A stretch of 64,000 nt of DNA, taken from assembly GCA_038046785.1 (NCBI GenBank), contig JBBSVM010000006.1, positions 101,875 through 165,874 of the forward strand. The letters run 5' to 3'. The notes beneath the pieces were generated by a model. The model saw only the letters and a program-made list of their open reading frames with translations. It was not told where the DNA came from and searched no databases. The stretch is from Thermoplasmatota archaeon. GTDB lineage: Archaea > Thermoplasmatota > E2 > JACPAO01 > JAHFTW01. The position numbers and the translations under genes are program-made. Positions 1-64,000 of this stretch are shown here, piece after piece; position 1 is the first letter of the stretch; each line of letters begins with the position of its first letter.

Positions 1-234
1 TTGGTAGTTGGCAACTAGGACGTTGAGGTCTTGGCCGCGACTCACATCCGCAAGGTAGAGCGCCATGATTTCCCGCTCAGCACCTTGGACCTCTGCCGTT
101 TCCAGGCGGGCTTGGAGTGTTGCCAGGAGGTCCCGTTTGGTCTCCGGCTCGGATTGCGCCATGTGGTTGGCGAGCGCTTCCGCTTGCGATGCTTCCGGTT
201 GTTCACCGGCGATGTCGCCGAGGGCGTCCTTCAT
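1..234 (-). CDS. hypothetical protein, N-terminal part (gene continues past window start)
   Basis: ATG at 234-232 on the minus strand overlaps the stop of the upstream gene (ATGA). It reads MKDALGDIAGEQPEASQAEALANHMAQSEPETKRDLLATLQARLETAEVQGAEREIMALYLADV... to the window edge, with no stop in the window. Confidence 0.4.
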   Translation of the reverse strand, partial: MKDALGDIAGEQPEASQAEALANHMAQSEPETKRDLLATLQARLETAEVQGAEREIMALYLADVSRGQDLNVLVANYQ

Positions 235-950
235 GCGCGGCGCACCTCGAGGAGTCGGCGGCGCACGATGATGAACAGGATGGCGCCGAGGACCAGGAAC
301 GCTTGGAGGTCTTGCGGGATGAAGCGGTAGACGTCACCGCCAATTCCAGAACCGAGTTGGATGCCAGTGTAGAGGCTGAGGACGACGAAGGGGATGACGT
401 TCGTGCTCGATTCGACTTGGGTCTCCAGGCGGGCGGCGATGTTGGGATGGAAGATTTGCGCGGTGTGGCCGACGTTCTGGTTCTCGGCAAGCGCTCGCAC
501 CAGCACCATCGTGTCCACCGTGCTCACTCCGGCGCTGAGCAGTTCGGTCTGGAGTTTCTGGGCGCCGGGAAGGTTGGGACCGGTGCCGCCGCCAGGTTTC
601 GTAGTGGTGGCGAGGGCGGTGGCTTTGTTGAGGAAGGTGCCCCATCCTTCCAGGACCGCTTGGAGGGGGAGTTCTGCGTAGGCGGCGCCGACGCGGGCGA
701 AGTAGCGTAGCGTGATGGGGGACTGGCCGACCGCTTCGCGGGCGTTGGCCCAGCGCCTCGCCATGCGTCGTGGCAAGGGGGCAAGGTCGAGGAGGGCGGT
801 GAAGTCGCGCAGGGTCGTGGGAGACCACTGTCCGTTGTCTTTGACGTAGTTGGGGTGTCCGTCGAGGTCGAAATTGTAGTAGCCGTCGGCGTGCCGGATG
901 GGCACGACGATGACGGCGTTGCCGCGTTGGACGAAAGCGTAGTCGTTCAT
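231..950 (-). CDS. hypothetical protein, 239 aa, C-terminal TM anchor followed by RRR
   Basis: ORF track. C-terminus LVLGAILFIIVRRRLLEVRRA is a hydrophobic helix plus basic tail. It is coupled 3 nt downstream of the previous gene. Confidence 0.55.
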   Translation of the reverse strand: MNDYAFVQRGNAVIVVPIRHADGYYNFDLDGHPNYVKDNGQWSPTTLRDFTALLDLAPLPRRMARRWANAREAVGQSPITLRYFARVGAAYAELPLQAVLEGWGTFLNKATALATTTKPGGGTGPNLPGAQKLQTELLSAGVSTVDTMVLVRALAENQNVGHTAQIFHPNIAARLETQVESSTNVIPFVVLSLYTGIQLGSGIGGDVYRFIPQDLQAFLVLGAILFIIVRRRLLEVRRA

Positions 951-953
951 GGT

Positions 954-1655
954 TCACCAGGGTTTGTTCTTGGATCGGGGTCGTTGTCCGATGAGGTAGG
1001 CGAGAAGTGCGCCGCCGCCAACGAGGCCGTAGGTGACAAGTTTCTGTTGTTGCGTGGCGGGGGGCGTGGCTGAAGTTGAATTGGCGGCCGGTTGCGGCTC
1101 CTCGTGGAAGGCCGCGACCTGATTAGGCGCCTGAAGAAGGACATCTCGCAGGAGTGTGCTTCCGTCCTGGCCACCTTGACTTGCGACGACCTCTCCGAAT
1201 CGTCCCTCGCAGGCGTCTGCCTCGCAGCGCACGGTGAAGCGGCAGGTCTGGATGTAGGGGATGGTGGTGTTGGCGTCGCGGACGCCGCAGACGACGGGGG
1301 CGGGGAGGGTGGCCTCGAAGCAGGAGGGCGGAAGGCAGGTCGGAATTGAGTTGTCTGCCTCGCGCATGGTGATTCCGAGTTGGGTGAACGTGCTCGCTGC
1401 AAAGGCACTCCCGTTGCCGAGTGCGGGGTCGACTTCGCCGAGACCGCCTGCGGTAACGCTCGCATTGTCGGCTTGGCCGGCAACGTCGCCCAAGGCGCCA
1501 CGAGCAAGCAGGGTGACGTTCATCTGGATGGGCAGGTCAATCTCGAGGACGTATCCGGGTCCAATCGGAAGAGTGGCGGGAGGAAATTCGGGCGGTGCCT
1601 GCGCCGTGGCTGCGGCCAACAAGAACAGAGCTGTGATGGGGACGATGCGGTTCAT
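954..1655 (-). CDS. secreted, C-terminally membrane-anchored protein, 234 aa
   Basis: Internal Met150 of ORF 954..2102. Signal peptide MNRIVPITALFLLAAATAQA and C-terminal TM LVGGGALLAYLIGQRPRSK. Its ATG overlaps the stop of the 1209-aa gene (ATGA). Confidence 0.6.
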   Translation of the reverse strand: MNRIVPITALFLLAAATAQAPPEFPPATLPIGPGYVLEIDLPIQMNVTLLARGALGDVAGQADNASVTAGGLGEVDPALGNGSAFAASTFTQLGITMREADNSIPTCLPPSCFEATLPAPVVCGVRDANTTIPYIQTCRFTVRCEADACEGRFGEVVASQGGQDGSTLLRDVLLQAPNQVAAFHEEPQPAANSTSATPPATQQQKLVTYGLVGGGALLAYLIGQRPRSKNKPW

Positions 1656-4600
1656 CGTCGCACCCTCCCAGTCGTGTAGCCGCCTGCGACGATGGCGGCG
1701 ATGAGAAGCCACCAGGGCCAGTTCTGCTTGTTCTCCTCGAACCATTTCCCAGCATCGAAACTCGTGATGCTGGAATTGGTGGAGTTGGTGGCGGGTGGTG
1801 CGCTCGTTGGCCTTTGGACGAGGGTGACGTTGGGCTGAGACGTCCGTAGGAGATTTTGCCAGGGGTCGTTGTCGTCGAGGTCGCCCACGGCGCCAAGCGC
1901 TGTGTCGGCGCGGCGTTGGCAGCCAGTCGTGACGTTCTCTACGAGGGTGCCAACTGTTGTGGCATAGCAGCGGTAGTTGTGGAGGCAGGGTTTGACGACG
2001 GGGATGCCGTCGTGGTCGCGGTCCTCGATGGTGCAGACGGCGGGGGCGATGAGGTCGAGGTAGCCGACACACGATGTCTGGTTCTGAGCCTGTTGGGCGC
2101 AAGTTTGCGCTTGCTCAGTGACGTTGTTGGCTTGCGGCGTCTCGTTGCTGGGGATTGCCTGGGTAGTTTGAAGGGCGAGAGGGACGGGCGGGGATGGTTT
2201 CTTGCCGATGCGGTAGAAGTCGGCGTCTTTGCTGGTGGCTGCGTTCTGATTGTAGGATGCGTCGGCCGTCTGGAGAGACATCCAACTTTGATTAGCAACA
2301 TCATAGACGCTTGCGCCGGTAGCGTAGCGTGCGTAGACGTAGTCGAGCTGAGGCGTGGTTCGGACGACGTAGGTTTGGATGCCGCACCAAGGCAATGAGA
2401 TCGTCTTGGTGGCGGCTCCATCGCGGATGGTCAGAGTACAGGCTGCGTTGCGAGCTTGGATGTGATGCTGTGGGTCCACGATGAAGTAGGGACCGAGGGT
2501 GGAGTCGAGTGTCGGAGCAGCGGCGATTGTGTCGTTCGCGGCCACAAGGGCGTGGAGACCGCTTGCGAGCTGCACGTACGCATTGTGATTGTAGTCGACC
2601 TCCAAGGCCAGGGTTGGACGAGAATCGAGGAAGGGCACGCAGGTGGTGACGTGGCAGCGTTGGATGGCCTGGGCGCGTCTTGTGGGCTGTTGGTCCAGCA
2701 AGACTTCCTCGGGTGTGCTTGGGCGCGTGATGTCGCTTCTGACGTAGATGTGGTCGCCGTCGACCCAGGCAAGCCCTGTTGGGGCTTGGATGCCGGTGGC
2801 GTATGTGCGAATGGCGCCATCTTGGTTGCGGGTTTTGACTTCGCCTTGATTGGAGAGGTAGGCATACTGGCCTTCGAGGCCCTGGTTGACGAAGGTGGCG
2901 GTTTCGTGGTTGACGTTGCTTGTGCGCGCGCCGGCAAGGTTGGCGGTGGATGAGGTCATGACCTCGTAGGTGGGTTCGTCGAGGAAGCGAATGTCCTGAA
3001 AGCCGGAACTGAAGTCAGCTGCCTCCCAGATGCTTCCGTCGAACGTGTAGGCGCGGTTGTTGCGGTACTCGACGGCCACGAACGGGACCTGGATGACCTT
3101 GAACGCAACTTTGCGCTGTGACGTCAGGCCATTGGTGTACGTGGCCTTGTAGACCACCTCATTGACCCGCGGCAACGTGTCCGCTTGAACTTCGCATCGC
3201 AAGGTCGTGGTCGAGCTGGAGCATGCCTGGATTCCGTTGATGCTGGCGTTGAGGCTCCGAAGGGCCAGGTTGGGATGAAGAATGGAGGCATCCAGGGGGA
3301 CGATGGAGTCTTTCAGGAAAGCTTCCATCGGATTGGGTGAACGTAGGGTCCACGTCGGCGCGACATCGGCGATGATGTTTTGCACGACGGACGTTGGCCT
3401 CGGTAAGTGCCCGCGTGTCGTCCACGCCTCCTGTGAGTGTTTTCGTTCGTAGACTGCGTTGTCGATGCCGACCAAGAACTGCCCCTGGACATCGTCCGTG
3501 CAGGAGTGGATCGTCAGCTCGTTGGGCATCCTTGGGATGATTGTGAGGGTGCCGTCGCGGATTCGGATGGTGCTGTCGCGAAGGCCAATGTCGACGCCTT
3601 TTGGTCCAATTTCAAAGCATGGCCCATACAGGGTCGGGATGCTTGCTCGTGCGTCGAGTTGAAGGGTCGGCCACGGTCCTACGCGGGTTAGCGTGCCGTT
3701 GTGCTCAATCCGGTACAGTCCGAGCAGGCCGTTGTTGTCGGCGGGAGCGTATGCGGAGTCCGAAGCGTAATCTACGTAGACTCCGGCGAGGGCTTTTCCA
3801 AGCCCGGGTCCTTCCCGGATGGCTCCGAAATCCCAGATGGATGAGCTGCCTTGCCTGCACACCAATGCGTGCGTGCCCCAGAACTTGGTGGGTGAGAACT
3901 CGGTTGCATTGGACCACGTGGTTGCGGGACAAAGTGATCGGAAGGGGTTCGTGTGGACGAATGGCTGGCGTTCACCTTCGAGGTTGACGACTTGGTCTTG
4001 GTGGGATGCCTGTCCGCGAAACACGTACCGGGTGGGGTCCATCCAGTAGTAGCCGGTGGCGGTGCTTGGGTGGGGGATCCATTCGAACCCGGTCCAGAAT
4101 CCCTTGGCGGCAATGGCTTGTTTCCCATTCGTTTTGATGGAATCGTTGGGAAGGTCTTCGTGGTAGTTGGGGCTTCGGATGCGGGAGTCCTGCTGGACGT
4201 ACCCGCCGATTCCCGAGCGGGTTGCATACGTGGTCAAGGTTGTGGGGGTGGGTCCCGGTGAAAGTTTGAGGTCGCCGGCTGCGAGGCCGAGGAATACGGC
4301 GTCGCTTGAGAGCGGCGTGACGATTCCGGCGGGCGTGATTCGGAAGAAGATTCCGTTGAGTTCGGGGGTTCCGCCGAGGAAGCTCAGCACGAGGCCGTCT
4401 TGATCCTGGAGGGCGCCGGCGAAGATGGGGTGCGTCGCGGGTGCTGTGATTGTTGCGAGGCGCTCTGATGCGCTCCAGATTTCGAGGTTGCCGGGCGTGC
4501 TTGTTGGGGCGTAGAGGAAAGAACGAGTTAGGGGAAACAAGCCAAAGGGCTCGACAGGTGGGTACGTCGTCGTTGTGAGGGTTTCAATGTCGAGGACGCC

Positions 4601-5281
4601 CCTTCCTGTTTGATGGTGGTAGAGTGCGACGTGTCGTCCTGCATGCGGTCCCGTGAGGGGGAAACTCTGCTGGAAACCGCCGTTGATGTTGCCGCTCAAG
4701 CTTGTTGCGCGAAGCTGGCCCTCGCCCATGAGGAACATTGTGCGCGCGGGTGCAGTACCTTGGAGAAGCGCATGGCCATCCCCGACGTACCAGGGGGCAA
4801 AATTGCGCGTTGCCGTCTGGAACAAGGTGCTGTTGGTCTTGTTCCAGATGCATGCCGCGTATTCGGGGCTCGGGATATTGTCGACGCTTCCTCCGACGTA
4901 GATGTAGTCACGGTCTTCAACGATTCCAGGCAAGTTCTGGAAACTCCATTTCTTGAATGCGGGGAAATCAGAGTAGCATGTGCGGGTCCTTGCCAAGCCG
5001 TTCTCAATTGTGTAAATGTGGAGATTTCTTCCGTCGGCAAAATGGGCCTGCACCTGGACTTCACTGGTCGCGTTGAGTGTAGCGGAGCCTACACCTTGTC
5101 CAAGCAGCGGGACGCCGAGGTATGGGGCGTGGCCGGCAACCTCCCCTTGCGCCTCGCTTTGGCGGTCTAGGAATTGAAGGTAATCCGGGGCAGGCTCTAC
5201 GATAGCGTAATTGGGCGCTGTTGACAGTCCGCCAGCGATTGGCAGGAGAAGGATTGCAAGGGCAAGATAGATTCGTGGCAT
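1652..5281 (-). CDS. giant secreted cell-surface protein, 1209 aa, C-terminal TM anchor
   Basis: ORF track. N-terminal signal peptide MPRIYLALAILLLPIAGG and C-terminal WWLLIAAIVAGGYTTGRVRR. The long Gly/Thr-rich extracellular region has no recognisable catalytic motif. Confidence 0.7.
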   Translation of the reverse strand: MPRIYLALAILLLPIAGGLSTAPNYAIVEPAPDYLQFLDRQSEAQGEVAGHAPYLGVPLLGQGVGSATLNATSEVQVQAHFADGRNLHIYTIENGLARTRTCYSDFPAFKKWSFQNLPGIVEDRDYIYVGGSVDNIPSPEYAACIWNKTNSTLFQTATRNFAPWYVGDGHALLQGTAPARTMFLMGEGQLRATSLSGNINGGFQQSFPLTGPHAGRHVALYHHQTGRGVLDIETLTTTTYPPVEPFGLFPLTRSFLYAPTSTPGNLEIWSASERLATITAPATHPIFAGALQDQDGLVLSFLGGTPELNGIFFRITPAGIVTPLSSDAVFLGLAAGDLKLSPGPTPTTLTTYATRSGIGGYVQQDSRIRSPNYHEDLPNDSIKTNGKQAIAAKGFWTGFEWIPHPSTATGYYWMDPTRYVFRGQASHQDQVVNLEGERQPFVHTNPFRSLCPATTWSNATEFSPTKFWGTHALVCRQGSSSIWDFGAIREGPGLGKALAGVYVDYASDSAYAPADNNGLLGLYRIEHNGTLTRVGPWPTLQLDARASIPTLYGPCFEIGPKGVDIGLRDSTIRIRDGTLTIIPRMPNELTIHSCTDDVQGQFLVGIDNAVYERKHSQEAWTTRGHLPRPTSVVQNIIADVAPTWTLRSPNPMEAFLKDSIVPLDASILHPNLALRSLNASINGIQACSSSTTTLRCEVQADTLPRVNEVVYKATYTNGLTSQRKVAFKVIQVPFVAVEYRNNRAYTFDGSIWEAADFSSGFQDIRFLDEPTYEVMTSSTANLAGARTSNVNHETATFVNQGLEGQYAYLSNQGEVKTRNQDGAIRTYATGIQAPTGLAWVDGDHIYVRSDITRPSTPEEVLLDQQPTRRAQAIQRCHVTTCVPFLDSRPTLALEVDYNHNAYVQLASGLHALVAANDTIAAAPTLDSTLGPYFIVDPQHHIQARNAACTLTIRDGAATKTISLPWCGIQTYVVRTTPQLDYVYARYATGASVYDVANQSWMSLQTADASYNQNAATSKDADFYRIGKKPSPPVPLALQTTQAIPSNETPQANNVTEQAQTCAQQAQNQTSCVGYLDLIAPAVCTIEDRDHDGIPVVKPCLHNYRCYATTVGTLVENVTTGCQRRADTALGAVGDLDDNDPWQNLLRTSQPNVTLVQRPTSAPPATNSTNSSITSFDAGKWFEENKQNWPWWLLIAAIVAGGYTTGRVRR

Positions 5282-5380
5282 TGACGCTCCTTTGTTGAGG
5301 TTGGAGTTGGTTGGCCTCCGCAGCGTTGCCGCTACGGGTGGTCGTAAGGGTTGGAAGAGGGGTGGAGGGGTTGAGGGGGT

Positions 5381-5590
5381 TCAGCGGCGTGGTTTGCCAA
5401 CACCGCGCGCGTAGGTCCACCATGCGGCCCAGGTTGCGCTGCCGGCGCCGAAACTGGCGAGCAGGAGCACGACGAGGGGGAGGAACAGGTTCCGCATCGC
5501 CATGCCTGCCGCGAGCGCGACGAGGAGGGCGAGGACGAAGCCGTTGAGCTGCTTGCGCGGCTCGATGCGGACGTCGAGGTTGCGGGCCAT
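5381..5590 (-). CDS. small two-TM membrane protein, 69 aa
   Basis: Internal Met of ORF 5381..5848, MARNLDV... with two hydrophobic helices. It sits 4 nt downstream of the previous gene. Confidence 0.4.
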   Translation of the reverse strand: MARNLDVRIEPRKQLNGFVLALLVALAAGMAMRNLFLPLVVLLLASFGAGSATWAAWWTYARGVGKPRR

Positions 5591-5594
5591 GCTC

Positions 5595-6110
5595 TCACAA
5601 GTTGATGGTGGTGGTTCCGAGTTCGGCGTCGATGATGCGGATCGCATCACCCGCGTCGTGGGCGAGGTAGTCCACTTGGACGAGTCCTGCTTGACCGCGC
5701 TGCAGCTCCTTCGTGAAGGCGACGAGGCCGTCGGGCAGGATGACTTGCAGTTTGACGCCGGTGACGCCGTAGCTGGTGAAGCTTGCCTGGTAGCCGGTGG
5801 CTTGCGGGTTGACGAAGCTGGGGCCGATGTGGGTGTAGGCGTCGCCATCGAAGCTGAGGAAGGCGCGCTTGTAGCTGCCCGTCGGAGCTTGCGTTCGTGT
5901 CAGGTCGGTGACGCAGCCGACGGGGTCTTTCTGGGCGCGTTTGAGGAGCCCGTCGAGGAATCCGGTCGAGCAGGGCACCTCGTCGGGCTGCCCGTTGGGG
6001 GGAGTCGCGGTGTCGTCGTCCTTGTCGGTGGCTTTGACGCCGGCGTAGGTGGCTCCGCCCGCGCCGAGGATGGCGAGGGCGACGAGGAGCGCGGTGGCTT
6101 TGCTGTCCAT
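5595..6110 (-). CDS. secreted protein, 171 aa
   Basis: Internal Met96 of ORF 5595..6395. Signal peptide MDSKATALLVALAILGAGGATYA. Its ATG overlaps the stop of the upstream lipoprotein gene. Confidence 0.55.
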   Translation of the reverse strand: MDSKATALLVALAILGAGGATYAGVKATDKDDDTATPPNGQPDEVPCSTGFLDGLLKRAQKDPVGCVTDLTRTQAPTGSYKRAFLSFDGDAYTHIGPSFVNPQATGYQASFTSYGVTGVKLQVILPDGLVAFTKELQRGQAGLVQVDYLAHDAGDAIRIIDAELGTTTINL

Positions 6111-6658
6111 CAGAACCACCCTTGCTTGGTGAGCTTGAATTCGCTGGTGCTGTGGCCGGGGTCGGGTTTGGGGCTGTAGGGCAGCCACCACGGGTTGTTG
6201 TCGTTCTGGTTCTCGAATTGGAAGTCGAGGAGGTAGGCGCCGAAGCCGCTCGCGGTGCTCCACTTGAAGGTCGCCTTGAACGTGCTCGTCTCGTCCTTCT
6301 CGACGCCCACGTTGATGCTCATGGGAGCCGAGTTGCCGTGGTTGCCGGGGTAGTACACGGTGGTGGTGATGGTGCCACGTCGGTTCCAGAACCAACTCGT
6401 TGCTTGGTCGGGATCCTCATACTTGGCCTCGCTCTCGTCGAGTTTGCCATCCTCCAACTTGCCGGAGTCACAATCGACGAGGCTGGCGTGGAAGCCCTCC
6501 GTGCCGTCCAGCTTGAAGTTGCAGATGACGGTGAGGTGCTTCGCCTTGAGCTGCTCGACGGTAAGGCCGGTCTCAGCACCTTTGGGTTTGACGCTGGGTC
6601 CGGCGCAGCCTGCGAAGAGCAGGGTGGCCACGAGGGCGATGGCGAGGAGGGGTTTCAT
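6110..6658 (-). CDS. lipoprotein, 182 aa
   Basis: ORF track. MKPLLAIALVATLLFAGCAG is a lipobox-like signal. It overlaps its neighbours at both ends. Confidence 0.6.
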   Translation of the reverse strand: MKPLLAIALVATLLFAGCAGPSVKPKGAETGLTVEQLKAKHLTVICNFKLDGTEGFHASLVDCDSGKLEDGKLDESEAKYEDPDQATSWFWNRRGTITTTVYYPGNHGNSAPMSINVGVEKDETSTFKATFKWSTASGFGAYLLDFQFENQNDNNPWWLPYSPKPDPGHSTSEFKLTKQGWF

Positions 6659-8901
6659 GGGGCACCTCGGCGGCGGGGTTGGCTGCGCCGTTGCGCCCGG
6701 TCGAGCCGCCCCTGCGTCCGCTTGGCCTGCCGTGTCGGGTCCTTGCGCTTGTCTTGCACGCGCTGGATGACGAGGTAGGCGACGAGGGCGAGCGTGAGAA
6801 GGCCGACGATGCTCTCGGCTTTGTTGTTGTTGAACCAGTCGAGGGCGTTGTTGCCGGTGCCCGACTCCATCGTGTATTCTTGGCCCGCTTTGCCACCGGG
6901 GGCGGGGGCTTGTCCCGTGCCGGTGGCCGGTTGGTAGCCCTGCTTGGTGAGCGTCACGGTGTATTGGCTCAATGCGCTGATGGGCAGCGTCGCGTAGCCG
7001 TTCGTGTTGGTCGTGGAGGTCGAGCTGGTCTTGCTGATGCCAAACAGGTCCGAGGAATCCACTTGGACGGCGACCTCCTTGAGTCCTTGGCTGAGATAGC
7101 CAGTGCTTGAGCCGCCGACGGCGCGGATGGTGAGTTGGCTCATGGCGCCGATGGGGGCTTGCTGCAGCACGCTGAGAGGGACCGTTGCGATGGCGGTGCC
7201 GACGGCGTTGGTGAGCGCCGCGACGACGCCCTGGCTGGCGCCCATTGGGATGATGGTGGCGGCGTTGGGCATGGCGGGGGCCTGCATGCCTTCGTAGATG
7301 CCGTCGAGCACGTTCAGGTCATGGTCGGGGAGGCAGCTGCCTTTGCATCCGACATCCTTGAGGGCGCTCGGGTTGGGTCCGTCGATGCCGGGGATGGCGC
7401 CGATGCCTTCGCTGGGCAGTTTCCATTTCCCGAAGCTTGGCAGGGTGGGGCCGAAACCGACGACGCCACCGAGTTTGGTTCCGTCGTGTGGAATGGGCGG
7501 GAGGTCCTTGAGGAGGCCGGTATCGGTCCCTTTGAGGACACCGTTGAAGCTGCCAAGCGGGCTTGTCGTTCCGAGGAGATTCTTGAACTTGCCCGCGTCG
7601 CCGAGGTTGCGCACGACGCTTGCCATCTTGGGGGTGACTTCGAGGGCGCCGGGTGTGAAGCACATGGCGTTCTTGGTTGCGGCGTTGAGGTTGTTCTTGC
7701 AGACGGCCGGTGTCGGCACGATGCTGGTGTCGATGCCGGTCTTGGCAAGCTCGTCGAACTTGGCGAGGTTTTCGCGGTAGTTCCCGAGCGTGGAGTCGAA
7801 GCGGATGCCGCCGGCCACTTGACGCGTTGCATCGAGTTGGGAGAGGTAGCTGAAGTGCGTGGGGTTGGTGCTGCTTGCGCTTTTGAGGGCGGTGATGAGG
7901 TTGTTGTCGGCCACCATGCTCACCGGGTCCGAGAGGAGGACGATCTTGCCGAAGCCGCCATCCACGAGGATGAGCTGCTTGTTGGCGGTGTCGAGGATGG
8001 TCTTCGGGTCCGGGTTGGGCAGCGTCACGGTGCGGGTTGCGTAGCCGAGCGTTGCCATGTTGGCTCCGAGGGCGGTTGTGTCGAGGGAGCCGATAGCTTT
8101 CGTCGCCGTGCTGAGGGCGCCAAGCAGGTGGTTGAGGTCCAAATCGGTGAGCGTCTTGGCGTCCAGCATGGACTTGATGCCGGAGGCGGTGGTCGCGAGC
8201 GTGTCGGTGGTGGGGACCTGTGTGGTGGCGCTGGTGAGTGTTCCGAGGACGAGGTTGTCGTCCGGATCAATCGCCATGAGTTTCGTGACGGGTGCCAGCG
8301 CGTCGGTGACGCAGAATCGTTCGGCCGCGATGCTGGTGGTGGGCGGCTTCTGGATGCTGGCGGGGTTCTGGAAGAGCTTGCCCGCCTCGGGGGCAACCTC
8401 AAGCGTGGATTGGACGGCGCCCCAGACGTTGAGGGTGGCGGTGACGACGTCGCGCGGGTTGAAGCTCGTTGCCGGGTCGAGGCTCGGCTGGGTTCCGGCG
8501 CGCTGGATGGTCATCGTGACGGGGGTCAGGAAGACGGTGAAATCGTAGAGTCCGTCCGTTCCGCCAGCGGTTGCGTCGAGGGGTGGCAGGTTGAGGCTGC
8601 GCACCGTACCGGGTCCGACGATGGTTGCGTTCAATTTGCCGGCACTTCCCATGGCGATGAGGAGCGGGTTCTTGGCGAAGTTGACGACCATGCTCTGGGC
8701 GGGGGCGAGGCCGCTGACTGCCATTTTGAGGACGCAGCCGAGTTCGGCGTCGGCGAGTGTAGGGTTTGGCGGGACGACGGCGGGTGGGTCGGGCTCGAAC
8801 CCGGCCCAACCCGAGCCGGGGTTGGCGATGTCTTTCGGGGCTGGACCGGCCGCCACGAGGGGGGCCAGCAGCAGTAGGGCGAGTGCGATGTGTGTTTTCA
8901 T
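6655..8901 (-). CDS. large secreted spike/surface protein, 749 aa, C-terminal TM anchor plus basic tail
   Basis: Internal Met138 of ORF 6655..9312. Signal peptide MKTHIALALLLLAPLVAAG. C-terminal segment GYATLPISALSQYTVTLTKQGYQP resembles a carboxypeptidase-regulatory-like beta-sandwich, followed by TM IVGLLTLALVAYLVI and an Arg/Lys tail. Its ATG overlaps the upstream stop. Confidence 0.65.
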   Translation of the reverse strand: MKTHIALALLLLAPLVAAGPAPKDIANPGSGWAGFEPDPPAVVPPNPTLADAELGCVLKMAVSGLAPAQSMVVNFAKNPLLIAMGSAGKLNATIVGPGTVRSLNLPPLDATAGGTDGLYDFTVFLTPVTMTIQRAGTQPSLDPATSFNPRDVVTATLNVWGAVQSTLEVAPEAGKLFQNPASIQKPPTTSIAAERFCVTDALAPVTKLMAIDPDDNLVLGTLTSATTQVPTTDTLATTASGIKSMLDAKTLTDLDLNHLLGALSTATKAIGSLDTTALGANMATLGYATRTVTLPNPDPKTILDTANKQLILVDGGFGKIVLLSDPVSMVADNNLITALKSASSTNPTHFSYLSQLDATRQVAGGIRFDSTLGNYRENLAKFDELAKTGIDTSIVPTPAVCKNNLNAATKNAMCFTPGALEVTPKMASVVRNLGDAGKFKNLLGTTSPLGSFNGVLKGTDTGLLKDLPPIPHDGTKLGGVVGFGPTLPSFGKWKLPSEGIGAIPGIDGPNPSALKDVGCKGSCLPDHDLNVLDGIYEGMQAPAMPNAATIIPMGASQGVVAALTNAVGTAIATVPLSVLQQAPIGAMSQLTIRAVGGSSTGYLSQGLKEVAVQVDSSDLFGISKTSSTSTTNTNGYATLPISALSQYTVTLTKQGYQPATGTGQAPAPGGKAGQEYTMESGTGNNALDWFNNNKAESIVGLLTLALVAYLVIQRVQDKRKDPTRQAKRTQGRLDRAQRRSQPRRRGAP

Positions 8902-9128
8902 GTGGGTTCTCCGGGGTTGGGTCGCACGGGGCGGCCCAGCAGAATGGCAAGGGTGGCAGCCGAGGTGGCGGCGAGGATGGCGGGGAGCCATTGCCGGGTG
9001 ACGGCGAGGTAGAGGGAGAGGACGGCGAGGGCGTAGAGGAGGATGTAGTCGGCGAGTCCCTTGACGCGGCGGGCTCGCCGGTTGCGTCGGCGTTCTTCGT
9101 GGAGGATGCCGTAGAGGTGCAAGCTCAT
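8898..9128 (-). CDS. small membrane protein, 76 aa
   Basis: Internal Met of ORF 8898..9488, MSLHLYGILHEERRRNRRARRVKGLADYILLYALAVLSLYLAV... It has ATGA overlaps on both sides. Confidence 0.4.
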   Translation of the reverse strand: MSLHLYGILHEERRRNRRARRVKGLADYILLYALAVLSLYLAVTRQWLPAILAATSAATLAILLGRPVRPNPGEPT

Positions 9129-9433
9129 CGTTTCCTCCGGACGAGTTTGGTGGCGCCAATGGCGGAGCGGGCGGGCAGGGTTCCGGCCTTGACTGCGATG
9201 CCGATGAGTTGGGCGCCGAACTGGATGGCAAGGAAGGCGATGACGGCGAGGGGGAGGGCAAGGAAGCCGAAGAGCCAGCTGCGCCGGAAACTGATGTACA
9301 CCACTGCGCCAAGGGCGAGGGCGAGCAGGGTTTTGTGCGGCAGGCTGACCTTCACAGGTTGGCCTCCCAGTTGAGTTCGCCATCGAGTTGGGGAACATGG
9401 ACGGGGTCGAGGATAGTGTAGAGGTGGGTCCAA
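9125..9433 (-). CDS. small membrane protein (about 77-102 aa; start uncertain, possibly GTG near 9355)
   Basis: ORF track. Two TM helices, LLALALGAVVYISF and FLALPLAVIAFLAIQFGAQLIGIAV. Confidence 0.35.
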   Translation of the reverse strand: MDPPLHYPRPRPCSPTRWRTQLGGQPVKVSLPHKTLLALALGAVVYISFRRSWLFGFLALPLAVIAFLAIQFGAQLIGIAVKAGTLPARSAIGATKLVRRKR

Positions 9434-9549
9434 TCGCCAGCAGCGCGGGTGCTTGGCGGGAGCTTGTGGGTTGCGCAGGGTTCCTCATTCTGGCAGCGCC
9501 ACCAGCCTGAACCGGTTGCGCAGTGTCGGAGGTAAATGCATTGGGTCAT
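9352..9549 (-). CDS. Cys-rich mini-protein, 65 aa (four Cys, possible zinc ribbon)
   Basis: ORF track. MTQCIYLRHCATGSGWWRCQNEEPCATHK. Its start abuts the stop of the upstream 288-aa gene. Confidence 0.4.
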   Translation of the reverse strand: MTQCIYLRHCATGSGWWRCQNEEPCATHKLPPSTRAAGDWTHLYTILDPVHVPQLDGELNWEANL

Positions 9550-10416
9550 TCAGGTTCTCCTTGGGTTCCACCGGTTGCGGGTGCCGCGCTGGTGATGGGC
9601 GCGTTCGACATGGTTGCCGGGCCTGGGCTGGAATCGGCTCGGGTGGAAGTAGGCCAGGATGCCGAGGTTGAACCAGCCCTGGTTGGCGGCGCTGGCGGCA
9701 TTGGCGCTGCGACCGCTCCTGCGTTGTCGAAGGACGCGGTGGGCGGTGGGGTAGACGGCGTCGGCATCGTCGTCGCGCACGAAGCTGGCGGTGGCGAGGA
9801 TGCCGCGTCGAAAATGGTCGAAGGGGCGAAAGCGGCCATGATCGGGTGGGACATGGCTGTCCAGGTCGCCGCGGTCGGTCTTGCGCTTGAGGCCGGCAAT
9901 GCGGGTGGCGTTGTTGCGGCGGGCGCGTTCGTCGGGGTTCCAGATCTGGTCAATCGCGGCGCGGGCGGTGCGTGGTGCGTTGCTTTTGGGGAAAAGTTGT
10001 GCGCGCAAGCCTTGGTTGTAGACGTACGCTTCGAGCGCCCAGGGGGAGCGTTTCCAGAGGGCGTACGGGTTGCGGATGGTTCCGGGCGCGCCCGGCTTCT
10101 TGAGGCGGTGATAGACCTGCGGGGGTGTCGCTTGGTTGAGGCGTTGGCGGGTCGGGTCGCGGCGCACGTCGTCGCCGGGTCCGTACGGGGTGCCGTCGCG
10201 CAGCTCGCGGATCTCTTGGCTGCGGGCGGGTCGGCCGACGCGGTGCGTGGCCGTGGGGAATTGGCGACGTGGGTGGACGACGGTGTGTTCGCCGAGCCGT
10301 TCGTTGCCTCGTCCGGGTTCGCGGGCTGCGTCATGGCTCGCCTGGAGGGCGGCCAGCGCGTCGCGGCGGGCTGCGGCGTAGCGCCGCTCCAGAGGCGACG
10401 GCTGGCCGTTGGCCAT
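9550..10416 (-). CDS. highly basic (Arg-rich) protein, 288 aa, unknown function
   Basis: ORF track. Third codon positions are about 85% G/C, as expected for a true frame in this genome. There is Y/W/F/N diversity between the Arg runs. It overlaps the upstream gene by 1 nt. Confidence 0.55.
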   Translation of the reverse strand: MANGQPSPLERRYAAARRDALAALQASHDAAREPGRGNERLGEHTVVHPRRQFPTATHRVGRPARSQEIRELRDGTPYGPGDDVRRDPTRQRLNQATPPQVYHRLKKPGAPGTIRNPYALWKRSPWALEAYVYNQGLRAQLFPKSNAPRTARAAIDQIWNPDERARRNNATRIAGLKRKTDRGDLDSHVPPDHGRFRPFDHFRRGILATASFVRDDDADAVYPTAHRVLRQRRSGRSANAASAANQGWFNLGILAYFHPSRFQPRPGNHVERAHHQRGTRNRWNPRRT

Positions 10417-10925
10417 CAGCGGAACCTCCGGCGGAAACGATTGCCAGTGCGGCGTTCGTAGCTGGACTTGACGCGCTCGACGCGGCCGGGGTTGGCGCGG
10501 TCGAAGTCGCTTGCGTTGCGGCGGCGCTGGTTCTTGCCTTCCGTGTAGCGCTGGATGTTGCTGCGGCGCGCGTTGGCTTGTTCCTGGGTGCGGTAGCGGC
10601 GTTGGGCCGCCGCTTGGACTTCAGGGCTGACGCGAACGTTGGGATCGGGGCCTTTGCGAGCACCGAGCGCCTTGGCCTGGGCGTCGAACTTCTCCGCGAG
10701 GGGCTTGTTGCCGGCGACCCATGCGCCTTTGGCGGCACCCATCTTGAAGGCGCGCTTGTAGGCGAGGTTGAAGCTGGCGGCGAAGCTGCGTGCCTTCCCG
10801 GTCTTGAGGGGTTTGACCTGGATGGTGCGGTAGGGTTTGCCGGAGAGACCTTCGAGGAAGCCGCTGCGGCTTCCTTGGAAGGCGCCGCCTTTTGCTTGTT
10901 TGGGGTTGGGGCTGGGTTGCGTCAT
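10416..10925 (-). CDS. highly basic protein, 169 aa, unknown function
   Basis: ORF track. MTQPSPNPKQAKGGAFQGSRSGFLEGLSGKPYRTIQVKPLK...RRRFR. It is Lys/Arg-rich throughout, suggesting a nucleic-acid-binding protein. Confidence 0.55.
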   Translation of the reverse strand: MTQPSPNPKQAKGGAFQGSRSGFLEGLSGKPYRTIQVKPLKTGKARSFAASFNLAYKRAFKMGAAKGAWVAGNKPLAEKFDAQAKALGARKGPDPNVRVSPEVQAAAQRRYRTQEQANARRSNIQRYTEGKNQRRRNASDFDRANPGRVERVKSSYERRTGNRFRRRFR

Positions 10926-10988
10926 GTCAGTCTGCCTCCTCTTCGTCGAGGAGGATTGTGTAGAGATGGAGGGCGTCGCCGAAGTCGT

Positions 10989-11732
10989 TCATCGGGGCAC
11001 CACCGCTTCGACGTCGATGATGTCGCCTTCGCGCACGATAGCGGGGCCGCCGTTGGGGGCGCGTAGTGCGCGTAGGCGGAGCGTCTCGCGTTCGGGGGCG
11101 GCGTTGCGGTCGTGCAGGGCGAGGTAGGCGTCGTCGGCATCGCGACGCGCGTTCTCGTCCCTGTGGGTGTCCTCTGCGGGCGGGGGAGTTTGCTCGGTGC
11201 GGTGGCGGTTGCGGATGAGGGTCACGAGCAGCGCCGCGCAGAGGATGAGTTGGAGTGCCATGGTGGCGGTGGTGGGGTTGGCGCCAAGTTGGGTTCCTTG
11301 GGCGGCGAGGTCGGCGCGTTCGACGGCGGTGGCGAGGCTGGCTTCGCTTTGGTCGCCGGCTTTCACGATGCGGGACTCGATGCTGGCGAGTTTGCTGGCG
11401 AGGGCGGCAACGCTGGATGCCATGGTGGCGACGTCGGCGGTGAGGTTGGCTTGGTCGGAGCGCAAGGTTGCCAGGGCGGATTCGTCGCTGATGTCGCGCA
11501 ACTCAACCCAGGCGAGACGAGCTGTGCCGTTCTGGACGATGCGCAGGCCGACCGGTTCGCTGTTCGTGGAGCGCAGGATGGCGATGTTGCCGCCGTCAAA
11601 GGCAAGGAGTGTTGCGTTGATGGGGCGGCTGTAGGCGGCGACGGCCTCGCCGGGTTGCAGTTCGGCCATGCCCTGGTAGGTGGCGGCTGAGGCGATGGGA
11701 ACGAGAATGAGGGCGGCGAGGAGGAGACGCAT
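10989..11732 (-). CDS. secreted coiled-coil protein with TM and cytoplasmic tail, 247 aa
   Basis: Internal Met77 of ORF 10989..11960. Signal peptide MRLLLAALILVPIASAATYQG. An Ala/Leu-rich coiled-coil segment, a TM LQLILCAALLVTLI and an acidic C-terminal tail. Confidence 0.6.
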   Translation of the reverse strand: MRLLLAALILVPIASAATYQGMAELQPGEAVAAYSRPINATLLAFDGGNIAILRSTNSEPVGLRIVQNGTARLAWVELRDISDESALATLRSDQANLTADVATMASSVAALASKLASIESRIVKAGDQSEASLATAVERADLAAQGTQLGANPTTATMALQLILCAALLVTLIRNRHRTEQTPPPAEDTHRDENARRDADDAYLALHDRNAAPERETLRLRALRAPNGGPAIVREGDIIDVEAVVPR

Positions 11733-11734
11733 GG

Positions 11735-11980
11735 CTACTCCTCCTTGACCACGAAGTAGCGGCGTTCGCGTCCGACGGTCTCGACGCTCACCACTTTGCG
11801 TTGGAGGAGGCGTCGGCAGTGCCGGTGGATGGTCTGATGGGAGGGTGCGCGGACCTCCGGGCCGTACTCGTTGCGAAGGGCGCGGATGGTGAGGCCGGGG
11901 GGTTTGCGGGGCAGCCGGTGGAGGATGCTGCTTCGGAATCCTGTCATGGACCCAACGCATTGGCCGAGGGGCTTAAGCAA
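11735..11980 (-). CDS. small winged-helix DNA-binding protein (70-81 aa)
   Basis: ORF track. ...LTIRALRNEYGPEVRAPSHQTIHRHCRRLLQRKVVSVE is wHTH-like. It is the first gene of the minus-strand block. Confidence 0.5.
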   Translation of the reverse strand: MLKPLGQCVGSMTGFRSSILHRLPRKPPGLTIRALRNEYGPEVRAPSHQTIHRHCRRLLQRKVVSVETVGRERRYFVVKEE

Positions 11981-12255
11981 GTCCCAAACAGTGGAGTGAA
12001 ACTACTCCGAAAGTAGCACAATGGTTGGCCTTGCGAGGAACGCACCGGCCCCTGCGCTTTCGTTGCGGACGGCAACGATGACTCCGCGTTCCGGCTCCGC
12101 TTCGCTGCGCAAACGGAACGCGGGTCAACGTTGCGCCTGGCGGCGTTCCCGTCCTGCACTTTCGCTATGGGGCCGGTGCTGGGCGCCTTCGGCGCGGCGG
12201 GGCTGCGCCCCCGAGTGGGGGCGAAGGGGCGCAAGCGTTCCTTCAAGGTGAACCC

Positions 12256-12387
12256 ATGAAAAACAAGCAAGCACGAGAAGCATACCTTGCGACCCTTGCC
12301 CACTGCAGCCACTGCGACCGCGCCGGCCTCGACGGCCAACTCGGCAACTGCGTCCACTGCGGACTCCTACCCCAGGTGACTGCATGA
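12256..12387 (+). CDS. zinc-ribbon mini-protein, 43 aa (CxxC...CxxC)
   Basis: Read directly: ATGAAAAACAAGCAAGCACGA... encodes MKNKQAREAYLATLAHCSHCDRAGLDGQLGNCVHCGLLPQVTA. Its TGA overlaps the ATG of the next gene. It is below the ORF-track length cutoff. Confidence 0.45.
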   Translation: MKNKQAREAYLATLAHCSHCDRAGLDGQLGNCVHCGLLPQVTA

Positions 12388-12911
12388 TTGGCAACCTGCG
12401 GCCCGGAAGCGAGGCGCGACGCATCCGAATCATCGATGCACTCCAAGCACGCCCTGGTTCAACCTTCCGCGATCTGGCTCGAACCACTGGATTCGCCGTC
12501 GGCATCCTGGCGCACCACCTCAGCGTCTTGCGGAGACAGCGACGAGTCATTGACGAATCGTTTGGGCAACGACGTGTCATTCGGTTGGCCGCCGAGAGGC
12601 GGACGGCCCCCGAACTCGTGGTGGCGCGAGACTCCCGATTGCGCGCGATGGTGGAGCGAATCGGCGCCGGAACTTGGACTCAAAAGCAGCTCCTCGACCT
12701 GTCGTCCGACCCCCGATCAACGACGCAATGGACGCTCCACCGCCTCCACGCTTTGGGCATCATCACCCAGCAGCGCCAGGGCCGTTACCTGGTCATCCGC
12801 CGCGCGCAAGCCATCCCCCAACCCACGTTCACCAACTTCATCGAGCCGCTGCACGACCTGGTGCTGCGGCATGAGTCTGCGACCCTACACGCCGAGGGAG
12901 TGGTCGCGTGA
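12384..12911 (+). CDS. winged-helix (ArsR-like) transcriptional regulator, 175 aa
   Basis: ORF track. RIRIIDALQARPGSTFRDLARTTGFAVGILAHHLSVLRRQRRV is an HTH. Confidence 0.65.
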   Translation: MIGNLRPGSEARRIRIIDALQARPGSTFRDLARTTGFAVGILAHHLSVLRRQRRVIDESFGQRRVIRLAAERRTAPELVVARDSRLRAMVERIGAGTWTQKQLLDLSSDPRSTTQWTLHRLHALGIITQQRQGRYLVIRRAQAIPQPTFTNFIEPLHDLVLRHESATLHAEGVVA

Positions 12912-13327
12912 GCACTCTCTACACCATGTTCTCCAGCCTCGCGCCAGGTTTGCGGGCAATGGAAGCGGGAACCACGCTCCGTTCAACGAGTCCGCCCTAC
13001 ATGGACCTCGTCGGTGAAGTTCTGGAACGTTCCGCCGATGGCCGGGTTCAACGCGTGAGCCTCGCGCACTACTACGAGCAGAACGGCGACCTGATGGCCG
13101 ATCCAGAGATGGAGTTCCGGGTCGTCCACCCCTCGACTTCAGGTCCGGGGATGCTCGTGCCCCTCCATTACAAGCAGGACGGGCTGGGCATTTTCCGGCC
13201 CACGCACGGTCCCGGCGTGGTGTATCCGAAGCAGCTGAAGGAGCAGGTGAAGTTCACGCGGTTCTGGCTACGGAACTTGAAGAGCCAGGGCCACCGGCTC
13301 AACCGAGGAACCGTGCCCAATTCGTAG
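12908..13327 (+). CDS. hypothetical protein, 139 aa
   Basis: ORF track. ATGA overlap with the upstream regulator. No motif recognised. Confidence 0.55.
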   Translation: MSTLYTMFSSLAPGLRAMEAGTTLRSTSPPYMDLVGEVLERSADGRVQRVSLAHYYEQNGDLMADPEMEFRVVHPSTSGPGMLVPLHYKQDGLGIFRPTHGPGVVYPKQLKEQVKFTRFWLRNLKSQGHRLNRGTVPNS

Positions 13328-13592
13328 GACACTCCTCGATCGGGCACCTGCGCTTTGGCTCCGAGGGCCAGTAGGTGCGCAGTCTGCCAATGAGGTGCGT
13401 GTGGATGAGACCAGCTTTCTCGAGTTTCGTGCCGTGCCAGATGACGTTCGAGGGGGAGAAGGCGAGGCGGCGGCCAAGCGTTGCCGAGTTGCCGCCGGGC
13501 TGCGCGTGGATGGCCTCGAAGACCTTGCGGCGGGTGGCCTGTTCGAGCAGGCTGTCGTCGTGGGGCAGTCGGCGTCCCATGGGGGTTCTCAA
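13299..13592 (-). CDS. ArsR/SmtB-like wHTH regulator, 97 aa
   Basis: ORF track. VFEAIHAQPGGNSATLGRRLAFSPSNVIWHGTKLEKAGLI. It lies downstream of the multicopper oxidase on the same strand. Confidence 0.6.
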   Translation of the reverse strand: MRTPMGRRLPHDDSLLEQATRRKVFEAIHAQPGGNSATLGRRLAFSPSNVIWHGTKLEKAGLIHTHLIGRLRTYWPSEPKRRCPIEECPTNWARFLG

Positions 13593-13619
13593 AGCATCGC
13601 AGTTCCTGATGCCGCTTAC

Positions 13620-15356
13620 CTACAGCGGGTGCGCCTTGCTGGCTCGTCCGTCCGTTCCGAAGCCGAACTGGCCGCATACGCCGTAGGATTTGTCGAGGTT
13701 GTGCAGGGAGAGAATCTCGTCAAACGATGAGAAGTGGTCCACTTTCATCGTCACCGTTAGGTCCGTGAGCGCGGCGGAGCCGGTGGTGCGGACGGTCCAG
13801 TTTCCTTCGGCCGCATCCTGGGCGATGCCGGGTCCGGAGAGTAGGTAGGTGCCTTTGAGGTTGGGCTGCATGGGGTCGCCGGTTCGGCCGAGCATTAGGG
13901 TGGACTGGATGTTGCCGGCGGCGTCGATGACTTCGGTCTTCAGTTCGCTGGCGCGAGCGCCCGTTCCCGACAGGAACGCTTCGACCTCGATGGTGTTCAC
14001 CGAGCAGGGCATGCGGACGGGGAAGGTGAACTCGACTTGGGCGGGAGCAAGTGGCGCTGGGGCGCCGGTGACCGCCGGGGGGACGCCGAGGCTCGCCAGC
14101 TCGGTGTCGCTGTAGTCGCTCGGGATGTAGACTGGTTCTTGGTAGCCGATGCCGCCTGCCAATTCGGCGGGGAACGCATCACCGTGGCCTTCGAAATCGG
14201 CTCCGACGGTGAACTTGGTGTGCATGCCGCCGGGGCTCTGCTGGTCGTTGGCTTCGTGGTTGTTGACGTGGGTGTGGAAGACCCATGCGCCTTGGTTGTG
14301 GCCGATGATGAGGACATCGTAGCGCTCGGAGGGGCTGATGGCGAGCGTGTCCACCCAGTAGGGATCGGCGAGGGGAAGGCCGTCTTTGTGCGTGACGAGC
14401 ATGTCTTGGCCATGGGGGTGCAGGACCTCCTCGGTCTGGCCCGCGTTCAGGATGCGCAAACGCAACCGTTCCCCATCTTGGAGCGTCCAATGGCTCTGTT
14501 TTTGCTGGATGGTGTACGGGAAGGCGTGGCCGTTGAGGAGGAAGACGTCCGGCGTCGTGTCGAGGACCGGGTTGGCGCAGCCTGACGTGCCGGACACCAA
14601 GCAGCCGGGCGGGTGGGCGTGCGGGTTGATGCCAGGGATGGTCTCGACGATGTTGCGGGCCGCCGTCGAGAGCACCATGACGCCCTCTTGATCCACTTCG
14701 GGTTCGCGGCTGGTGTCCTGCGGCTCCACGATGAACATGCCGTACAGCCCCTGCATGACGTGGAACTGGGTGTCGACGTGGCAGTGGTACCAGAGCGTGC
14801 CGGGCTTCTTGGCGATGAAATCGTAGGTGATGCTGGGTGCGCCGCTGCCGCCACCGACGGCTTGTTGCGTGACGCCGGGCACGCCGTCGTCCTCGTTGTC
14901 CACGAATTGGCCGTGCCAGTGAATCGTGTGGGGGTGGAAGTGGGCGTGGGCGAACTCGACGACGATGCGGTCGCCTTGCTTGGCGCGGATGGTGGGGCCC
15001 GGGACGCTGCATGCGCTGCGTTCCCCTTCGCTGAGTTGGGGTGCGTCGGTGGGCAGGGGGTCGAAGTATTCGATGGCGGCCTTCGAGTAGGCATCGTTCT
15101 GGTCGAAGGGTTCAGCGCAGAACGCCCACAGATTCGCGCGCAGACCGGGGCTCGTTGTGCCGTCCCGGTTGCTGACTGGGTAGAGTTCGGTGTTGAAGAG
15201 GTCCACGACTTTCATCTTGAGGCGGATGGTGTTGCCAGTCTCCGGGACGTCGAAGTCGCCCGTGGGGGCGAACGGGTTTGCGCCCATGCATCCGGAGAGG
15301 GGGATGAGGAGGCTGACCAGGGCAATGACGGGAATGCGGGACGTGGCAGCAGGCAT
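13620..15356 (-). CDS. multicopper oxidase lipoprotein, 578 aa, with extra C-terminal domain
   Basis: ORF track. Lipobox LSGC. Copper-site motifs HPHTIHWHG and WYHCHVDTQFHVMQGLYG in the N-terminal domain. HPHGQDMLVTH and FHTHVNNHE in the second domain. Confidence 0.9.
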   Translation of the reverse strand: MPAATSRIPVIALVSLLIPLSGCMGANPFAPTGDFDVPETGNTIRLKMKVVDLFNTELYPVSNRDGTTSPGLRANLWAFCAEPFDQNDAYSKAAIEYFDPLPTDAPQLSEGERSACSVPGPTIRAKQGDRIVVEFAHAHFHPHTIHWHGQFVDNEDDGVPGVTQQAVGGGSGAPSITYDFIAKKPGTLWYHCHVDTQFHVMQGLYGMFIVEPQDTSREPEVDQEGVMVLSTAARNIVETIPGINPHAHPPGCLVSGTSGCANPVLDTTPDVFLLNGHAFPYTIQQKQSHWTLQDGERLRLRILNAGQTEEVLHPHGQDMLVTHKDGLPLADPYWVDTLAISPSERYDVLIIGHNQGAWVFHTHVNNHEANDQQSPGGMHTKFTVGADFEGHGDAFPAELAGGIGYQEPVYIPSDYSDTELASLGVPPAVTGAPAPLAPAQVEFTFPVRMPCSVNTIEVEAFLSGTGARASELKTEVIDAAGNIQSTLMLGRTGDPMQPNLKGTYLLSGPGIAQDAAEGNWTVRTTGSAALTDLTVTMKVDHFSSFDEILSLHNLDKSYGVCGQFGFGTDGRASKAHPL

Positions 15357-15431
15357 CAGGATTCTCTGTGGCCTACCTGTCGCAGGTTTTACGTCCTGTG
15401 CTAAGCCCAGGGCCTCCGCTTCATAACGGGC

Positions 15432-15842
15432 TCAGCGCAGGCCGCGAAGCGATGGGCGCTGGAACCAGGGCGTGGGGACGCGGTGGCGGTGGCGCTGCAC
15501 GCGCTCCTGCAAATAGCGCCACAGTTCGCCGGCGACGATTGGTGGCTCGCTCCACTTGGGCACAAGCTCGTCGAGGAGCAACACCGTCAAGCGTCGGTTG
15601 GCCAGTCGTAACATTCTGCCGGTTGGCAGACGCTCAACGAGCACCAGAGCGTCCCGTTCCATGGCGCGGACATGGTACTCGGCGGCCGTCGTGGAAAGCC
15701 CCGTGGCCTTGACGGCTTCCTGAAATGACCGGCGCGGCTGCTCCAAGAGCACCAAGGTGAGCAGGAGGCACCCGGGTTTGACGAGGAGCGCCCGCCAATT
15801 CGCTTCCCGCTTGTCCTCCAGCGGACCGCGGGTCGGTGCCAA
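15432..15842 (-). CDS. wHTH transcriptional regulator (probable TTG start), about 136 aa
   Basis: 3' part of ORF 15432..16574. Paralog of the 31592..32062 regulator, sharing W.RLQERVQ..R. TTG at 15842-15840 lies 2 nt after the stop of the upstream BNR gene. Confidence 0.5.
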   Translation of the reverse strand: MAPTRGPLEDKREANWRALLVKPGCLLLTLVLLEQPRRSFQEAVKATGLSTTAAEYHVRAMERDALVLVERLPTGRMLRLANRRLTVLLLDELVPKWSEPPIVAGELWRYLQERVQRHRHRVPTPWFQRPSLRGLR

Positions 15843-15844
15843 GC

Positions 15845-16744
15845 CTACGACCCCGATCGAATGACGGCCCAGGATGCCCCGCCATCCGTGCTCTTGGCAA
15901 TTGTGGTGCCGCCGGCCGCGTACACGATGTTGGGGGTCTGAGGGTCCACGCCGATGCTGTACGCAGTCAATCCAACGGGCAACTTGCCGGAGGTTGCGTG
16001 CCAGGTCATCCCGCCATCCATCGACATCTGCATGCCCGGATTGCTGCCCGCGAAGTAGGCGTACGCGATGGAGGGGTTGTTCGCGGCGAAGGTGAGGCTT
16101 GTCGTGGGCAGGCCGACCGCGGAGTAGTTGCTCCAGGTTTCGCCGCGGTCGACACTGCGTTGGATGCCCTTCGCGGTTGCGGCGAGGAGCGTCGTCGGCT
16201 CGCCTGGCACTGTAGCGAAGGCGAACGTGGGGATGGTCAGGCCGGTGGCGGCTGCGAGGGAGAAGTCGGCGCCGTTGGTGCTGCGGTAGAGGCCGCCGCC
16301 CGAGTTGAGGCAATAGATGGTGTTGGGCGCGGAGATCGTCATGGCGTGGCAGTCCACTTTCCCGGGCAACGCAATGGTTGTCCAGGTCTTGGCGCCGTCC
16401 ACGCTCTTGCGGATGCCTTGGTTTCCGCCGGTGGTGGGGTGGCCGCTCGAGTAGGCAACGCCGGCCTCGGTCGGGTGGAGGCTGAATCCCATGTAGTCGG
16501 AGAGGTCGTCGCCGGTGTAGCTCCAACCCGCATCGCCGCTGCCCGTGATGATGCCGCGGTGGGTGGCGACCCAAAGTGTGTCGGAGTCGGCGGGGTCCAC
16601 GGCGACGGAGTGGATGTGGACGAACGTGCTGGCGGGGGATGTTGCCGCTCCGTTGGCGCCGGTCGGGGCACTGCTACAGCCGGCAAGGGCAAGAGCCGCC
16701 AAGAGGCAAGAGACCAGGATTGGGGTGGCTTTGGTCATGGTCAT
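15845..16744 (-). CDS. BNR/Asp-box repeat lipoprotein (Ycf48-like beta-propeller), 299 aa
   Basis: ORF track. Lipobox LALAGCSS. Repeated S.DGG.TW motifs (SVDGAKTW, STDGGASW). Confidence 0.8.
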   Translation of the reverse strand: MTMTKATPILVSCLLAALALAGCSSAPTGANGAATSPASTFVHIHSVAVDPADSDTLWVATHRGIITGSGDAGWSYTGDDLSDYMGFSLHPTEAGVAYSSGHPTTGGNQGIRKSVDGAKTWTTIALPGKVDCHAMTISAPNTIYCLNSGGGLYRSTNGADFSLAAATGLTIPTFAFATVPGEPTTLLAATAKGIQRSVDRGETWSNYSAVGLPTTSLTFAANNPSIAYAYFAGSNPGMQMSMDGGMTWHATSGKLPVGLTAYSIGVDPQTPNIVYAAGGTTIAKSTDGGASWAVIRSGS

Positions 16745-16756
16745 GCCGGGACTGAA

Positions 16757-16903
16757 CTAATGCTTGTGGCCCTTGTGCGAGGCGTGGCTGTGACTGGAGT
16801 GGTCATGGCCGTCGTCGTGCCCGTGTCCGGCGTGCGCGTCTTTGGCCTGGGGTTTGGGGTTCTGTTTCTTGTCTTTTCCAAACAATTTGTCGAGGATGTT
16901 CAT
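16757..16903 (-). CDS. His-rich mini-protein, 48 aa
   Basis: 3' end of ORF 16757..17812. MNILDKLFGKDKKQNPKPQAKDAHAGHGHDDGHDHSSHSHASHKGHKH. It lies 8 nt downstream of the ZIP gene. Confidence 0.5.
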   Translation of the reverse strand: MNILDKLFGKDKKQNPKPQAKDAHAGHGHDDGHDHSSHSHASHKGHKH

Positions 16904-16911
16904 GGGTTCAC

Positions 16912-18300
16912 CTACACGTGGATGCCGAAGAGGGAGGGGATGAAGACGATGAGGAACGCGACGACGTAGCCGACGCCGAAGCCGATGCCGACTGGTGCTC
17001 TCTGTTCCCGCGCCCGCAGTTCGGGCAGCAGTTCGGCCAACGCGATGAAGATGAACGTGGCGGCGGCGAGGGCGATGAGGTGTCCGACGAGTGCTCCTTC
17101 TTCGATGATGGTGAGGCCGAGCAGGCTGCCCACGGGAGTCAATGCGGCCATGACGGCGATGCCAAGCAGGACGCGGCTCCGCTTCCAACCGGCAGCAAGG
17201 AACAGGCTGGCGGCGGCAATGCCGTCGGGGAACTGGTGGATGAGGACGGCGCCTGCTGCTGCCAAGCCGACGGCGTTGTCGAGTTCGAAGGCGGCGGGGA
17301 GAATCAGGCCGTCCACGAAGCGGTGGAAACCCAGGGCGAAGAACGCCAGGATGGCGAGGCCGCCGGCGTGGCTGGCGACCCGTTCGCGGCCGTGCTGGTC
17401 GTGTTCGCTGGCGCCGTGGCCGTGACTGCCGTGGCCGGAGCCGCTGTGGTTGTGTTCGCCGGCGAAGAAGTGGCGCACGAGGAAGAGCACGAGGAGCGCG
17501 AGGACGATGGTGTAGGGTGCTTCCGGGCTCAGTTCGAGGGCTTCGGGGACGAGGTCCAGCATGGCGATGGCCAAGAGGAGGCCGGCGGTGGCGCCGAGGA
17601 GGAAGTGGATGCGGCGCTGCGAGATGGTGCGGCCGGCGAGGACGACGGCGCCTGCGGCCAAGGTGATGGCACCGGCGAGGAGGGCGATGCCGAGGATGGC
17701 GGGAATGCCGGGGCCTTCGCCTGACGCAGGCTCCTCGGGCTCCGGCACGACGCCCTGTGGGTCGCTTTGCGTGATGGTGAAGGAGTGCAGTTTCGAGTCG
17801 AGGTTGCCGCACTGCACGGAGACCGATTGGCCGGCCATCGCGAGGCCCGTGCCGGTCTTGCTGAGTTTGAGCGCAAGCTGGACGTCGCCGGTGGCGTTCT
17901 GGAGGTCGCCAACGTCGAAGACCAATGCGGCCGGCGAGCTCACGGCTGCACCGGAACCATATGCGACGGCGTCGCTCAGGACAACCGCCGCGCCGAGCCG
18001 GAGTTCGCCGGCGAGCGTGAAGCCGGTGCCGGCGTTGGCGCCTTGGGCGAAGGCGACCGAGACCGCAACGGCTTGCGCTGGGAGGCCAACGGTTTGGTTC
18101 GTGAATGTTCCCGCGAACGTCTCGGTGACGCTTGCTGAGGTGGTGGCGCCGATGGTGAGGCAGGCGGAGGCCGCGCCTACCGCAAGGGACAGCGAGCCAT
18201 CACTCTGGAGATAGAGCGGAGCGGTCGCCGATGATGTTTGGGCGGCAGCTCCTGTGGTGGCAAGAAGGAGCGCGGCGAGGAGCAAGGTGACGCGGTTCAT
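16912..18300 (-). CDS. ZIP-family metal transporter with about 190-aa N-terminal ectodomain, 462 aa
   Basis: ORF track. Signal peptide, then an extracellular domain, then ZIP motifs: His-rich loop GEHNHSGSGHGSHGHGASEHDQHG, FHRFVDG and IHQFPDG. ATGA overlap with the upstream CDF gene. Confidence 0.8.
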   Translation of the reverse strand: MNRVTLLLAALLLATTGAAAQTSSATAPLYLQSDGSLSLAVGAASACLTIGATTSASVTETFAGTFTNQTVGLPAQAVAVSVAFAQGANAGTGFTLAGELRLGAAVVLSDAVAYGSGAAVSSPAALVFDVGDLQNATGDVQLALKLSKTGTGLAMAGQSVSVQCGNLDSKLHSFTITQSDPQGVVPEPEEPASGEGPGIPAILGIALLAGAITLAAGAVVLAGRTISQRRIHFLLGATAGLLLAIAMLDLVPEALELSPEAPYTIVLALLVLFLVRHFFAGEHNHSGSGHGSHGHGASEHDQHGRERVASHAGGLAILAFFALGFHRFVDGLILPAAFELDNAVGLAAAGAVLIHQFPDGIAAASLFLAAGWKRSRVLLGIAVMAALTPVGSLLGLTIIEEGALVGHLIALAAATFIFIALAELLPELRAREQRAPVGIGFGVGYVVAFLIVFIPSLFGIHV

Positions 18301-19334
18301 GCGGCACCTGCCTGGAGACCGCAGGGGGCAGGGCAGGGGGCATCGACGGCCTCGACTTGGATGGTGACGTGGCTCAGTTTGTAGGTGCGCAGAAGATGGT
18401 CGTGGACGGCGCGCACGGTGAGGCCGCTTTCGTCGGGGCGGTTGGTGACGATGTGGGCGGTCAGGAAGTCATGGCCGTCGGTGAGGGTCCAGGCGTGGAT
18501 GTCATGCACGGAAGCGACGCCGGAAACTTTGCTCAAGCTGGTCTCGATGGCGTCCAGGTCGAGGTGCTTGGGGGCGCCCTGCATGAGGACATGCAAGGTG
18601 TCGCGCGTGAGCTTCCACGCCACGCGCAAGATGAGGATGGAGATGACCAGGGTGAGCAAGGGGTCGGCCCAGAGCCAGCCGCGCGAGTAAACGAGGTAGC
18701 CGGCCAGGAGTGCCACCGCAGAGCCGAGCAGGTCGGAGAGGACGTGCGCGTAGGCGGCGCGCATGTTGAGGCTGTGCGCGGCGCCGCGATGGAGGACGAA
18801 CGCCATGCCGGCATTGGCGACGAGCGTGATGCCGCCCATGACCATGACGAGGAAGCCGCGCACGGCGGGTGGGTCCATGAGGCGGTGCCATGCCTCGTAG
18901 ATGAAGTAGGCCGAGATGATCCAGAGGGCGAGGGCGTTGACGAAGGCGGAGACCACTTCGGCGCGTCGGTAGCCGAAGGTCTTGCTGCGGCTGGCGGCTT
19001 TCACGGACCAGGTGACGGCAAGGAGGGCGAGTGCGAGGGCGCCGGTGTCGGTGGCGGAGTGGGCTGCGTCGGAGAGGAGGGCGAGCGAGTTGGCGAGGAA
19101 GCCAATGCCGACTTCGGCGATGGTGACGGTGAGGCCGACGGCGATGACGGCGATGAGGCGGTTGCGGTTGGAGATGGCCATGCCACGCAGTTCGGAGCCG
19201 TGGTCGTGTCCGTGGGCGCCGTGATCATGGCCGTCGTGCGCGCCGTGCGCGTGGTCGTGCCCGTCGTGGTCGTGGTGTTCTTGCTGACCCGCCGGAGAGG
19301 GGGACGCAATCGGGAGGGCCGGAGCCGTGCTCAC
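18297..19334 (-). CDS. cation diffusion facilitator (CzcD/ZitB-like) with His-rich N-terminus, 345 aa
   Basis: ORF track. HHDHDGHDHAHGAHDGHDHGAHGHDHG tail. HxxxD motifs (DAAHSATD and AHVLSD). C-terminal cytoplasmic domain. Confidence 0.9.
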   Translation of the reverse strand: MSTAPALPIASPSPAGQQEHHDHDGHDHAHGAHDGHDHGAHGHDHGSELRGMAISNRNRLIAVIAVGLTVTIAEVGIGFLANSLALLSDAAHSATDTGALALALLAVTWSVKAASRSKTFGYRRAEVVSAFVNALALWIISAYFIYEAWHRLMDPPAVRGFLVMVMGGITLVANAGMAFVLHRGAAHSLNMRAAYAHVLSDLLGSAVALLAGYLVYSRGWLWADPLLTLVISILILRVAWKLTRDTLHVLMQGAPKHLDLDAIETSLSKVSGVASVHDIHAWTLTDGHDFLTAHIVTNRPDESGLTVRAVHDHLLRTYKLSHVTIQVEAVDAPCPAPCGLQAGAA

Positions 19335-19425
19335 AGCCCCTCTTCAACGGTTGGCGGGTATAGCGGCTGTGCTAACTGGGGCGCCCAGGTTTCATAATGG
19401 ACCAACCTCTTCTCAGTTCCAATCT

Positions 19426-20290
19426 TTATCGTCCAGCACGGTCCCGCCACCATTTCCATGTCTGGTTGAGGAGGTAGAAGGTGCCGCCGGCGACGACGGC
19501 CAAGAAGAGGCCGTTGAGGAGCGTGCGCGTCAGGTCGGAACGAGGTTCGACGCTTTCCTGAACGAAGACGTGTTGAGTGGGCACGTCGTCGGGGTCAAAC
19601 AGGGCGCTCGTGAAACGCATGTGGCGCATGCCCGGTTCTCGGAAGGTGACGTCGGCCGCCCACGTGTGGTCGGGGGTGCGTTGGAGGATGAGTTTCTCGC
19701 TGCCGAGCATTTGGCTGTGGTCGTCGGTCCAACTCTCCAGCGTGAGCAGGAGGAGGCCGGGCCCTTGGTTGGCTTGGGCGCGCTCGTTGTCGTACCAGAC
19801 GAGTTTGAAGTCGAGTCGCGTCACGTTTCCGACGTAGGCGTCCAGCTCTTCGTTCACGGGGGTGATGCGGAAGCCGACGTCCTTGTAGACGGCCAAAGCG
19901 AGCGTCGCGACTTCGCGGCGTGCTCCGTTCTCGAAGGTGATGGTGGCGTTCCAGGCGCCGGGCGAGGGGAAGAGCCAGGAGCCTTCCCAGGTCGTGTTGG
20001 CGGCGTGGCGGAAAGCGCCCTGGAGGGTCTCTTCTTGCGGGCCGGTCCACGTATAGGAGATCTGCGTCGCATTGGAGGCGGCACCGAGACGATTGTCCTT
20101 CCATTCCTGGACGATGAGCCGCCACTCCATCGTCTGGCCGGCAATGGGGAGGCGGTCGGGGGAGAGGACGGCGACGTAGGTGTCGCTTTGGAAGACCGTG
20201 TCGGAGCCGAACTCCTCAACATGGGCCTGTGTGGACGGCAGGGCCAAGAGCAGGGCCAGGGCGGCAAGCGTGGCGCGGGAGCGGTTCAGC
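19426..20290 (-). CDS. secreted, C-terminally anchored protein (start codon unresolved)
   Basis: ORF 19426..20541. The signal peptide NRSRATLAALALLLALPSTQA begins right where the cupredoxin gene ends. There is no in-frame ATG, GTG or TTG between the stop at 20286 and the signal peptide. C-terminal TM LFLAVVAGGTFYLL. Confidence 0.45.
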
Positions 20291-20726
20291 GTCTCAGCCT
20301 CCAGGCCGCGCCGGCGAGGAGGGCGACGATGGCGGCAAGCGGGAGCGTCGGGGTCGAAGCGGAGCCCGGTCCGACGGTGAGGGTGCCTTTCATGCCGCCC
20401 TCGGCGTGGCCGGCGACGCGGCAGATGTAGGCGTAGCTTCCCGTCTGAAGCTCCACGGTGAGAGTGAGGTTTTGGCCGGTCTTGAGGAGCGGCGTGAAGG
20501 CCAGCGGGGTGGAGCAGCCGCCTTGTGCCTCCGACGCGCACAGGGTGAAGTCGTGCGGGATGGAGCCGCGGTTCTCGACGCGGATGGCCCAGCTGCCCGC
20601 CTCGGGGAAGATGGACGGGTTAATGGCGACGTGGAAGGGGTTGTCGTGCAGCTGCACGGTCGCCTCGGCGGCTTGGGCGGCGGGCACGGCGAGTGCGCCC
20701 GCCACGAGAAGGAAGAGGAGTTTCAT
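20286..20726 (-). CDS. cupredoxin (plastocyanin/halocyanin-like blue copper protein), membrane-anchored, 146 aa
   Basis: ORF track. Signal peptide. Type-1 Cu ligands IPHDF and YICRVAGHAEGGMKG. C-terminal TM. Confidence 0.8.
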   Translation of the reverse strand: MKLLFLLVAGALAVPAAQAAEATVQLHDNPFHVAINPSIFPEAGSWAIRVENRGSIPHDFTLCASEAQGGCSTPLAFTPLLKTGQNLTLTVELQTGSYAYICRVAGHAEGGMKGTLTVGPGSASTPTLPLAAIVALLAGAAWRLRR

Positions 20727-21535
20727 CCGGGATGCTTCTCCGCAGTGGATGCGTGCGGTGTGCCTGCGTCGTGGTCGTTGGGGGTGGTCTCCGGTACTGC
20801 GCCGTGGTGGTCCTGGCCTTCGCCGAGGCTGGAGATGTTCGCCTCGGCGACGAGGGCGGAACCGTAGGCGGCCCCACCCGCAAGCAGGCCGATGGCCAGC
20901 ATGACGGAGGTCGTCACCACGGTGGCGCGTCGGGAGGATGTGGCGGGAGCGGCGGCGCCCGCCAGTGCGGGCACGAGCAGGATGGCGGCTGCGACTTGGA
21001 GGGCGACGGTGGCGAGGCTGACGAGGTCCATGCCTTCGGGTCCATCACTCCACGGGCTGCGCAGGATGCGTGTTAGTGTCCAGAGGGCCAGGGGTCCGAT
21101 GGCGAGGAGGGCAAATCCAATGCGTGCCGTCCGGCGCGTGGGTGAGACTGCGTAGAGGACGCTCCAGGCGACCTGCGCGACCCCGATGGCGCAGAAGAAC
21201 AGGCCAAGACCGAGCGCTTCTTGCAGGTGGGATTGCAGCACGGTGAGATGCAGGACGCCCGCGCCAAGCATCAGGCCGGCTGCCCAAGCGTCGTGCAGGC
21301 GTCGCGCCGACCACGCCGCAACGAGCGTGTTCGGAGATGCGCCGGATGCTTTGGCCAACGCAGGACGGGGCAAGGCGTCGAGCGCGCGTCGTGCTTGCAG
21401 CGCTGAGAAACTCAGGCCGCCGGGGGGTTGTGGGCTCGATGCTGCTTCGGTCAGGGCTGCTGCGCCGACAAGGGTTGTGGGCATGGATGCGGCCCAACCC
21501 AGGGACGAGGAGTTGGTTTCCGGTTGCGGCCTCAT
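20723..21535 (-). CDS. 4-TM membrane protein with His-rich C-terminal tail (paralog of 32046..32702)
   Basis: Internal Met33 of ORF 20723..21631. It shares GVLHLTVLQSHLQEALGLGLFF, RILRSPWSDGPEGMD and a His/Asp tail with its paralog. Confidence 0.6.
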   Translation of the reverse strand: MRPQPETNSSSLGWAASMPTTLVGAAALTEAASSPQPPGGLSFSALQARRALDALPRPALAKASGASPNTLVAAWSARRLHDAWAAGLMLGAGVLHLTVLQSHLQEALGLGLFFCAIGVAQVAWSVLYAVSPTRRTARIGFALLAIGPLALWTLTRILRSPWSDGPEGMDLVSLATVALQVAAAILLVPALAGAAAPATSSRRATVVTTSVMLAIGLLAGGAAYGSALVAEANISSLGEGQDHHGAVPETTPNDHDAGTPHASTAEKHPG

Positions 21536-21599
21536 GGCTCGAATAGGATTCAATTTCCGACAAAAGGCTGATGCTAAGCTCGGCGCCTCATTTTCATAT

Positions 21600-21974
21600 T
21601 CAGATGGGTGCCGGCGTGACGCGGACGCCATCGAGTTTCGTCAACGCGTCGAGGAGTTCGTGGATGCGTGGCCCTTCGCCATGGAGGCTGAGAGCATCCA
21701 CGCAGGTCTCTTCCAGATGGTGGTGCAAGGAGGTGCGGACCAGCCCCTCGAAACGGCGCAAAACGCGGCTCACCTTCTCCTGGTTATTGTCCACCACATA
21801 GACCAGCGTCAAGGCGAGATGGACTTGGCCATCGAACTCCATCTGATGACGCGTGATGAAGTGGTGCAGCGCGTCGCGGACGGCGCTGGAGCGGGAATGG
21901 TAGCCAAAGTGCTCGACCAGCTTGTCGAACTTGTCCAGTTCGGCGCCAGAGAGGGAGATCGAGATGACGGCCAT
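21600..21974 (-). CDS. nikR: NikR-like ribbon-helix-helix metal-responsive regulator, 124 aa (copy 1)
   Basis: ORF track. N-terminal RHH (MAVISISLSGAELDKFDKL). C-terminal HHHLEETC metal-binding motif. About 90% identical to 46373..46747. Confidence 0.85.
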   Translation of the reverse strand: MAVISISLSGAELDKFDKLVEHFGYHSRSSAVRDALHHFITRHQMEFDGQVHLALTLVYVVDNNQEKVSRVLRRFEGLVRTSLHHHLEETCVDALSLHGEGPRIHELLDALTKLDGVRVTPAPI

Positions 21975-21988
21975 AGGGGCTCACTTGT

Positions 21989-22008
21989 GGGGGGGGGGGG
22001 GGGGGGGG
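21989..22008. repeat. 20-nt homopolymeric G tract (poly-C on minus strand), 15 nt upstream of the nikR copy-1 start codon
   Basis: Read directly: cacttgtg + G x20 + taaatg. The paralogous locus at 46758 has only 6 G. Confidence 0.9.
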
Positions 22009-22016
22009 TAAATGCG

Positions 22017-22190
22017 TCAGCCTGCGGCGTGGAGAGGGCGGCTCGTCGAGGAAGACGTCGCCGGTTTGGATGGGGAGCGGGTTTCGTAGGTGCCGGGGTG
22101 GACGAGGAAGAGGTTGTGGACCATCCATGTCCCGTCGCCATTTGGCGTGGCGGCGAACGAGGAGCGCCGGCACTTGGGTGTCCAAATGCG
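22017..22190 (-). pseudogene. remnant of the copCD 3' end (duplicated fragment)
   Basis: ORF 22017..22397 ends in ...PNGDGTWMVHNLFLVHPGTYE, matching CopCD C-terminus ...PNGAGAWMVHNLLLVRSGAYD. Shared nucleotide strings gctcgtcgaggaagacgtcgccgg and gtggaccatcca. Confidence 0.5.
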
Positions 22191-22284
22191 AAAGGCACGA
22201 GCCCGCAACGCTTCCCGGCCATGCTTATTTCGTATCGTGCGTATTTTCCACATCGACTTGCCCAGATTCCGGCGACCCTCGGGC

Positions 22285-22740
22285 TCAGTCAGCGGCCCGC
22301 ATCCGCTCAAGCAAGCCGACGAGCTGCTCAATCTCCTGGAGCTTCCAGTCGTTGAACACCTTCCCGACCCCCTTATGGGCTTCCAGCATGATGCCAATCA
22401 GCCGCTGACGGGCCCCCGGCACGAGCTGCACGGTCACGACGCGACGATCCTTGGAGTTCCGCTTGCGCGTCACGAAGCCTGCTGCCTCCAGGCGATCCAG
22501 CATGATGCTCACACTGCCCGACGTCAGGCCCGTGAAGGCGACGATGTCGCGTGGAGTCGTGTCTCCGGCATGCGCCATGAACTGCAAGGCGAACGCATCC
22601 GTCGTCGAAACCGATTCGCCCGACGCGGCCGCAAGCTGCCGCTGGAACTCCGTAAAGCTCCGTCGAAGAGCATGGATGGCCGCCAGCACGGCCGCCTCAC
22701 GGCGCGTCCCATGACCCCCCGCACCATGGTCGTGCTTCAT
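22285..22740 (-). CDS. MarR-family transcriptional regulator, about 151 aa
   Basis: ORF 22285..22758. wHTH DIVAFTGLTSGSVSIMLDRLEAAGFVTRKRNSKDRRVV. Confidence 0.8.
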   Translation of the reverse strand: MKHDHGAGGHGTRREAAVLAAIHALRRSFTEFQRQLAAASGESVSTTDAFALQFMAHAGDTTPRDIVAFTGLTSGSVSIMLDRLEAAGFVTRKRNSKDRRVVTVQLVPGARQRLIGIMLEAHKGVGKVFNDWKLQEIEQLVGLLERMRAAD

Positions 22741-22967
22741 GGGCGCTGCCAGCGGCACCGCCCTCTAAGGCCTTCCCAAATCTCTTGATGACAAGATTCT
22801 TTATGGCAAGCGGTTTGACCGACCCATGGACCTGGAGCCCAACTCGCCCGCATCCGAGCCCCCCGAGACCCCACGCTGGGTGTGGATTCTTGCGGGCGTC
22901 CTGGCTGCCGGCCTCATGGCCGTCGTGACGCTGCACTTGACGGGCAACATGCGCATGGGGCATTGAC

Positions 22968-23471
22968 ATGCTGGGCACCGGTGGTCGCCGCCTGTGGCTT
23001 TCCATGCACATCGTCTCGTCGGTCGGCTGGATTGGCGCCGTCATGGCCTTCATTGTCCTCGACGTCGCCACAGTCACGAGTGCCAACGTCGGCGTCCTGC
23101 GCGGGGCCTATATCTCCATGGACCTCATCACCCGGTGGGCAATCATTCCTCTTGCACTGACCTCCTTCGTGACAGGCCTCGTCGTCGCGTTGGGCACCAA
23201 GTGGGGCCTTTTTCGACACTACTGGGTCGCCGTTTCGCTCGTCCTGACCGCGGCGTCCACGATCGTGCTCTACGTTCAAGTGCCTCTGATCGGTCGTCGT
23301 GCCGCGATGGCCGCTGACCTCGCAACGAGCGACGCGACCATCCAGGACTTAGGCAACCTTCTGCTCCACTCCATCGGCGGCACCATTGTCTTGCTCATCA
23401 TCATGGTTTTGAACATCTACAAGCCGCGCGGACTGACTCGATACGGGTGGCGAAAGCAAGTCGCGCAGTAG
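22968..23471 (+). CDS. 4-TM integral membrane protein, 167 aa
   Basis: ORF track. Hydrophobic helices. A possible 50-aa single-TM ORF (22825..22977) lies immediately upstream. Confidence 0.55.
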   Translation: MLGTGGRRLWLSMHIVSSVGWIGAVMAFIVLDVATVTSANVGVLRGAYISMDLITRWAIIPLALTSFVTGLVVALGTKWGLFRHYWVAVSLVLTAASTIVLYVQVPLIGRRAAMAADLATSDATIQDLGNLLLHSIGGTIVLLIIMVLNIYKPRGLTRYGWRKQVAQ

Positions 23472-23693
23472 GTCCCGGCACTTGCTGAAACGGGCGGAGG
23501 AGGCGTGCTCGGGATTCCTTGCGTCCACCGTGAACAGGGTCTAATCGGGTTCGTCGGCAATCACTGCATGCTCCATTGGAGCAGGCGGGTTCGGAGCCTG
23601 ATCTTGCTGGGGATCCTGGTCTGCCTCTTGACCATGGCCGCCACGATGTACTCCATGATGCGGCGCGACAAAGGCCCCTGAGGCCAAGGTGCC

Positions 23694-24968
23694 CTAACCG
23701 TCGTTGCGGCGCGGCACAAACAACGCGATTGCGGCAACAACGGCGCCCGCCGCGCCGGCGAGCGCTCCCAGCAACACGCTGGGGGCGACCCTCTCGACAA
23801 GGCCCGACAATTCCACGAGGTGGACGCTCCAGTAAGGCACGCTGACGAGAACTTGGAATCCGCTGGCGTCCCGCACGACCCAGTATTCCGGCTGTCCCTG
23901 GTCATCGTTTGGCTCGAGGATGTCGTCGAGGCCAGTTGCCCGTTTGAAAACGATTTCTTTTCTTGAGGTTCCGTCCTCGCCGTCCGGCAAGTCGAAATAG
24001 CGCAACTGCAGCCCACTTGGCTCGCTGCCAAGGACCGTCGCATTGACATGGATGACGAACGTGCGGCCCGCCGTCAAGTTGCCACTCAAAACCACGCGGA
24101 GAGGGTCGGATTCTGTCGGTGTGGATTCGGGGTGCTTGACGCTCACTCTGATGCGATCGTAGGCGAAAACCTCGGCGCAATGACGGGCAGCGTCGTCCAC
24201 TTCTTGCCCACAGTTCGCCTCATTGACGTAAATCTCAGCTCCAATCCGATTGCCATGCGCCACGGCACCGCGAATCTTGGTTCGAGCGGCCGTGGATTCC
24301 GGGGTCTGAGATTCGGAGATTTCAGCAAAGGTGTGGAAGCTGAAAAAGTGGGTTATGGATAAGGTGCGGTCGTCCAGCCAGGTCAGATTCCTGCTGGTGA
24401 GAATGGCACGCCCGCCATCGGGGTACTGAACCAGGACGCCCTCCTTCATCGATTCCTTGGTAATGCCCATCGGGAAAACGAGGATGGCTGCCGCATCGTC
24501 GCCTTCAAAGCGCAGGAAGCCCCGAGCATCGTCATGCATCGCCAGAAAGCTGCGTCCGGCACGCAGGACGATCCGGTCATTATCGCGACCCAACCGAACT
24601 TCGCTGTCCGAGTCCATGCGAAGGGAAACCAGAACCTCGCGGCCATCCACTGTCAGGTTGGCAATCCCGATTCCGTCCGCTGCGAGCGCGAAACCCAAGT
24701 GACGCGGACCGCTCTCCGCCGCGCACAGGCCTGCCTGCGAGCGGCCCTTGCAGCGAATCTTGCAATCGCCAGGCGAATCGACGCAATCATCTCGGACGCA
24801 TTTCCCGTGCTCTTCCGGTTGCGTGTCACGAACGCAGGCGCGTTCCTTGTCTGGCCGACTTGCATCGTCGATGGTGGTTGGTCCACCCTCTTGAGCGGTA
24901 GCCACGTTTGCCACGTTTGCCAGTGCCAGCAACGCCACGGCGGCAAATTGAAGCGCCCGTGGGTGCAT
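23694..24968 (-). CDS. secreted Cys-rich protein with C-terminal TM anchor, 424 aa
   Basis: ORF track. Signal peptide MHPRALQFAAVALLALANVANVATA. Cys cluster CVRDDCVDSPGDCKIRCKG. C-terminal TM and RRNDG. Confidence 0.6.
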   Translation of the reverse strand: MHPRALQFAAVALLALANVANVATAQEGGPTTIDDASRPDKERACVRDTQPEEHGKCVRDDCVDSPGDCKIRCKGRSQAGLCAAESGPRHLGFALAADGIGIANLTVDGREVLVSLRMDSDSEVRLGRDNDRIVLRAGRSFLAMHDDARGFLRFEGDDAAAILVFPMGITKESMKEGVLVQYPDGGRAILTSRNLTWLDDRTLSITHFFSFHTFAEISESQTPESTAARTKIRGAVAHGNRIGAEIYVNEANCGQEVDDAARHCAEVFAYDRIRVSVKHPESTPTESDPLRVVLSGNLTAGRTFVIHVNATVLGSEPSGLQLRYFDLPDGEDGTSRKEIVFKRATGLDDILEPNDDQGQPEYWVVRDASGFQVLVSVPYWSVHLVELSGLVERVAPSVLLGALAGAAGAVVAAIALFVPRRNDG

Positions 24969-25179
24969 GGCGCAGAATGGGCCACCGACCTAAAAAGTCC
25001 AGCCTGTTTGGGCACGGATTTGGACGGGACTGGCGCGGCTCAAAGGCGGTGCAAGACCGCGCCGCAGCAGCGGCTCCGGTGGCTGCGCCCCCGGCGGGCG
25101 GATGGCGGGCATTAGGACAAGATTGGAAGACCATGCGCCAGAGGGTAAACGCAAGAAGGAGACGCGAGGTCGCACCTGC

Positions 25180-26214
25180 ATGCGCAGCGTCGCCCCGCTC
25201 TTTCTTGCCCTGCTAATCCTCCCCGCCGCGTCGGCCCACAACCCCTCCGAGGCAAACGAACTGGAAATCCTGCTCATCGAGGATGAGGGCACGGACGCCG
25301 TCGAAGCCTACGGCGGCTACGACATCAATTCCGTCTACCTCGGATTGGCCCACGACGCCAGCGTCGGCGCCGGCGAGGCGGGCGACGGCTTCTACCTGCG
25401 CGCGGAGCTCTACGGGCTGCGCTCTGAACAGGTCGTCCCTAGCCCACCGGGCCAAGAAGAGTGGCGCATCACCTTCTTCTTCGAAGGTGGCGACGGTCCC
25501 ACGAGCCGTTACCTTGCCACGACGGACGGCACCACGTTCACCACCGATTTCGATGCCTTGTTCACCGAACTGGAAGAAGAGTTTCGCGAGACCCATGTCA
25601 TCCGCGCCTTCGTCTCCTTCGCCAGCACAGGTCTAGCCCCCGGCGACACCCTGCGCGGCCTGCGCCTCGAGTCCACCGTGGGTGGCGACCTGCGCGACCT
25701 CGCTCCTGGCGGCATCCCCCTGCCTTACACGGACGGCGCCGCTGCCTATCCTGCGCAAGCAGCTGGCTCCTCGCCCGGCACGGTCGAGGCCGAACCTGTC
25801 CTCGGCGCCCCGAGCCGCTACCTCAGCGTGACACGCCTCGACGTTTCCGCCGGAACCTACACCATCGCAGTGCAATCCACGTTGAAACAGTCCGGTCAAC
25901 ACATCCACATCGCCGCCCTTGACGGTGACGGTTGGAATCTCACGTACGCAACACCTCGCGTCCTGAACGTTCCCGCAGGCGGCGAAGCCACCTTCACGTT
26001 CCAAGCCTCCCCCAATCCTGGGGCCGCCAACCTGGCCCTCGAAATCGTCACCGATGTGGGCGGCCGGTTGCCCATCTTCATCGAGCCCGACGGGACCATC
26101 CAAGCCGCAGGATTGAGCCAAGATGCGCCAGCACTCAGTCAAGTTGCGCCCGCTGTTGGCCCCGTTCTTTTCCTCGGTCTTCTCGCCTTGGCAGTGGCGA
26201 TGCGTCGCCGCTAA
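25180..26214 (+). CDS. secreted surface protein with C-terminal TM anchor plus RRR, about 344 aa
   Basis: Internal Met27 of ORF 25102..26214. Signal peptide MRSVAPLFLALLILPAASA. C-terminus VGPVLFLGLLALAVAMRRR. Confidence 0.6.
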   Translation: MRSVAPLFLALLILPAASAHNPSEANELEILLIEDEGTDAVEAYGGYDINSVYLGLAHDASVGAGEAGDGFYLRAELYGLRSEQVVPSPPGQEEWRITFFFEGGDGPTSRYLATTDGTTFTTDFDALFTELEEEFRETHVIRAFVSFASTGLAPGDTLRGLRLESTVGGDLRDLAPGGIPLPYTDGAAAYPAQAAGSSPGTVEAEPVLGAPSRYLSVTRLDVSAGTYTIAVQSTLKQSGQHIHIAALDGDGWNLTYATPRVLNVPAGGEATFTFQASPNPGAANLALEIVTDVGGRLPIFIEPDGTIQAAGLSQDAPALSQVAPAVGPVLFLGLLALAVAMRRR

Positions 26215-27224
26215 CCCAGCAGGTTGAGCGTGCTGAACAGGGCAGGTCCCACGCCGATGTACACGACGACCAGGAAGAGCAGCAAGCGCTGGTAGGGATC
26301 GTCCAGGCGCCCGCCGAATCCCGAGAGGACGCGAGCCAGAACGAGTGCAAGAATCCATTTGACCAGGATGTAGCCGGGCCCCGTCCATTCGATGAGGAAC
26401 GCCGAGATGGCCATCTGCTCTGTCAAGCCGAAGGGCAGCAAACCGAGCGGGTTCTTGACGGCCAGGTAACTCACCGTGCCATCCAGCAGTTGTGTTGCCG
26501 CCAAGAGCAGGGCGGGCGCCCCCGCAAAGACTGCCAGGGATGGGCGCCGGAGGATGCGGTGCGCCGTGAACTGGAAAACCAGCAGCACGCCGGCCACAAG
26601 GATGGTCAGCCCCAGCGTGCTCCACGCGCCTGGCCGCGGTTCTCCAAGCAGCCCAAAACCCGCGACCGTGAGGGCGGCCAATCCAAGCGACGTCCAAGCG
26701 ATGAACCCTGCGCGTGACGCCCAGGTCGCTGGCGTCTGGGTGCGGGGTGCGAGTAGGACAACGGTTGCAAGCGACAGCAGAACGACGGGGAGTGCCAGCG
26801 TCCGGTAGAAGGCGACGGGCAGGCTCCAGGCTTGCTGAACTGCCAGGAAACGAAGCGCGGTCGGGATGGCCAAGCTGGCGGCGACCGCCGTCATCCAGGC
26901 GCCGTCGGGTTCTCGGCCGCGCCACAATCCGAGCGTCTTGGCGAAACTGAGGTAGCCCCACACCAGAGCGCCATCGAGGAGGAGAAGGCCAGCCGGTAGC
27001 GGCGCGACGTAGCGGAGCCCGACGAGGCTGATGAACAAGGCAACGGCGCCGCCAATCAGGCCGCTGCGGCGCGCGGCCCTCTCCTTCTTCTCGCGCTTGG
27101 CCTCGTCATCGACGGCTGGAGGCGGAGGCGCCGCCTGGAGGGCGCGAATCTCGGCCTGCAACTGCTCATCGTCGCGAAACGGATCCTCCTCGTCAGGATT
27201 AGTCGGCTCGCTTCCGGAGCGCAT
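26211..27224 (-). CDS. DUF63-like polytopic archaeal membrane protein, 337 aa
   Basis: ORF track. Multiple TM helices. The family assignment is from memory. Confidence 0.55.
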   Translation of the reverse strand: MRSGSEPTNPDEEDPFRDDEQLQAEIRALQAAPPPPAVDDEAKREKKERAARRSGLIGGAVALFISLVGLRYVAPLPAGLLLLDGALVWGYLSFAKTLGLWRGREPDGAWMTAVAASLAIPTALRFLAVQQAWSLPVAFYRTLALPVVLLSLATVVLLAPRTQTPATWASRAGFIAWTSLGLAALTVAGFGLLGEPRPGAWSTLGLTILVAGVLLVFQFTAHRILRRPSLAVFAGAPALLLAATQLLDGTVSYLAVKNPLGLLPFGLTEQMAISAFLIEWTGPGYILVKWILALVLARVLSGFGGRLDDPYQRLLLFLVVVYIGVGPALFSTLNLLG

Positions 27225-27234
27225 GGGTTCGGTC

Positions 27235-28848
27235 TCACTCGGGGTGGGCAGCGCAGTCTCCTCCAGCTTCCTTCAACTGCTCCACCGTCTCGTAGTAGTC
27301 AACCTGGACCGTCGCATCGATGCTCGTTGCGATGGCACGCCCCTTCACGGAAAGCGTGTAGTTCCCGTGCGGCAACTCGATGCCCGCCTCGGGGAACTCC
27401 TTCGACCACGACACGAAAGCTTGCGCGCCCAGCGTCTCCGTCGCGAGCGCCGCGCCATCGGCGTCACGCAGCGTTACCACCAGGCTATTGCCCGCCTGCA
27501 ACGCCATCATGTCCGCCTGGGCGGCCAAGCTGAACCGCAGCGTCCGAACCGCACAGCCATCCACAGGGAACGTGAAGACGGCCTCCGGCTCCATCACAGT
27601 CGGAGTGCTGGAGAGTTCCGCGTGGAACTCCTGCAGCAAGTCCGCCGGCAACTCCACAGGCGCCACATAGCCACAACCCGCAGGCAGTTCCGCTTTGTAG
27701 GCGCCATACTCGGACTCAAAGCCCGTGTAGACGAGCGGCGCCTCCATGCCGCCCGGGCTTGCGCCACAGTTCGTCTCATGGTTGTTGACGTGCGTGTGCA
27801 GAATCCAGGAACCAGGGTTGTTGGCCTGGAACACCACATCGTAGCGCTCGGCGGGACCGATGGTCAAGACGTCCACGTAGAACGGGGCCACAAGGGGTGA
27901 GCCGTCCCGGTGCGTGACAAACATGTCATGTCCGTGTGGGTGGATGGTCTCCACTGTGGTTCCCGCGTTCAGGATGCGCAGCCGAATCGTCTCCCCTTCC
28001 GCCATCTTCAACGCCGTCAATGGATCTTCATCCGTGAGCGGCGCACTCTTGCCGTTGATCATGAAAACGTCCGGCGTCACATCGACAGCTGGATTCTGGC
28101 ACCCTTGTTCTCCTGTGACGCCGCAGCCGCCGCCCGCCCGGTGCTGGGCGTGGGGGTCTACTTCTGTGCCAGCTGTGGCGGGAATTGCCTCGATGAGGCT
28201 GCGCTTTGCGGTTCCTAAGACGTGCAGGTAGTCGCGATCCACGCCCTCCGGTTCAGCGGACTTGTCCTGTGGCTCGACGATGAAGCCCCCGTAGAGGCCT
28301 TGCATGACGTGGAATTGGGTGTCGACATGGCAGTGATACCACAGCGTTCCGGCCTTCTTGGCGATGAACTCGTAACGGTAGGTGTCGCCGGGCTTCACCG
28401 AGTCCTGGTTGACTCCAGGTGTACCATCGGACTTGTAGGGGACGAGTTGTCCGTGCCAGTGAATGGTGTGGGGGTGGACGTGCCTGTTCTCGAAATCGAC
28501 GATGACGCGGTCGCCCTGGTTCACACGGAGGGTCGGGCCCGGCACGCTGCACTTTCCTTTCGATTCCTCCGGGACGTTGCCGGACTGCTCGCGGTACTCG
28601 ATGGCAGCCAGAGAATATGCGTCGGTGGCATCAGCAGGCTCTGCGCAGAAGGCCCATAAATTCGCCTTCAGGCCGGGATAAATGTCGGCCTCCTCCAAGT
28701 CCACCACCCACATGCGCAGGTGCACGGTCTTGCCGGTCTCCGTGAAACGGGTTCCAGGTTCAAGGGGCTCAAGATTGCTTGAGTTGGACCCGGCGCAGCC
28801 CGCAAGCGTAGCGGCGACCAGAACGAGAGAAACATAGAGCGCTTTCAT
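27235..28848 (-). CDS. multicopper oxidase lipoprotein, paralog 2, about 537 aa
   Basis: ORF 27235..28869, Met8 start. Lipobox LAGCAG. It has the same HPHTIHWHG, WYHCHVDTQFHVMQGLYG, HPHGHDMFVTH and HTHVNNHE motifs as 13620..15356. Confidence 0.9.
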   Translation of the reverse strand: MKALYVSLVLVAATLAGCAGSNSSNLEPLEPGTRFTETGKTVHLRMWVVDLEEADIYPGLKANLWAFCAEPADATDAYSLAAIEYREQSGNVPEESKGKCSVPGPTLRVNQGDRVIVDFENRHVHPHTIHWHGQLVPYKSDGTPGVNQDSVKPGDTYRYEFIAKKAGTLWYHCHVDTQFHVMQGLYGGFIVEPQDKSAEPEGVDRDYLHVLGTAKRSLIEAIPATAGTEVDPHAQHRAGGGCGVTGEQGCQNPAVDVTPDVFMINGKSAPLTDEDPLTALKMAEGETIRLRILNAGTTVETIHPHGHDMFVTHRDGSPLVAPFYVDVLTIGPAERYDVVFQANNPGSWILHTHVNNHETNCGASPGGMEAPLVYTGFESEYGAYKAELPAGCGYVAPVELPADLLQEFHAELSSTPTVMEPEAVFTFPVDGCAVRTLRFSLAAQADMMALQAGNSLVVTLRDADGAALATETLGAQAFVSWSKEFPEAGIELPHGNYTLSVKGRAIATSIDATVQVDYYETVEQLKEAGGDCAAHPE

Positions 28849-29037
28849 GGGAGGCCTCCAAGAGGACATGTGCGGACTTCCGCCAGGTGGATTAAGGGTT
28901 ATTTGACGACCTTGGAGAAACGACAGAGAAAAAGGGGCACTCCCGAACCAAATCGAGTGCCAGACCGCTGCCCGTTTGTTTGACAGACTCCGCCAGTTGT
29001 CTCAACCATTATCATCGGGGTTGCTCTGCGATGTGCC

Positions 29038-29688
29038 ATGCGCCGACTCCTGTCCGTCCTGGCTCTGATGTTCCTCCTGCCCGCAGCACTTGCGCAAGCC
29101 CCCGCGACCCCCCTGGACGCGGCCGCCAACCTCGCAGCCTCAACGGACGCCTCCCCCGGCCTTGTCATCGAGCGCGGCTCCGAACAGACCGTCAACGTCA
29201 ACGTGGAACTCAGCTACCGCAACCTCATCTGCAACCAAGCCGCCACGGTCGATGTCGCCCTCTCCCTGGAAGACGCAGGCCTCCCGGGCGTCACGGGCAT
29301 CGCCCCCGCCTCCATCGCCGTCACCATCCCCGCCTCGGCCCCCGCCTCTCTCAACACCGGCACCGGGACCGCCACCGGAACCTTCCGCATGACCGTCGCC
29401 AAGTCCTCCCTGCCCGACCACGACCACTCGTTCACCCTCACGGCGACCACTCCGACGGCCATCCCCGCCGGCTGCCAGAGCATCTCCCCCAATGCGCCCG
29501 CCGCCGTCAGCAAGGACGTCACGATTGAGATCAAGACCGGCCCCAAGGATGCAACGCCTGGCTCCGCTGCGGGCGGACCCGCTGGAACCGGCTCCGCCGC
29601 ATCCACCAGCGCCTCCAAGGGAGCCTCCGGGTTCCCCGTCGTCGTCCTGGTCGGCGCCTTGGTCTTGGCATCCTTGCGGCGCAGGTGA
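29038..29688 (+). CDS. secreted protein with C-terminal TM anchor plus RRR, 216 aa
   Basis: ORF track. Signal peptide MRRLLSVLALMFLLPAALAQA. C-terminus GFPVVVLVGALVLASLRRR. Confidence 0.6.
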   Translation: MRRLLSVLALMFLLPAALAQAPATPLDAAANLAASTDASPGLVIERGSEQTVNVNVELSYRNLICNQAATVDVALSLEDAGLPGVTGIAPASIAVTIPASAPASLNTGTGTATGTFRMTVAKSSLPDHDHSFTLTATTPTAIPAGCQSISPNAPAAVSKDVTIEIKTGPKDATPGSAAGGPAGTGSAASTSASKGASGFPVVVLVGALVLASLRRR

Positions 29689-29691
29689 GTC

Positions 29692-30021
29692 ATGCAGGGG
29701 ACGTGGGCGAGCACTCTTCGCCTGCGTCTCCTGCCCATCTGGGCCACCCTCCTCATTCTCGCCGGCATGGCGTTGCTCGTCGCTGGATTCCGCGCCGAGG
29801 ACCCCTGCTGCCACGAGCAAACGCCGGGCCTCGTCGTCGCCGGCCTTGGGGCATTCCCCCTCACCGCGTACCTTGTCCGCCTCCGACGCTTCCACCGCCT
29901 CCTTTCCACCGCGCATCGCCACAATTTCCGCACCATCCACAAGCAATTGGGGGAACTGGCAAGCCGATTGGGGCCGCGTGAGCGGAGTCTATTCGAGGAA
30001 ACGGCGCGGCGATTTGCGTAA
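29692..30021 (+). CDS. small membrane protein, 109 aa
   Basis: ORF track. Two TM helices. Contains CC (DPCCHEQ). Confidence 0.45.
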   Translation: MQGTWASTLRLRLLPIWATLLILAGMALLVAGFRAEDPCCHEQTPGLVVAGLGAFPLTAYLVRLRRFHRLLSTAHRHNFRTIHKQLGELASRLGPRERSLFEETARRFA

Positions 30022-30256
30022 GACGCCCAGCGCAAGGACTGACTGCCCTATCCTTGCTGCCGACCCAGAAAGCCAATCGAATGCGAGAGGCACCGGCACG
30101 CTGCGCCCGAAGCGAGAATGATCCCGCAGTCGCCTCCGGTGCCCCTTCTTCGCATCCGTGCTTTCCGGCGTTCTCGAAGAACCGACAGCACTGCCGCCAG
30201 CGCACCCCCGCCCATTCGATGCGGTTGAAACGTTGGCACCGGAGACTCGTCAGAAT

Positions 30257-31468
30257 TCACTCATTGCCGGGCCGTCTGAACATGGGCTTCCGAACATTGG
30301 ACGGACTGCTGGTCCCTGACCTATCCAGAGGAATCGACAACGTCTCGCCAACGTGTTGCGGCCACCCCGTGCGGGTGCTTTCGCTCGTCTCAACCAGCTC
30401 CTCGTCTCGTTTCCGCAGCTTTCGCAGCCGGCTCCATGCGGCGGCGGGTCCTACCCGGCGCCACGAGAGCGGCAGGCCAAGGGCGAAATAGGCGCCCAAC
30501 AGGGCGGCAGCAACGAAAAACAGCAAAGCGGCCGAAACGTACGCGCCCTGGACTTTGACCGTGAATGTTACCACCGTCGTGTCCTGATTCAGGGTTCCAG
30601 TGGCCGTTCCATCGTACGTCGTCGTGATGGTCGCCTTGAAAGTCGAGATGGAATTCGTGTATCCCCAAGCGATCGGCGTCGTCGCTTCAAGCGAAGCCGT
30701 CGCGTCGCTTTGCGGGTCGAGGCGAAGGTCAGGGCCACTGCTGAGTGCCGCAAACGTCCCTTGCGTGGATTCCAGCCGTACCGAGACACGCGCGGGACCG
30801 TTTCCGAGGTTGCTCACGGTGATGGGGAAGACCACTTTCTGGTCGGGGCCAACCGTTGCGAACGAGCTGGATGCGACAACGGCGGTGCGGGGAGAGAAAT
30901 CGTTCTTGAGGCGATACGTCGCAGTCACTGGACGCGAGTCACCCAGGCTGCATTGTGTGCCTGCGGAACTGGACTGGCTGCGGGCCTGCATTGTCACGTC
31001 GTACAAGCCGTCCGCGAACGCGGGTGCATCCCGTCCGACACTAATCTCCAAGTCGGTCGCAACGGGGAACGTTTTCCGGGACGTTTGTGAACCGCTGCTG
31101 GACGCGCCATCCACCAGGATGGTTTTGGTTGGGGGGACCATCGTGGCGGTCGCATAGCTCGGACCTCGAACCGTGAACTCCACGAGAACCGGAATGGGGC
31201 ACGAGGACGATTGCCCGAACACGTTGGCGTCGAGGTTGGCTTCAACGCGGACCTTGGCAACGCCCGTCTGTGGAAGGATTCGATTGCCGGACAGGGAGGC
31301 GTCGGCGACGAACCGGTCCAAGCTCAAGCTGAGGCGCTCTGTAGTCTGCGAGGATTGGGCCGAGGCGGAGGGAACGAGTGCAGTCCCAGCAAGAAGGACC
31401 AGCAAGACCGAAGTCAGAACGAGGCCGCGGCGGGAAACCGGCGAGGATTGTAGGCGCGTGGTGGCCAT
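30257..31468 (-). CDS. secreted protein with TM near the C-terminus and cytoplasmic tail, about 403 aa
   Basis: Internal Met36 of ORF 30257..31573. Signal peptide MATTRLQSSPVSRRGLVLTSVLLVLLAGTALVPSASA. Ser/Thr-rich ectodomain. TM AALLFFVAAALLGAYFALGL. Confidence 0.55.
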   Translation of the reverse strand: MATTRLQSSPVSRRGLVLTSVLLVLLAGTALVPSASAQSSQTTERLSLSLDRFVADASLSGNRILPQTGVAKVRVEANLDANVFGQSSSCPIPVLVEFTVRGPSYATATMVPPTKTILVDGASSSGSQTSRKTFPVATDLEISVGRDAPAFADGLYDVTMQARSQSSSAGTQCSLGDSRPVTATYRLKNDFSPRTAVVASSSFATVGPDQKVVFPITVSNLGNGPARVSVRLESTQGTFAALSSGPDLRLDPQSDATASLEATTPIAWGYTNSISTFKATITTTYDGTATGTLNQDTTVVTFTVKVQGAYVSAALLFFVAAALLGAYFALGLPLSWRRVGPAAAWSRLRKLRKRDEELVETSESTRTGWPQHVGETLSIPLDRSGTSSPSNVRKPMFRRPGNE

Positions 31469-31591
31469 GCGGAAGGACTGCGCGCGGCCTATGAATGGCC
31501 GATGTTGCGTGAGACGCCAGATGGATGTTGTCAAAACGAATATTGTCAAAGACGTGATGCACACAGACCCCACGCACTCTGCAAAACGACG

Positions 31592-32062
31592 CTACGTTTC
31601 ACGCCTCGAAGCAACCTTTTTGGCGACGGATTCGCGCCGGTACCATGGATCGTATTCACGGAGTCGGCGCTGCTGGACCCGCTCCTGCAACCGCTTCCAG
31701 AGCGCGCCTCCCATGATGGGCTGAATGGACCATCCTGGGTGCAGCGAGTCGAGCAGGCGCCGCGTCGAAGCGGGGTCGGTGAGGCAGAGGCGGACGCCTT
31801 CGTCGGTCTTGCGGTTGAGAAGTGCCTCGCACCGTTCGAGCGCTTTCGTGTGGTAGCTGGCACCGCCCCAGGACATGCCGGTTGATTCCATCAGTCCGCG
31901 CCGCGAAAGGGGGCCTCGTTCCAGCAGGGCCAGGACGATCAGCATCGTGCCCGGCTTGCCCAGCAACAAACGGAACCGGTCCTCGAAAATGACAGCGGCC
32001 CCGACCCGGTGTTTCACAGTAGGAATCAGGGTGGCCACCGGGCGGTCAATGTTCATGGGCAT
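31592..32062 (-). CDS. wHTH transcriptional regulator, about 156 aa (paralog of 15432..15842)
   Basis: ORF 31592..32185. LIVLALLERGPLSRRGLMESTGMSWGGASYHTKALERCEALL is an HTH. Start choice is uncertain. Confidence 0.55.
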   Translation of the reverse strand: MPMNIDRPVATLIPTVKHRVGAAVIFEDRFRLLLGKPGTMLIVLALLERGPLSRRGLMESTGMSWGGASYHTKALERCEALLNRKTDEGVRLCLTDPASTRRLLDSLHPGWSIQPIMGGALWKRLQERVQQRRLREYDPWYRRESVAKKVASRRET

Positions 32063-32702
32063 GGCCGTCGGAGGTCGGCGGCATGCTCTCCGTTTCCGGC
32101 ATGGACCCGTGTGCATGGCCCACGTCGGGCTCTCCGAGCCAGGGGACCGTCGCCTCGGCCGCCATGGCAGACGCATAGCCGCCAACTCCGAGAAGTACGC
32201 CCGTAAGGACGAGCACGATGGCTGCCCGTCTCACCGTGGGAGATGGAGCGCTGGAGCGCCCCAAGCGAGCGGCAACCAGGATGACTGCCGCCAGCACCTC
32301 AAGGGACATGGTGGCGACGCCGAGCGTGTCCATCGCCTCGGGGCCACCGCTCCAGGGCGAGCGGAAGATGCGCGTGATGAACCAGAGAACGGCTGGTGCG
32401 ATGGCCAGGGCGGCCAATCCAAGAGCAGCGGCGCGGGCGCTGGGGCGAAGCAGGAAGCGGGCGCCCCAGATGACCTGAAGGGCGCCGATGGCGAGGAAGA
32501 AGAGACCCGCGCCTCGTGCTTCCGCCAAATGGTCCTGTAGGACTGTGAGGTGGAGGATGCCCGCCACCACGACGAGGCCAGCAACGGCGGTGCTCCAAGC
32601 TGGAATTTCTCGCACAACGTGCCCATGGACGTCCTGCGGTGCGGTCGTCTCCAGCCATGAGCGCAAGCGAGTTGGCTTTACAACAGAGGAGTTCGAGTCC
32701 AT
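32046..32702 (-). CDS. 4-TM membrane protein with His-rich tail (paralog of 20723..21535), 218 aa
   Basis: ORF track. GILHLTVLQDHLAEARGAGLFF, RIFRSPWSGGPEAMD. Tail HAHGSMPETESMPPTSDGHAHEH. Confidence 0.65.
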   Translation of the reverse strand: MDSNSSVVKPTRLRSWLETTAPQDVHGHVVREIPAWSTAVAGLVVVAGILHLTVLQDHLAEARGAGLFFLAIGALQVIWGARFLLRPSARAAALGLAALAIAPAVLWFITRIFRSPWSGGPEAMDTLGVATMSLEVLAAVILVAARLGRSSAPSPTVRRAAIVLVLTGVLLGVGGYASAMAAEATVPWLGEPDVGHAHGSMPETESMPPTSDGHAHEH

Positions 32703-32711
32703 GCGGTCACC

Positions 32712-33638
32712 TCAAGCGATGCGCCGGCGCAGCAGGAGAGCGACACCGACCGCGCCCACGACCAACAGAAGACCTGGGGCCGGAGCGCCCTTGCTGGATT
32801 CTGTGGCACCCGCCCCATCGACCTGCGAGATTTGGTCGGGCGCCGCGTTCACGAACGTCCAGGTAAGGACGCGCTCCAACTCGTTGCCGCAGTCGGGCCC
32901 GTCCAGGCAGTGGCTGTAGTTCCGGAACGAGACCGTCACTTTGTCCCAAGCGCCCGTGGGGGGCGTGAAGACGACGTTGCGCTCCTCGACGATGAGACCA
33001 ATCTGCCCCGGCGGAACATCGAAGATTTTCGCCTTTAGGCCGTTCACCAAGGCGTCCGGGTTGCTCACCGTTTTGTCTTCGAACATCACCATGGTGCGCG
33101 CGTTGGCCAGCACCTCGATGCGAAGCGGGACGGTAAGCGGCTTGGAGCTCTGCACTTGGAAGGTCTGGTCGCCTTCGGGCGTCAGGCGGTGTCCGGGAAG
33201 GTAGGCGACGTGGAATGCAGGCAACACCGCGGAAGCCTCCACGGTGTCCCCCAGAAGGGAGGTGTAGGTGGCCTTCGCAGTGAGTTCGGCAGGGAGGAGG
33301 CCGGGCGCGCCAGCAATCGGCTCAAGCCCACCCGTCAACGCAAGCTCAGCAACGCCGGTCGGGTCCGCCAAGCAATCCTCTGGAGCAAGCTCCCCTCCAG
33401 CCGCAGTGGCGGAGAGCCACTCCGGGACCCCTTCCAATGCGAGTGCGACGTCGCCCCCACCGGACGTCAGCACCGTCTGGCAGTCGAGGGTGAACAAGAA
33501 ATCGATCGGCGTGACACCCGACGCAGGAATCTCCTCAAGCGCAAACGAGGTGGTCAACAGGGCCTCCGATGTCGGCGCCTGCGCAAACGCGGCAGGAAGC
33601 AGGAGGAGGGCGGCAAGCAGCGGCAACGTGCGGCGCAT
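32712..33638 (-). CDS. secreted protein with C-terminal TM anchor plus RRR, about 308 aa
   Basis: Internal Met30 of ORF 32712..33725. Signal peptide MRRTLPLLAALLLLPAAFAQA. C-terminus GLLLVVGAVGVALLLRRRIA. Confidence 0.6.
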   Translation of the reverse strand: MRRTLPLLAALLLLPAAFAQAPTSEALLTTSFALEEIPASGVTPIDFLFTLDCQTVLTSGGGDVALALEGVPEWLSATAAGGELAPEDCLADPTGVAELALTGGLEPIAGAPGLLPAELTAKATYTSLLGDTVEASAVLPAFHVAYLPGHRLTPEGDQTFQVQSSKPLTVPLRIEVLANARTMVMFEDKTVSNPDALVNGLKAKIFDVPPGQIGLIVEERNVVFTPPTGAWDKVTVSFRNYSHCLDGPDCGNELERVLTWTFVNAAPDQISQVDGAGATESSKGAPAPGLLLVVGAVGVALLLRRRIA

Positions 33639-33774
33639 GAACCCAACCAGTCTTGCCGGAAAGAACACCCTTGCGTTTGTCACGGCCAACGCCAATCTTG
33701 TCCAAGCTGCGCGACTCCCGTCCAAAACCTACCCGCAAACCAAGCGGTAAGCAGGTATCCCCGCTGCCCGGGTC

Positions 33775-34158
33775 ATGCGCCGGCTTCTTGCTCTGTTGCT
33801 CATCACCGCCACCCTTGCTGGTTGCGCCTCCTCTAGCGGCCCTGCGGACGGCTACCTGACGCCCAAGCAGGATGCCCAAGGCCGCTACGTCATCGACTTG
33901 ACCGCCGACAACAAGGTCGCCCCCGTGAAAGCCCAGGTTCCAGTTGGCGCCACCGTGGTCTGGACAGTCGGCTCCGGCGGCATCCACGATGTCACCAGCG
34001 ACCCCGACTCCGCTGAAGCGTTCAGCAGCGACGCCCAATACCCAGGCAAGATGAAGGGAGGCAACCAGTACGAACACACCTTCACGAAACCGGGCACCTC
34101 CACCTACCGGTGCGTCCTGCACGGCGAGATGATGAAGGCGAGCTTGCGCGTCGTGTAA
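33775..34158 (+). CDS. cupredoxin lipoprotein (plastocyanin/pseudoazurin-like), 127 aa
   Basis: ORF track. Lipobox LAGCASS. Type-1 Cu ligands GIHDV and YRCVLHGEMMKA. Confidence 0.8.
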   Translation: MRRLLALLLITATLAGCASSSGPADGYLTPKQDAQGRYVIDLTADNKVAPVKAQVPVGATVVWTVGSGGIHDVTSDPDSAEAFSSDAQYPGKMKGGNQYEHTFTKPGTSTYRCVLHGEMMKASLRVV

Positions 34159-35016
34159 CTACGCCGTGGTTTCCGGCTTCGGTCCGGTTGCGTCGGACTT
34201 GAGCCAGTAGCGCGTCTGCCGCATGTCGCGCAGGTTTCCGCGCTCCTCCAACAATTCCAATCGGCGCAGCATGTTGATGCTGTTGTAGACGGTGCGCCGC
34301 GCCAACCCCGTCTCCAAACCCAGCTCCTTCCCAGTCAAAGGTCCGGCAAGTAGCGCCTCGTAGAGCGCCTGGGCACTCACCGGCAGGCCGCGCACCGCCG
34401 GGGGCAAGTCCGGCTTGGCTACAAGTGGGGTGGAGAGCACCGGTTCCGGCAACGCAGGCGACGCCTGGAACGCCTGGATGGCTCGCGCCCACATTGAACC
34501 AAACTCCGAGAGCGCATCGGGCATCGGGTGGTAGGTGCGCAGCAGCTCCAGCACTCGATCGGCGTCGCCAAGGCGGATGCGCGTGGTGCTGAAATCGTCG
34601 CCCTGTACGACCAGGCCCGCCGCTTTCATCGTCTTGAGTTGGTACATGGCGGTGCTGGAGGGCAGCTGCACGATGCGGGCAAGCTCTGTCGGCCGCGCCG
34701 TCGGATACTCAATCAGGTGCAACACCATTCCCAACACGACGGGCCGGCGCAGCAGCGCAAGCCAGCGGCGATCGGTCGCATCAAGCTGCATGGGCAAGTT
34801 GCGGGCCGGGTAGAAGTTCCGGTAGCCTCCCTGCTCTTGGCTGGAGATCAACTCCATTTTCTCCAAGATGTTCAAGTGGTACTCAGCCAGCATGGCGCTG
34901 GTCTCGATGCGGCGCTGAATCTCACGCAGGTGCAAGCCCGGGTAGCGCTCCACCAAGAGCAGGATGCGCCTGCGCACCTCCACGCTGGAGGCCGGCAGGT
35001 CCGATTCCGGCGTCAT
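34159..35016 (-). CDS. transcriptional regulator with tandem winged-helix domains, 285 aa
   Basis: ORF track. Three HTH-like segments (LHLREIQRRIETSAMLAEYHLNILEK; TELARIVQLPSSTAMYQLKTMKAAGLV; GKELGLETGLARRTVYNSINMLRRLELL). Confidence 0.7.
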   Translation of the reverse strand: MTPESDLPASSVEVRRRILLLVERYPGLHLREIQRRIETSAMLAEYHLNILEKMELISSQEQGGYRNFYPARNLPMQLDATDRRWLALLRRPVVLGMVLHLIEYPTARPTELARIVQLPSSTAMYQLKTMKAAGLVVQGDDFSTTRIRLGDADRVLELLRTYHPMPDALSEFGSMWARAIQAFQASPALPEPVLSTPLVAKPDLPPAVRGLPVSAQALYEALLAGPLTGKELGLETGLARRTVYNSINMLRRLELLEERGNLRDMRQTRYWLKSDATGPKPETTA

Positions 35017-35300
35017 TCACGGACTCGCAACACGAACGGCGTCGCAACGAGAAGGACTGCGACGAGGTCCATCACGGCGTCCAACGACTGCACCACTTCA
35101 TGATGGATCTCGGCGGCCTGATGAATGAGGAGGATGACGATGACACTCTTTGCTGCGAGGACGAAGAAGCCCGCCGCGACGAAGCGCAACCGCATCTGCC
35201 CGACGCGGACGCTCGCTGCCCAGAGCGCCAACCCCAACGCGAGCGCGACCGCGCCCACGATGGTCAGCGTCACGCTTGAGAGGGTGGTGAAGTTCGACAC
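35013..35300 (-). CDS. small 3-TM membrane protein, 95 aa
   Basis: ORF track. ATGA overlap with the upstream regulator. Confidence 0.45.
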   Translation of the reverse strand: MSNFTTLSSVTLTIVGAVALALGLALWAASVRVGQMRLRFVAAGFFVLAAKSVIVILLIHQAAEIHHEVVQSLDAVMDLVAVLLVATPFVLRVRE

Positions 35301-35402
35301 GCCCTTTGGAATCTGGCGGGCCGCATAAGCCGGTCGAAACTGCGTCCGACCTCCAACTTCGTCAAATGAACCCTAAATAATCCCGTAGAATGGAGAAGAC
35401 TC

Positions 35403-35981
35403 ATGCTTCGGCTCCTCGCCATGTTCCTCCTATTTTCCCTCACGCTTGTAGCTGGGCAGACCAGCCAAGAGCCAGACCCTGGCCTGCGCGGTCCCGACCA
35501 GGCGCCTGGTCAAACCTTCAACCACACGTTCATGCAAGCTGGTCGCTTCGACTACCACTGCCATCCCCACCCCTGGATGGTGGCCGCCGTCGTCGTGCAG
35601 AACTCCACCGGCCGCGCCCCGATGACACACACCATCCGCATGGTCGAACCCGAGGGCAAGGACTTCGATCAGTGGACCTTCTCGCCCAAGAGCCTTGCCA
35701 TCGAAGCCGGCGACACCGTCACTTGGCTCAACGCGGGCGGCGCCATCCACGTCGTCCAGGAGACAGTTGGAGAGCACATCGAGCACATTGGCACCGCGGA
35801 GGGCCACGATGATGTGGCCACTGGCGCTCACGATGAGGTGGGCGGTGACGACCACGGGGCAAGCCCTGCAGGACAGCACGTCCACGGCAAATCCCTTTTT
35901 GACAGCGGCACCGGTTGGGTTCTGATTCTCGTGGTCGGCGGCCTCGCGCTCGCCTTCTTCATGAAGCGCAAGAGTGCGTGA
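35403..35981 (+). CDS. cupredoxin-motif protein with His/Asp-rich region and C-terminal TM, 192 aa
   Basis: ORF track. Signal peptide. YHCHPHPWM is a type-1 Cu Cys/His/Met cluster. GDTVTWLNAGGAIHV is a cupredoxin N-strand motif. GTAEGHDDVATGAHDEVGGDDHG. TM LILVVGGLALAFF. Confidence 0.6.
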   Translation: MLRLLAMFLLFSLTLVAGQTSQEPDPGLRGPDQAPGQTFNHTFMQAGRFDYHCHPHPWMVAAVVVQNSTGRAPMTHTIRMVEPEGKDFDQWTFSPKSLAIEAGDTVTWLNAGGAIHVVQETVGEHIEHIGTAEGHDDVATGAHDEVGGDDHGASPAGQHVHGKSLFDSGTGWVLILVVGGLALAFFMKRKSA

Positions 35982-35985
35982 GGGC

Positions 35986-36744
35986 TCAGGCCACTTCCCG
36001 TTCGCCGGCGCGGACGGAGCGGATGCTGGCTGCGGCCCACAGCAGCGCAATCAGCGTGGCGACAAGGGCCGGCAGGGCGGCCAGGCGTCCATCCACGGAC
36101 GCCAGCAAGCCGGAGAGGGCCTGATGCGCGTATGCCCAGGCAAGTGACGTTGCCACGACGCCGGCGGTCACCGCGATGCAAAGCGCGCGCCACTGGAGCC
36201 CGGCAAGCAAGCCTACGAGGCCCGCCACCACGGCGCCATTGGTCAGAAACGGCACCAGCATGAAGAGAAACAGCGCGAACGGGCCGCGGCCATGGGCCAG
36301 TTGCGACGCCGCTGTCTGGCGCAGGGAATCAAAGAGACGCTGCACAAAGGATGGCTGCGCGTCTTCGACCGGCGCTCGAACCATCGCTCGCTGCACCATC
36401 GGAACAAGGAGTGCGGCAAGGGCAAGATTCTGCAACACGCTGGCCAGTGCCACCCACCACGTTGGAATCCCGGTCACGAGAGCAAGCGGCATCGTCACCT
36501 CGCGACCCGTCACCAACTCGGCCGCCATCGCCGCCGCAAGACCGGCCCCCCAGGAGGAATTTGTTTGGAGCACGAGCACCAGCAAGCCCAGACTGGCGGT
36601 CGCCAACGCCAACCCGGCCAACTGAATCCTCACCGCCACTTGCACAGGAAACGCAGACTGCGCGGGGGATTTGGCCCTTCGGAGGCTTCCCAAACCCGTC
36701 AAACGCCATTCACGCAAGCCAAGCGCCATGAGCCACCCTGCCAT
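35986..36744 (-). CDS. polytopic membrane protein, about 253 aa
   Basis: Internal Met65 of ORF 35986..36936. At least 6 hydrophobic helices. The N-terminal part of the ORF is Gly-rich and likely non-coding. Confidence 0.45.
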   Translation of the reverse strand: MAGWLMALGLREWRLTGLGSLRRAKSPAQSAFPVQVAVRIQLAGLALATASLGLLVLVLQTNSSWGAGLAAAMAAELVTGREVTMPLALVTGIPTWWVALASVLQNLALAALLVPMVQRAMVRAPVEDAQPSFVQRLFDSLRQTAASQLAHGRGPFALFLFMLVPFLTNGAVVAGLVGLLAGLQWRALCIAVTAGVVATSLAWAYAHQALSGLLASVDGRLAALPALVATLIALLWAAASIRSVRAGEREVA

Positions 36745-36753
36745 GGCTCCACT

Positions 36754-37167
36754 ATGCGATCCTACGCCTGGCTTGCCGTTGCCACCGTTGCCGCCCTGGC
36801 CCTTGCCGGGTGCGCCGGCAGCACCCCCGCCCCGACCAGCAACGTCCAGCCCGCCGCCACCTACGAGGTCAAGGTCATGAAGAGCCACGCGCTGCAGAGC
36901 AAGTCGCAGTGGAACCTGCGCACGGAGCTCGTCCAAGGCGGTAGCGTCGTTGGAAGCGGCAGTTTCACCATCTCAAAGACGGACTCGCAAGACCCGCAGA
37001 CCGCGTACTCGAAGACGCTGCCTGGGGGCCCCATCCAACTCAAGGTCTTCGAAGGCAGCAATCCGGTCGGCACCAAGACGCTCGATCCGGCCAAGTGCCC
37101 CAAACCTCTCGAGTTCGAACTGCACGTCGTCGATGACGCCGTCCACACCTACAGCAACTGCGACTGA
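36754..37167 (+). CDS. lipoprotein, 137 aa
   Basis: 3' part of ORF 36292..37167. MRSYAWLAVATVAALALAGCAG is a lipobox. Confidence 0.6.
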   Translation: MRSYAWLAVATVAALALAGCAGSTPAPTSNVQPAATYEVKVMKSHALQSKSQWNLRTELVQGGSVVGSGSFTISKTDSQDPQTAYSKTLPGGPIQLKVFEGSNPVGTKTLDPAKCPKPLEFELHVVDDAVHTYSNCD

Positions 37168-37230
37168 GCGGCGTAGCGCGCGCAAATCACGATTTGCTTG
37201 AGGCAATTGTGAAACGGCGTCTGCGGCCAG

Positions 37231-37838
37231 CTACCTCCATTTTGCGCGGCCTTTGTTTGGACGCCAGACGACGCGGTGCGGTGGAACCACGTCCGGGACC
37301 GGTTTCGGTCTCCACCTCTGCATGTTTGACTTGACCGGGATTTTCTCCTGTAGGTGCGCGAGCGCTTGGTCCACCTGGTCCCTTGTCGAGGTGTGCGTCG
37401 TGATTCGGCTGGCTAGCTCGATGAACTTGTAGCAGAACAACCAGGATCCGTGGCTGAACGCCACGTGCGCCCGCACGGCGGCGTACCAGATTGGATCTTG
37501 CAAGTCGGCGTTGGCCGGGAGGACAACTTGAAAGTGGTCGAGGGCTTCACGAACTTCCTCGGGCGTCGTTGGCCGATATTTGAGCGGGTACTTGTGGTCG
37601 CCAAGCCTGGCGCGCGTGATGGCGGCGCCGAGCTGCTGAGGTACCAGGTGGCGGGGGCTTCGTCGTTGTCGAAGCCGTTGATTTTGAGGCCATTCATGAT
37701 GGCGAATTGGGCGGCGCGAGCGTCGTGGCGGCGGGCGGCCTCAACGGCGACTTGGCAGTGTTGCCATTCCGGTTTGGCGAAGTCGGCCTCGACCGGCGAG
37801 ATCGTCGAGGTACTCGAGCAGACCTTCGCGACTGCCAT
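37231..37838 (-). pseudogene. frameshifted gene (two overlapping minus-strand frames join near 37640), product unknown
   Basis: ORF 37413..38225 is protein-like from MAVAKVCSSTSTISPVEADFAKPEWQHCQVAVEAARRHDARAAQFAIMNGLKINGFDNDEAPATW. The -1 frame continues as ...LGAAITRARLGDHKYPLKYRPTTPEEVREALDHFQVVLPANADLQDPIWYAAVRAHVAFSHGSWLFCYKFIELAS (ORF 37231..37503). The junction lies at a GGGGG run. Confidence 0.4.
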
Positions 37839-37944
37839 ACTTGGTGGCGCCCTTTGTGCAGGTGGTGATTGAATGATTGGCCCGCAAGCTCGGGCTCCAT
37901 AGAAATGTAGGCTCCTTGCGTTACCGTGTCTTCGGCAAGTCACT

Positions 37945-38814
37945 TTACCGAATTTGCTTCCATGAGGCTCCCGAGTCCTCGGTCTCGAGAATCTGACCGC
38001 TTCCCGTCGCTGCGAATGCATGGGTGCTGGCGCTCTTGGCAAAGGCAAAGAGGACTTGCCCGGGGGCGTCGTCGATGAGGCGGTGGTTGTTCTTGCTCCA
38101 CGTGAGGCCGCCATCGACGCTGCGATAGGTGGATCCGGTTTTTCCGTCGCCAGTGCCCGCCAGCAGGACGGTTCCAGCCGTCGAGACGGCGACGGATGAC
38201 ACCAAACCGGAAACAGGGCCAGCAAGCTTCGTCCAATTCGCGAACGCGGTCAAGTCGGTCGTCTTGTAGAGTCCATTGTTGGTCGCCGCGAAGAGGGCCT
38301 CTGCCGTGCCGCCCAGGGCAAGCACGGATGCCGGTGGCGAGGCGTAGTCCGTCCACGTTGCGCCCCCGTCGCGCGAGACCTTGGTCTTGCCCTGCCAGGA
38401 GCCAGCCAAGTGGCCTTCGCCACTGCTCAGGGCGGTCAAGGCGTGGAAGTCGACTTGCCCCTTCAGACTCCGTTGCTCCCACGTTTCTCCGCCATCGGTG
38501 GACCGACGCAAGCCCAGGTGGACGCCGCCATACGCGCGAGGATCGTCAGGGTGGCCGCTGGAGTAGAACACTCCGTCTCGCACGAGGTCCTTGGTGAATC
38601 CCATGTAGTCGTAGGGGTCCCCGATGAACTCCCACTGCCAAGTGTTGCCGTCGGGCACACCGCGGGCGAGGCCGTGGTGGGACGCCAGGTAGAGGTTGCC
38701 AGACACTTCGTCGTAGGCGAGACCGTGCACGTGAGAGAGCTTGAGTTTGTCGCCGGTGGGTTGACTACAGCCAGCCAGTGCTGCGGCGACGAGGACTGCG
38801 GCCAGGACTTTCAT
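37945..38814 (-). CDS. BNR/Asp-box repeat lipoprotein, paralog 2, 289 aa
   Basis: ORF track. Lipobox LAGCSQ. STDGGETW, SRDGGATW and SVDGGLTW repeats. Confidence 0.8.
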   Translation of the reverse strand: MKVLAAVLVAAALAGCSQPTGDKLKLSHVHGLAYDEVSGNLYLASHHGLARGVPDGNTWQWEFIGDPYDYMGFTKDLVRDGVFYSSGHPDDPRAYGGVHLGLRRSTDGGETWEQRSLKGQVDFHALTALSSGEGHLAGSWQGKTKVSRDGGATWTDYASPPASVLALGGTAEALFAATNNGLYKTTDLTAFANWTKLAGPVSGLVSSVAVSTAGTVLLAGTGDGKTGSTYRSVDGGLTWSKNNHRLIDDAPGQVLFAFAKSASTHAFAATGSGQILETEDSGASWKQIR

Positions 38815-38821
38815 GAGTCAC

Positions 38822-39178
38822 CTAGCGGCGCCACAGAGTCCAGCGCGACGTTGGGGCTTCGGTTCCGGCCACGGCCTTGACGCCGTAGCCGGCCTCTTTG
38901 ACGGCGGCGACCATGGTGGTGGTGGACGCGCCGGGCTTGGCGCGCACTTGGGCCGTCTCCTTCTTCAGGTTCACCGTGGCTTCGGTGACGCCCGGCGTCG
39001 AGCGCAGGGCTTTCTCGACGTGGTTGACGCAGTTCTGGCACGTCATGCCGGTGATTTGCAGCGTGAAGGCTTGTTCCGGGGGGCTCACGAGGCCAAGCAC
39101 GGTTGGCGGGGCTTTACCCCTTGTCCTTGCCATTTGGAAAGACGGGCATCTTGCAATCAAACGGCAAGTTGTGGCCAC
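38822..39178 (-). CDS. copZ: copper chaperone CopZ (HMA domain), 103-118 aa
   Basis: ORF track. FTLQITGMTCQNCVNHVEKAL is the GMTCxxC metal-binding fold. Alternative start Met16. Confidence 0.8.
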   Translation of the reverse strand: MATTCRLIARCPSFQMARTRGKAPPTVLGLVSPPEQAFTLQITGMTCQNCVNHVEKALRSTPGVTEATVNLKKETAQVRAKPGASTTTMVAAVKEAGYGVKAVAGTEAPTSRWTLWRR

Positions 39179-39230
39179 GATTGCTTGACGTTCGCAAACT
39201 TCAAGCCTGGGAAATCATCCAAGTGCTTGC

Positions 39231-39851
39231 ATGGAACTCGACGCCATCGACATGGGCATCCTGCGCGGCCTGCGGCAGGACGCCCGCACATCCTTCCGAA
39301 CCTTGGCCGGGCAGCTTGGCACCACGACGCCGACGGTGAGTGCTCGCGTCAAGCGCCTGGAGAGCCTGCGCATCATCCAAGGCTACCGCGTCGACCTCGA
39401 CCCGCAAGCCCTCGGCGGCTCCCTGCAGGTCCTGCGCCTCGAGGTGCGCCCCGCGGGTCTCCACCGCGTCACGGAAGCCCTGACCGAGATGCAAGGCGTC
39501 GAGGAGATCATGGCCATCAGCGGCGGTTCCTTGCTCGTCAAGGTTCGCCTGCGACCCCCCGTTGTGACGTTCGATGGCCTGCACCAATCCATTGCGGGTC
39601 TCGACGACGTCATCCGCTACGATGCCTGGGAGGTTTGGAGCGTGCGCCAGCGCAGCGCCGACATCGCTGTCACGGGCCTTGAGCTGCGGTGCCACACCTG
39701 CCACAGCCCCATCCAAGGGGAGCCGGTGCGCAGCAAGATCGGCGGCGAGGAACACCTCTTCTGCTGTCCGTTGTGCAAGAAGCAATTCCAGGAACGACAC
39801 GCCGCCGCAACGGCGCGCACGAAATCGGAGAAAGCCGCGCGTAGCGGCTAG
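39231..39851 (+). CDS. copR: copper-responsive regulator CopR type: Lrp/AsnC HTH fused to C-terminal TRASH domain, 206 aa
   Basis: ORF track. N-terminal Lrp HTH (MGILRGLRQDARTSFRTLAGQLGTTTPTVSARVKRLE). C-terminal CHTCHSPI...(19 aa)...CCPLCKKQF is a TRASH Cys motif. Divergent from copZ. Confidence 0.85.
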   Translation: MELDAIDMGILRGLRQDARTSFRTLAGQLGTTTPTVSARVKRLESLRIIQGYRVDLDPQALGGSLQVLRLEVRPAGLHRVTEALTEMQGVEEIMAISGGSLLVKVRLRPPVVTFDGLHQSIAGLDDVIRYDAWEVWSVRQRSADIAVTGLELRCHTCHSPIQGEPVRSKIGGEEHLFCCPLCKKQFQERHAAATARTKSEKAARSG

Positions 39852-39950
39852 CGCGCTGGCCTCGCGGCGAAAGACTTGGGCACATCGTCGCAGCAACAGG
39901 GCACCCTGCATGCGACGACGCGAAGGGCCGCCTCAACTTCGCATTGGCAG

Positions 39951-40193
39951 TCAGCGCACTTCACGAACATCACTTCCCGGTGATTGGTTCGGTTTGGCCG
40001 CCGGCGTGGGGCAGGCGGCGTCTTCGTTGCGGCGGTTCCAGGCGTTGCGCGCCCACAATCCAGCCACCAGCGTCAGGACGGCGACAGCTGCCAAGCCTTT
40101 GAGGGCTAGCGCCGTTGCTCCGAAGACGGCGCCGACGGCGAGGAAGAAGCCGCCGGCGCAGGCAGGGCAGGCCACCATGAGGACCAGCCCCAT
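39951..40193 (-). CDS. small 2-TM membrane protein with CPAC motif, about 81 aa
   Basis: 3' part of ORF 39951..40415. MGLVLMVACPACAGGFFLAVGAVFG... It lies 11 nt downstream of copA. Confidence 0.45.
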   Translation of the reverse strand: MGLVLMVACPACAGGFFLAVGAVFGATALALKGLAAVAVLTLVAGLWARNAWNRRNEDAACPTPAAKPNQSPGSDVREVR

Positions 40194-40203
40194 CTTGCGT
40201 TTG

Positions 40204-43200
40204 CTATCTTGTTTGCCTTCCATTGGTTGACCTCGCGGGCTTTGTCGGGGGGCGGGCCGCTGGCGCCTTTCGGGGCGCAACCGGCATGACCGCTGGCGTC
40301 GGTGAAGGGCGCACGTGCCCGTTTGTGCCCGCGCGAGGTTGGCTTGCAGAATGGAGGGAAGCCGCGGAACCGTCGCTGGCACGCGCCGCGTTTCCGTTCT
40401 GCGGAGCCATCTCAACCGGCCGCAACACGATTGAGCGCTGCAAATCCTGCACGGTTCGCTGCAGCTCAGTGATGGTTTGGCGCAGCTGCTCCGTTTCCGA
40501 AGCTGCCCCTTGCAATTCGGGTTGGGGAGGCCGCAACGACGCCACGGGTCGGGCCGGGGTCCACGGCGCGGCCGCTGGCGCGCTCACGCCGTTTCGCGAG
40601 TGTGCGGACGAGCCATTGTGTACTGGAACTGCCACGAAGGCGACGGGGATTTCCACGCGGCTTTTGCCGTTGCGCACGACAGGGGATTTGCCCGGGCCGA
40701 CGTGGGCGGGTCGCCAGCGTCGCAGGAGATTGGTGTTGGCAACGACGCTGACGCTGGAGAGCGCCATGGCTGCGCCCGCCAGGATGGGGTGCAGCAGGAC
40801 CGGTCCGCCGAACAAGGGCCACGCGACGAAGAGGCCTGCCGCGAGGGGGATGAGGATGACGTTGTAGCCGAAGGCCCAGGTCAGGTTCTGGTAGACTTTG
40901 CGCAGTGTTGCCTTCGACAGGTCGAGGGCGGCGACGGCGTCACGCAGGTCGTCCCGCAACAGGATGACTTGGCCGGCTTCCTTGGCGACATCCGAGCCGG
41001 CGCCCATGGCGATGCCGAGGTCGGCGGCCACGAGGGCGGGGGCGTCGTTGACGCCGTCGCCAACCATGGCGACGCTGAGGCCCTGGGATTTGAGTTTGTT
41101 CACGACGTCTGCTTTGCCCTGGGGCAGGACTTCGGCAAACACTTGGTCGATGCCGACCTGCTTGGCGATGGCTTGCGCGGTCTGGCGGTTGTCGCCAGTC
41201 AGGAGCGCGACCTTGAGGCCGCGCTTGCGGAAGGCGGCAATCGCTTCCGCGCTGGTGGGTTTCACGGTGTCAGCAATCGCAACCCATCCCAGTAGGAGTG
41301 TGCCGGACGCGACGCCAATGATGGTCTGCCCCCGGCTCCGTCCCGCAGCCAGAGATGTTTGGTGCTGAATGGTCTGCACGCCTTCCTGGGTGAGCCACTC
41401 GGGCTTGCCTACACACACCGGGTCGGCTCCCAGCCAGGCACGCACGCCTTGGCCGGGAACGTTCTCGAACCGCTGCACGGGTCGAGCTGTGATGCCCTTT
41501 TGGGTCGCGTAACGAACCACCGCCGCAGCGAGGGGGTGCTCACTTGTTGCCTCGACGGAGGCGGCGACCGACAGGAGGGTGTGGAGTTGGCCGCTTGCGA
41601 CGTGGATGTTCGTCACTTGGGGCTTGCCTTGGGTGACGGTGCCGGTCTTGTCGAGGATCACGACGTCGATCTTGCGGGTTCCTTCGAGTGCTTCGGCGCC
41701 TTTGATGAGGATGCCGTTCTCGGCGCCTTTGCCCATGCCGACCATGATGGCCATGGGGGTCGCCAATCCCATGGCGCATGGGCAGGCAATCACGAGGATG
41801 GCCACTGAGGACAGTAGGCCCAGGGTCAAGGGCGTGTAGCCGGCGTCACGGGCCACGTCGGCGCCGATGGTCATCCAGGCGGCAAACGTGAGAACAGACA
41901 GGAGGAGGACGACGGGGACGAAGCGTGCCGTGATGGCGTCGACGATGCGCTGAATGGGAGCCTTGGCCGATTGGGCGTCCTCGACGAACTGGACGATTTG
42001 GGCCAACATCGTCTCGGAGCCGACCTTGCTGGCTTGCATGGTCAGGGCGCCGTTCTGGTTGACGGTGGCTCCGATGACGACGGAGCCCGGGGCTTTCTCC
42101 ACGGGGATGGACTCGCCGGTGATCATGCTCTCGTCGATGGCGCTGTTGCCCTTGAGGACACGGCCATCGGTCGGAATTTTCTCACCAGGTTTGACCAGGA
42201 GCCTGTCGCCGACCTTGACTTGCTCAAGGGGAATCTCAATCCATTGGCCGTTGCGTTGCACGCGGGCATTCTTTGCGCCCAACTCCAGGAGCCTCCGGAT
42301 GGCTTCGCTGGCCTTGCTCTTGGAGCGCGTCTCCAAGTATTTGCCCAGTAGGATGAGGGTGACGACGACTGCGGCCGTCTCGTAGTAGACGCCCATGCCG
42401 TGGAAGGCGGGCACGAAGGCGACCGAGATGGAGAATAGGTAGGCGACGCCTGTGCCGGTGGCCACGAGTGTGTCCATGTTGGCGCTCCAGCGACGCAGCG
42501 CCTTCCATGCGCCGACAAAGAATGTCGCGCCGCTGTAGAGCATGACGGGGGTGGCGAGCAGGAACTCCGTGAGCATCTGCCATTCAAAGCCAAGAATCTC
42601 CCCGGGAATCATGAAGAAGCCGAGCGTGTTCCCCATGGCGACGACCACGAGCGGCGCGGTGAAGATGGCCCCGATGATGAAGCGACGAAGCCGGATACGG
42701 GCCTCGTTGCGCTCCGGCGCGGCATCTGCTTGGCTGGAATCTCGGCCGCTTGGAGCCGTCCGGACGCCGTAGCCAGCGGCTTCGACGGCGGCCACAAGTT
42801 GCTCGCGTTGAACTCCTGGGGCAAGGGCGACGGAGGCGCTTTCGGTGGCCAGGTTGACGCTCGCATTCTTGACGCCGGGAACCTTGCCAAGCGCCTTGGT
42901 GACATGGCCGACGCAGCTGGCGCACGTCATGCCCGTGATTTCCAGTTTGAGTTGGCTCGGTCCGTTGCCAGGAGTGGTTGCCGCGGGTCGCGGGGCCGGT
43001 GGTACGAGCTTGTAGCCGGCGCTGCTGACGGCGCGTTGCACGTCGCTGGGCTGGACCTTCGCGGGGTCGGCGGTGATGCGGAGGCGTTCCGTGGCGAGGT
43101 TGACGTCGGCTTGCTGGATGCCGGGCAATTTTCGGACGGCGGTCTCGATGGTGCGCACGCAGCTGGCGCACGTCATTCCCTGCACGGCGTACGTGGCTTG

Positions 43201-43212
43201 GATTTGGGACAT
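40204..43212 (-). CDS. copA: copper-translocating P1B-type ATPase CopA with two N-terminal HMA domains and about 190-aa C-terminal extension, 1002 aa
   Basis: ORF track. Two GMTCASC motifs, [22 protein letters not shown]. The C-terminal tail after TM8 is Pro/Ala-rich with a coiled-coil segment [23 protein letters not shown]. Confidence 0.95.
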
Positions 43213-43233
43213 GGCTGCACTCCCTCTTATGTG

Positions 43234-45504
43234 TCAGGCCTTAACCGGATTGCCGCTTCCAAGTGGAAAGCTTCCCGGGGGGCCTTGGTTGCTGGTGGAG
43301 TGGGTGGGCTGCCACCGGCGCAAGAGCAGGCTGTTGAGCATGACGCTCGTGATGGAGAGCGTCATGGCGACACCCGCCAGCATAGGATCCAGACGAGTGG
43401 CGGAGCCGAACAGGGGCCGTGCCACGAGGAGGCCAGCGGCGACCGGGATAAGCAGTGCGTTGTAGGCGAACGCCCAGGCGAGGTTCTGGTGGACTTTGCG
43501 CAGGGTGGCGCGGGCCAAGTCCAAGGCTGCGGGGATGCCCAGCAAGTCGTCGTCGAGGAGGGCGATGCCGCCGACGTTGCCGGCGCGGCCGCCTACGGTG
43601 ATGCCGAGGTGCGCTTCCGCCATGGCGGCGGCGTCCGTTGTGGCGTCACCGACGAGGGCGACGCGACTGCCTTCACCCTTCAGGTGGCGGATGGTGGCCG
43701 CTTGGTCGGATGCGGGGACGTCGGCCAGGATGCGGGTGATTCCAAGGGGTTTGGCCAGGGCGTGCGCAGTCTGGGCGTGGTCGCCGGTGAGCAGCACGAC
43801 TTGCAGGCCCTGGTGGCGCAAGGCGTCCAGGGCGCGGGCAGCATTGGGGCGAACGGGGTCGGCCGTGGCGATGATTCCGAGGCTGGTTCCGTCTTGGGCG
43901 ATGCCAACGACGGTCTTGCCTTCGTTGCGCAGGCGCTCGATGTGGTACTGTTGTTCGGCAAGTGAGATGCCTTTGCTCGCAAGCCAGGCGGGAGTGCCGA
44001 CGAGGACCTGTTTTCCTTCGACCTGGGCCGTGAAGCCCTTGTCGGGGAAAGCCTCGAAGGATTCGGCTTGCGGGATGGCGTTGCCTTGGGCGCGGCGCTG
44101 GATGGCGATGGCCAGGGCGTGGTCGCTCTTGGCGGCAGCCGAGGCGGCGAGGATCAGCAGCTCGTCTGCATTTTTGGGGCTGAGGACGAGCGTCGTGGCG
44201 GGCAGGGTGTCGGTGACTTCCGGGTGCCCCGTTGTTAGGGTGCTCTTCTTGATGACGACGGTGTCGAGTCCGCGCGCGGCTTGCAGGGCTTCGCCGCCGC
44301 GGAGGATGATGCCCTTCTCGGCGCCGCGCGACGTGCCCGTCAGGACCGCCATGGGAACGGCCAGGCCGAGGGCGCAGGGGCAGGCGATGATGAGCACGGT
44401 GAGAAGGCTCACGAGGGCCATGGAGGATGGCGTGAAACCGGCATCTACTGCGATGGGGGCTCCCAGGGTGCTCCAAAAAATGGAGGCCGCGAAGGCGATG
44501 ACGAGGACGGCGGGGACGAAGTAGCGCACGATGCGGTCGACGGCGTGCTGGATGGGAATCTTGGAGGTCTGCGCCTGTTCCAGCATCTGGCCGGTGGCCG
44601 TGTCCTTGGCGGTGGGCTCGAGCATCCGGCGTAGCGTGGCGCGGGCGCGGCGTTGCGCGCGCTGCTCGATGAGTCGACCCAGCAGGAGCAGCGTGACGAC
44701 GACGGCCGCGGTCTCGAAGTAGACCCCTTGCCCACTGTCGAGTCCAGGCCAGATGAGGATGGCCGTCGAGTAGCCGAACGCGGTACCTACGCCAGTCGCT
44801 ACAAGGGTGTCCATGGTGAGGTGGCGGCTGCGGTAGGCGTTCCACGCACCTCGGAAAAATGGCGCGCCACCATACACGACGACGGGTGCAGCCAAGGCGA
44901 ATTGGAGCCAAAGGTCGCCCATCGCCATGCCATCGTGGCCTCCGTGGCCGCCCATGTCCATGCCGGACATGTCCATCCCCATCGCGGCCATCTCTTCGGC
45001 CGTCATGTTCTCCATCCCTTCCATGCCGTGCATACTGTGCATGCCTTCCATCCCCTCCATGCCTTCCATTCCACCCATTCCGGACATGTGGTCGCCGATG
45101 CCCAGGAACATCATGATGTGGGGCCCCATGGCGATGGCGAACAGGGGAATGGTGAGTGCGGCGGCGATGATGAGGCGGCGCGTCTCGCGGCGGTCGCCCT
45201 TTTCTTCCTCCTGCGGCGCGGAGTCTTCGCGGACGCTGTAGCCACTCGTCTTGACGGCATCGACGAGGGCTTGCCGGGACAGGTCCTTGGTGCCATGCAC
45301 CTGGGCCTTTCCGGTCGCGAGGTTGACGACGGCGCTGTGCACGCCAGGCGTGGTGCGCAGCCCTTTCTCGATGGTGGCGACACAGCTGGCGCACGTCATC
45401 CCGGCGACGCGAAGCGTGTACGTGGAATCAAGAGGGGCTTCAGGCACAGGGCTTCCAGGAGGCGGGTGTCTATACTGCTTCTTCTTTCCAAACGTCAAGG
45501 ACAA
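43234..45504 (-). CDS. degenerate P1B-ATPase paralog: one HMA, Met/His-rich extracytoplasmic loop, CPC retained, actuator domain deleted, DKTGT degraded to KKSTL
   Basis: ORF track. GMTCASC; loop HMSGMGGMEGMEGMEGMHSMHGMEGMENM...GMDMSGMDMGGHGGHDGMAMG between TM1 and TM2; IIACPCALG; about 95 aa including TGES missing between TM4 and TM5 compared with copA; VVIKKSTLTTG replaces [13 protein letters not shown]; GDATTDAA replaces GDGVNDAP; SDHAL replaces SEHPL. Confidence 0.85.
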   Translation of the reverse strand: MSLTFGKKKQYRHPPPGSPVPEAPLDSTYTLRVAGMTCASCVATIEKGLRTTPGVHSAVVNLATGKAQVHGTKDLSRQALVDAVKTSGYSVREDSAPQEEEKGDRRETRRLIIAAALTIPLFAIAMGPHIMMFLGIGDHMSGMGGMEGMEGMEGMHSMHGMEGMENMTAEEMAAMGMDMSGMDMGGHGGHDGMAMGDLWLQFALAAPVVVYGGAPFFRGAWNAYRSRHLTMDTLVATGVGTAFGYSTAILIWPGLDSGQGVYFETAAVVVTLLLLGRLIEQRAQRRARATLRRMLEPTAKDTATGQMLEQAQTSKIPIQHAVDRIVRYFVPAVLVIAFAASIFWSTLGAPIAVDAGFTPSSMALVSLLTVLIIACPCALGLAVPMAVLTGTSRGAEKGIILRGGEALQAARGLDTVVIKKSTLTTGHPEVTDTLPATTLVLSPKNADELLILAASAAAKSDHALAIAIQRRAQGNAIPQAESFEAFPDKGFTAQVEGKQVLVGTPAWLASKGISLAEQQYHIERLRNEGKTVVGIAQDGTSLGIIATADPVRPNAARALDALRHQGLQVVLLTGDHAQTAHALAKPLGITRILADVPASDQAATIRHLKGEGSRVALVGDATTDAAAMAEAHLGITVGGRAGNVGGIALLDDDLLGIPAALDLARATLRKVHQNLAWAFAYNALLIPVAAGLLVARPLFGSATRLDPMLAGVAMTLSITSVMLNSLLLRRWQPTHSTSNQGPPGSFPLGSGNPVKA

Positions 45505-45537
45505 CCAGGATAACAGGAAAGGACCTGGCGTAGGTCA

Positions 45538-45813
45538 ATGGAAGCAGTCAAGACGAAACCGGGTCACGGGCAGGAAGGTCACGACATGCAATCCTGTGGT
45601 CACTGCGTGGTGGACCCGAAGCGGAACAAGTCGTCCCTGGTTGCCTGGATCGTTGCGGGAGTCGCTGTCGTCTTTGCCATCGTCGTCTACTTCTCACGCG
45701 CGGGGTCACTGGGCAGCAACCTGGCGGGCGGTGGCAGCCTCGCACTGTTGGCCGTCTTGGCTTGCCCCTTGATAATGGGTGCCATGATGTTCATGATGGG
45801 CAAACGTCACTGA
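45538..45813 (+). CDS. small membrane protein with CxxC and Met-rich C-terminus, 91 aa
   Basis: ORF track. QSCGHCVVDP, two TM helices, then ACPLIMGAMMFMMGKRH. Its start lies 33 nt from the start of the divergent degenerate ATPase. Confidence 0.55.
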   Translation: MEAVKTKPGHGQEGHDMQSCGHCVVDPKRNKSSLVAWIVAGVAVVFAIVVYFSRAGSLGSNLAGGGSLALLAVLACPLIMGAMMFMMGKRH

Positions 45814-45829
45814 GGAGACACAAAGTTCA

Positions 45830-46234
45830 ATGACCGCACCGGTTTGGCTCGCAGGCATGCGCTGGTTGCTCGTGGTCCCTCTCCTGCTTGCCGGCTGCGC
45901 CGCCAACGACGCCCCGGATGCCCCATTGAGTGACGAAAGTGCAAGGCCGGATCCAATCATGAAGATGGTCCCGATGGTCGACGATTCGATCAAGAACGGA
46001 AACTTCGCCATCCGTACCATGGACCAGGCCATGTACATGAACGAAGGAGCGCGTGCCCACACCGTCACGGTCCACAAGGTGGGTGACGCTGCCACAACGA
46101 CGAGGATTGATCGGACCTTGCAGCCTGACCAGACGTACACTTACACCTTCGACGCGCCAGGAACATACCATGTCTACTGCCGCTTGCACGGCACTACAAC
46201 CTCTGGAATGACGTCGACCGTTGAAGTCGCCTAG
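45830..46234 (+). CDS. cupredoxin lipoprotein (plastocyanin-like), 134 aa
   Basis: ORF track. Lipobox LLAGCAAN. AHTVTVH, YHVYCRLHGTTTSGM type-1 Cu ligands. Confidence 0.8.
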   Translation: MTAPVWLAGMRWLLVVPLLLAGCAANDAPDAPLSDESARPDPIMKMVPMVDDSIKNGNFAIRTMDQAMYMNEGARAHTVTVHKVGDAATTTRIDRTLQPDQTYTYTFDAPGTYHVYCRLHGTTTSGMTSTVEVA

Positions 46235-46372
46235 ACCCGTGCCTCCTGCCAAGAAACAAGGTCTGGCAAGATATACGGCGAGGCCGCTGAAATTTCTGCT
46301 TTGAGATGCGACGCGACGTCAGGCCGTTAGCGAAAAGTCGCAGCTAAGTCCAAAATGTCTCAGCGGAGTTTC

Positions 46373-46747
46373 TCAGATGGGGGCGGGGGTGACGCGGACG
46401 CCGTCCAGTTTCGTCAATGCGTCTAAGAGTTCGTGGATGCGGGGTCCCTCCCCGTGCAGGATGAGGGCGTCCACGCAGGTGCCTTCCAAGTGGTGGTGGA
46501 GGGAAGTGGTCACGAGGTCTTCGAAGCGGTGCAGGACTTTGCCGACTTTTTCCTGGTTCTTGTCGGCGACGTAGACGAGGGTGAGGGCGAGGTGGACGTG
46601 GCCTTCGAACTCCATCTGGTGGCTGGTGATGAAGTGGTGCAGGGCGTCGCGGATGGCGCTGGAGCGGGAGTCGTAGCCGAAGTGCTCGACGAGTTTGTCG
46701 AACTTGTCCAGTTCAGCGCCGGAAAGGGAGATGGAGATGACGGCCAT
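46373..46747 (-). CDS. nikR: NikR-like RHH metal-responsive regulator, copy 2, 124 aa
   Basis: ORF track. Near-identical to 21600..21974, differing at about 12 positions. Confidence 0.85.
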   Translation of the reverse strand: MAVISISLSGAELDKFDKLVEHFGYDSRSSAIRDALHHFITSHQMEFEGHVHLALTLVYVADKNQEKVGKVLHRFEDLVTTSLHHHLEGTCVDALILHGEGPRIHELLDALTKLDGVRVTPAPI

Positions 46748-46780
46748 GGGGGTTCACTTGTGGGGGGTCGGATAAACTCG

Positions 46781-48430
46781 TTAGCCTCGGACGTGGAGGG
46801 TGAAGGGCAGCTCGTCGAGGAAGACGTCGCCGGTCTGGAAGGAGAGCGTGACATCGTAGGCTCCCGAGCGGACGAGCAGGAGATTGTGGACCATCCAGGC
46901 GCCGGCACCGTTGGGGATGGCGTCGAACGAGGAGGCGCCCAGGCTGGGGTCGGCTTGGGAGACGAGGGTGAGGCGTAGGCAGGAGTCGCGGCCACACGTC
47001 GCGGTGCCTTCGTTGGCACCCGTGTCAATGCGGGTGACGGTGATGGAGGGGTGCGAGGGTTGCCCTGCCAAGGGGGCAGGGTCGAAGACGATGCGCGCCA
47101 TGTAGGTGTCGCCGTGCGCCATGATTTCGATGGCTTCTGGAGCGGTGGCCATGACGGGTGGGGCAATGGCGGTCAGGATGCCGGCCAATGCGAGGACTGC
47201 GGCTCCCACAACGGCCTCCATGGCGATGGTGCGGCGAAACGCCGTGGCTCGGGCCGGCTCGTCCTGAGACGTGCGGGCGAGGCGGCGCAGGTGGACGAAA
47301 CGGTTGATGGCGGCCAAGCCGACCATGGCAGCGGCGGCGGCGACCTTGAAACCGAGGACGGTTCCATAGCGGGAGTCGAAGAGGCTGAAGGGGTCGGCGA
47401 CGAGGTCGGGTCCCAGGATGAGGAGGGTCGAGAGTGTGCCGGTGAGGGCGACGATGAGGACCGCCCAGAGCGCCACCTTCGAGAAGGCGAAGGCGCGCTC
47501 CAGGATGGTGCGAGCCGTGAAGGTGCGGTGGCGGGTGAGGTCGACGAGGAGGATGAAGAGGCCACCGACCCAGGCGGCACCGGCGAGGTAGTGGATGGCG
47601 TCGATGGAGATGGCCAAGATGCCGCTGCCGCTGCTGTGCGCAAAGCGGGCACTGGCGAGTGCCGCAACGGCGGCAAGCAAGAGGGGGAGAGCGGGACGCA
47701 GACGGCCATGCCGCAGAGCGTACATCCCAAGCAGGAGGAGAGCGGCACCTGCGAGGATGCGAATTGCCAGGTTGAGGCCGAGGGTGGTGCCGAGGAAGGA
47801 GGGGAGTGAGAGGTTGGCGGAGCTGCTGGTGTCGAGGAGTAAGCCGATAGCGCCGAGGCCAACCAGTGCACCCGCGATGGCGGTGAGTCCGGAGGACCAT
47901 GTCGCGTCGAGGCTCTGGCCGCGCGGGAGCATTAGGCGGTAGAGACTGACGCCGACAGCGAGGGCGAGGCCGGCGTAGGCGATGACGCGCCACCCCATCG
48001 AGGCGGGCGACTCGTCGGCGGTTTGCATGGACGAAGCAGGGGGTGTCGCGTCTCCGATGGCGAAACCGAAGGATCCCGTGGTGACGTGGCCGTCTGCGCC
48101 GGAGAGGGCGCGCCAGGTCACCAAGTAGGCGCCGGGGCCGAGCGGTTCGAGGGAGACGCGCATCGTGCGGTCGTCGCTTGGGTCGAAGGTCGTGTCGTCG
48201 CGGTCCACGCGGCGTCCGGAGGAGTCGGTGACGGTGAGGCGGGATGCTGCGTGGTCAGGCGTCTCCGTCAACGTAACCTGGACGGTGGTTGGCGCGGCCG
48301 AGAGGTGTTCGCCTTCGGAGGGAACGCTGGAGGCGTAGACAGCGTGCGCTGCCACAGTGGGAACCGTGAGCAGGAGGGCCAGGATTCCTCCCAGCAACCA
48401 AAGGTTCCGGAGACTGGAATTGGCCCGCAC
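46781..48430 (-). CDS. copCD: CopC-CopD fusion copper resistance protein with extra C-terminal domain, 549 aa
   Basis: ORF track. Signal peptide then HAVYASSVPSEGEHL (CopC His start). Polytopic CopD-like membrane domain. C-terminal soluble domain. Confidence 0.85.
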   Translation of the reverse strand: MRANSSLRNLWLLGGILALLLTVPTVAAHAVYASSVPSEGEHLSAAPTTVQVTLTETPDHAASRLTVTDSSGRRVDRDDTTFDPSDDRTMRVSLEPLGPGAYLVTWRALSGADGHVTTGSFGFAIGDATPPASSMQTADESPASMGWRVIAYAGLALAVGVSLYRLMLPRGQSLDATWSSGLTAIAGALVGLGAIGLLLDTSSSANLSLPSFLGTTLGLNLAIRILAGAALLLLGMYALRHGRLRPALPLLLAAVAALASARFAHSSGSGILAISIDAIHYLAGAAWVGGLFILLVDLTRHRTFTARTILERAFAFSKVALWAVLIVALTGTLSTLLILGPDLVADPFSLFDSRYGTVLGFKVAAAAAMVGLAAINRFVHLRRLARTSQDEPARATAFRRTIAMEAVVGAAVLALAGILTAIAPPVMATAPEAIEIMAHGDTYMARIVFDPAPLAGQPSHPSITVTRIDTGANEGTATCGRDSCLRLTLVSQADPSLGASSFDAIPNGAGAWMVHNLLLVRSGAYDVTLSFQTGDVFLDELPFTLHVRG

Positions 48431-48558
48431 GGCGCTCAGACGACGGAGGTGCCCGATTTCATGGCGCTGCTAAGTCCGATGCTGGTTTTTCATAAGGGTG
48501 GGTGCGGGAAGGCGTGCGCACCCGAGGCAGAGACGGGAGCCACGCAAGGGGGCAGCCG

Positions 48559-49518
48559 TCACTCGATGACTTCGGCGAAGTCCGCTTCAACTTTGTCCTG
48601 GAAAGCTTTCTTCGCGAACGTGAGGTTGCCTTTTACTGCCGGCTGCGAAAAGGAAAGGTCAGTGCGGACACCAACGTTGACGTTGGTCGGGATAAGCGTG
48701 GTTTCACGACGGGGTGTGATGTTGGTGACTTGGTAGGGTTGCGCTACGTTGACGAAGTCTCGGAACAGTTCGCCTGCGACCAGCTTGTCCATGATTTCGA
48801 GCACTTGGTTGATGGTGGTATGCCCAGCGACAGTTTCGGCAGAGCGGAGTTGGGCGCGAAGGCGCTGAAGTTCGCGTTGGCGCCCTGTCAGCGCCTGTTG
48901 GAGCTCCTGTCGGCGCTTCATGACATTCTTGACTTTGTCCGGGATGGACGCGGAGAAGGAACGTTCCACGCCGACACCTACGGAGACGTCGACTTTGTCG
49001 ATGTTGAGGTCAGAGTAGATGGTCTCCAGCATTCCCGCATCTTTGATGGAGGAGTGCAACCAGTAGAGGTCTTGTTCCCGCTGTCGTTCCGGGTCGACTG
49101 GCGCGCGGACTTCGACAAGTTCGTCGAGGGCCTCTTTCGTGATTTGGCCCTTGAGGATGACGAGGAGGGTTTCGCCGCGTGAGAATTGCTTGGCGCTGGC
49201 CAGCCAGTGGCGTGAGCCTTCCTCCCAGACGACCGGTATGCGGTTTTGCCCGCTGTCGTAGACTTCGTCGATGCGGTATCCGACGATGCCCGGAATCTGT
49301 AGCTTCCGGACGGCGGTGAGGGCGCTGTCGGGAATTTGCACTTTCATCTTCATGACCGAGGTGCGGTCTTGGTAGTCGACTCGAAGACTCTGTACGCTTG
49401 GTCCAAAGTTCTTGAGCTTTTCAATGGCTTGGTTGAATCCGACGGCGACCTCTTTCAGTGCCTTCGTTTCGCCGTACCCGAATGTCATTTCTTTGCCTCC
49501 ATTTTTTCTTTTAGCCAT
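48559..49518 (-). CDS. hypothetical protein, 319 aa, Lys-rich, coiled-coil segment; lower local GC
   Basis: ORF track. KRRQELQQALTGRQRELQRLRAQLRSAE is a coiled coil. No family recognised. It overlaps the upstream gene by 34 nt. Confidence 0.6.
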   Translation of the reverse strand: MAKRKNGGKEMTFGYGETKALKEVAVGFNQAIEKLKNFGPSVQSLRVDYQDRTSVMKMKVQIPDSALTAVRKLQIPGIVGYRIDEVYDSGQNRIPVVWEEGSRHWLASAKQFSRGETLLVILKGQITKEALDELVEVRAPVDPERQREQDLYWLHSSIKDAGMLETIYSDLNIDKVDVSVGVGVERSFSASIPDKVKNVMKRRQELQQALTGRQRELQRLRAQLRSAETVAGHTTINQVLEIMDKLVAGELFRDFVNVAQPYQVTNITPRRETTLIPTNVNVGVRTDLSFSQPAVKGNLTFAKKAFQDKVEADFAEVIE

Positions 49519-50558
49519 ACAATACGGACAGGAATCTCGAATGACTTGCCGTTGGTGCGTTCATCGTTGACGCTGATGTGGTGGTTCAGCACGGGGTAGT
49601 CGTTGCCCATCGAGTCCTGGTAGGTGAGGGCGAAATCCAGGGATTGGAAATGGTGGTCGAGGACAATGCTCGTGTTGCCCTGCTGCATTCGGACGCCCTC
49701 GGCGGGGTTCATGGACATCATGTCGAGGAGGGAGGCGATCCAGATTTGTTCGATTTCCGAGTGGAGCAGCCTTCCCAGTTTTTCTCGGTACTCTTTGTCC
49801 CCGAGCATTTCACGTTGGGCGCGCATGGCGGCCAAGAATTCGGGGTCGAGTTTTTCGCCTGTGTCAAGGGCGTTGAGGATTCGCGACATCGTTTCCACCA
49901 CAAGTTCTTCCCCAACTTTTACGCGCGTTCCCTTTGGGGGCTCGCTGGCGGGCAAAGGCTCGTCGAGGTCGCGACGGGGGGCAAGACGCTTGAGGATGGC
50001 CTCAAAAAGGAGTTCGTTGCGGATTTTACTCTGCCCATTGGATGTAACCTCGACGTGGACGCGAGCGGAGCCGCTGCCCACGAGTTTGACTTTGATCTCA
50101 AGTGGTCCGGCCTTCCCATCCGGGGGGATGCGGAAGTTGTCGGGGGCGTCCACGATTTCGATGGTGGGGCGAATGACTCGAGTTTGCACGTCAACGACGT
50201 GAATCTCTTGTTCGCCGGAGAAGAATGCCGCTTGGATGTTGATGATTTCTTCGCGTGCCACGGGAAGTCGCTTGCAGAGCAAGGTGCCGGAAAGGTAGCC
50301 ATGGATTCCAACGTCCGTGACGCGGAAGGTCGTACCAGTTGTGTGCTCGTCCATCGACGTCAAGCGGGCATTGTGGATTGCCTTGATCTCCACCCCGGTT
50401 GGCAGACGGAATTCGACTGCATTGAGGGCATCAAATGGAGTCCAGAGCAAGTGGAACGGGGCGGCCTCGTTGGGGAGGACCCAATCTGCCAGATATGCCT
50501 CCTTGAAATGGAATCTTGGACCATCAGCCGCCGGTGAAGATTGGGGGGCGGACTGCAT
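49485..50558 (-). CDS. hypothetical protein, about 357 aa (beta-rich N-terminal half, helical C-terminal half)
   Basis: Internal Met72 of ORF 49485..50771. No family recognised. Co-oriented and overlapping with 48559..49518. Confidence 0.55.
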   Translation of the reverse strand: MQSAPQSSPAADGPRFHFKEAYLADWVLPNEAAPFHLLWTPFDALNAVEFRLPTGVEIKAIHNARLTSMDEHTTGTTFRVTDVGIHGYLSGTLLCKRLPVAREEIINIQAAFFSGEQEIHVVDVQTRVIRPTIEIVDAPDNFRIPPDGKAGPLEIKVKLVGSGSARVHVEVTSNGQSKIRNELLFEAILKRLAPRRDLDEPLPASEPPKGTRVKVGEELVVETMSRILNALDTGEKLDPEFLAAMRAQREMLGDKEYREKLGRLLHSEIEQIWIASLLDMMSMNPAEGVRMQQGNTSIVLDHHFQSLDFALTYQDSMGNDYPVLNHHISVNDERTNGKSFEIPVRIVWLKEKMEAKK

Positions 50559-50860
50559 GGCAGAGATGCCAAGCGCCAGAGTCCCATTTGAAGGTGCGTG
50601 GAGCCGGCCTTCGGCCGGGGGCGTGGCGGCGCTGCGGCGCCGCGCACGCTTGCCGACGACGAGAGGAACAGTGCCGCGTTGGGGCTTCCAAGTGGGCGAG
50701 CGGCTGGCCCTTGCGCTGGGGCGAGCCGAACGCCCACTTCGTTCGCGCTGGCGTTCTTCGTCGCTCCACACCGATCCTCATTCGTGTATGTGAGTCCACG
50801 CACAGGCCAATGCGTGTACCACTTTCACTCATCCTCCCCGGTCGCTTATCTTCTGATACG

Positions 50861-50890
50861 CGTTTCGCGCCTTCAGCGCGAAACGCGCTT
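50861..50890. other. perfect 11-bp inverted repeat hairpin (gcgtttcgcgc / cttcag / cgcgaaacgc) in a 540-nt intergenic region
   Basis: Read directly. It lies between the 49485..50558 gene start and the 3' end of the 51098..51325 gene. Confidence 0.6.
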
Positions 50891-51097
50891 CAGTGGATTG
50901 CGACCGGGGGGATAAGAAAAATAGGGAACCCCCCAACCCAGTTCCTGAACCTCCCCCACCCAATAAGAAAAGGTGGGAGCACCAAAGAGAGAATACGGGC
51001 CCTTTGCGCGTTGATTGGGATGCGGTGCGGAGTCCGCCTGTCCCGCGCAGGCGCCGCGACTTTGGACCCATACTTAAGCGCCTCGGGCGAGAGCGCG

Positions 51098-51325
51098 TCA
51101 GAGGATGCGGACGTTCTTGGCGAGCGTCTTGAATCGTTCACCCGATTTCGTGGTGACGGTGATGGAGACCTGCTTGTAGGTCGCTCCGATCTTGAGGTCC
51201 GAGATCGTTCCCGATTTGCCTTTGTGGGTTCCGTCAACGACTTCGCAGGCGGCGCCGTCGCGCAGGCCGGTGGGTGTTGCGGGGGATGACTTTGCCATCT
51301 TGTGGGCACCCGAGATGTCCCGCAA
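51098..51325 (-). CDS. small beta-barrel protein, 66-75 aa (KOW-like, unassigned)
   Basis: ORF track. GAACEVVDGTHKGKSGTISDLKIGATYKQVSITVTTKSGERFKTLAKNVRIL. Alternative Met10 start. Confidence 0.4.
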   Translation of the reverse strand: MRDISGAHKMAKSSPATPTGLRDGAACEVVDGTHKGKSGTISDLKIGATYKQVSITVTTKSGERFKTLAKNVRIL

Positions 51326-51364
51326 AAGAGTTGCCGTGGGGCGTCGTCGTCACGCGTTGTGGGT

Positions 51365-51877
51365 TCAGCGCGCGAGGTCCACGAGAGCAACTGCTTCGAG
51401 GACCAGGTCGAGGCGGCGTTCCGGCGTCGTCGCCGCGAGCTGAAGCGCGGTGATGCCGAAGTCGAGCAGTTTCGATTCGCGGGGGGCCAGCAGGGCGTCG
51501 TCCTCGTCGAGGCCCAGGCTGTGCACGAAATGCTCGACGGCGTCGCTGCCTTTGGGGCCGAGGCCGATGACGATGGCGCCGGACGTCACGTCGGGGAGGC
51601 CCATTTTCTCCAGCGCCGCCGAGATGGAGCGTTCGCCGGCGAGGTAGCGCAGGAACTCCACTTCCGGCCGCTCGGCTTGGGCGCGGCCCTCGGCGGCGGC
51701 GCGGGCGGCAAGGCGGGCGGCGTGGCGCACGTGGTCACTGCCGAGCACTCGGTCCGCGCGCACGACCTGCAGCGGAGCGATGCGGCTGGATTTCTTGGCG
51801 ACGAAGAGGGCGTCCTCCAGCTTGAGCGGGCCGCGCACGGCGGCGAGGGCGACCTGATCTTCGGGGAAGCGCATCAT
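51365..51877 (-). CDS. cgi121: probable KEOPS subunit Cgi121, 170 aa
   Basis: ORF track. HVRHAARLAARAAAEGRAQAERPEVEFLRYLAGERSISAALEKMGL...AIVIG matches the Cgi121 core pattern (recalled from memory). Its ATG overlaps the hel308 stop. Confidence 0.5.
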   Translation of the reverse strand: MMRFPEDQVALAAVRGPLKLEDALFVAKKSSRIAPLQVVRADRVLGSDHVRHAARLAARAAAEGRAQAERPEVEFLRYLAGERSISAALEKMGLPDVTSGAIVIGLGPKGSDAVEHFVHSLGLDEDDALLAPRESKLLDFGITALQLAATTPERRLDLVLEAVALVDLAR

Positions 51878-54087
51878 GGATTTCGCTCTCCGAATCCAAG
51901 GATGGTGGCTTGGCCCTTGCCCTTTTGTGGCGGCGTCGCGGCGGCGTCGGGCGCTTGCTGGTCAGGGTCGCCTCCCACTTGCCGGACAAGGTCGGCAGCG
52001 AGCTTTGGCCCAAACCCGGGCAGGCTGGCGATGCGGCTTGCGGGGGCCAACCTGAGTTTGGCCGGTGTGCCAAACCCGGCGGCGTGCAGGGTGCGAGCAC
52101 GAACGCGACCGACGCCGCGCAGAGCGATGAGTGGCAGGAGTTCCGGTTTGATGCCATGCTCAAGACGCAGAGAGAGCTCCTGAATCGGTTTCTGCCAGGC
52201 GGGGGCAAGGCCGCGCGCCAGCTCGCCGAACGCGTGCAGCATCCAGTTGGCGGAGTCGAGCCGCATGCGCAGGTCGCCGGGGCCGATGGCGTAGCGCTCC
52301 TCGATGGCGTCGAGGCTGGACTCCGCCATCCAGTCCTCAAGCAGGAAGGCGGTTTTGGCGTAGCTGAGGGCCGCTTCGAGGTCGCGGCCATCCCCTTCGA
52401 TGAGCAGCTCTTCGTGGTGGTCCCAGAACCGCTGCTGCACCCAGTCGTCCTCTTTGCGCAGGTAGAGCGCGAAGAGGTTGGGGCAGCCGGCGATGGCTTG
52501 CAGGAGCGCGAACGGTGTTGGTGTCTTGCCCGATTCGAGCGCCTCGCGCAAACGCAGCGCCGAGAGCGGGTCGATGTAGAGGTCGCTGGCGCGCTTGCCA
52601 AACGTGGTTGCTTCAAGCCGCTTGCCCTGCGGCTTGACGAAGTCGTGCTCGATGAGGAACGAGAGGACGTCCTCGACGCGGTCGCGGCGAATCCAGTCGG
52701 AGACCTCGGTGGCCCAGAAGGTTTTCGCGAAGAAATTGGCGAGGCTCTCCTCCGAATCGGCGTAGCCGCCGGCGAGCGTCGCAAGAACATGGGTGCGCAG
52801 CGCCCCCTCGGCGGCAAGCTTGCTTGCCACCGGTTCCACCTCGCCGCGCAGGTAGGTCTCCTCAAACGCTTCTTTCTGTTCCAGAGTTTTGGCGATGAGG
52901 ACCGCCTCGCCGTAGGGGTCGAAGCGGGGGCGGCCGGCGCGTCCCATCATCTGCTTCACCTCCATCACGGGCAACGGGCGGGAACCTTCGCCCGCCTCGA
53001 AGCGGGTCATGTCGCGAATGATGACGCGGCGGGCGGGGGTGTTCACGCCGGCCGCGAGCGTCGGCGTCGCACAGAGAACTTTGACGAGCCCTTTGCGGAA
53101 ACTCTCCTCCAGGAAGCGGCGCTGCTTGGAGTCGAGGCCGGCGGTGTGGAAGGCGACCCCCGCCTCGACCAGTTTGCGCAGCTTGCGCCCCGTCAGGCTG
53201 CCTTCTTCCTCGTCGAGGGTGGCGGCCGCTGCGGCAAGCGCCTCCAATTGCTGCGGCGAGAGCTGGGCGCGCACCGGGCCGGCGAGGCGCTGCGCCGCGG
53301 TCTCGGCCGCCTTGCGCGTCGAGACGAAGACGAGGCATTGGCCGCCGTCGCGGATGGTCTCCTCGGCAAGCGAGGCGACCGGGTCGCCGCCCGCTTCGAG
53401 CCGTCGCACCGGTTGGCCGAGAAATTCCAGGCGGTCCCCGTAGTAGGTGCCGGTGTGGAGCTTCGTCGGGCGCCAGTCGGAGGAGACCAGCTTGGCGCCG
53501 AGCCAGTGCGCGACGTCGGCGGCGTTCTGGATGGTGGCCGAGAGCGCGACAATCTGCGCCTGCGGGTTGAGGCTGCGGAACCGGGTCAGGATGACTTCGA
53601 GCGTGGGGCCGCGCGAGGCGTCGTTGAGGAGATGCGCCTCATCGGCGACGATGCAGCCAATCTCCTCCATCCATGGGGAGCGATGGCGCAGCAAAGCGTC
53701 GGCCTTCTCCGAGGTGCAGACGATGACGTCGAAGCGGCCCAGGCGCGGGTCGCGCTCGTCAAGGTCGCCGGTGGCGAGGCCGACGGTGAGGCCGAGCGAC
53801 TTGAACTGCTGCAACTCCTCGTGCTTCTCGGATGCGAGGGCGCGAAGCGGAACGATGTAGAGCGCCTTCGTTTTCGTGGCCGGGCCGGTGATGCCGAGCC
53901 AGCGGTGCAGGATGGCGAGGTAGGCGACGAGTGATTTTCCGCTCGCGGTCGGAATCGCGACGAGGGCGTTCTTGCCCTCTTTGATGACTGCCCAGGCAGC
54001 CTCCTGTGGCGGGTAGAGCGCCTGGATGCCGGAACCCTCGAGCACGGCGGCGACACGAGGGTCGATGCCAAGCGCCAGGAGGCCCAC
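51874..54087 (-). CDS. hel308: Hel308/Hjm Ski2-family DNA helicase, 737 aa
   Basis: ORF track. Walker A PTASGKS, DEAH, helicase C motifs. Winged-helix, ratchet and HLH C-terminal domains (PGFGPKLAADL). Confidence 0.9.
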   Translation of the reverse strand: MGLLALGIDPRVAAVLEGSGIQALYPPQEAAWAVIKEGKNALVAIPTASGKSLVAYLAILHRWLGITGPATKTKALYIVPLRALASEKHEELQQFKSLGLTVGLATGDLDERDPRLGRFDVIVCTSEKADALLRHRSPWMEEIGCIVADEAHLLNDASRGPTLEVILTRFRSLNPQAQIVALSATIQNAADVAHWLGAKLVSSDWRPTKLHTGTYYGDRLEFLGQPVRRLEAGGDPVASLAEETIRDGGQCLVFVSTRKAAETAAQRLAGPVRAQLSPQQLEALAAAAATLDEEEGSLTGRKLRKLVEAGVAFHTAGLDSKQRRFLEESFRKGLVKVLCATPTLAAGVNTPARRVIIRDMTRFEAGEGSRPLPVMEVKQMMGRAGRPRFDPYGEAVLIAKTLEQKEAFEETYLRGEVEPVASKLAAEGALRTHVLATLAGGYADSEESLANFFAKTFWATEVSDWIRRDRVEDVLSFLIEHDFVKPQGKRLEATTFGKRASDLYIDPLSALRLREALESGKTPTPFALLQAIAGCPNLFALYLRKEDDWVQQRFWDHHEELLIEGDGRDLEAALSYAKTAFLLEDWMAESSLDAIEERYAIGPGDLRMRLDSANWMLHAFGELARGLAPAWQKPIQELSLRLEHGIKPELLPLIALRGVGRVRARTLHAAGFGTPAKLRLAPASRIASLPGFGPKLAADLVRQVGGDPDQQAPDAAATPPQKGKGQATILGFGERNP

Positions 54088-54199
54088 AGTGGGGCGACAG
54101 GGCGGGCTCGGTTAAGGGTGCGGGAGGGTGAAGGAAAACGTTCCAGCGACTGCGTGACGCCCACCCAAACGGAGATGACGGGGGCGGCCGTCCCATCCG

Positions 54200-54634
54200 G
54201 TGATGAGCATGCCGAGCCTGCTGCCGCCCGCCATCCACCCCATCCTCGTCCATTTCCCCATCGTCCTTCTGCCCGCCGCCGCCATCCTGGCCACGTTCCG
54301 CAACCGGCTGCCGTGGGCCGCCCAAGCCACGCCGCTTGCCCTGGTCGTCGCAGCCGTCGGTGCGCTGGCCGCCATGGTGTTCGGCATCCTGGAACATGAG
54401 CCGTGGGAGGAGCTGCTGAACGGCACGCCACAGCAGCCGTGGCTCGACAACCACAAGATTCTCGGCGTCGCGACCGCCACGGTCACCACATTGCTGGCCT
54501 TCGCCGCTTGGCGCAGCCGCACCAACCTGTTCGCCGGCCGCCGCGGCTCCACCTGGACTCTCGCGCTCTGGGCCGCCACCGCCTTGGTCGCCTTGACGGC
54601 TTGGTACGGCGGCGCCCTCGTGCACGAAACCTGA
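54200..54634 (+). CDS. 4-TM membrane protein (DUF2231-like), 144 aa
   Basis: ORF track. HPILVHFPIVLL. The family call is tentative. Confidence 0.5.
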   Translation: MMSMPSLLPPAIHPILVHFPIVLLPAAAILATFRNRLPWAAQATPLALVVAAVGALAAMVFGILEHEPWEELLNGTPQQPWLDNHKILGVATATVTTLLAFAAWRSRTNLFAGRRGSTWTLALWAATALVALTAWYGGALVHET

Positions 54635-54704
54635 ACGCCCCACGAGCAACCATTGGGCAGACAAGAATAGTCTCTTATAGAAGTGATAGGCACTACAGGA
54701 GTGG

Positions 54705-55682
54705 ATGCTGCGTGGAGATCTCATCGAGCAGGTGCGCGCCGTGCTGGCGCGCGCTGGCTTCACGGTGAGCGACCGCTGCGACTTGCGCCCGGTCAGTTTC
54801 GACCTCGTCGCCCGCCGCGACAAGGAGCTCGCCATGGTCAAGGTGCTCGGCAACGTCGACGCCCTCTCCGAACCCATCGCGCAGGAGATCAAGGTGCTGT
54901 GCAAGTTCCTCGACGCGCGCCCCATCCTCGTCGGCCTGCGTGCCGGAGCGGGAGCGCTCGAGGACGGCGTCATCTACAACCGGCACGACATTCCCATCAT
55001 GACGCCGCCGACGCTGGAGCGCTACGTCCTGCACGGCGAGGCGCCCATGGTGTTCGCGGCGCCAGGAGGATTCTACGTCCACCTCGATGCGGCAGCGCTG
55101 CGACGCGCACGCGAGGAAGCGCAGGTGAGCCTCGGCGTCATGGCGCAGTTGGCAGGTGTGTCGCGCCGCGCCATCCAGATGTACGAAGAGGGCATGAGTG
55201 CCAGCATCGACGCCGCGATGCGGCTTGAGGAGGCGTTGCAGTCCGACCTCATCCAGCCGGTGGACCCGTTCGCCGCCTTCGACCCGACCCGCTTTGCACC
55301 GCCGCAACAGGCAGCCCCCACCGATGAAGACCCGATGCAGGCGGCGGTGCGCCGCATGCTGGAGTCACTTGGCTACCAGGTGCGCGCCACCCACCGCAGC
55401 CCGTTCAACGCTCTCTCCACTCCCGACACGCCGAAGGCGGAGAGCCTGCTGACAGGCATGGGTACCGATTCACCGCAACTGCGCCGCCGCGCCCGCGTCG
55501 TCACCAGTGTCAGCCGCGTCACCGGCCGCCCCGGCTTCTTCATTGTTGAACGCACCACGCGCACCAGCTTGGAGGGGATGCCGGTCGTGACGCGCGAAGA
55601 GCTGCGCCGCCTTGACGACCCGGTGGCCGTTCTGGAACTCATCCTGGAACGGCAGTCGCGCGAAGCGGCAAGCGACCTCTAG
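54705..55682 (+). CDS. archaeal COG1395-type regulator (N-terminal nuclease-like domain plus XRE HTH), 325 aa
   Basis: ORF track. The central QVSLGVMAQLAGVSRRAIQMYEEG is an XRE HTH. Confidence 0.65.
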   Translation: MLRGDLIEQVRAVLARAGFTVSDRCDLRPVSFDLVARRDKELAMVKVLGNVDALSEPIAQEIKVLCKFLDARPILVGLRAGAGALEDGVIYNRHDIPIMTPPTLERYVLHGEAPMVFAAPGGFYVHLDAAALRRAREEAQVSLGVMAQLAGVSRRAIQMYEEGMSASIDAAMRLEEALQSDLIQPVDPFAAFDPTRFAPPQQAAPTDEDPMQAAVRRMLESLGYQVRATHRSPFNALSTPDTPKAESLLTGMGTDSPQLRRRARVVTSVSRVTGRPGFFIVERTTRTSLEGMPVVTREELRRLDDPVAVLELILERQSREAASDL

Positions 55683-55723
55683 GCTGTCGCGAGGAGCGAG
55701 GCTCGCCGCAAGCCGCGCGGAAC

Positions 55724-56674
55724 TTAGAGCGAAATCTGGCCTTCTTTGCTGCGGCGACTCAGGTCGCGCAGGACCCAGGCGGCAAACGGCAGGGCGGGGA
55801 TGCCGCCGGCGCCGAACAGCAGGAAGAGACCCGCCGCCTTGCCCGGGTAGGGCTTGAAGCCGACCGAGTCGCTCGGGACGTAGGCGCGGCGCAGGATGGA
55901 GCCGCCCGCGAACGCGAACGGCGCGAGAACCAGGCCGCTCAGGTTGGGGGTGACGAACCAGCGCATCTGGGTCTGCTTCTGCGCCTCGAACTCTTCGCGG
56001 TGGTGGTAGGCGGCGTCGATGCCATCCGCCATTTTCACTTCGACCTGGTGCGAATCTTTGGAGACATGCGTCACGCCGGCTGCAACGGCGGCGTCCAGGA
56101 GGACGCGAGCCTCCGCGATGCGATGGGCGTTGAGGAGTGGGAGGACTTGGGCCCAGAGCTGGTGGTTCGGGGTGAGCTTGGTGACCGTGGCGCGTGCTTT
56201 CGCGAGGTCGTCACGCGTGGTGTTGACGACTTTCCACAGGTCGTCGCGCGCCTTGCGGTTCTCCGCGTTGGGCTCGGACGCGAGCTTGGCGTTGGCGGCA
56301 TCGAGGCCGGCCTGCTGTGTTGCGAGGGCGGCCGGCTTCGTCTCGGTCGCCTTCACGGCGTCGAGGTAGTCGCCTTCGCCGACGGTGAGGTTGAGGCTGG
56401 AGACGAAGGTCTTGTGGATGCCGGCGTCGGCGGTCGCCTCGAAACTGGAGATGGCGAACCAGCCGCCCGCACCAAGCAGCACGGCGGCGCCCAGGGCCAT
56501 CAGCCGCTTTGTGCGGGCGCGCGGGTCGACCTCCTTGTGCCGCTCGGCGAGGGTCCCGAGGACGCGCCAGGCGACGGCCAAGAGGACGAGGGTGCCGACG
56601 ACGACGAACCAGGCCCACGCCTGCTCGATGACGGACCCGGTGGCCTCCAGGAAGGAACTCATTGGCGCGCCCAT
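55724..56674 (-). CDS. membrane protein with large extracytoplasmic helical domain, 316 aa
   Basis: ORF track. N-terminal TM WAWFVVVGTLVLLAVAW and C-terminal TMs. Confidence 0.5.
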   Translation of the reverse strand: MGAPMSSFLEATGSVIEQAWAWFVVVGTLVLLAVAWRVLGTLAERHKEVDPRARTKRLMALGAAVLLGAGGWFAISSFEATADAGIHKTFVSSLNLTVGEGDYLDAVKATETKPAALATQQAGLDAANAKLASEPNAENRKARDDLWKVVNTTRDDLAKARATVTKLTPNHQLWAQVLPLLNAHRIAEARVLLDAAVAAGVTHVSKDSHQVEVKMADGIDAAYHHREEFEAQKQTQMRWFVTPNLSGLVLAPFAFAGGSILRRAYVPSDSVGFKPYPGKAAGLFLLFGAGGIPALPFAAWVLRDLSRRSKEGQISL

Positions 56675-56694
56675 AGGGAGGACCCTTAAAGCCT

Positions 56695-58161
56695 GTGGGA
56701 GGGCAGTTTCAAGCGGCCGGTCCCGCTCGATGCGCTGTGCCGCGCACCACCTACGTCGAAGGGGTGCGCGAGGCGGCCAGTTGGGTCGCCGATTTCCTGT
56801 CCCCCGCGTACGGCCCGGGCGGCGGGTTCAAGCTGGCGGCGGAGGAGGGCGCCCTCTTTTCGTCAGGAGCCTCGGCGCTGCGGGAAAGCGGCCTGCGCAG
56901 CCCCGAGCTTTCGCCCTACGTCGGACTTGCGACGGCGGTGCAAGGACAGGTGGGCGACCACGCCACCGGCGCCACGCTGCTTGCGGCGCGGCTGGTTCTC
57001 GCGGGCCTCCGTTTGGAGGAGAACGGCGTCGGCCGCGCTTCGACCATGGACGGGTTGCGATTGGCGCGCCGGCAAGCGTTGGCGCTGCTTGGAAGTCTGG
57101 AGCGACCCGATTCAATCGGCGTCGCCCTCGCGACGGTCGGACGGACATCCGCATGGGCTTCCATTGCGTGGAACAATCTCCCCGTCCTCGCGGCTGACGG
57201 CGTGGTGCGGCTCGATGATGTGGACATCATCGCATCACCTGCCGCTTCGACGGCTTCCTGGCTCCCGGGTCTCGTCGTCGCACTTGAATCGCCTCGCCGA
57301 GCCGGAACCGTGCGCGTTGCCATCCTCGACCAACCCCTCCGAACCAAACCCCGTTCGGATCTGATGCTGCACGTTCGCGACCCCACAGTGCTCACCCCAT
57401 TCCATGAGGCTGAAGAGCGTCGGCTGCGCCAGCAAGCGAAACGGTTGGAAGACCTCGGCGTCGGTCTCGTCGCGGCGCCCGGAATCATTCCCGAACCCAT
57501 TCAGTCGCATCTCGCCGCCCTTGGCATTCAGACCGTCGCCAACGTTCCGCTTTCCGCTCTCCGCCGCATCGCGCGCTGCACCGGCGCCGAGGCGGCGCCC
57601 ACGCTCGATGCAATCGTCTCCGGTCAGCTTGGCGAAGCAACCATCCGGCGCGACGGCAAGCGCTGGCTTCTCTTCGGCCGAGGACCAACGGCGACCTTCG
57701 AAATCCCTGCTGCCACGGCGGCCCACGTAGCCGACGCGAACGACCAGGCGGAGCGTCTTGTGCGCGCCGCGGGCCGGCACAGCACGAATCCCCGCTCCCT
57801 TCCCGGCGGCGGGCGTTGGCAGCGCGAGGTGGCCTCGGCTTTGCGGCGTTCGGCCGATGCGGCTCCGGGCAGGTCGCCTCTCGTTCTGCGCGCCGTGGCG
57901 GACGCCTTCGCCAGCCTTGTCGATGACCTGGTGCGCAACCTCGGCCGCGACCCCTGGCGCGAATCGTTGCACCCCAATGCCGAGGCAACGTTCGACGTCG
58001 CCGCCGCCGTGCGGGTCGCGGTCGAGGGCGCGTTCGAGGCGGCAACGCAAATCCTGCGCGTCGATGCGCGCCACGCCCGGCGCTCCAGCTCGACAGTTGG
58101 TTTACGCGGCGCGGGCCAACCAACCAAGATTCGCAGCGGCGATGTTCCGCCGCTGATGTGA
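56695..58161 (+). CDS. divergent group II chaperonin (thermosome/TCP-1)-like protein with degenerate ATP site, 488 aa
   Basis: ORF track. AYGPGGGFKL is a GPKGMDKM-like motif. VGDHATGATLLAARLV replaces VGDGTTTAVVLAGELL (GDGTT P-loop lost). Equatorial, intermediate and apical domain order is preserved. Confidence 0.65.
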   Translation: MGGQFQAAGPARCAVPRTTYVEGVREAASWVADFLSPAYGPGGGFKLAAEEGALFSSGASALRESGLRSPELSPYVGLATAVQGQVGDHATGATLLAARLVLAGLRLEENGVGRASTMDGLRLARRQALALLGSLERPDSIGVALATVGRTSAWASIAWNNLPVLAADGVVRLDDVDIIASPAASTASWLPGLVVALESPRRAGTVRVAILDQPLRTKPRSDLMLHVRDPTVLTPFHEAEERRLRQQAKRLEDLGVGLVAAPGIIPEPIQSHLAALGIQTVANVPLSALRRIARCTGAEAAPTLDAIVSGQLGEATIRRDGKRWLLFGRGPTATFEIPAATAAHVADANDQAERLVRAAGRHSTNPRSLPGGGRWQREVASALRRSADAAPGRSPLVLRAVADAFASLVDDLVRNLGRDPWRESLHPNAEATFDVAAAVRVAVEGAFEAATQILRVDARHARRSSSTVGLRGAGQPTKIRSGDVPPLM

Positions 58162-58163
58162 GG

Positions 58164-58676
58164 TCAGACGCGTTTTCGAACGTTGACAATCTTCTCGACG
58201 GACGCGCAGACGGTTCCATCCTCTGCGACGAGGTCGACGCTGTAGGTGCGGTCCACCTTGGGCTCCGTTTCCAGCAGCCGTTTCACCTCTGCCACCTCCG
58301 AATCGGGCATGCGGCAGACGGCGGTGAGCGTGGAGCGTCCGGGGCGGCGGAACCGGATGGTCGCCCCCTTGTCCCACACCAAGTAGTCGGGGCCGAGGCG
58401 GTGCATCAGCATGAACATGAAGTGCGGGTCCACGGAGGCATAGAGGGAGCCGCCGAAGATGGAGCCGACGTAGTTCTTCGTCCGGCGCGACAGCGGCAAC
58501 CGGACCCGCATCTCCGACCAGTCCGCCGCGATGTGCGTGACCTTGGCGCCGGTGCCGCGGAAGCAGGGGTAAATGTTGAGGATGCGGCGGAACTTGTTGG
58601 GGTTCTTGGTCGCCCAGATGTGGAGGCGGGAGGCGCCCATGCCGGTCTGCTTGGATTCGGGGCTCATGTTCGCCAC
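58164..58676 (-). CDS. hotdog-fold thioesterase-like protein, 170 aa
   Basis: ORF track. Weak resemblance to PaaI/YiiD_C-type hotdog fold. Confidence 0.45.
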   Translation of the reverse strand: MANMSPESKQTGMGASRLHIWATKNPNKFRRILNIYPCFRGTGAKVTHIAADWSEMRVRLPLSRRTKNYVGSIFGGSLYASVDPHFMFMLMHRLGPDYLVWDKGATIRFRRPGRSTLTAVCRMPDSEVAEVKRLLETEPKVDRTYSVDLVAEDGTVCASVEKIVNVRKRV

Positions 58677-59215
58677 TTAATGTTGCAGCCCATCGAAGGT
58701 TTCTGAGCGGCAAGAGTGGGTTTGCCAACCAGCAGCGCGTCAATCGCCGCGGTCAAGTCGGCGCCGGTCACGTGCTTGCCGTTGCCGGGCCGCGAATCGT
58801 CCATTTGACCACGGTACACCAACTTGTGTGCGGCGTCGTAGAGGAAAAAGTCCGGCGTGCACTGCGCATTGTAGGCGCGCGCCACGGTCTGCGTCGCGTC
58901 GAAGAGGTAAGGGAACTCGTAGCCGCGCTTTTTCACCTCGGTCTTCATCGCCGCGGGAGAGTCATCGGGGTAGGCCTCCGCGTCGTTGGCGTTGATGCCG
59001 ACCACTGCGATGCCTTTCTCGCTCCATTTCTGCGTCAGCATCGCAAGGTCGTTCGCGATGTGTTTGACGTAGGGGCAGTGGTTGCAGAGAAAAATCACCA
59101 AGAGCGGCTTGCCCGCGAAGTCGGCGCGGCGCACGGTGCGTCCTTCCGTGTCGGGCAGCGCGAAGTCGGGCGCCGCCGTCTGCAGCGCGACCATGGAGGA
59201 TGGAACAAGGACCAC
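58664..59215 (-). CDS. thioredoxin-fold thiol-disulfide oxidoreductase, 183 aa
   Basis: ORF track. FLCNHCPYV is a CxxC active site in a thioredoxin-like context. Confidence 0.7.
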   Translation of the reverse strand: MVLVPSSMVALQTAAPDFALPDTEGRTVRRADFAGKPLLVIFLCNHCPYVKHIANDLAMLTQKWSEKGIAVVGINANDAEAYPDDSPAAMKTEVKKRGYEFPYLFDATQTVARAYNAQCTPDFFLYDAAHKLVYRGQMDDSRPGNGKHVTGADLTAAIDALLVGKPTLAAQKPSMGCNIKWRT

Positions 59216-59333
59216 GCCGTGCCGATGTCGCAGACCACTCTTGAAGTCTGGCGGTCCTGGAAGTGCGGTCAGACGAGGCTCATTTGAAGGGTTCCTCCAC
59301 TCGCCTTATCCCCCTGCAGTGGTTGTGGCCTGC

Positions 59334-60203
59334 ATGCGTGGCGCGTGGTTGCTGGTCACCGCAGTCGTTTTCTCAGGTTGCACTGTTGCAAGTGACGGCC
59401 CGGGGCGGGACGGCCAGGACGAGCCTAGCGCGATGGAAAACCCTGGAGACACTCCCGTGGCGGAGTGGGCCGATTTGGCCATTGGACTGACCTACAAGGG
59501 CACCGGACCCACGGCACTCGTCGCAGAGATTCGCTTGGGGATGCCCACCGACTGCGACCTGAAGGTGGCGGGCGAGTTCAATGCCACAGGCACCGGGGTT
59601 CGGTTCATGACGCGGTATCACGGAGCGGACGGGACCGCAGGCGCGACCGGAAATTATCACCGCCAGACGGAAGCAATCCAGGCGGGCCCGATTGACACAC
59701 GGTCAAATGGGGTCGACAAGCCCGGCGCGAGCCAGGGCAGTTTCGGCATCAACAGCGGCGGCAGTCTGTTCGTCGGAATCCCCAATGCGCAACCCGTGGC
59801 GGACATCGACTGGGTCCCTGAGGGAACCGTGCTGGTGACCTCGACTTGCCCGGGAGCGACGGGGCGATGGACGGTCGTTGGCGTGGATCCCATCTTCTTC
59901 ACTCCGGAAACGCCCGATGGCACCTTGCTGGTGTCGGTCGCTCCAACTCTAGTTGGCGTGGTCGTTGCGGCAGAGCGCGGTTTCAATCACGCGCTGAACA
60001 CGCCAAGCGCCATGCTCGTGGCCAACATCAGCGGCGCTGCGGCCGGCGTCCTTGAGCTCACGTCCCCGGGAGGCACGGAGAGCTGGAACCTTGCCACCGA
60101 AAGCGGGATTTGGCACGAAGGCCAGGGCGGCCAACAGAACGTGGGTCTGAGCCAAGCAGGGTCGGGGTTCTTGATTGGCGCGCTTTTCGGCGTGCCTGGT
60201 TAA
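59334..60203 (+). CDS. lipoprotein, about 289 aa
   Basis: Internal Met85 of ORF 59082..60203. MRGAWLLVTAVVFSGC is a lipobox. Confidence 0.55.
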   Translation: MRGAWLLVTAVVFSGCTVASDGPGRDGQDEPSAMENPGDTPVAEWADLAIGLTYKGTGPTALVAEIRLGMPTDCDLKVAGEFNATGTGVRFMTRYHGADGTAGATGNYHRQTEAIQAGPIDTRSNGVDKPGASQGSFGINSGGSLFVGIPNAQPVADIDWVPEGTVLVTSTCPGATGRWTVVGVDPIFFTPETPDGTLLVSVAPTLVGVVVAAERGFNHALNTPSAMLVANISGAAAGVLELTSPGGTESWNLATESGIWHEGQGGQQNVGLSQAGSGFLIGALFGVPG

Positions 60204-60273
60204 TGGCTCGCGCTCACGAAGATGTGGGAGCCGACAAAAGGGAGAGGAAGGGGAAAAGGGAAGCGGGCTTTGC

Positions 60274-60459
60274 CTACTTGCCGCCGCGGTGCTCGCGGAA
60301 CGCATCGGTCCACTTGACGTGGCGGTTGATGCGGCCGAGTTTGAGCATGTTGCGCAGCGACTTGGAGGACTTGAAGTGCAGGACCTCGCCGTTCTTGCGG
60401 ACGTAGAGGATGCCCGTGCCGGGCTCGATCTCCTCGCCGCTGAAGGTGTCCTTCGTCAT
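60274..60459 (-). CDS. rpl24e: ribosomal protein L24e
   Basis: ORF track. [30 protein letters not shown]-type L24e zinc-ribbon fold sequence. Typical operon position. Confidence 0.9.
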
Positions 60460-60824
60460 TCCTTCTTCGCCCCCTTCTTCTGGCCGGGGCCGCCCATGGT
60501 GCGGGCCTCGCGCTCCGTCTCGCGCAGCATGAGGACGTCGCCCATCTGGACGGGGCCCATGGCGTTGCGGGCGATGATGCGGCCCTTGTCGCGGCCCGCG
60601 AGAACGCGGACCTTGACGAGGGTGACTTCGCCGGTCATGCCGCCGCGCGAAACCACTTCAACGACCTCGCTCGGGAACGCGTCCTGATCAGCAGGGTCCA
60701 CGTTCTTCGGGGCGGCGGGCGCCGGGGTGGTGGCGGGGGCGTCGGATTTGCCCTTGACCTCCTTGGTCTTCTCGGCCTTGGCATCGGGCTTAGCGCCCTT
60801 GCCCTTGGCCTTTTCATCAGCCAT
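60456..60824 (-). CDS. rps28e: ribosomal protein S28e with about 50-aa Lys/Ala/Pro-rich N-terminal extension
   Basis: ORF track. C-terminal [56 protein letters not shown] is canonical S28e. ATGA overlap with rpl24e. Confidence 0.9.
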
Positions 60825-60836
60825 GTGTGCGCCTCC

Positions 60837-61205
60837 TTAAGCGGCCTTGAGGGCCGTGGTCTTCTTGGCGATGTCCTCGACCGCTTCGGCGGCGGTGCCC
60901 ACATCGACGATGGCGATGGCGGCGGTGCCGACGGCGAGGCCGGCGGCGGTGCCGAGCTCGGCCTTCGAGGGGACGTAGGCGTACGGGATTCCCTTCTCTT
61001 CGCAGAGGAGGGGGATGTGGGCGAGGATCTCAGGCGGGCTGACGTCCTCGGCCATGATGACGAGCTTGGCAACGCCGCGCTCGACCTGCTTGGTGACCTC
61101 GTTGGCGCCCTTGGCGACCTTGCCGGTGCTGCGGGACTTCTCGACGGTCTCGTAAATCTGCGCGCCGAGCTCCTTGGGAGTCTCGAATCGAACGTATTGG
61201 GCCAT
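60837..61205 (-). CDS. rpl7ae: ribosomal protein L7Ae (K-turn binding)
   Basis: ORF track. Matches archaeal L7Ae throughout ([13 protein letters not shown]...AEDV.PPEI..H.P.LC.EK.IPY). Confidence 0.95.
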
Positions 61206-61388
61206 GTGTGTGTCTCCATTACCCGCCCGAAGGCAGGGTCATCTTTCAACGACTCGGGGGCCGGTCCGGAGCGAAGCGTCCGGCACAGGGCCAGTCGCCT
61301 CGGCCACGATTGGCCTCCTTGGCGTCGAAGCGGGCTCAGGAGTGGCCCTATATGAGCGTGACTGGAAGCTGCGGCCCCAGGTCCCGCC

Positions 61389-62774
61389 GTGGCAGTCGTA
61401 TCTGCCGCGCTTTATCAAGAACCGTGGGCATCGTGCAACGTGGCCTCGGCCTCCATCATCCTCCTCGCCTGCGCGGCAGTCATCCTCGCCGGCTTCCTGT
61501 CGGGCCGTCTCTTCGAGCGCCGCCGCTTCCCCGACGTCCCCATTTTGCTCGCCCTTGGCCTTTTGCTCGGGCCGGTGAACCGCTGGGCGGTCGAGCGCGG
61601 CTTGGGGTGGGACGATCTTGCCGTCGGCTTGAGCGTGGAGAACCTGCACAACGTCGCGCCGCTCGCCACCGGCCTCGCCCTCGTGGTGCTGCTCTTCGAT
61701 TCCGCCATCAGCATGGAGTTCCGCGCGTTCGGACGCGCTTTGGGACCCGCGGCGCTCCACACCACGCCCATCACCATCTTGACCATCGTCTTGGTGGGCG
61801 GCGTTGCGACGCTTTTGGGAATGCCCATTCTTCTTGCTGCGATGCTGGGGGTCGCCATGATCAACGTCGACCAAGCGGTTTCGGCCGGAACCCTTGCGCG
61901 CATGCGTCTGCCCGACAACATTCGCGCCACCTACCTGCTCGAGATGGCGTTCTACGACCTTCTGGCCATTCCCATCCTGGTCGCCCTCGTCGCGGCGGCG
62001 GGCGGAGGCGGCTCGCTGGGCGGCATCAACCCGTTCGTCTCGCTGCTCTCCACGTCGCTGGCGCTGGGCATCGGCGCCGGGCTGCTCTGGGTATTCGCTC
62101 TGCGCCGACTGCACGAGCACCCGCACTCCTACATGCTCACGTTCGCCGCCATCCTCGCCACCTACGGCGTCGCGGAACTGGTGGGCGGCTCGGGCGCGCT
62201 TGCCATCCTTCTGTTTGGCCTCCTGGTCGGAAACCGCGCCTGGGTCCTGCGCCGCTTCGGCAAGCGGCTCATGGATGATGAGCATGTCAAGGTGCACGCC
62301 TTCCACGCCGAGATTACGTTCTTCGTGCGCACCTTCTACTTCCTCTTCCTGGGCGCAAGCGTCGTGCCGCCAAGCCAGGCCGCCTGGCCGGTTGCGGTGC
62401 CGCTGCTGGGAAGCGGTACGCTGGTCCTCGCTGTTGCAGCCGTCGGAATCTTGGCCGCCATCATGCTGGCGCGGCTGGTGCCGGTGCGCATCGCGGCCAT
62501 CCGCGACCCCGCCAAAGCGGAACTCGCCTCCGTCTTCGGACGCGGCCTCGATACGGCGGTCCTCTGCACGTTGCCGTTCATCGCCCCCGGCTTCGTCGCG
62601 GGGACTACCTACCACGACATGGTGGCGCCGTGGGAGCCGGTCTTCGTCAACCTCGCGTTCTTCACCATCGTTTTGACGGTGTTCACGTCGAGCCTCTACG
62701 TCTTCCTCACCGAGCGGCGGCGCGAGCCAGTTTCGGCTCCGCCCGCTCGGCCAAAATCCCCAACCGCTCGGTGA
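61389..62774 (+). CDS. CPA1-family cation/proton antiporter (NhaP-like), 461 aa
   Basis: ORF track. 12-13 TM helices. Na+/H+ exchanger-like motifs. The start may be an internal GTG. Confidence 0.75.
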   Translation: MAVVSAALYQEPWASCNVASASIILLACAAVILAGFLSGRLFERRRFPDVPILLALGLLLGPVNRWAVERGLGWDDLAVGLSVENLHNVAPLATGLALVVLLFDSAISMEFRAFGRALGPAALHTTPITILTIVLVGGVATLLGMPILLAAMLGVAMINVDQAVSAGTLARMRLPDNIRATYLLEMAFYDLLAIPILVALVAAAGGGGSLGGINPFVSLLSTSLALGIGAGLLWVFALRRLHEHPHSYMLTFAAILATYGVAELVGGSGALAILLFGLLVGNRAWVLRRFGKRLMDDEHVKVHAFHAEITFFVRTFYFLFLGASVVPPSQAAWPVAVPLLGSGTLVLAVAAVGILAAIMLARLVPVRIAAIRDPAKAELASVFGRGLDTAVLCTLPFIAPGFVAGTTYHDMVAPWEPVFVNLAFFTIVLTVFTSSLYVFLTERRREPVSAPPARPKSPTAR

Positions 62775-63063
62775 GCGCTTTCAGCGTTCCCGACGACGAC
62801 AGGGTGCGAAGCGTCGTGTTGGACAGGAGGTCGGCGAGGGTCGGGATGAGCGTGCGCAGTGCGGTTAGCTGGTCGTGCTCGCAGCGGGCGATGCCGTGCG
62901 GCCAGGAATAGCGCGTGAGTTGCGGTGGCGGGCCGGTCCATCCGGCGTCGGGCCGCTTGGCGGCCTGGGTGAGGGCTTGTCCGACGTCGCGGCGCGAGAG
63001 CGGCATCGGTCCTGCCAGGGCGAAGGCGACGTAGCGCGGCCGCGGCATCGACAGGTTGCTCAC
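62707..63063 (-). CDS. hypothetical protein, 118 aa (GTG start; overlaps 3' end of antiporter convergently)
   Basis: ORF track. GTGA overlap with the upstream gene stop. Coding status is weak. Confidence 0.3.
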   Translation of the reverse strand: MSNLSMPRPRYVAFALAGPMPLSRRDVGQALTQAAKRPDAGWTGPPPQLTRYSWPHGIARCEHDQLTALRTLIPTLADLLSNTTLRTLSSSGTLKALTERLGILAERAEPKLARAAAR

Positions 63064-63869
63064 AGCACTCCCTCGTAGGCGGCGGTGCGGCTCAGTCGGT
63101 TCAGGATGCGAATGCGGCGCCGGCTTTGCCGGTAACTGTGCAGGCTCGTTCCGAGCGGGGCGATGAGGCTGATGGGGAGGGCCACGCGGATGTCAAGGCC
63201 AGCGCGCAGGAGGATGAAAAGAACCGGCGCCGCGCAGGCGAAGAGGGCGACGATGGCCCAGAAGGGCAAGAACGGCTTGCGGGCGTCGGTTTCCAGCGCA
63301 GCTTTCTCGGCCTCGGTGAACGGTTCGGCGCTCGGCACCGCGACCTGGCCGCGCTTGGCGAGAAGGTCGCGCACGACCTGGATGGATTCGCGGTAGCCGC
63401 GGCTGCGCGGTGTTGCGGAGGCGAACCGCGTCGGCGTGAACTTGATGGTTTCCAGGGTTCCATCCGCGAGCTCCAGGCCGAGTCCGTACAAGGTCACTTT
63501 TCCGTCGCTGGAGGCGAACGGCGAGACGAAGGCGCCCGTGACGTCGTAGCTCACCGGGTAGGCCGCCGCGACCGCTTCCCAGGGGATGAACGGTCGGCGC
63601 CAGGCAAGAAGTGCGATGCGGCCGGGCTCGACGCCGTCTTCCCGGATGCGGATTGTCCCCGGGCGAAGCACGACCATGAGGAGGGCCACAGCGGCAAGCG
63701 GCGCAGCGTAGATCCAGTAGAGCGACGCCACGTTGTCGCGCAGGACATTCTCCAGGCTCCCGGTGAGGAAGACGAAGCCGAAGACAAGGAGACCAGCGTA
63801 GAGGATGGGGTGAGCGCGCGGCGGCTTGTACTCGAACAGCACCGCACCGCGCGCGTCGGGGGCCGTCAT
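63060..63869 (-). CDS. membrane protein, 269 aa
   Basis: ORF track. Two N-terminal TMs, a soluble domain and a C-terminal TM pair. Its ATG overlaps the stop of the NAC gene. Confidence 0.55.
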
Positions 63870-64000
63870 CGCGTCCCGAGGCGAACAATCGCTTCCGCCA
63901 GGTCGCCGTTGGTGGCCTCGAGGGCGGCACGCGCTTCGGCATTGCTGCGGCCGGTCTGCTCCATGACGAGCCGAACATCGTCAGCGGAGATGGGCGTCGG
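63866..64000 (-). CDS. nac: nascent polypeptide-associated complex alpha subunit, C-terminal UBA domain (partial; N-terminus beyond window)
   Basis: Minus-strand translation of 63869..64000 gives [42 protein letters not shown], the archaeal NAC-alpha UBA tail. Confidence 0.7.

Follow-up and report, generated by a model that had tools for sequence, protein, structure and literature searches.

Two overlapping minus-strand genes of the window (the whole 64,000-nucleotide stretch of DNA analyzed here), referred to as B and A, recur together in at least six archaeal lineages, at genome positions unrelated to one another; their distribution is scattered and restricted to archaea. This recurrence identifies the pair as a horizontally moving accessory module, and we consider it very probably a mobile, self-contained cassette. 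The features discussed are:

48431–48558, no strand: spacer from the stop codon of A to the start of the CopC/CopD gene, 128 nt
48559–49488, minus strand: gene A, 309 aa (319 aa if read from an alternative ATG at 49518)
49485–49488, minus strand: 4-nt overlap ATGA, shared by the stop codon of B and the start codon of A
49485–50558, minus strand: gene B, 357 aa, with the ATG at 50558 as start
50559–51097, no strand: upstream spacer between the 75-aa gene and B, 539 nt, GC about 0.60
50840–50905, minus strand: strong hairpin, −42.5 kcal/mol, z = −8.6
50922–50935, minus strand: terminator-like site, a short stem followed by TTTTTCTTAT, a candidate end for the upstream 75-aa gene immediately ahead of the hairpin

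The list of open reading frames gives 48559–49518 (minus strand, 319 aa) and 49485–50771 (minus strand, 428 aa from the first GTG). The frame of gene B is open up to the GTG at 50771, the added stretch being Arg-rich and without conservation; NCBI, Logan, and homolog alignments support a 309-aa A starting at 49488 and a 357-aa B. With these starts the genes share the 4-nt ATGA stop/start overlap rather than one of 34 nt, which implies coupled translation; overlaps of 1–4 nt are seen in five independent gene calls, other loci included. Both frames are real genes, given their conservation at the protein level in more than 30 loci and the purifying selection on A and B, with dN/dS of 0–0.56 in unsaturated pairs (B of L024/L025 and both genes of L021/L025 were left out due to out-of-frame coordinates).

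Out of a library of 1.84 billion, profile search assigns 190 representative clusters to the A family at E ≤ 1e-3, and 62 at E ≤ 1e-30; the family is thus real but rare. A homolog of B lies directly upstream of A in all 29 independent loci with readable upstream DNA. All-against-all BLAST of the neighbors over 31 loci reveals that the conserved unit is B followed by A only, no other neighbor family being present in more than two loci; it yields no third conserved component, and the module is indeed self-contained, as had been proposed. Two candidates for such a component were rejected: the upstream genes of L001 and of the Haloplanus plasmid are related neither to one another nor to anything elsewhere, and an RHH-like small gene is found 3′ of A in L010 and L020 only. 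Pairwise identities of A and of B are correlated (Spearman 0.87, 231 pairs), and B diverges faster (mean identity 35%, vs. 43% for A). The two proteins co-evolve, and their pairing is obligate; in one locus (L015) B is interrupted and A is intact. A and B are not paralogs (hhalign probability of 0.8%).

The named hosts are Thermoplasmatota, Bathyarchaeia and Thorarchaeota (these two from a related-locus search with an 8-sequence alignment), Haloferax volcanii (a strain carrying WP_405002038.1), a Haloplanus plasmid, Nitrosocosmicus, and Methanophagales. Even L001, the closest homolog pair (68% and 55% identity), has no neighbor in common with the window. Near-identical cassettes are found between differing flanks in three sets, L010/L012/L030 (97.5%), L007/L022 (98.6%), and L024/L025 (95%), and their similarity stops 28–45 nt past A and 60–120 nt ahead of B; in L023/L026 the cassettes are 94.7% identical, while the syntenic flanks are just 79–82% identical. 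The Haloplanus copy resides on a 221-kb plasmid, surrounded by genes usual for haloarchaeal plasmids (TBP, TFB, PCNA, AAA ATPase), and the Haloferax volcanii copy on a 620-kb contig, which we take to be about the size of the pHV4 megaplasmid of that species. No mobility gene was found within the cassette, and no mobility mechanism was identified for the pair. A GC-rich palindrome, considered as a feature of the cassette borders, was discarded, as it is spread throughout the intergenic DNA of those AT-rich genomes.

Base composition also sets the pair apart. The GC content of A and B together is 0.57, compared with 0.65–0.71 in the flanks, both GC2 and GC3 being lowered; in 300-nt segments, GC is 0.51–0.60 over about 48400–51400 and 0.64–0.74 on either side. 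Gene A has GC 0.568, GC2 0.365, and GC3 0.703; gene B has GC 0.565, GC2 0.385, and GC3 0.687; their neighbors in the window show GC3 of 0.79–0.89 and GC2 mostly of 0.46–0.54. At the protein level, the K+I+N fraction is 0.15 in A and B and 0.06–0.12 in neighbor proteins, and the G+A+R+P fraction is 0.24–0.26 and 0.34–0.38, respectively; the KEKMEAKK string is the C-terminal end of B. Thus the GC scan, the per-gene GC2 and GC3, and the residue fractions all confirm the lower GC and the Lys/Ile/Asn-richer proteins noted in the initial annotation. GC3 of the pair is below that of the neighbors in all 18 loci (mean difference −0.086; Wilcoxon p = 7.6e-6), and GC2 in 16 of the 18; hence, the low GC stems in part from amino acid composition (GC2), and not from synonymous sites alone. 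Horizontal acquisition, which the initial annotation had suggested, is borne out by the lowered GC3, the near-identical cassettes in unrelated flanks with sharp borders, the scatter over six lineages, and the plasmid copy.

The spacer upstream of B presumably holds the promoter of the cassette. No Rfam family was found in it above the threshold; the sub-threshold matches, all of the microRNA type, reflect the hairpin. None of 200 shuffles gives as stable a fold as this hairpin, whose core consists of two 13-bp palindromes GCGCG-W3-CGCGC located 5 nt apart, a motif found nowhere else within the window; the hairpin may be a candidate operator or RNA element. The intergenic region of some 540 nt and its hairpin, pointed out earlier as following the genes, are both real, but neither travels with the module: no conservation of the spacer or the hairpin is seen at any related locus or beside other cassettes. 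At the other end, the sequence comparison places the 3′ border of the cassette probably within 48431–48558, since near-identical related cassettes lose similarity 28–45 nt past the stop codon of A; no terminal repeats or att sites were found around the cassette of the window.

Both proteins are soluble (pI 7.8 for A and 5.7 for B), no signal peptide or transmembrane segment is evident in either, and B, which has no anchor, is predicted to be cytoplasmic. Protein A comprises an N-terminal helix and a beta-sandwich of about 100 aa, the conserved segment D-x-Y-W-L-H-S-A-I-K-D, a helix of about 55 residues, and a C-terminal region with many beta-strand-like patterns; its near-invariant residues are Y, W, P, P, L, and G only. 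The one coiled coil noted initially would correspond to a 56-residue helix at positions 182–237 of A, a putative coiled coil; the helix is seen in a model with pLDDT below 50, and the matches to coiled-coil families (Pfam/NCBIfam) are weak (E of 0.02–0.1). A fusion in Nitrosocosmicus, with a 198-aa N-terminal extension of A, was considered as a clue to function and dropped, the extension being unrelated to B.

The N-terminus of protein B carries the near-invariant motif Y-x-A-P-W-A-L-P-x-E-x-x-P-x-H-L-x-W; two Ig-like beta-sandwich domains (about 13–175) come next, then a helical middle and a conserved C-terminal beta domain with the pattern Y313-x-D315...N319-x-Y321...D332-x-R334...W348. AlphaFold models, each built from a 3-sequence alignment, have mean pLDDT of 48 for A and 61 for B, with 70–89 across about residues 13–175 of the latter. 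Foldseek with the N-terminal half of B gives a probability of about 1.0 and E down to 5e-5, at TM-scores of 0.2–0.30; the best matches are adhesin, pilin, and cohesin modules, with carbohydrate-binding modules also among them. The modeled region of about 13–175 can be assigned to the Ig-like beta-sandwich fold, at the level of fold class only, the likeness being generic at a TM-score of at most 0.30; searches of PDB and BFVD with these weak models yielded generic Ig-like or beta-sandwich matches only.

These properties bear on one alternative, by which the pair is an ordinary, non-conflict cellular structure or scaffold (e.g., a cytoplasmic assembly of beta-sandwiches and a coiled coil), patchily retained, with low GC caused by Lys/Ile/Asn/Glu-rich composition and low expression. 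The absence of an evident catalytic motif, the structural type of the near-invariant residues of A (Y, W, P, G), the purifying selection, the lower GC2 at 16 of 18 loci, and the exclusively housekeeping neighbors at many loci, the window included, would all agree with it. Nevertheless, we regard it as unlikely: GC3, a measure unaffected by protein composition, is reduced at 18 of 18 loci; copies of 95–98.6% identity lie within unrelated flanks with sharp borders; the closest homolog pair shares no neighbor with the window; and the family is rare, with 190 representative clusters in 1.84 billion.

Proteins A and B of the window showed chance-level matches only to Pfam, NCBIfam, PADLOC, and PHROGs. 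Likewise, no match above chance was obtained in Pfam for 108 members of the A family and 24 of the B family, or for the profiles against PDB sequences, and of the 5027 models of PADLOC-DB 2.0.0 none was matched at E ≤ 1 by A and none by B. The initial statement that no motifs are recognizable therefore extends from the window proteins to these family members. The pair is flanked in the window by Hel308, Cgi121, and copper/nickel genes, i.e., housekeeping and metal-resistance functions. Elsewhere, 5 of some 20 informative loci have restriction-type or HerA genes at most four genes away, a raw count not set against a genome-wide background; nearby genes include Type I restriction-modification (L008), type IIG (L012, L019), an Mrr-like nuclease (L029), HerA with a methylase (L010), and a KAP NTPase (L001). 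About half of the informative loci have only metabolic or informational neighbors (Hyp, PheRS, AOR, TBP, M24 peptidase). Over the loci as a whole, homologs of the pair are not confined to core, housekeeping contexts; uniform occurrence in such contexts had been named beforehand as what would contradict the initial reading. As to the suggestion of a novel defence or accessory module, its accessory, mobile part stands; the defence part is no more than suggested, with no match to catalogued defence proteins, housekeeping and metal genes around the pair in the window, and restriction-type genes near about a quarter of the informative loci.

Mobile elements could themselves be the beneficiaries, the pair being cargo for plasmid or integrated-element maintenance, addiction, exclusion, or anti-defence, and the chromosomal copies remnants or passengers. 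This is suggested by the copy among plasmid genes of the 221-kb Haloplanus plasmid, by the Haloferax volcanii contig presumed similar in size to pHV4, by a tyrosine recombinase 700 nt upstream of the pair in L007 (the sole such locus among about 20), by AT-rich synonymous sites of the pair in every host, and by the differing flanks of recent copies. We nonetheless find it improbable. Patterns derived from A or B revealed no relative in 2.9 million IMG/VR viral contigs, the 50,697 phage records of INPHARED contain no match to the pair, no PHROG is matched, and a single match is seen in 72,556 plasmids; within four genes of the pair, an integrase, transposase, or virus gene is absent from most loci, and A and B are far larger than classical addiction pairs. 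In these searches, and with generic Ig-like domains as the only BFVD fold matches, the pair likewise shows no sign of being structural or accessory genes of a virus or provirus.

It is very improbable that B is an unrecognized enzyme, with A as its partner or regulator, and the cassette a small accessory metabolic or modification activity: the invariant polar residues of B, found in two regions (E31 and H36 in the N-terminal motif; then N63, R130, D315, N319, D332, and R334), of which E31, H36, N63, R130, D315, and D332/R334 could form an unrecognized active site, the conserved aromatics (W26, W39, Y313, Y321, W348) typical of ligand- or sugar-binding beta-sandwiches, and the carbohydrate-binding modules among the fold matches are opposed by the lack of any enzyme family matched by sequence or fold, by the position of many conserved residues at predicted turns or domain borders, usual for structural residues, and by the absence of a metabolic gene consistently linked to the pair.

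The explanation we prefer, tentatively and at slightly less than an even chance, is that of a mobile cassette encoding an A–B complex with an accessory conflict function exerted by binding. It would be a minimal two-gene archaeal unit, with B and A co-transcribed and coupled in translation, encoding two soluble proteins with no recognizable catalytic motif, probably joined in one heteromeric complex. To this complex, B would contribute the tandem Ig-like beta-sandwiches and the conserved C-terminal beta domain, and A the beta-sandwich, the conserved YW(L)HS segment, and the long helix, the helical parts of both proteins being the likely site of contact. The cassette would take along about 60–120 nt of its own upstream DNA to unrelated positions and lineages, with no mobility gene of its own. 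Its most likely role would be to fend off or exclude viruses or plasmids through binding rather than catalysis; if so, the faster-evolving B would be the recognition part. Because the models are poor (pLDDT of 48 and 61) and the fold matches generic, both the physical complex and the binding mode are inferred from sequence patterns alone. That the pair is a defence or exclusion system is possible, with the balance leaning against it. The most specific version, an archaea-specific immune or exclusion system in which two non-enzymatic beta-sandwich/coiled-coil proteins bind an invader component and spread by recombination as a promoter-plus-two-gene cassette, is doubtful.

Among known systems, the pair resembles the two-gene anti-virus systems of PADLOC and DefenseFinder (e.g., Kiwa, Gabija) in its co-directional overlapping genes and self-sufficiency, in being AT-richer than the host, scattered over lineages, and variable in position, and sometimes in lying beside restriction-modification genes; unlike them, it matches no PADLOC model and has no nuclease, ATPase, NAD-ase, kinase, or membrane-spanning part. 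With type II toxin–antitoxin modules it shares the two-gene operon, the stop/start overlap, and the movement as a minimal unit that brings no mobility genes along; this assignment was rejected, as A and B have 309 and 357 aa, compared with typically about 70–150 aa, and contain no HTH, RHH, DNA-binding antitoxin, or toxin domain (Pfam, NCBIfam). The interrupted B next to an intact A in L015 also argues against a strict toxin/antidote relation, if the assembly of L015 is correct. The folds closest to the N-terminal half of B are those of tandem Ig-like modules from surface adhesins and pilins (antigen I/II C-terminal domains, SpaD, cohesin/FnIII pairs); however, at TM-scores of 0.2–0.3 and identity of about 10%, and with no signal peptide or anchor in B, the likeness is that of a generic fold, not of a family. 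Integrons have been reported in archaea, and integron gene cassettes are likewise short, sharp-bordered units in unrelated contexts, with the tyrosine recombinase just upstream in L007 as a further parallel; this candidate, too, was rejected, since no 3′ hairpin or motif is shared across cassette lineages and a recombinase is present in L007 only, 1 of about 20 loci. In contrast to integron cassettes, the unit has no conserved attC-like imperfect hairpin at its 3′ end, the shared block extending only 28–45 nt past the stop codon of A, and it has its own upstream region.

By the comparisons made here, A and B represent two linked protein families for which no connection to anything described could be detected, new by exclusion rather than as a shown mechanism. 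Immunity and accessory biology have been charted far less well in archaea than in bacteria; apart from CRISPR and restriction-modification, few known systems are seen in many archaeal genomes (PMC12988326). The hosts of the pair include genetically tractable haloarchaea (Haloferax volcanii, Haloplanus), hence, a test of function is feasible. If defence or exclusion proves true, the pair would be a system working with no recognizable enzyme or membrane effector; if not, it would be a well-delimited case of a minimal gene cassette moving among archaeal genomes without its own mobility gene.

The minus-strand genes B and A, in this order, are best interpreted as a minimal, self-contained, horizontally mobile two-gene archaeal cassette. 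The window derives from a Candidatus Thermoplasmatota MAG, for which NCBI lists the pair as hypothetical proteins (AABX89_07660 and AABX89_07665). The features of the region are as follows:

48559–49518, minus strand: ORF of 319 aa in the ORF list
48559–49488, minus strand: gene A, 309 aa, start at 49488 taken from public gene calls and homolog alignments
49485–50771, minus strand: ORF of 428 aa from the first GTG, or 357 aa from the ATG at 50558, in the ORF list
49485–50558, minus strand: gene B, 357 aa, ATG at 50558
50559–51097: spacer of 539 nt upstream of B
50840–50905: hairpin in the spacer, −42.5 kcal/mol, z = −8.6
51098–51325, minus strand: ORF of 75 aa, GC 0.60, at the edge of the low-GC block

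With the start at 49488, A has 309 aa and forms an ATGA stop/start overlap with B; the initial annotation had given 319 aa, and its other checkable points are correct.

Neither window protein has a significant match in Pfam, NCBIfam, PADLOC, or PHROGs, nor have the A-family and B-family profiles among PDB sequences, in agreement with the early remark that no motif was recognized. Of the 5.8 billion proteins covered by a word-indexed search, only four were picked up, two related to A and two to B; with A as query, an exhaustive profile search yielded 190 representative clusters at E ≤ 1e-3, 62 of them at E ≤ 1e-30. Nearly all A-family members are of ~300–340 aa and match end to end, and no consistent Pfam family is seen among 108 full-length A members or 24 B members. 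In comparisons of moderately diverged copies, leaving out three rows with wrong frames, dN/dS is 0–0.56 for both genes. Both are genuine genes of uncharacterized families. An A-family protein of Candidatus Nitrosocosmicus (P0074/P0163, WP_149863791.1) has an extra N-terminal region of ~198 aa, unrelated to B; this fusion is named "Zn-ribbon protein" in one source.

Homologous loci were recovered from genomes (one of Bathyarchaeia and two of Thorarchaeota), from metagenomes (25), through exact-protein look-ups (three), and from a Haloplanus plasmid (one). Wherever the sequence of a locus extends upstream of A, it has a B homolog directly 5′ of A on the same strand, with an overlap or a gap of a few nucleotides at the junction. 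All-against-all BLAST of the other ORFs of these loci revealed no family in more than two loci, and with B always upstream of A the module is indeed self-contained, as initially described; candidate extra partners were rejected, as each proved local. Pairwise identities of A and B correlate (Spearman 0.87 for 22 loci; 0.83 without close pairs), B diverging faster (mean identity 35% vs. 43% for A). The two proteins are produced together and very probably function jointly; the idea that A and B are paralogs was rejected.

Several loci show local variations. In L015, B is broken into two ORFs (332–895 and 953–1381) and A is intact; either this copy is decaying or the assembly is in error. On the Haloplanus plasmid (L033, NZ_CP147875.1), B is preceded by two overlapping hypothetical genes of 256 and 154 aa (9557–10788) in the same orientation, which form an apparent four-gene operon with B and A; neither of these two genes has a relative at any other locus. 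A small gene, labeled ribbon-helix-helix-like by eye from its sequence, lies directly 3′ of A in two loci and 5′ of B in one (L010, 2519–2872; L020, 3–158 and 2578–2883), and is absent from all others, which suggests that two different cassettes can flank the same small gene.

The GC scan in 300-nt windows gives 0.51–0.60 across ~48400–51400 and 0.64–0.74 on either side, and the per-gene values agree with this drop, already visible from the raw sequence: GC, GC2, and GC3 are 0.568, 0.365, and 0.703 for A and 0.565, 0.385, and 0.687 for B, vs. GC3 of 0.79–0.89 and GC2 mostly of 0.46–0.54 in neighboring genes. Lys, Ile, and Asn together constitute 0.15 of A and B vs. 0.06–0.12 in neighbors, and Gly, Ala, Arg, and Pro, 0.24–0.26 vs. 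0.34–0.38. Among the 18 loci with at least three neighbors, GC3 of the pair is below that of neighboring genes in all 18 (mean difference −0.086, Wilcoxon p = 7.6e-6), and GC2 in 16; since GC3 is depressed throughout, the low GC is not due to protein composition alone.

Near-identical cassettes occur in unrelated flanks: L010, L012, and L030 (97.5% identical) diverge 28 nt past the A stop; in L007 and L022 (98.6%), divergence sets in 121 nt 5′ of B; the shared block of L024 and L025 (95%) extends from ~95 nt 5′ of B to 34 nt 3′ of A, and that of L014 and L019 (86.6%), from 63–75 nt upstream to 43 nt downstream. The cassettes of L023 and L026 are 94.7% identical, vs. only 79–82% for their syntenic upstream genes. 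The named hosts, all archaeal, are scattered among Thermoplasmatota, Bathyarchaeia, Thorarchaeota, Halobacteria (Haloferax volcanii; Haloplanus, on a 221-kb plasmid), Nitrososphaeria (Nitrosocosmicus), and Methanophagales, and archaeal TBP and TFB are seen among the neighbors. The closest homologous pair (L001; 68% and 55% identity) has no neighbor in common with the window. By these four lines of evidence the unit is mobile, and the horizontal acquisition proposed from composition is borne out.

Short GC palindromes (T)AGCGCGCGC(TA) were observed, mostly in intergenic regions, on AT-rich metagenome contigs (L010, 2505; L012, 2570; L020, 201 and 2577; L025, 2495, 5442, 6983, and 10296; also L030, L008, L018, and L027), and it is exactly within one such palindrome that the similarity of the L010, L012, and L030 cassettes stops. 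The motif, apparently genome-wide and intergenic, may act as a gene-boundary signal or as a hotspot of recombination.

In the window, A is followed 3′ by a CopC/CopD fusion, a NikR-type regulator, and a P-type ATPase; 5′ of the spacer lie the 75-aa gene, a gene weakly matching Cgi121, and one that clearly encodes a Hel308 helicase (E = 1e-141 against solved Hel308/Hjm structures). The context is therefore metal resistance and housekeeping, not a defense island. The intergenic region with a hairpin exists as described; the hairpin, an unusual one, is a 13-bp palindrome in two copies, absent elsewhere in the window, and directly follows a T-run resembling a terminator, at which the 75-aa gene would end. 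As hairpin and spacer are not conserved beside the other cassettes of related loci, they are treated as local features, possibly an operator. Just upstream of the hairpin in the transcription sense are two 21-nt direct repeats, 51 nt apart (50912–50932 and 50963–50983; on the minus strand, ...CCCTATTTTTCTTAT and ...CCCACCTTTTCTTAT), which could be tandem oligo-T terminators of the 75-aa gene. The latter carries a KOW-like G-x-x-K-G-K-x-G motif and matches ribosomal protein S4e at chance level only.

As to function, we tentatively favor conflict (defense or exclusion) through binding, in which B, the faster-evolving protein, would be the recognition part. Compact defense and toxin–antitoxin cassettes have similar genome dynamics. 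Restriction-type or HerA genes lie within four genes of the pair in five of ~20 loci with usable flanks, by raw count: type I R and M subunits (L008), type IIG enzymes (L012 and L019), an Mrr-like nuclease (L029), and HerA with a methylase (L010); a KAP NTPase is present in L001. Other loci contain hydrogenase maturation genes, PheRS, aldehyde:ferredoxin oxidoreductase, M24 peptidase, TBP, ThiS/ThiF, and unknowns. These neighborhoods are compatible with a defense or conflict role, without establishing one. In L030 (947–6461), the cassette adjoins genes for a protein of 1196 aa lacking any Pfam match and for a ThiF/E1-like protein of 538 aa, which could constitute another uncharacterized conflict system.

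Both proteins are soluble (maximum 19-residue hydropathy 0.8, no signal-like N-terminus). AlphaFold models, built from only three sequences each, are weak, with a mean pLDDT of 48 in A and 61 in B, and the Foldseek search envisaged initially for both proteins returned only generic beta-domain matches. In B, residues 13–175 are confident (pLDDT 70–89) and form two beta-sandwiches, the helical middle is poorly modeled, and the C-terminal beta domain (294–349) is moderately confident; the matches of the B model are tandem Ig-like modules of adhesins, pilins, cohesin/FnIII, and complement MG domains (TM-score ≤ 0.30), with similarly generic ones among viral proteins. In A, only the N-terminal sandwich of ~100 residues is confident, generically resembling M1 aminopeptidase beta domains. 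Among the rival readings, a non-conflict accessory structure is more doubtful than conflict, and cargo of a mobile element is unlikely. One of ~20 loci is a plasmid, and in L007 a tyrosine recombinase gene lies 700 nt upstream. No transposase or integrase is part of the unit, a search for terminal repeats was negative, and viral contigs and phage records yielded no relatives.

A hidden enzyme is very improbable. Neither A nor B shows a known catalytic signature; the polar invariants of B leave room for an unrecognized active or binding site. In A, Y142, W143, P183, P267, L278, and G287 are near-invariant (108 members). In B (24 members), the N-terminal motif A-P-W-A-L-P-x-E-x-x-P-x-H-L-x-W is invariant, as are N63, R130-P131, G161-x-G163, P285, D315, Y321, and W348, while at least 90% of members share Y313, N319, D332, and R334. 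Many B homologs (L005, L006, L007, L010, L012, L017, L019–L021, L024, L025, L027, and L032) have a short Cys-containing tail after a conserved "NP" (e.g., EGAKC, ECCKVG, EVCR, EGYCD), whose Cys may serve for lipidation, metal binding, or a disulfide; the window B has no such tail and ends with KEKMEAKK.

Those tests of membership in known systems that were feasible were all negative, and the pair cannot be placed in any described family by sequence, nor by fold as far as the models allow; "categorically new" is thus meant by exclusion. The cassette, its role so far putative, is a very well delimited and broadly distributed unit, testable in haloarchaea.
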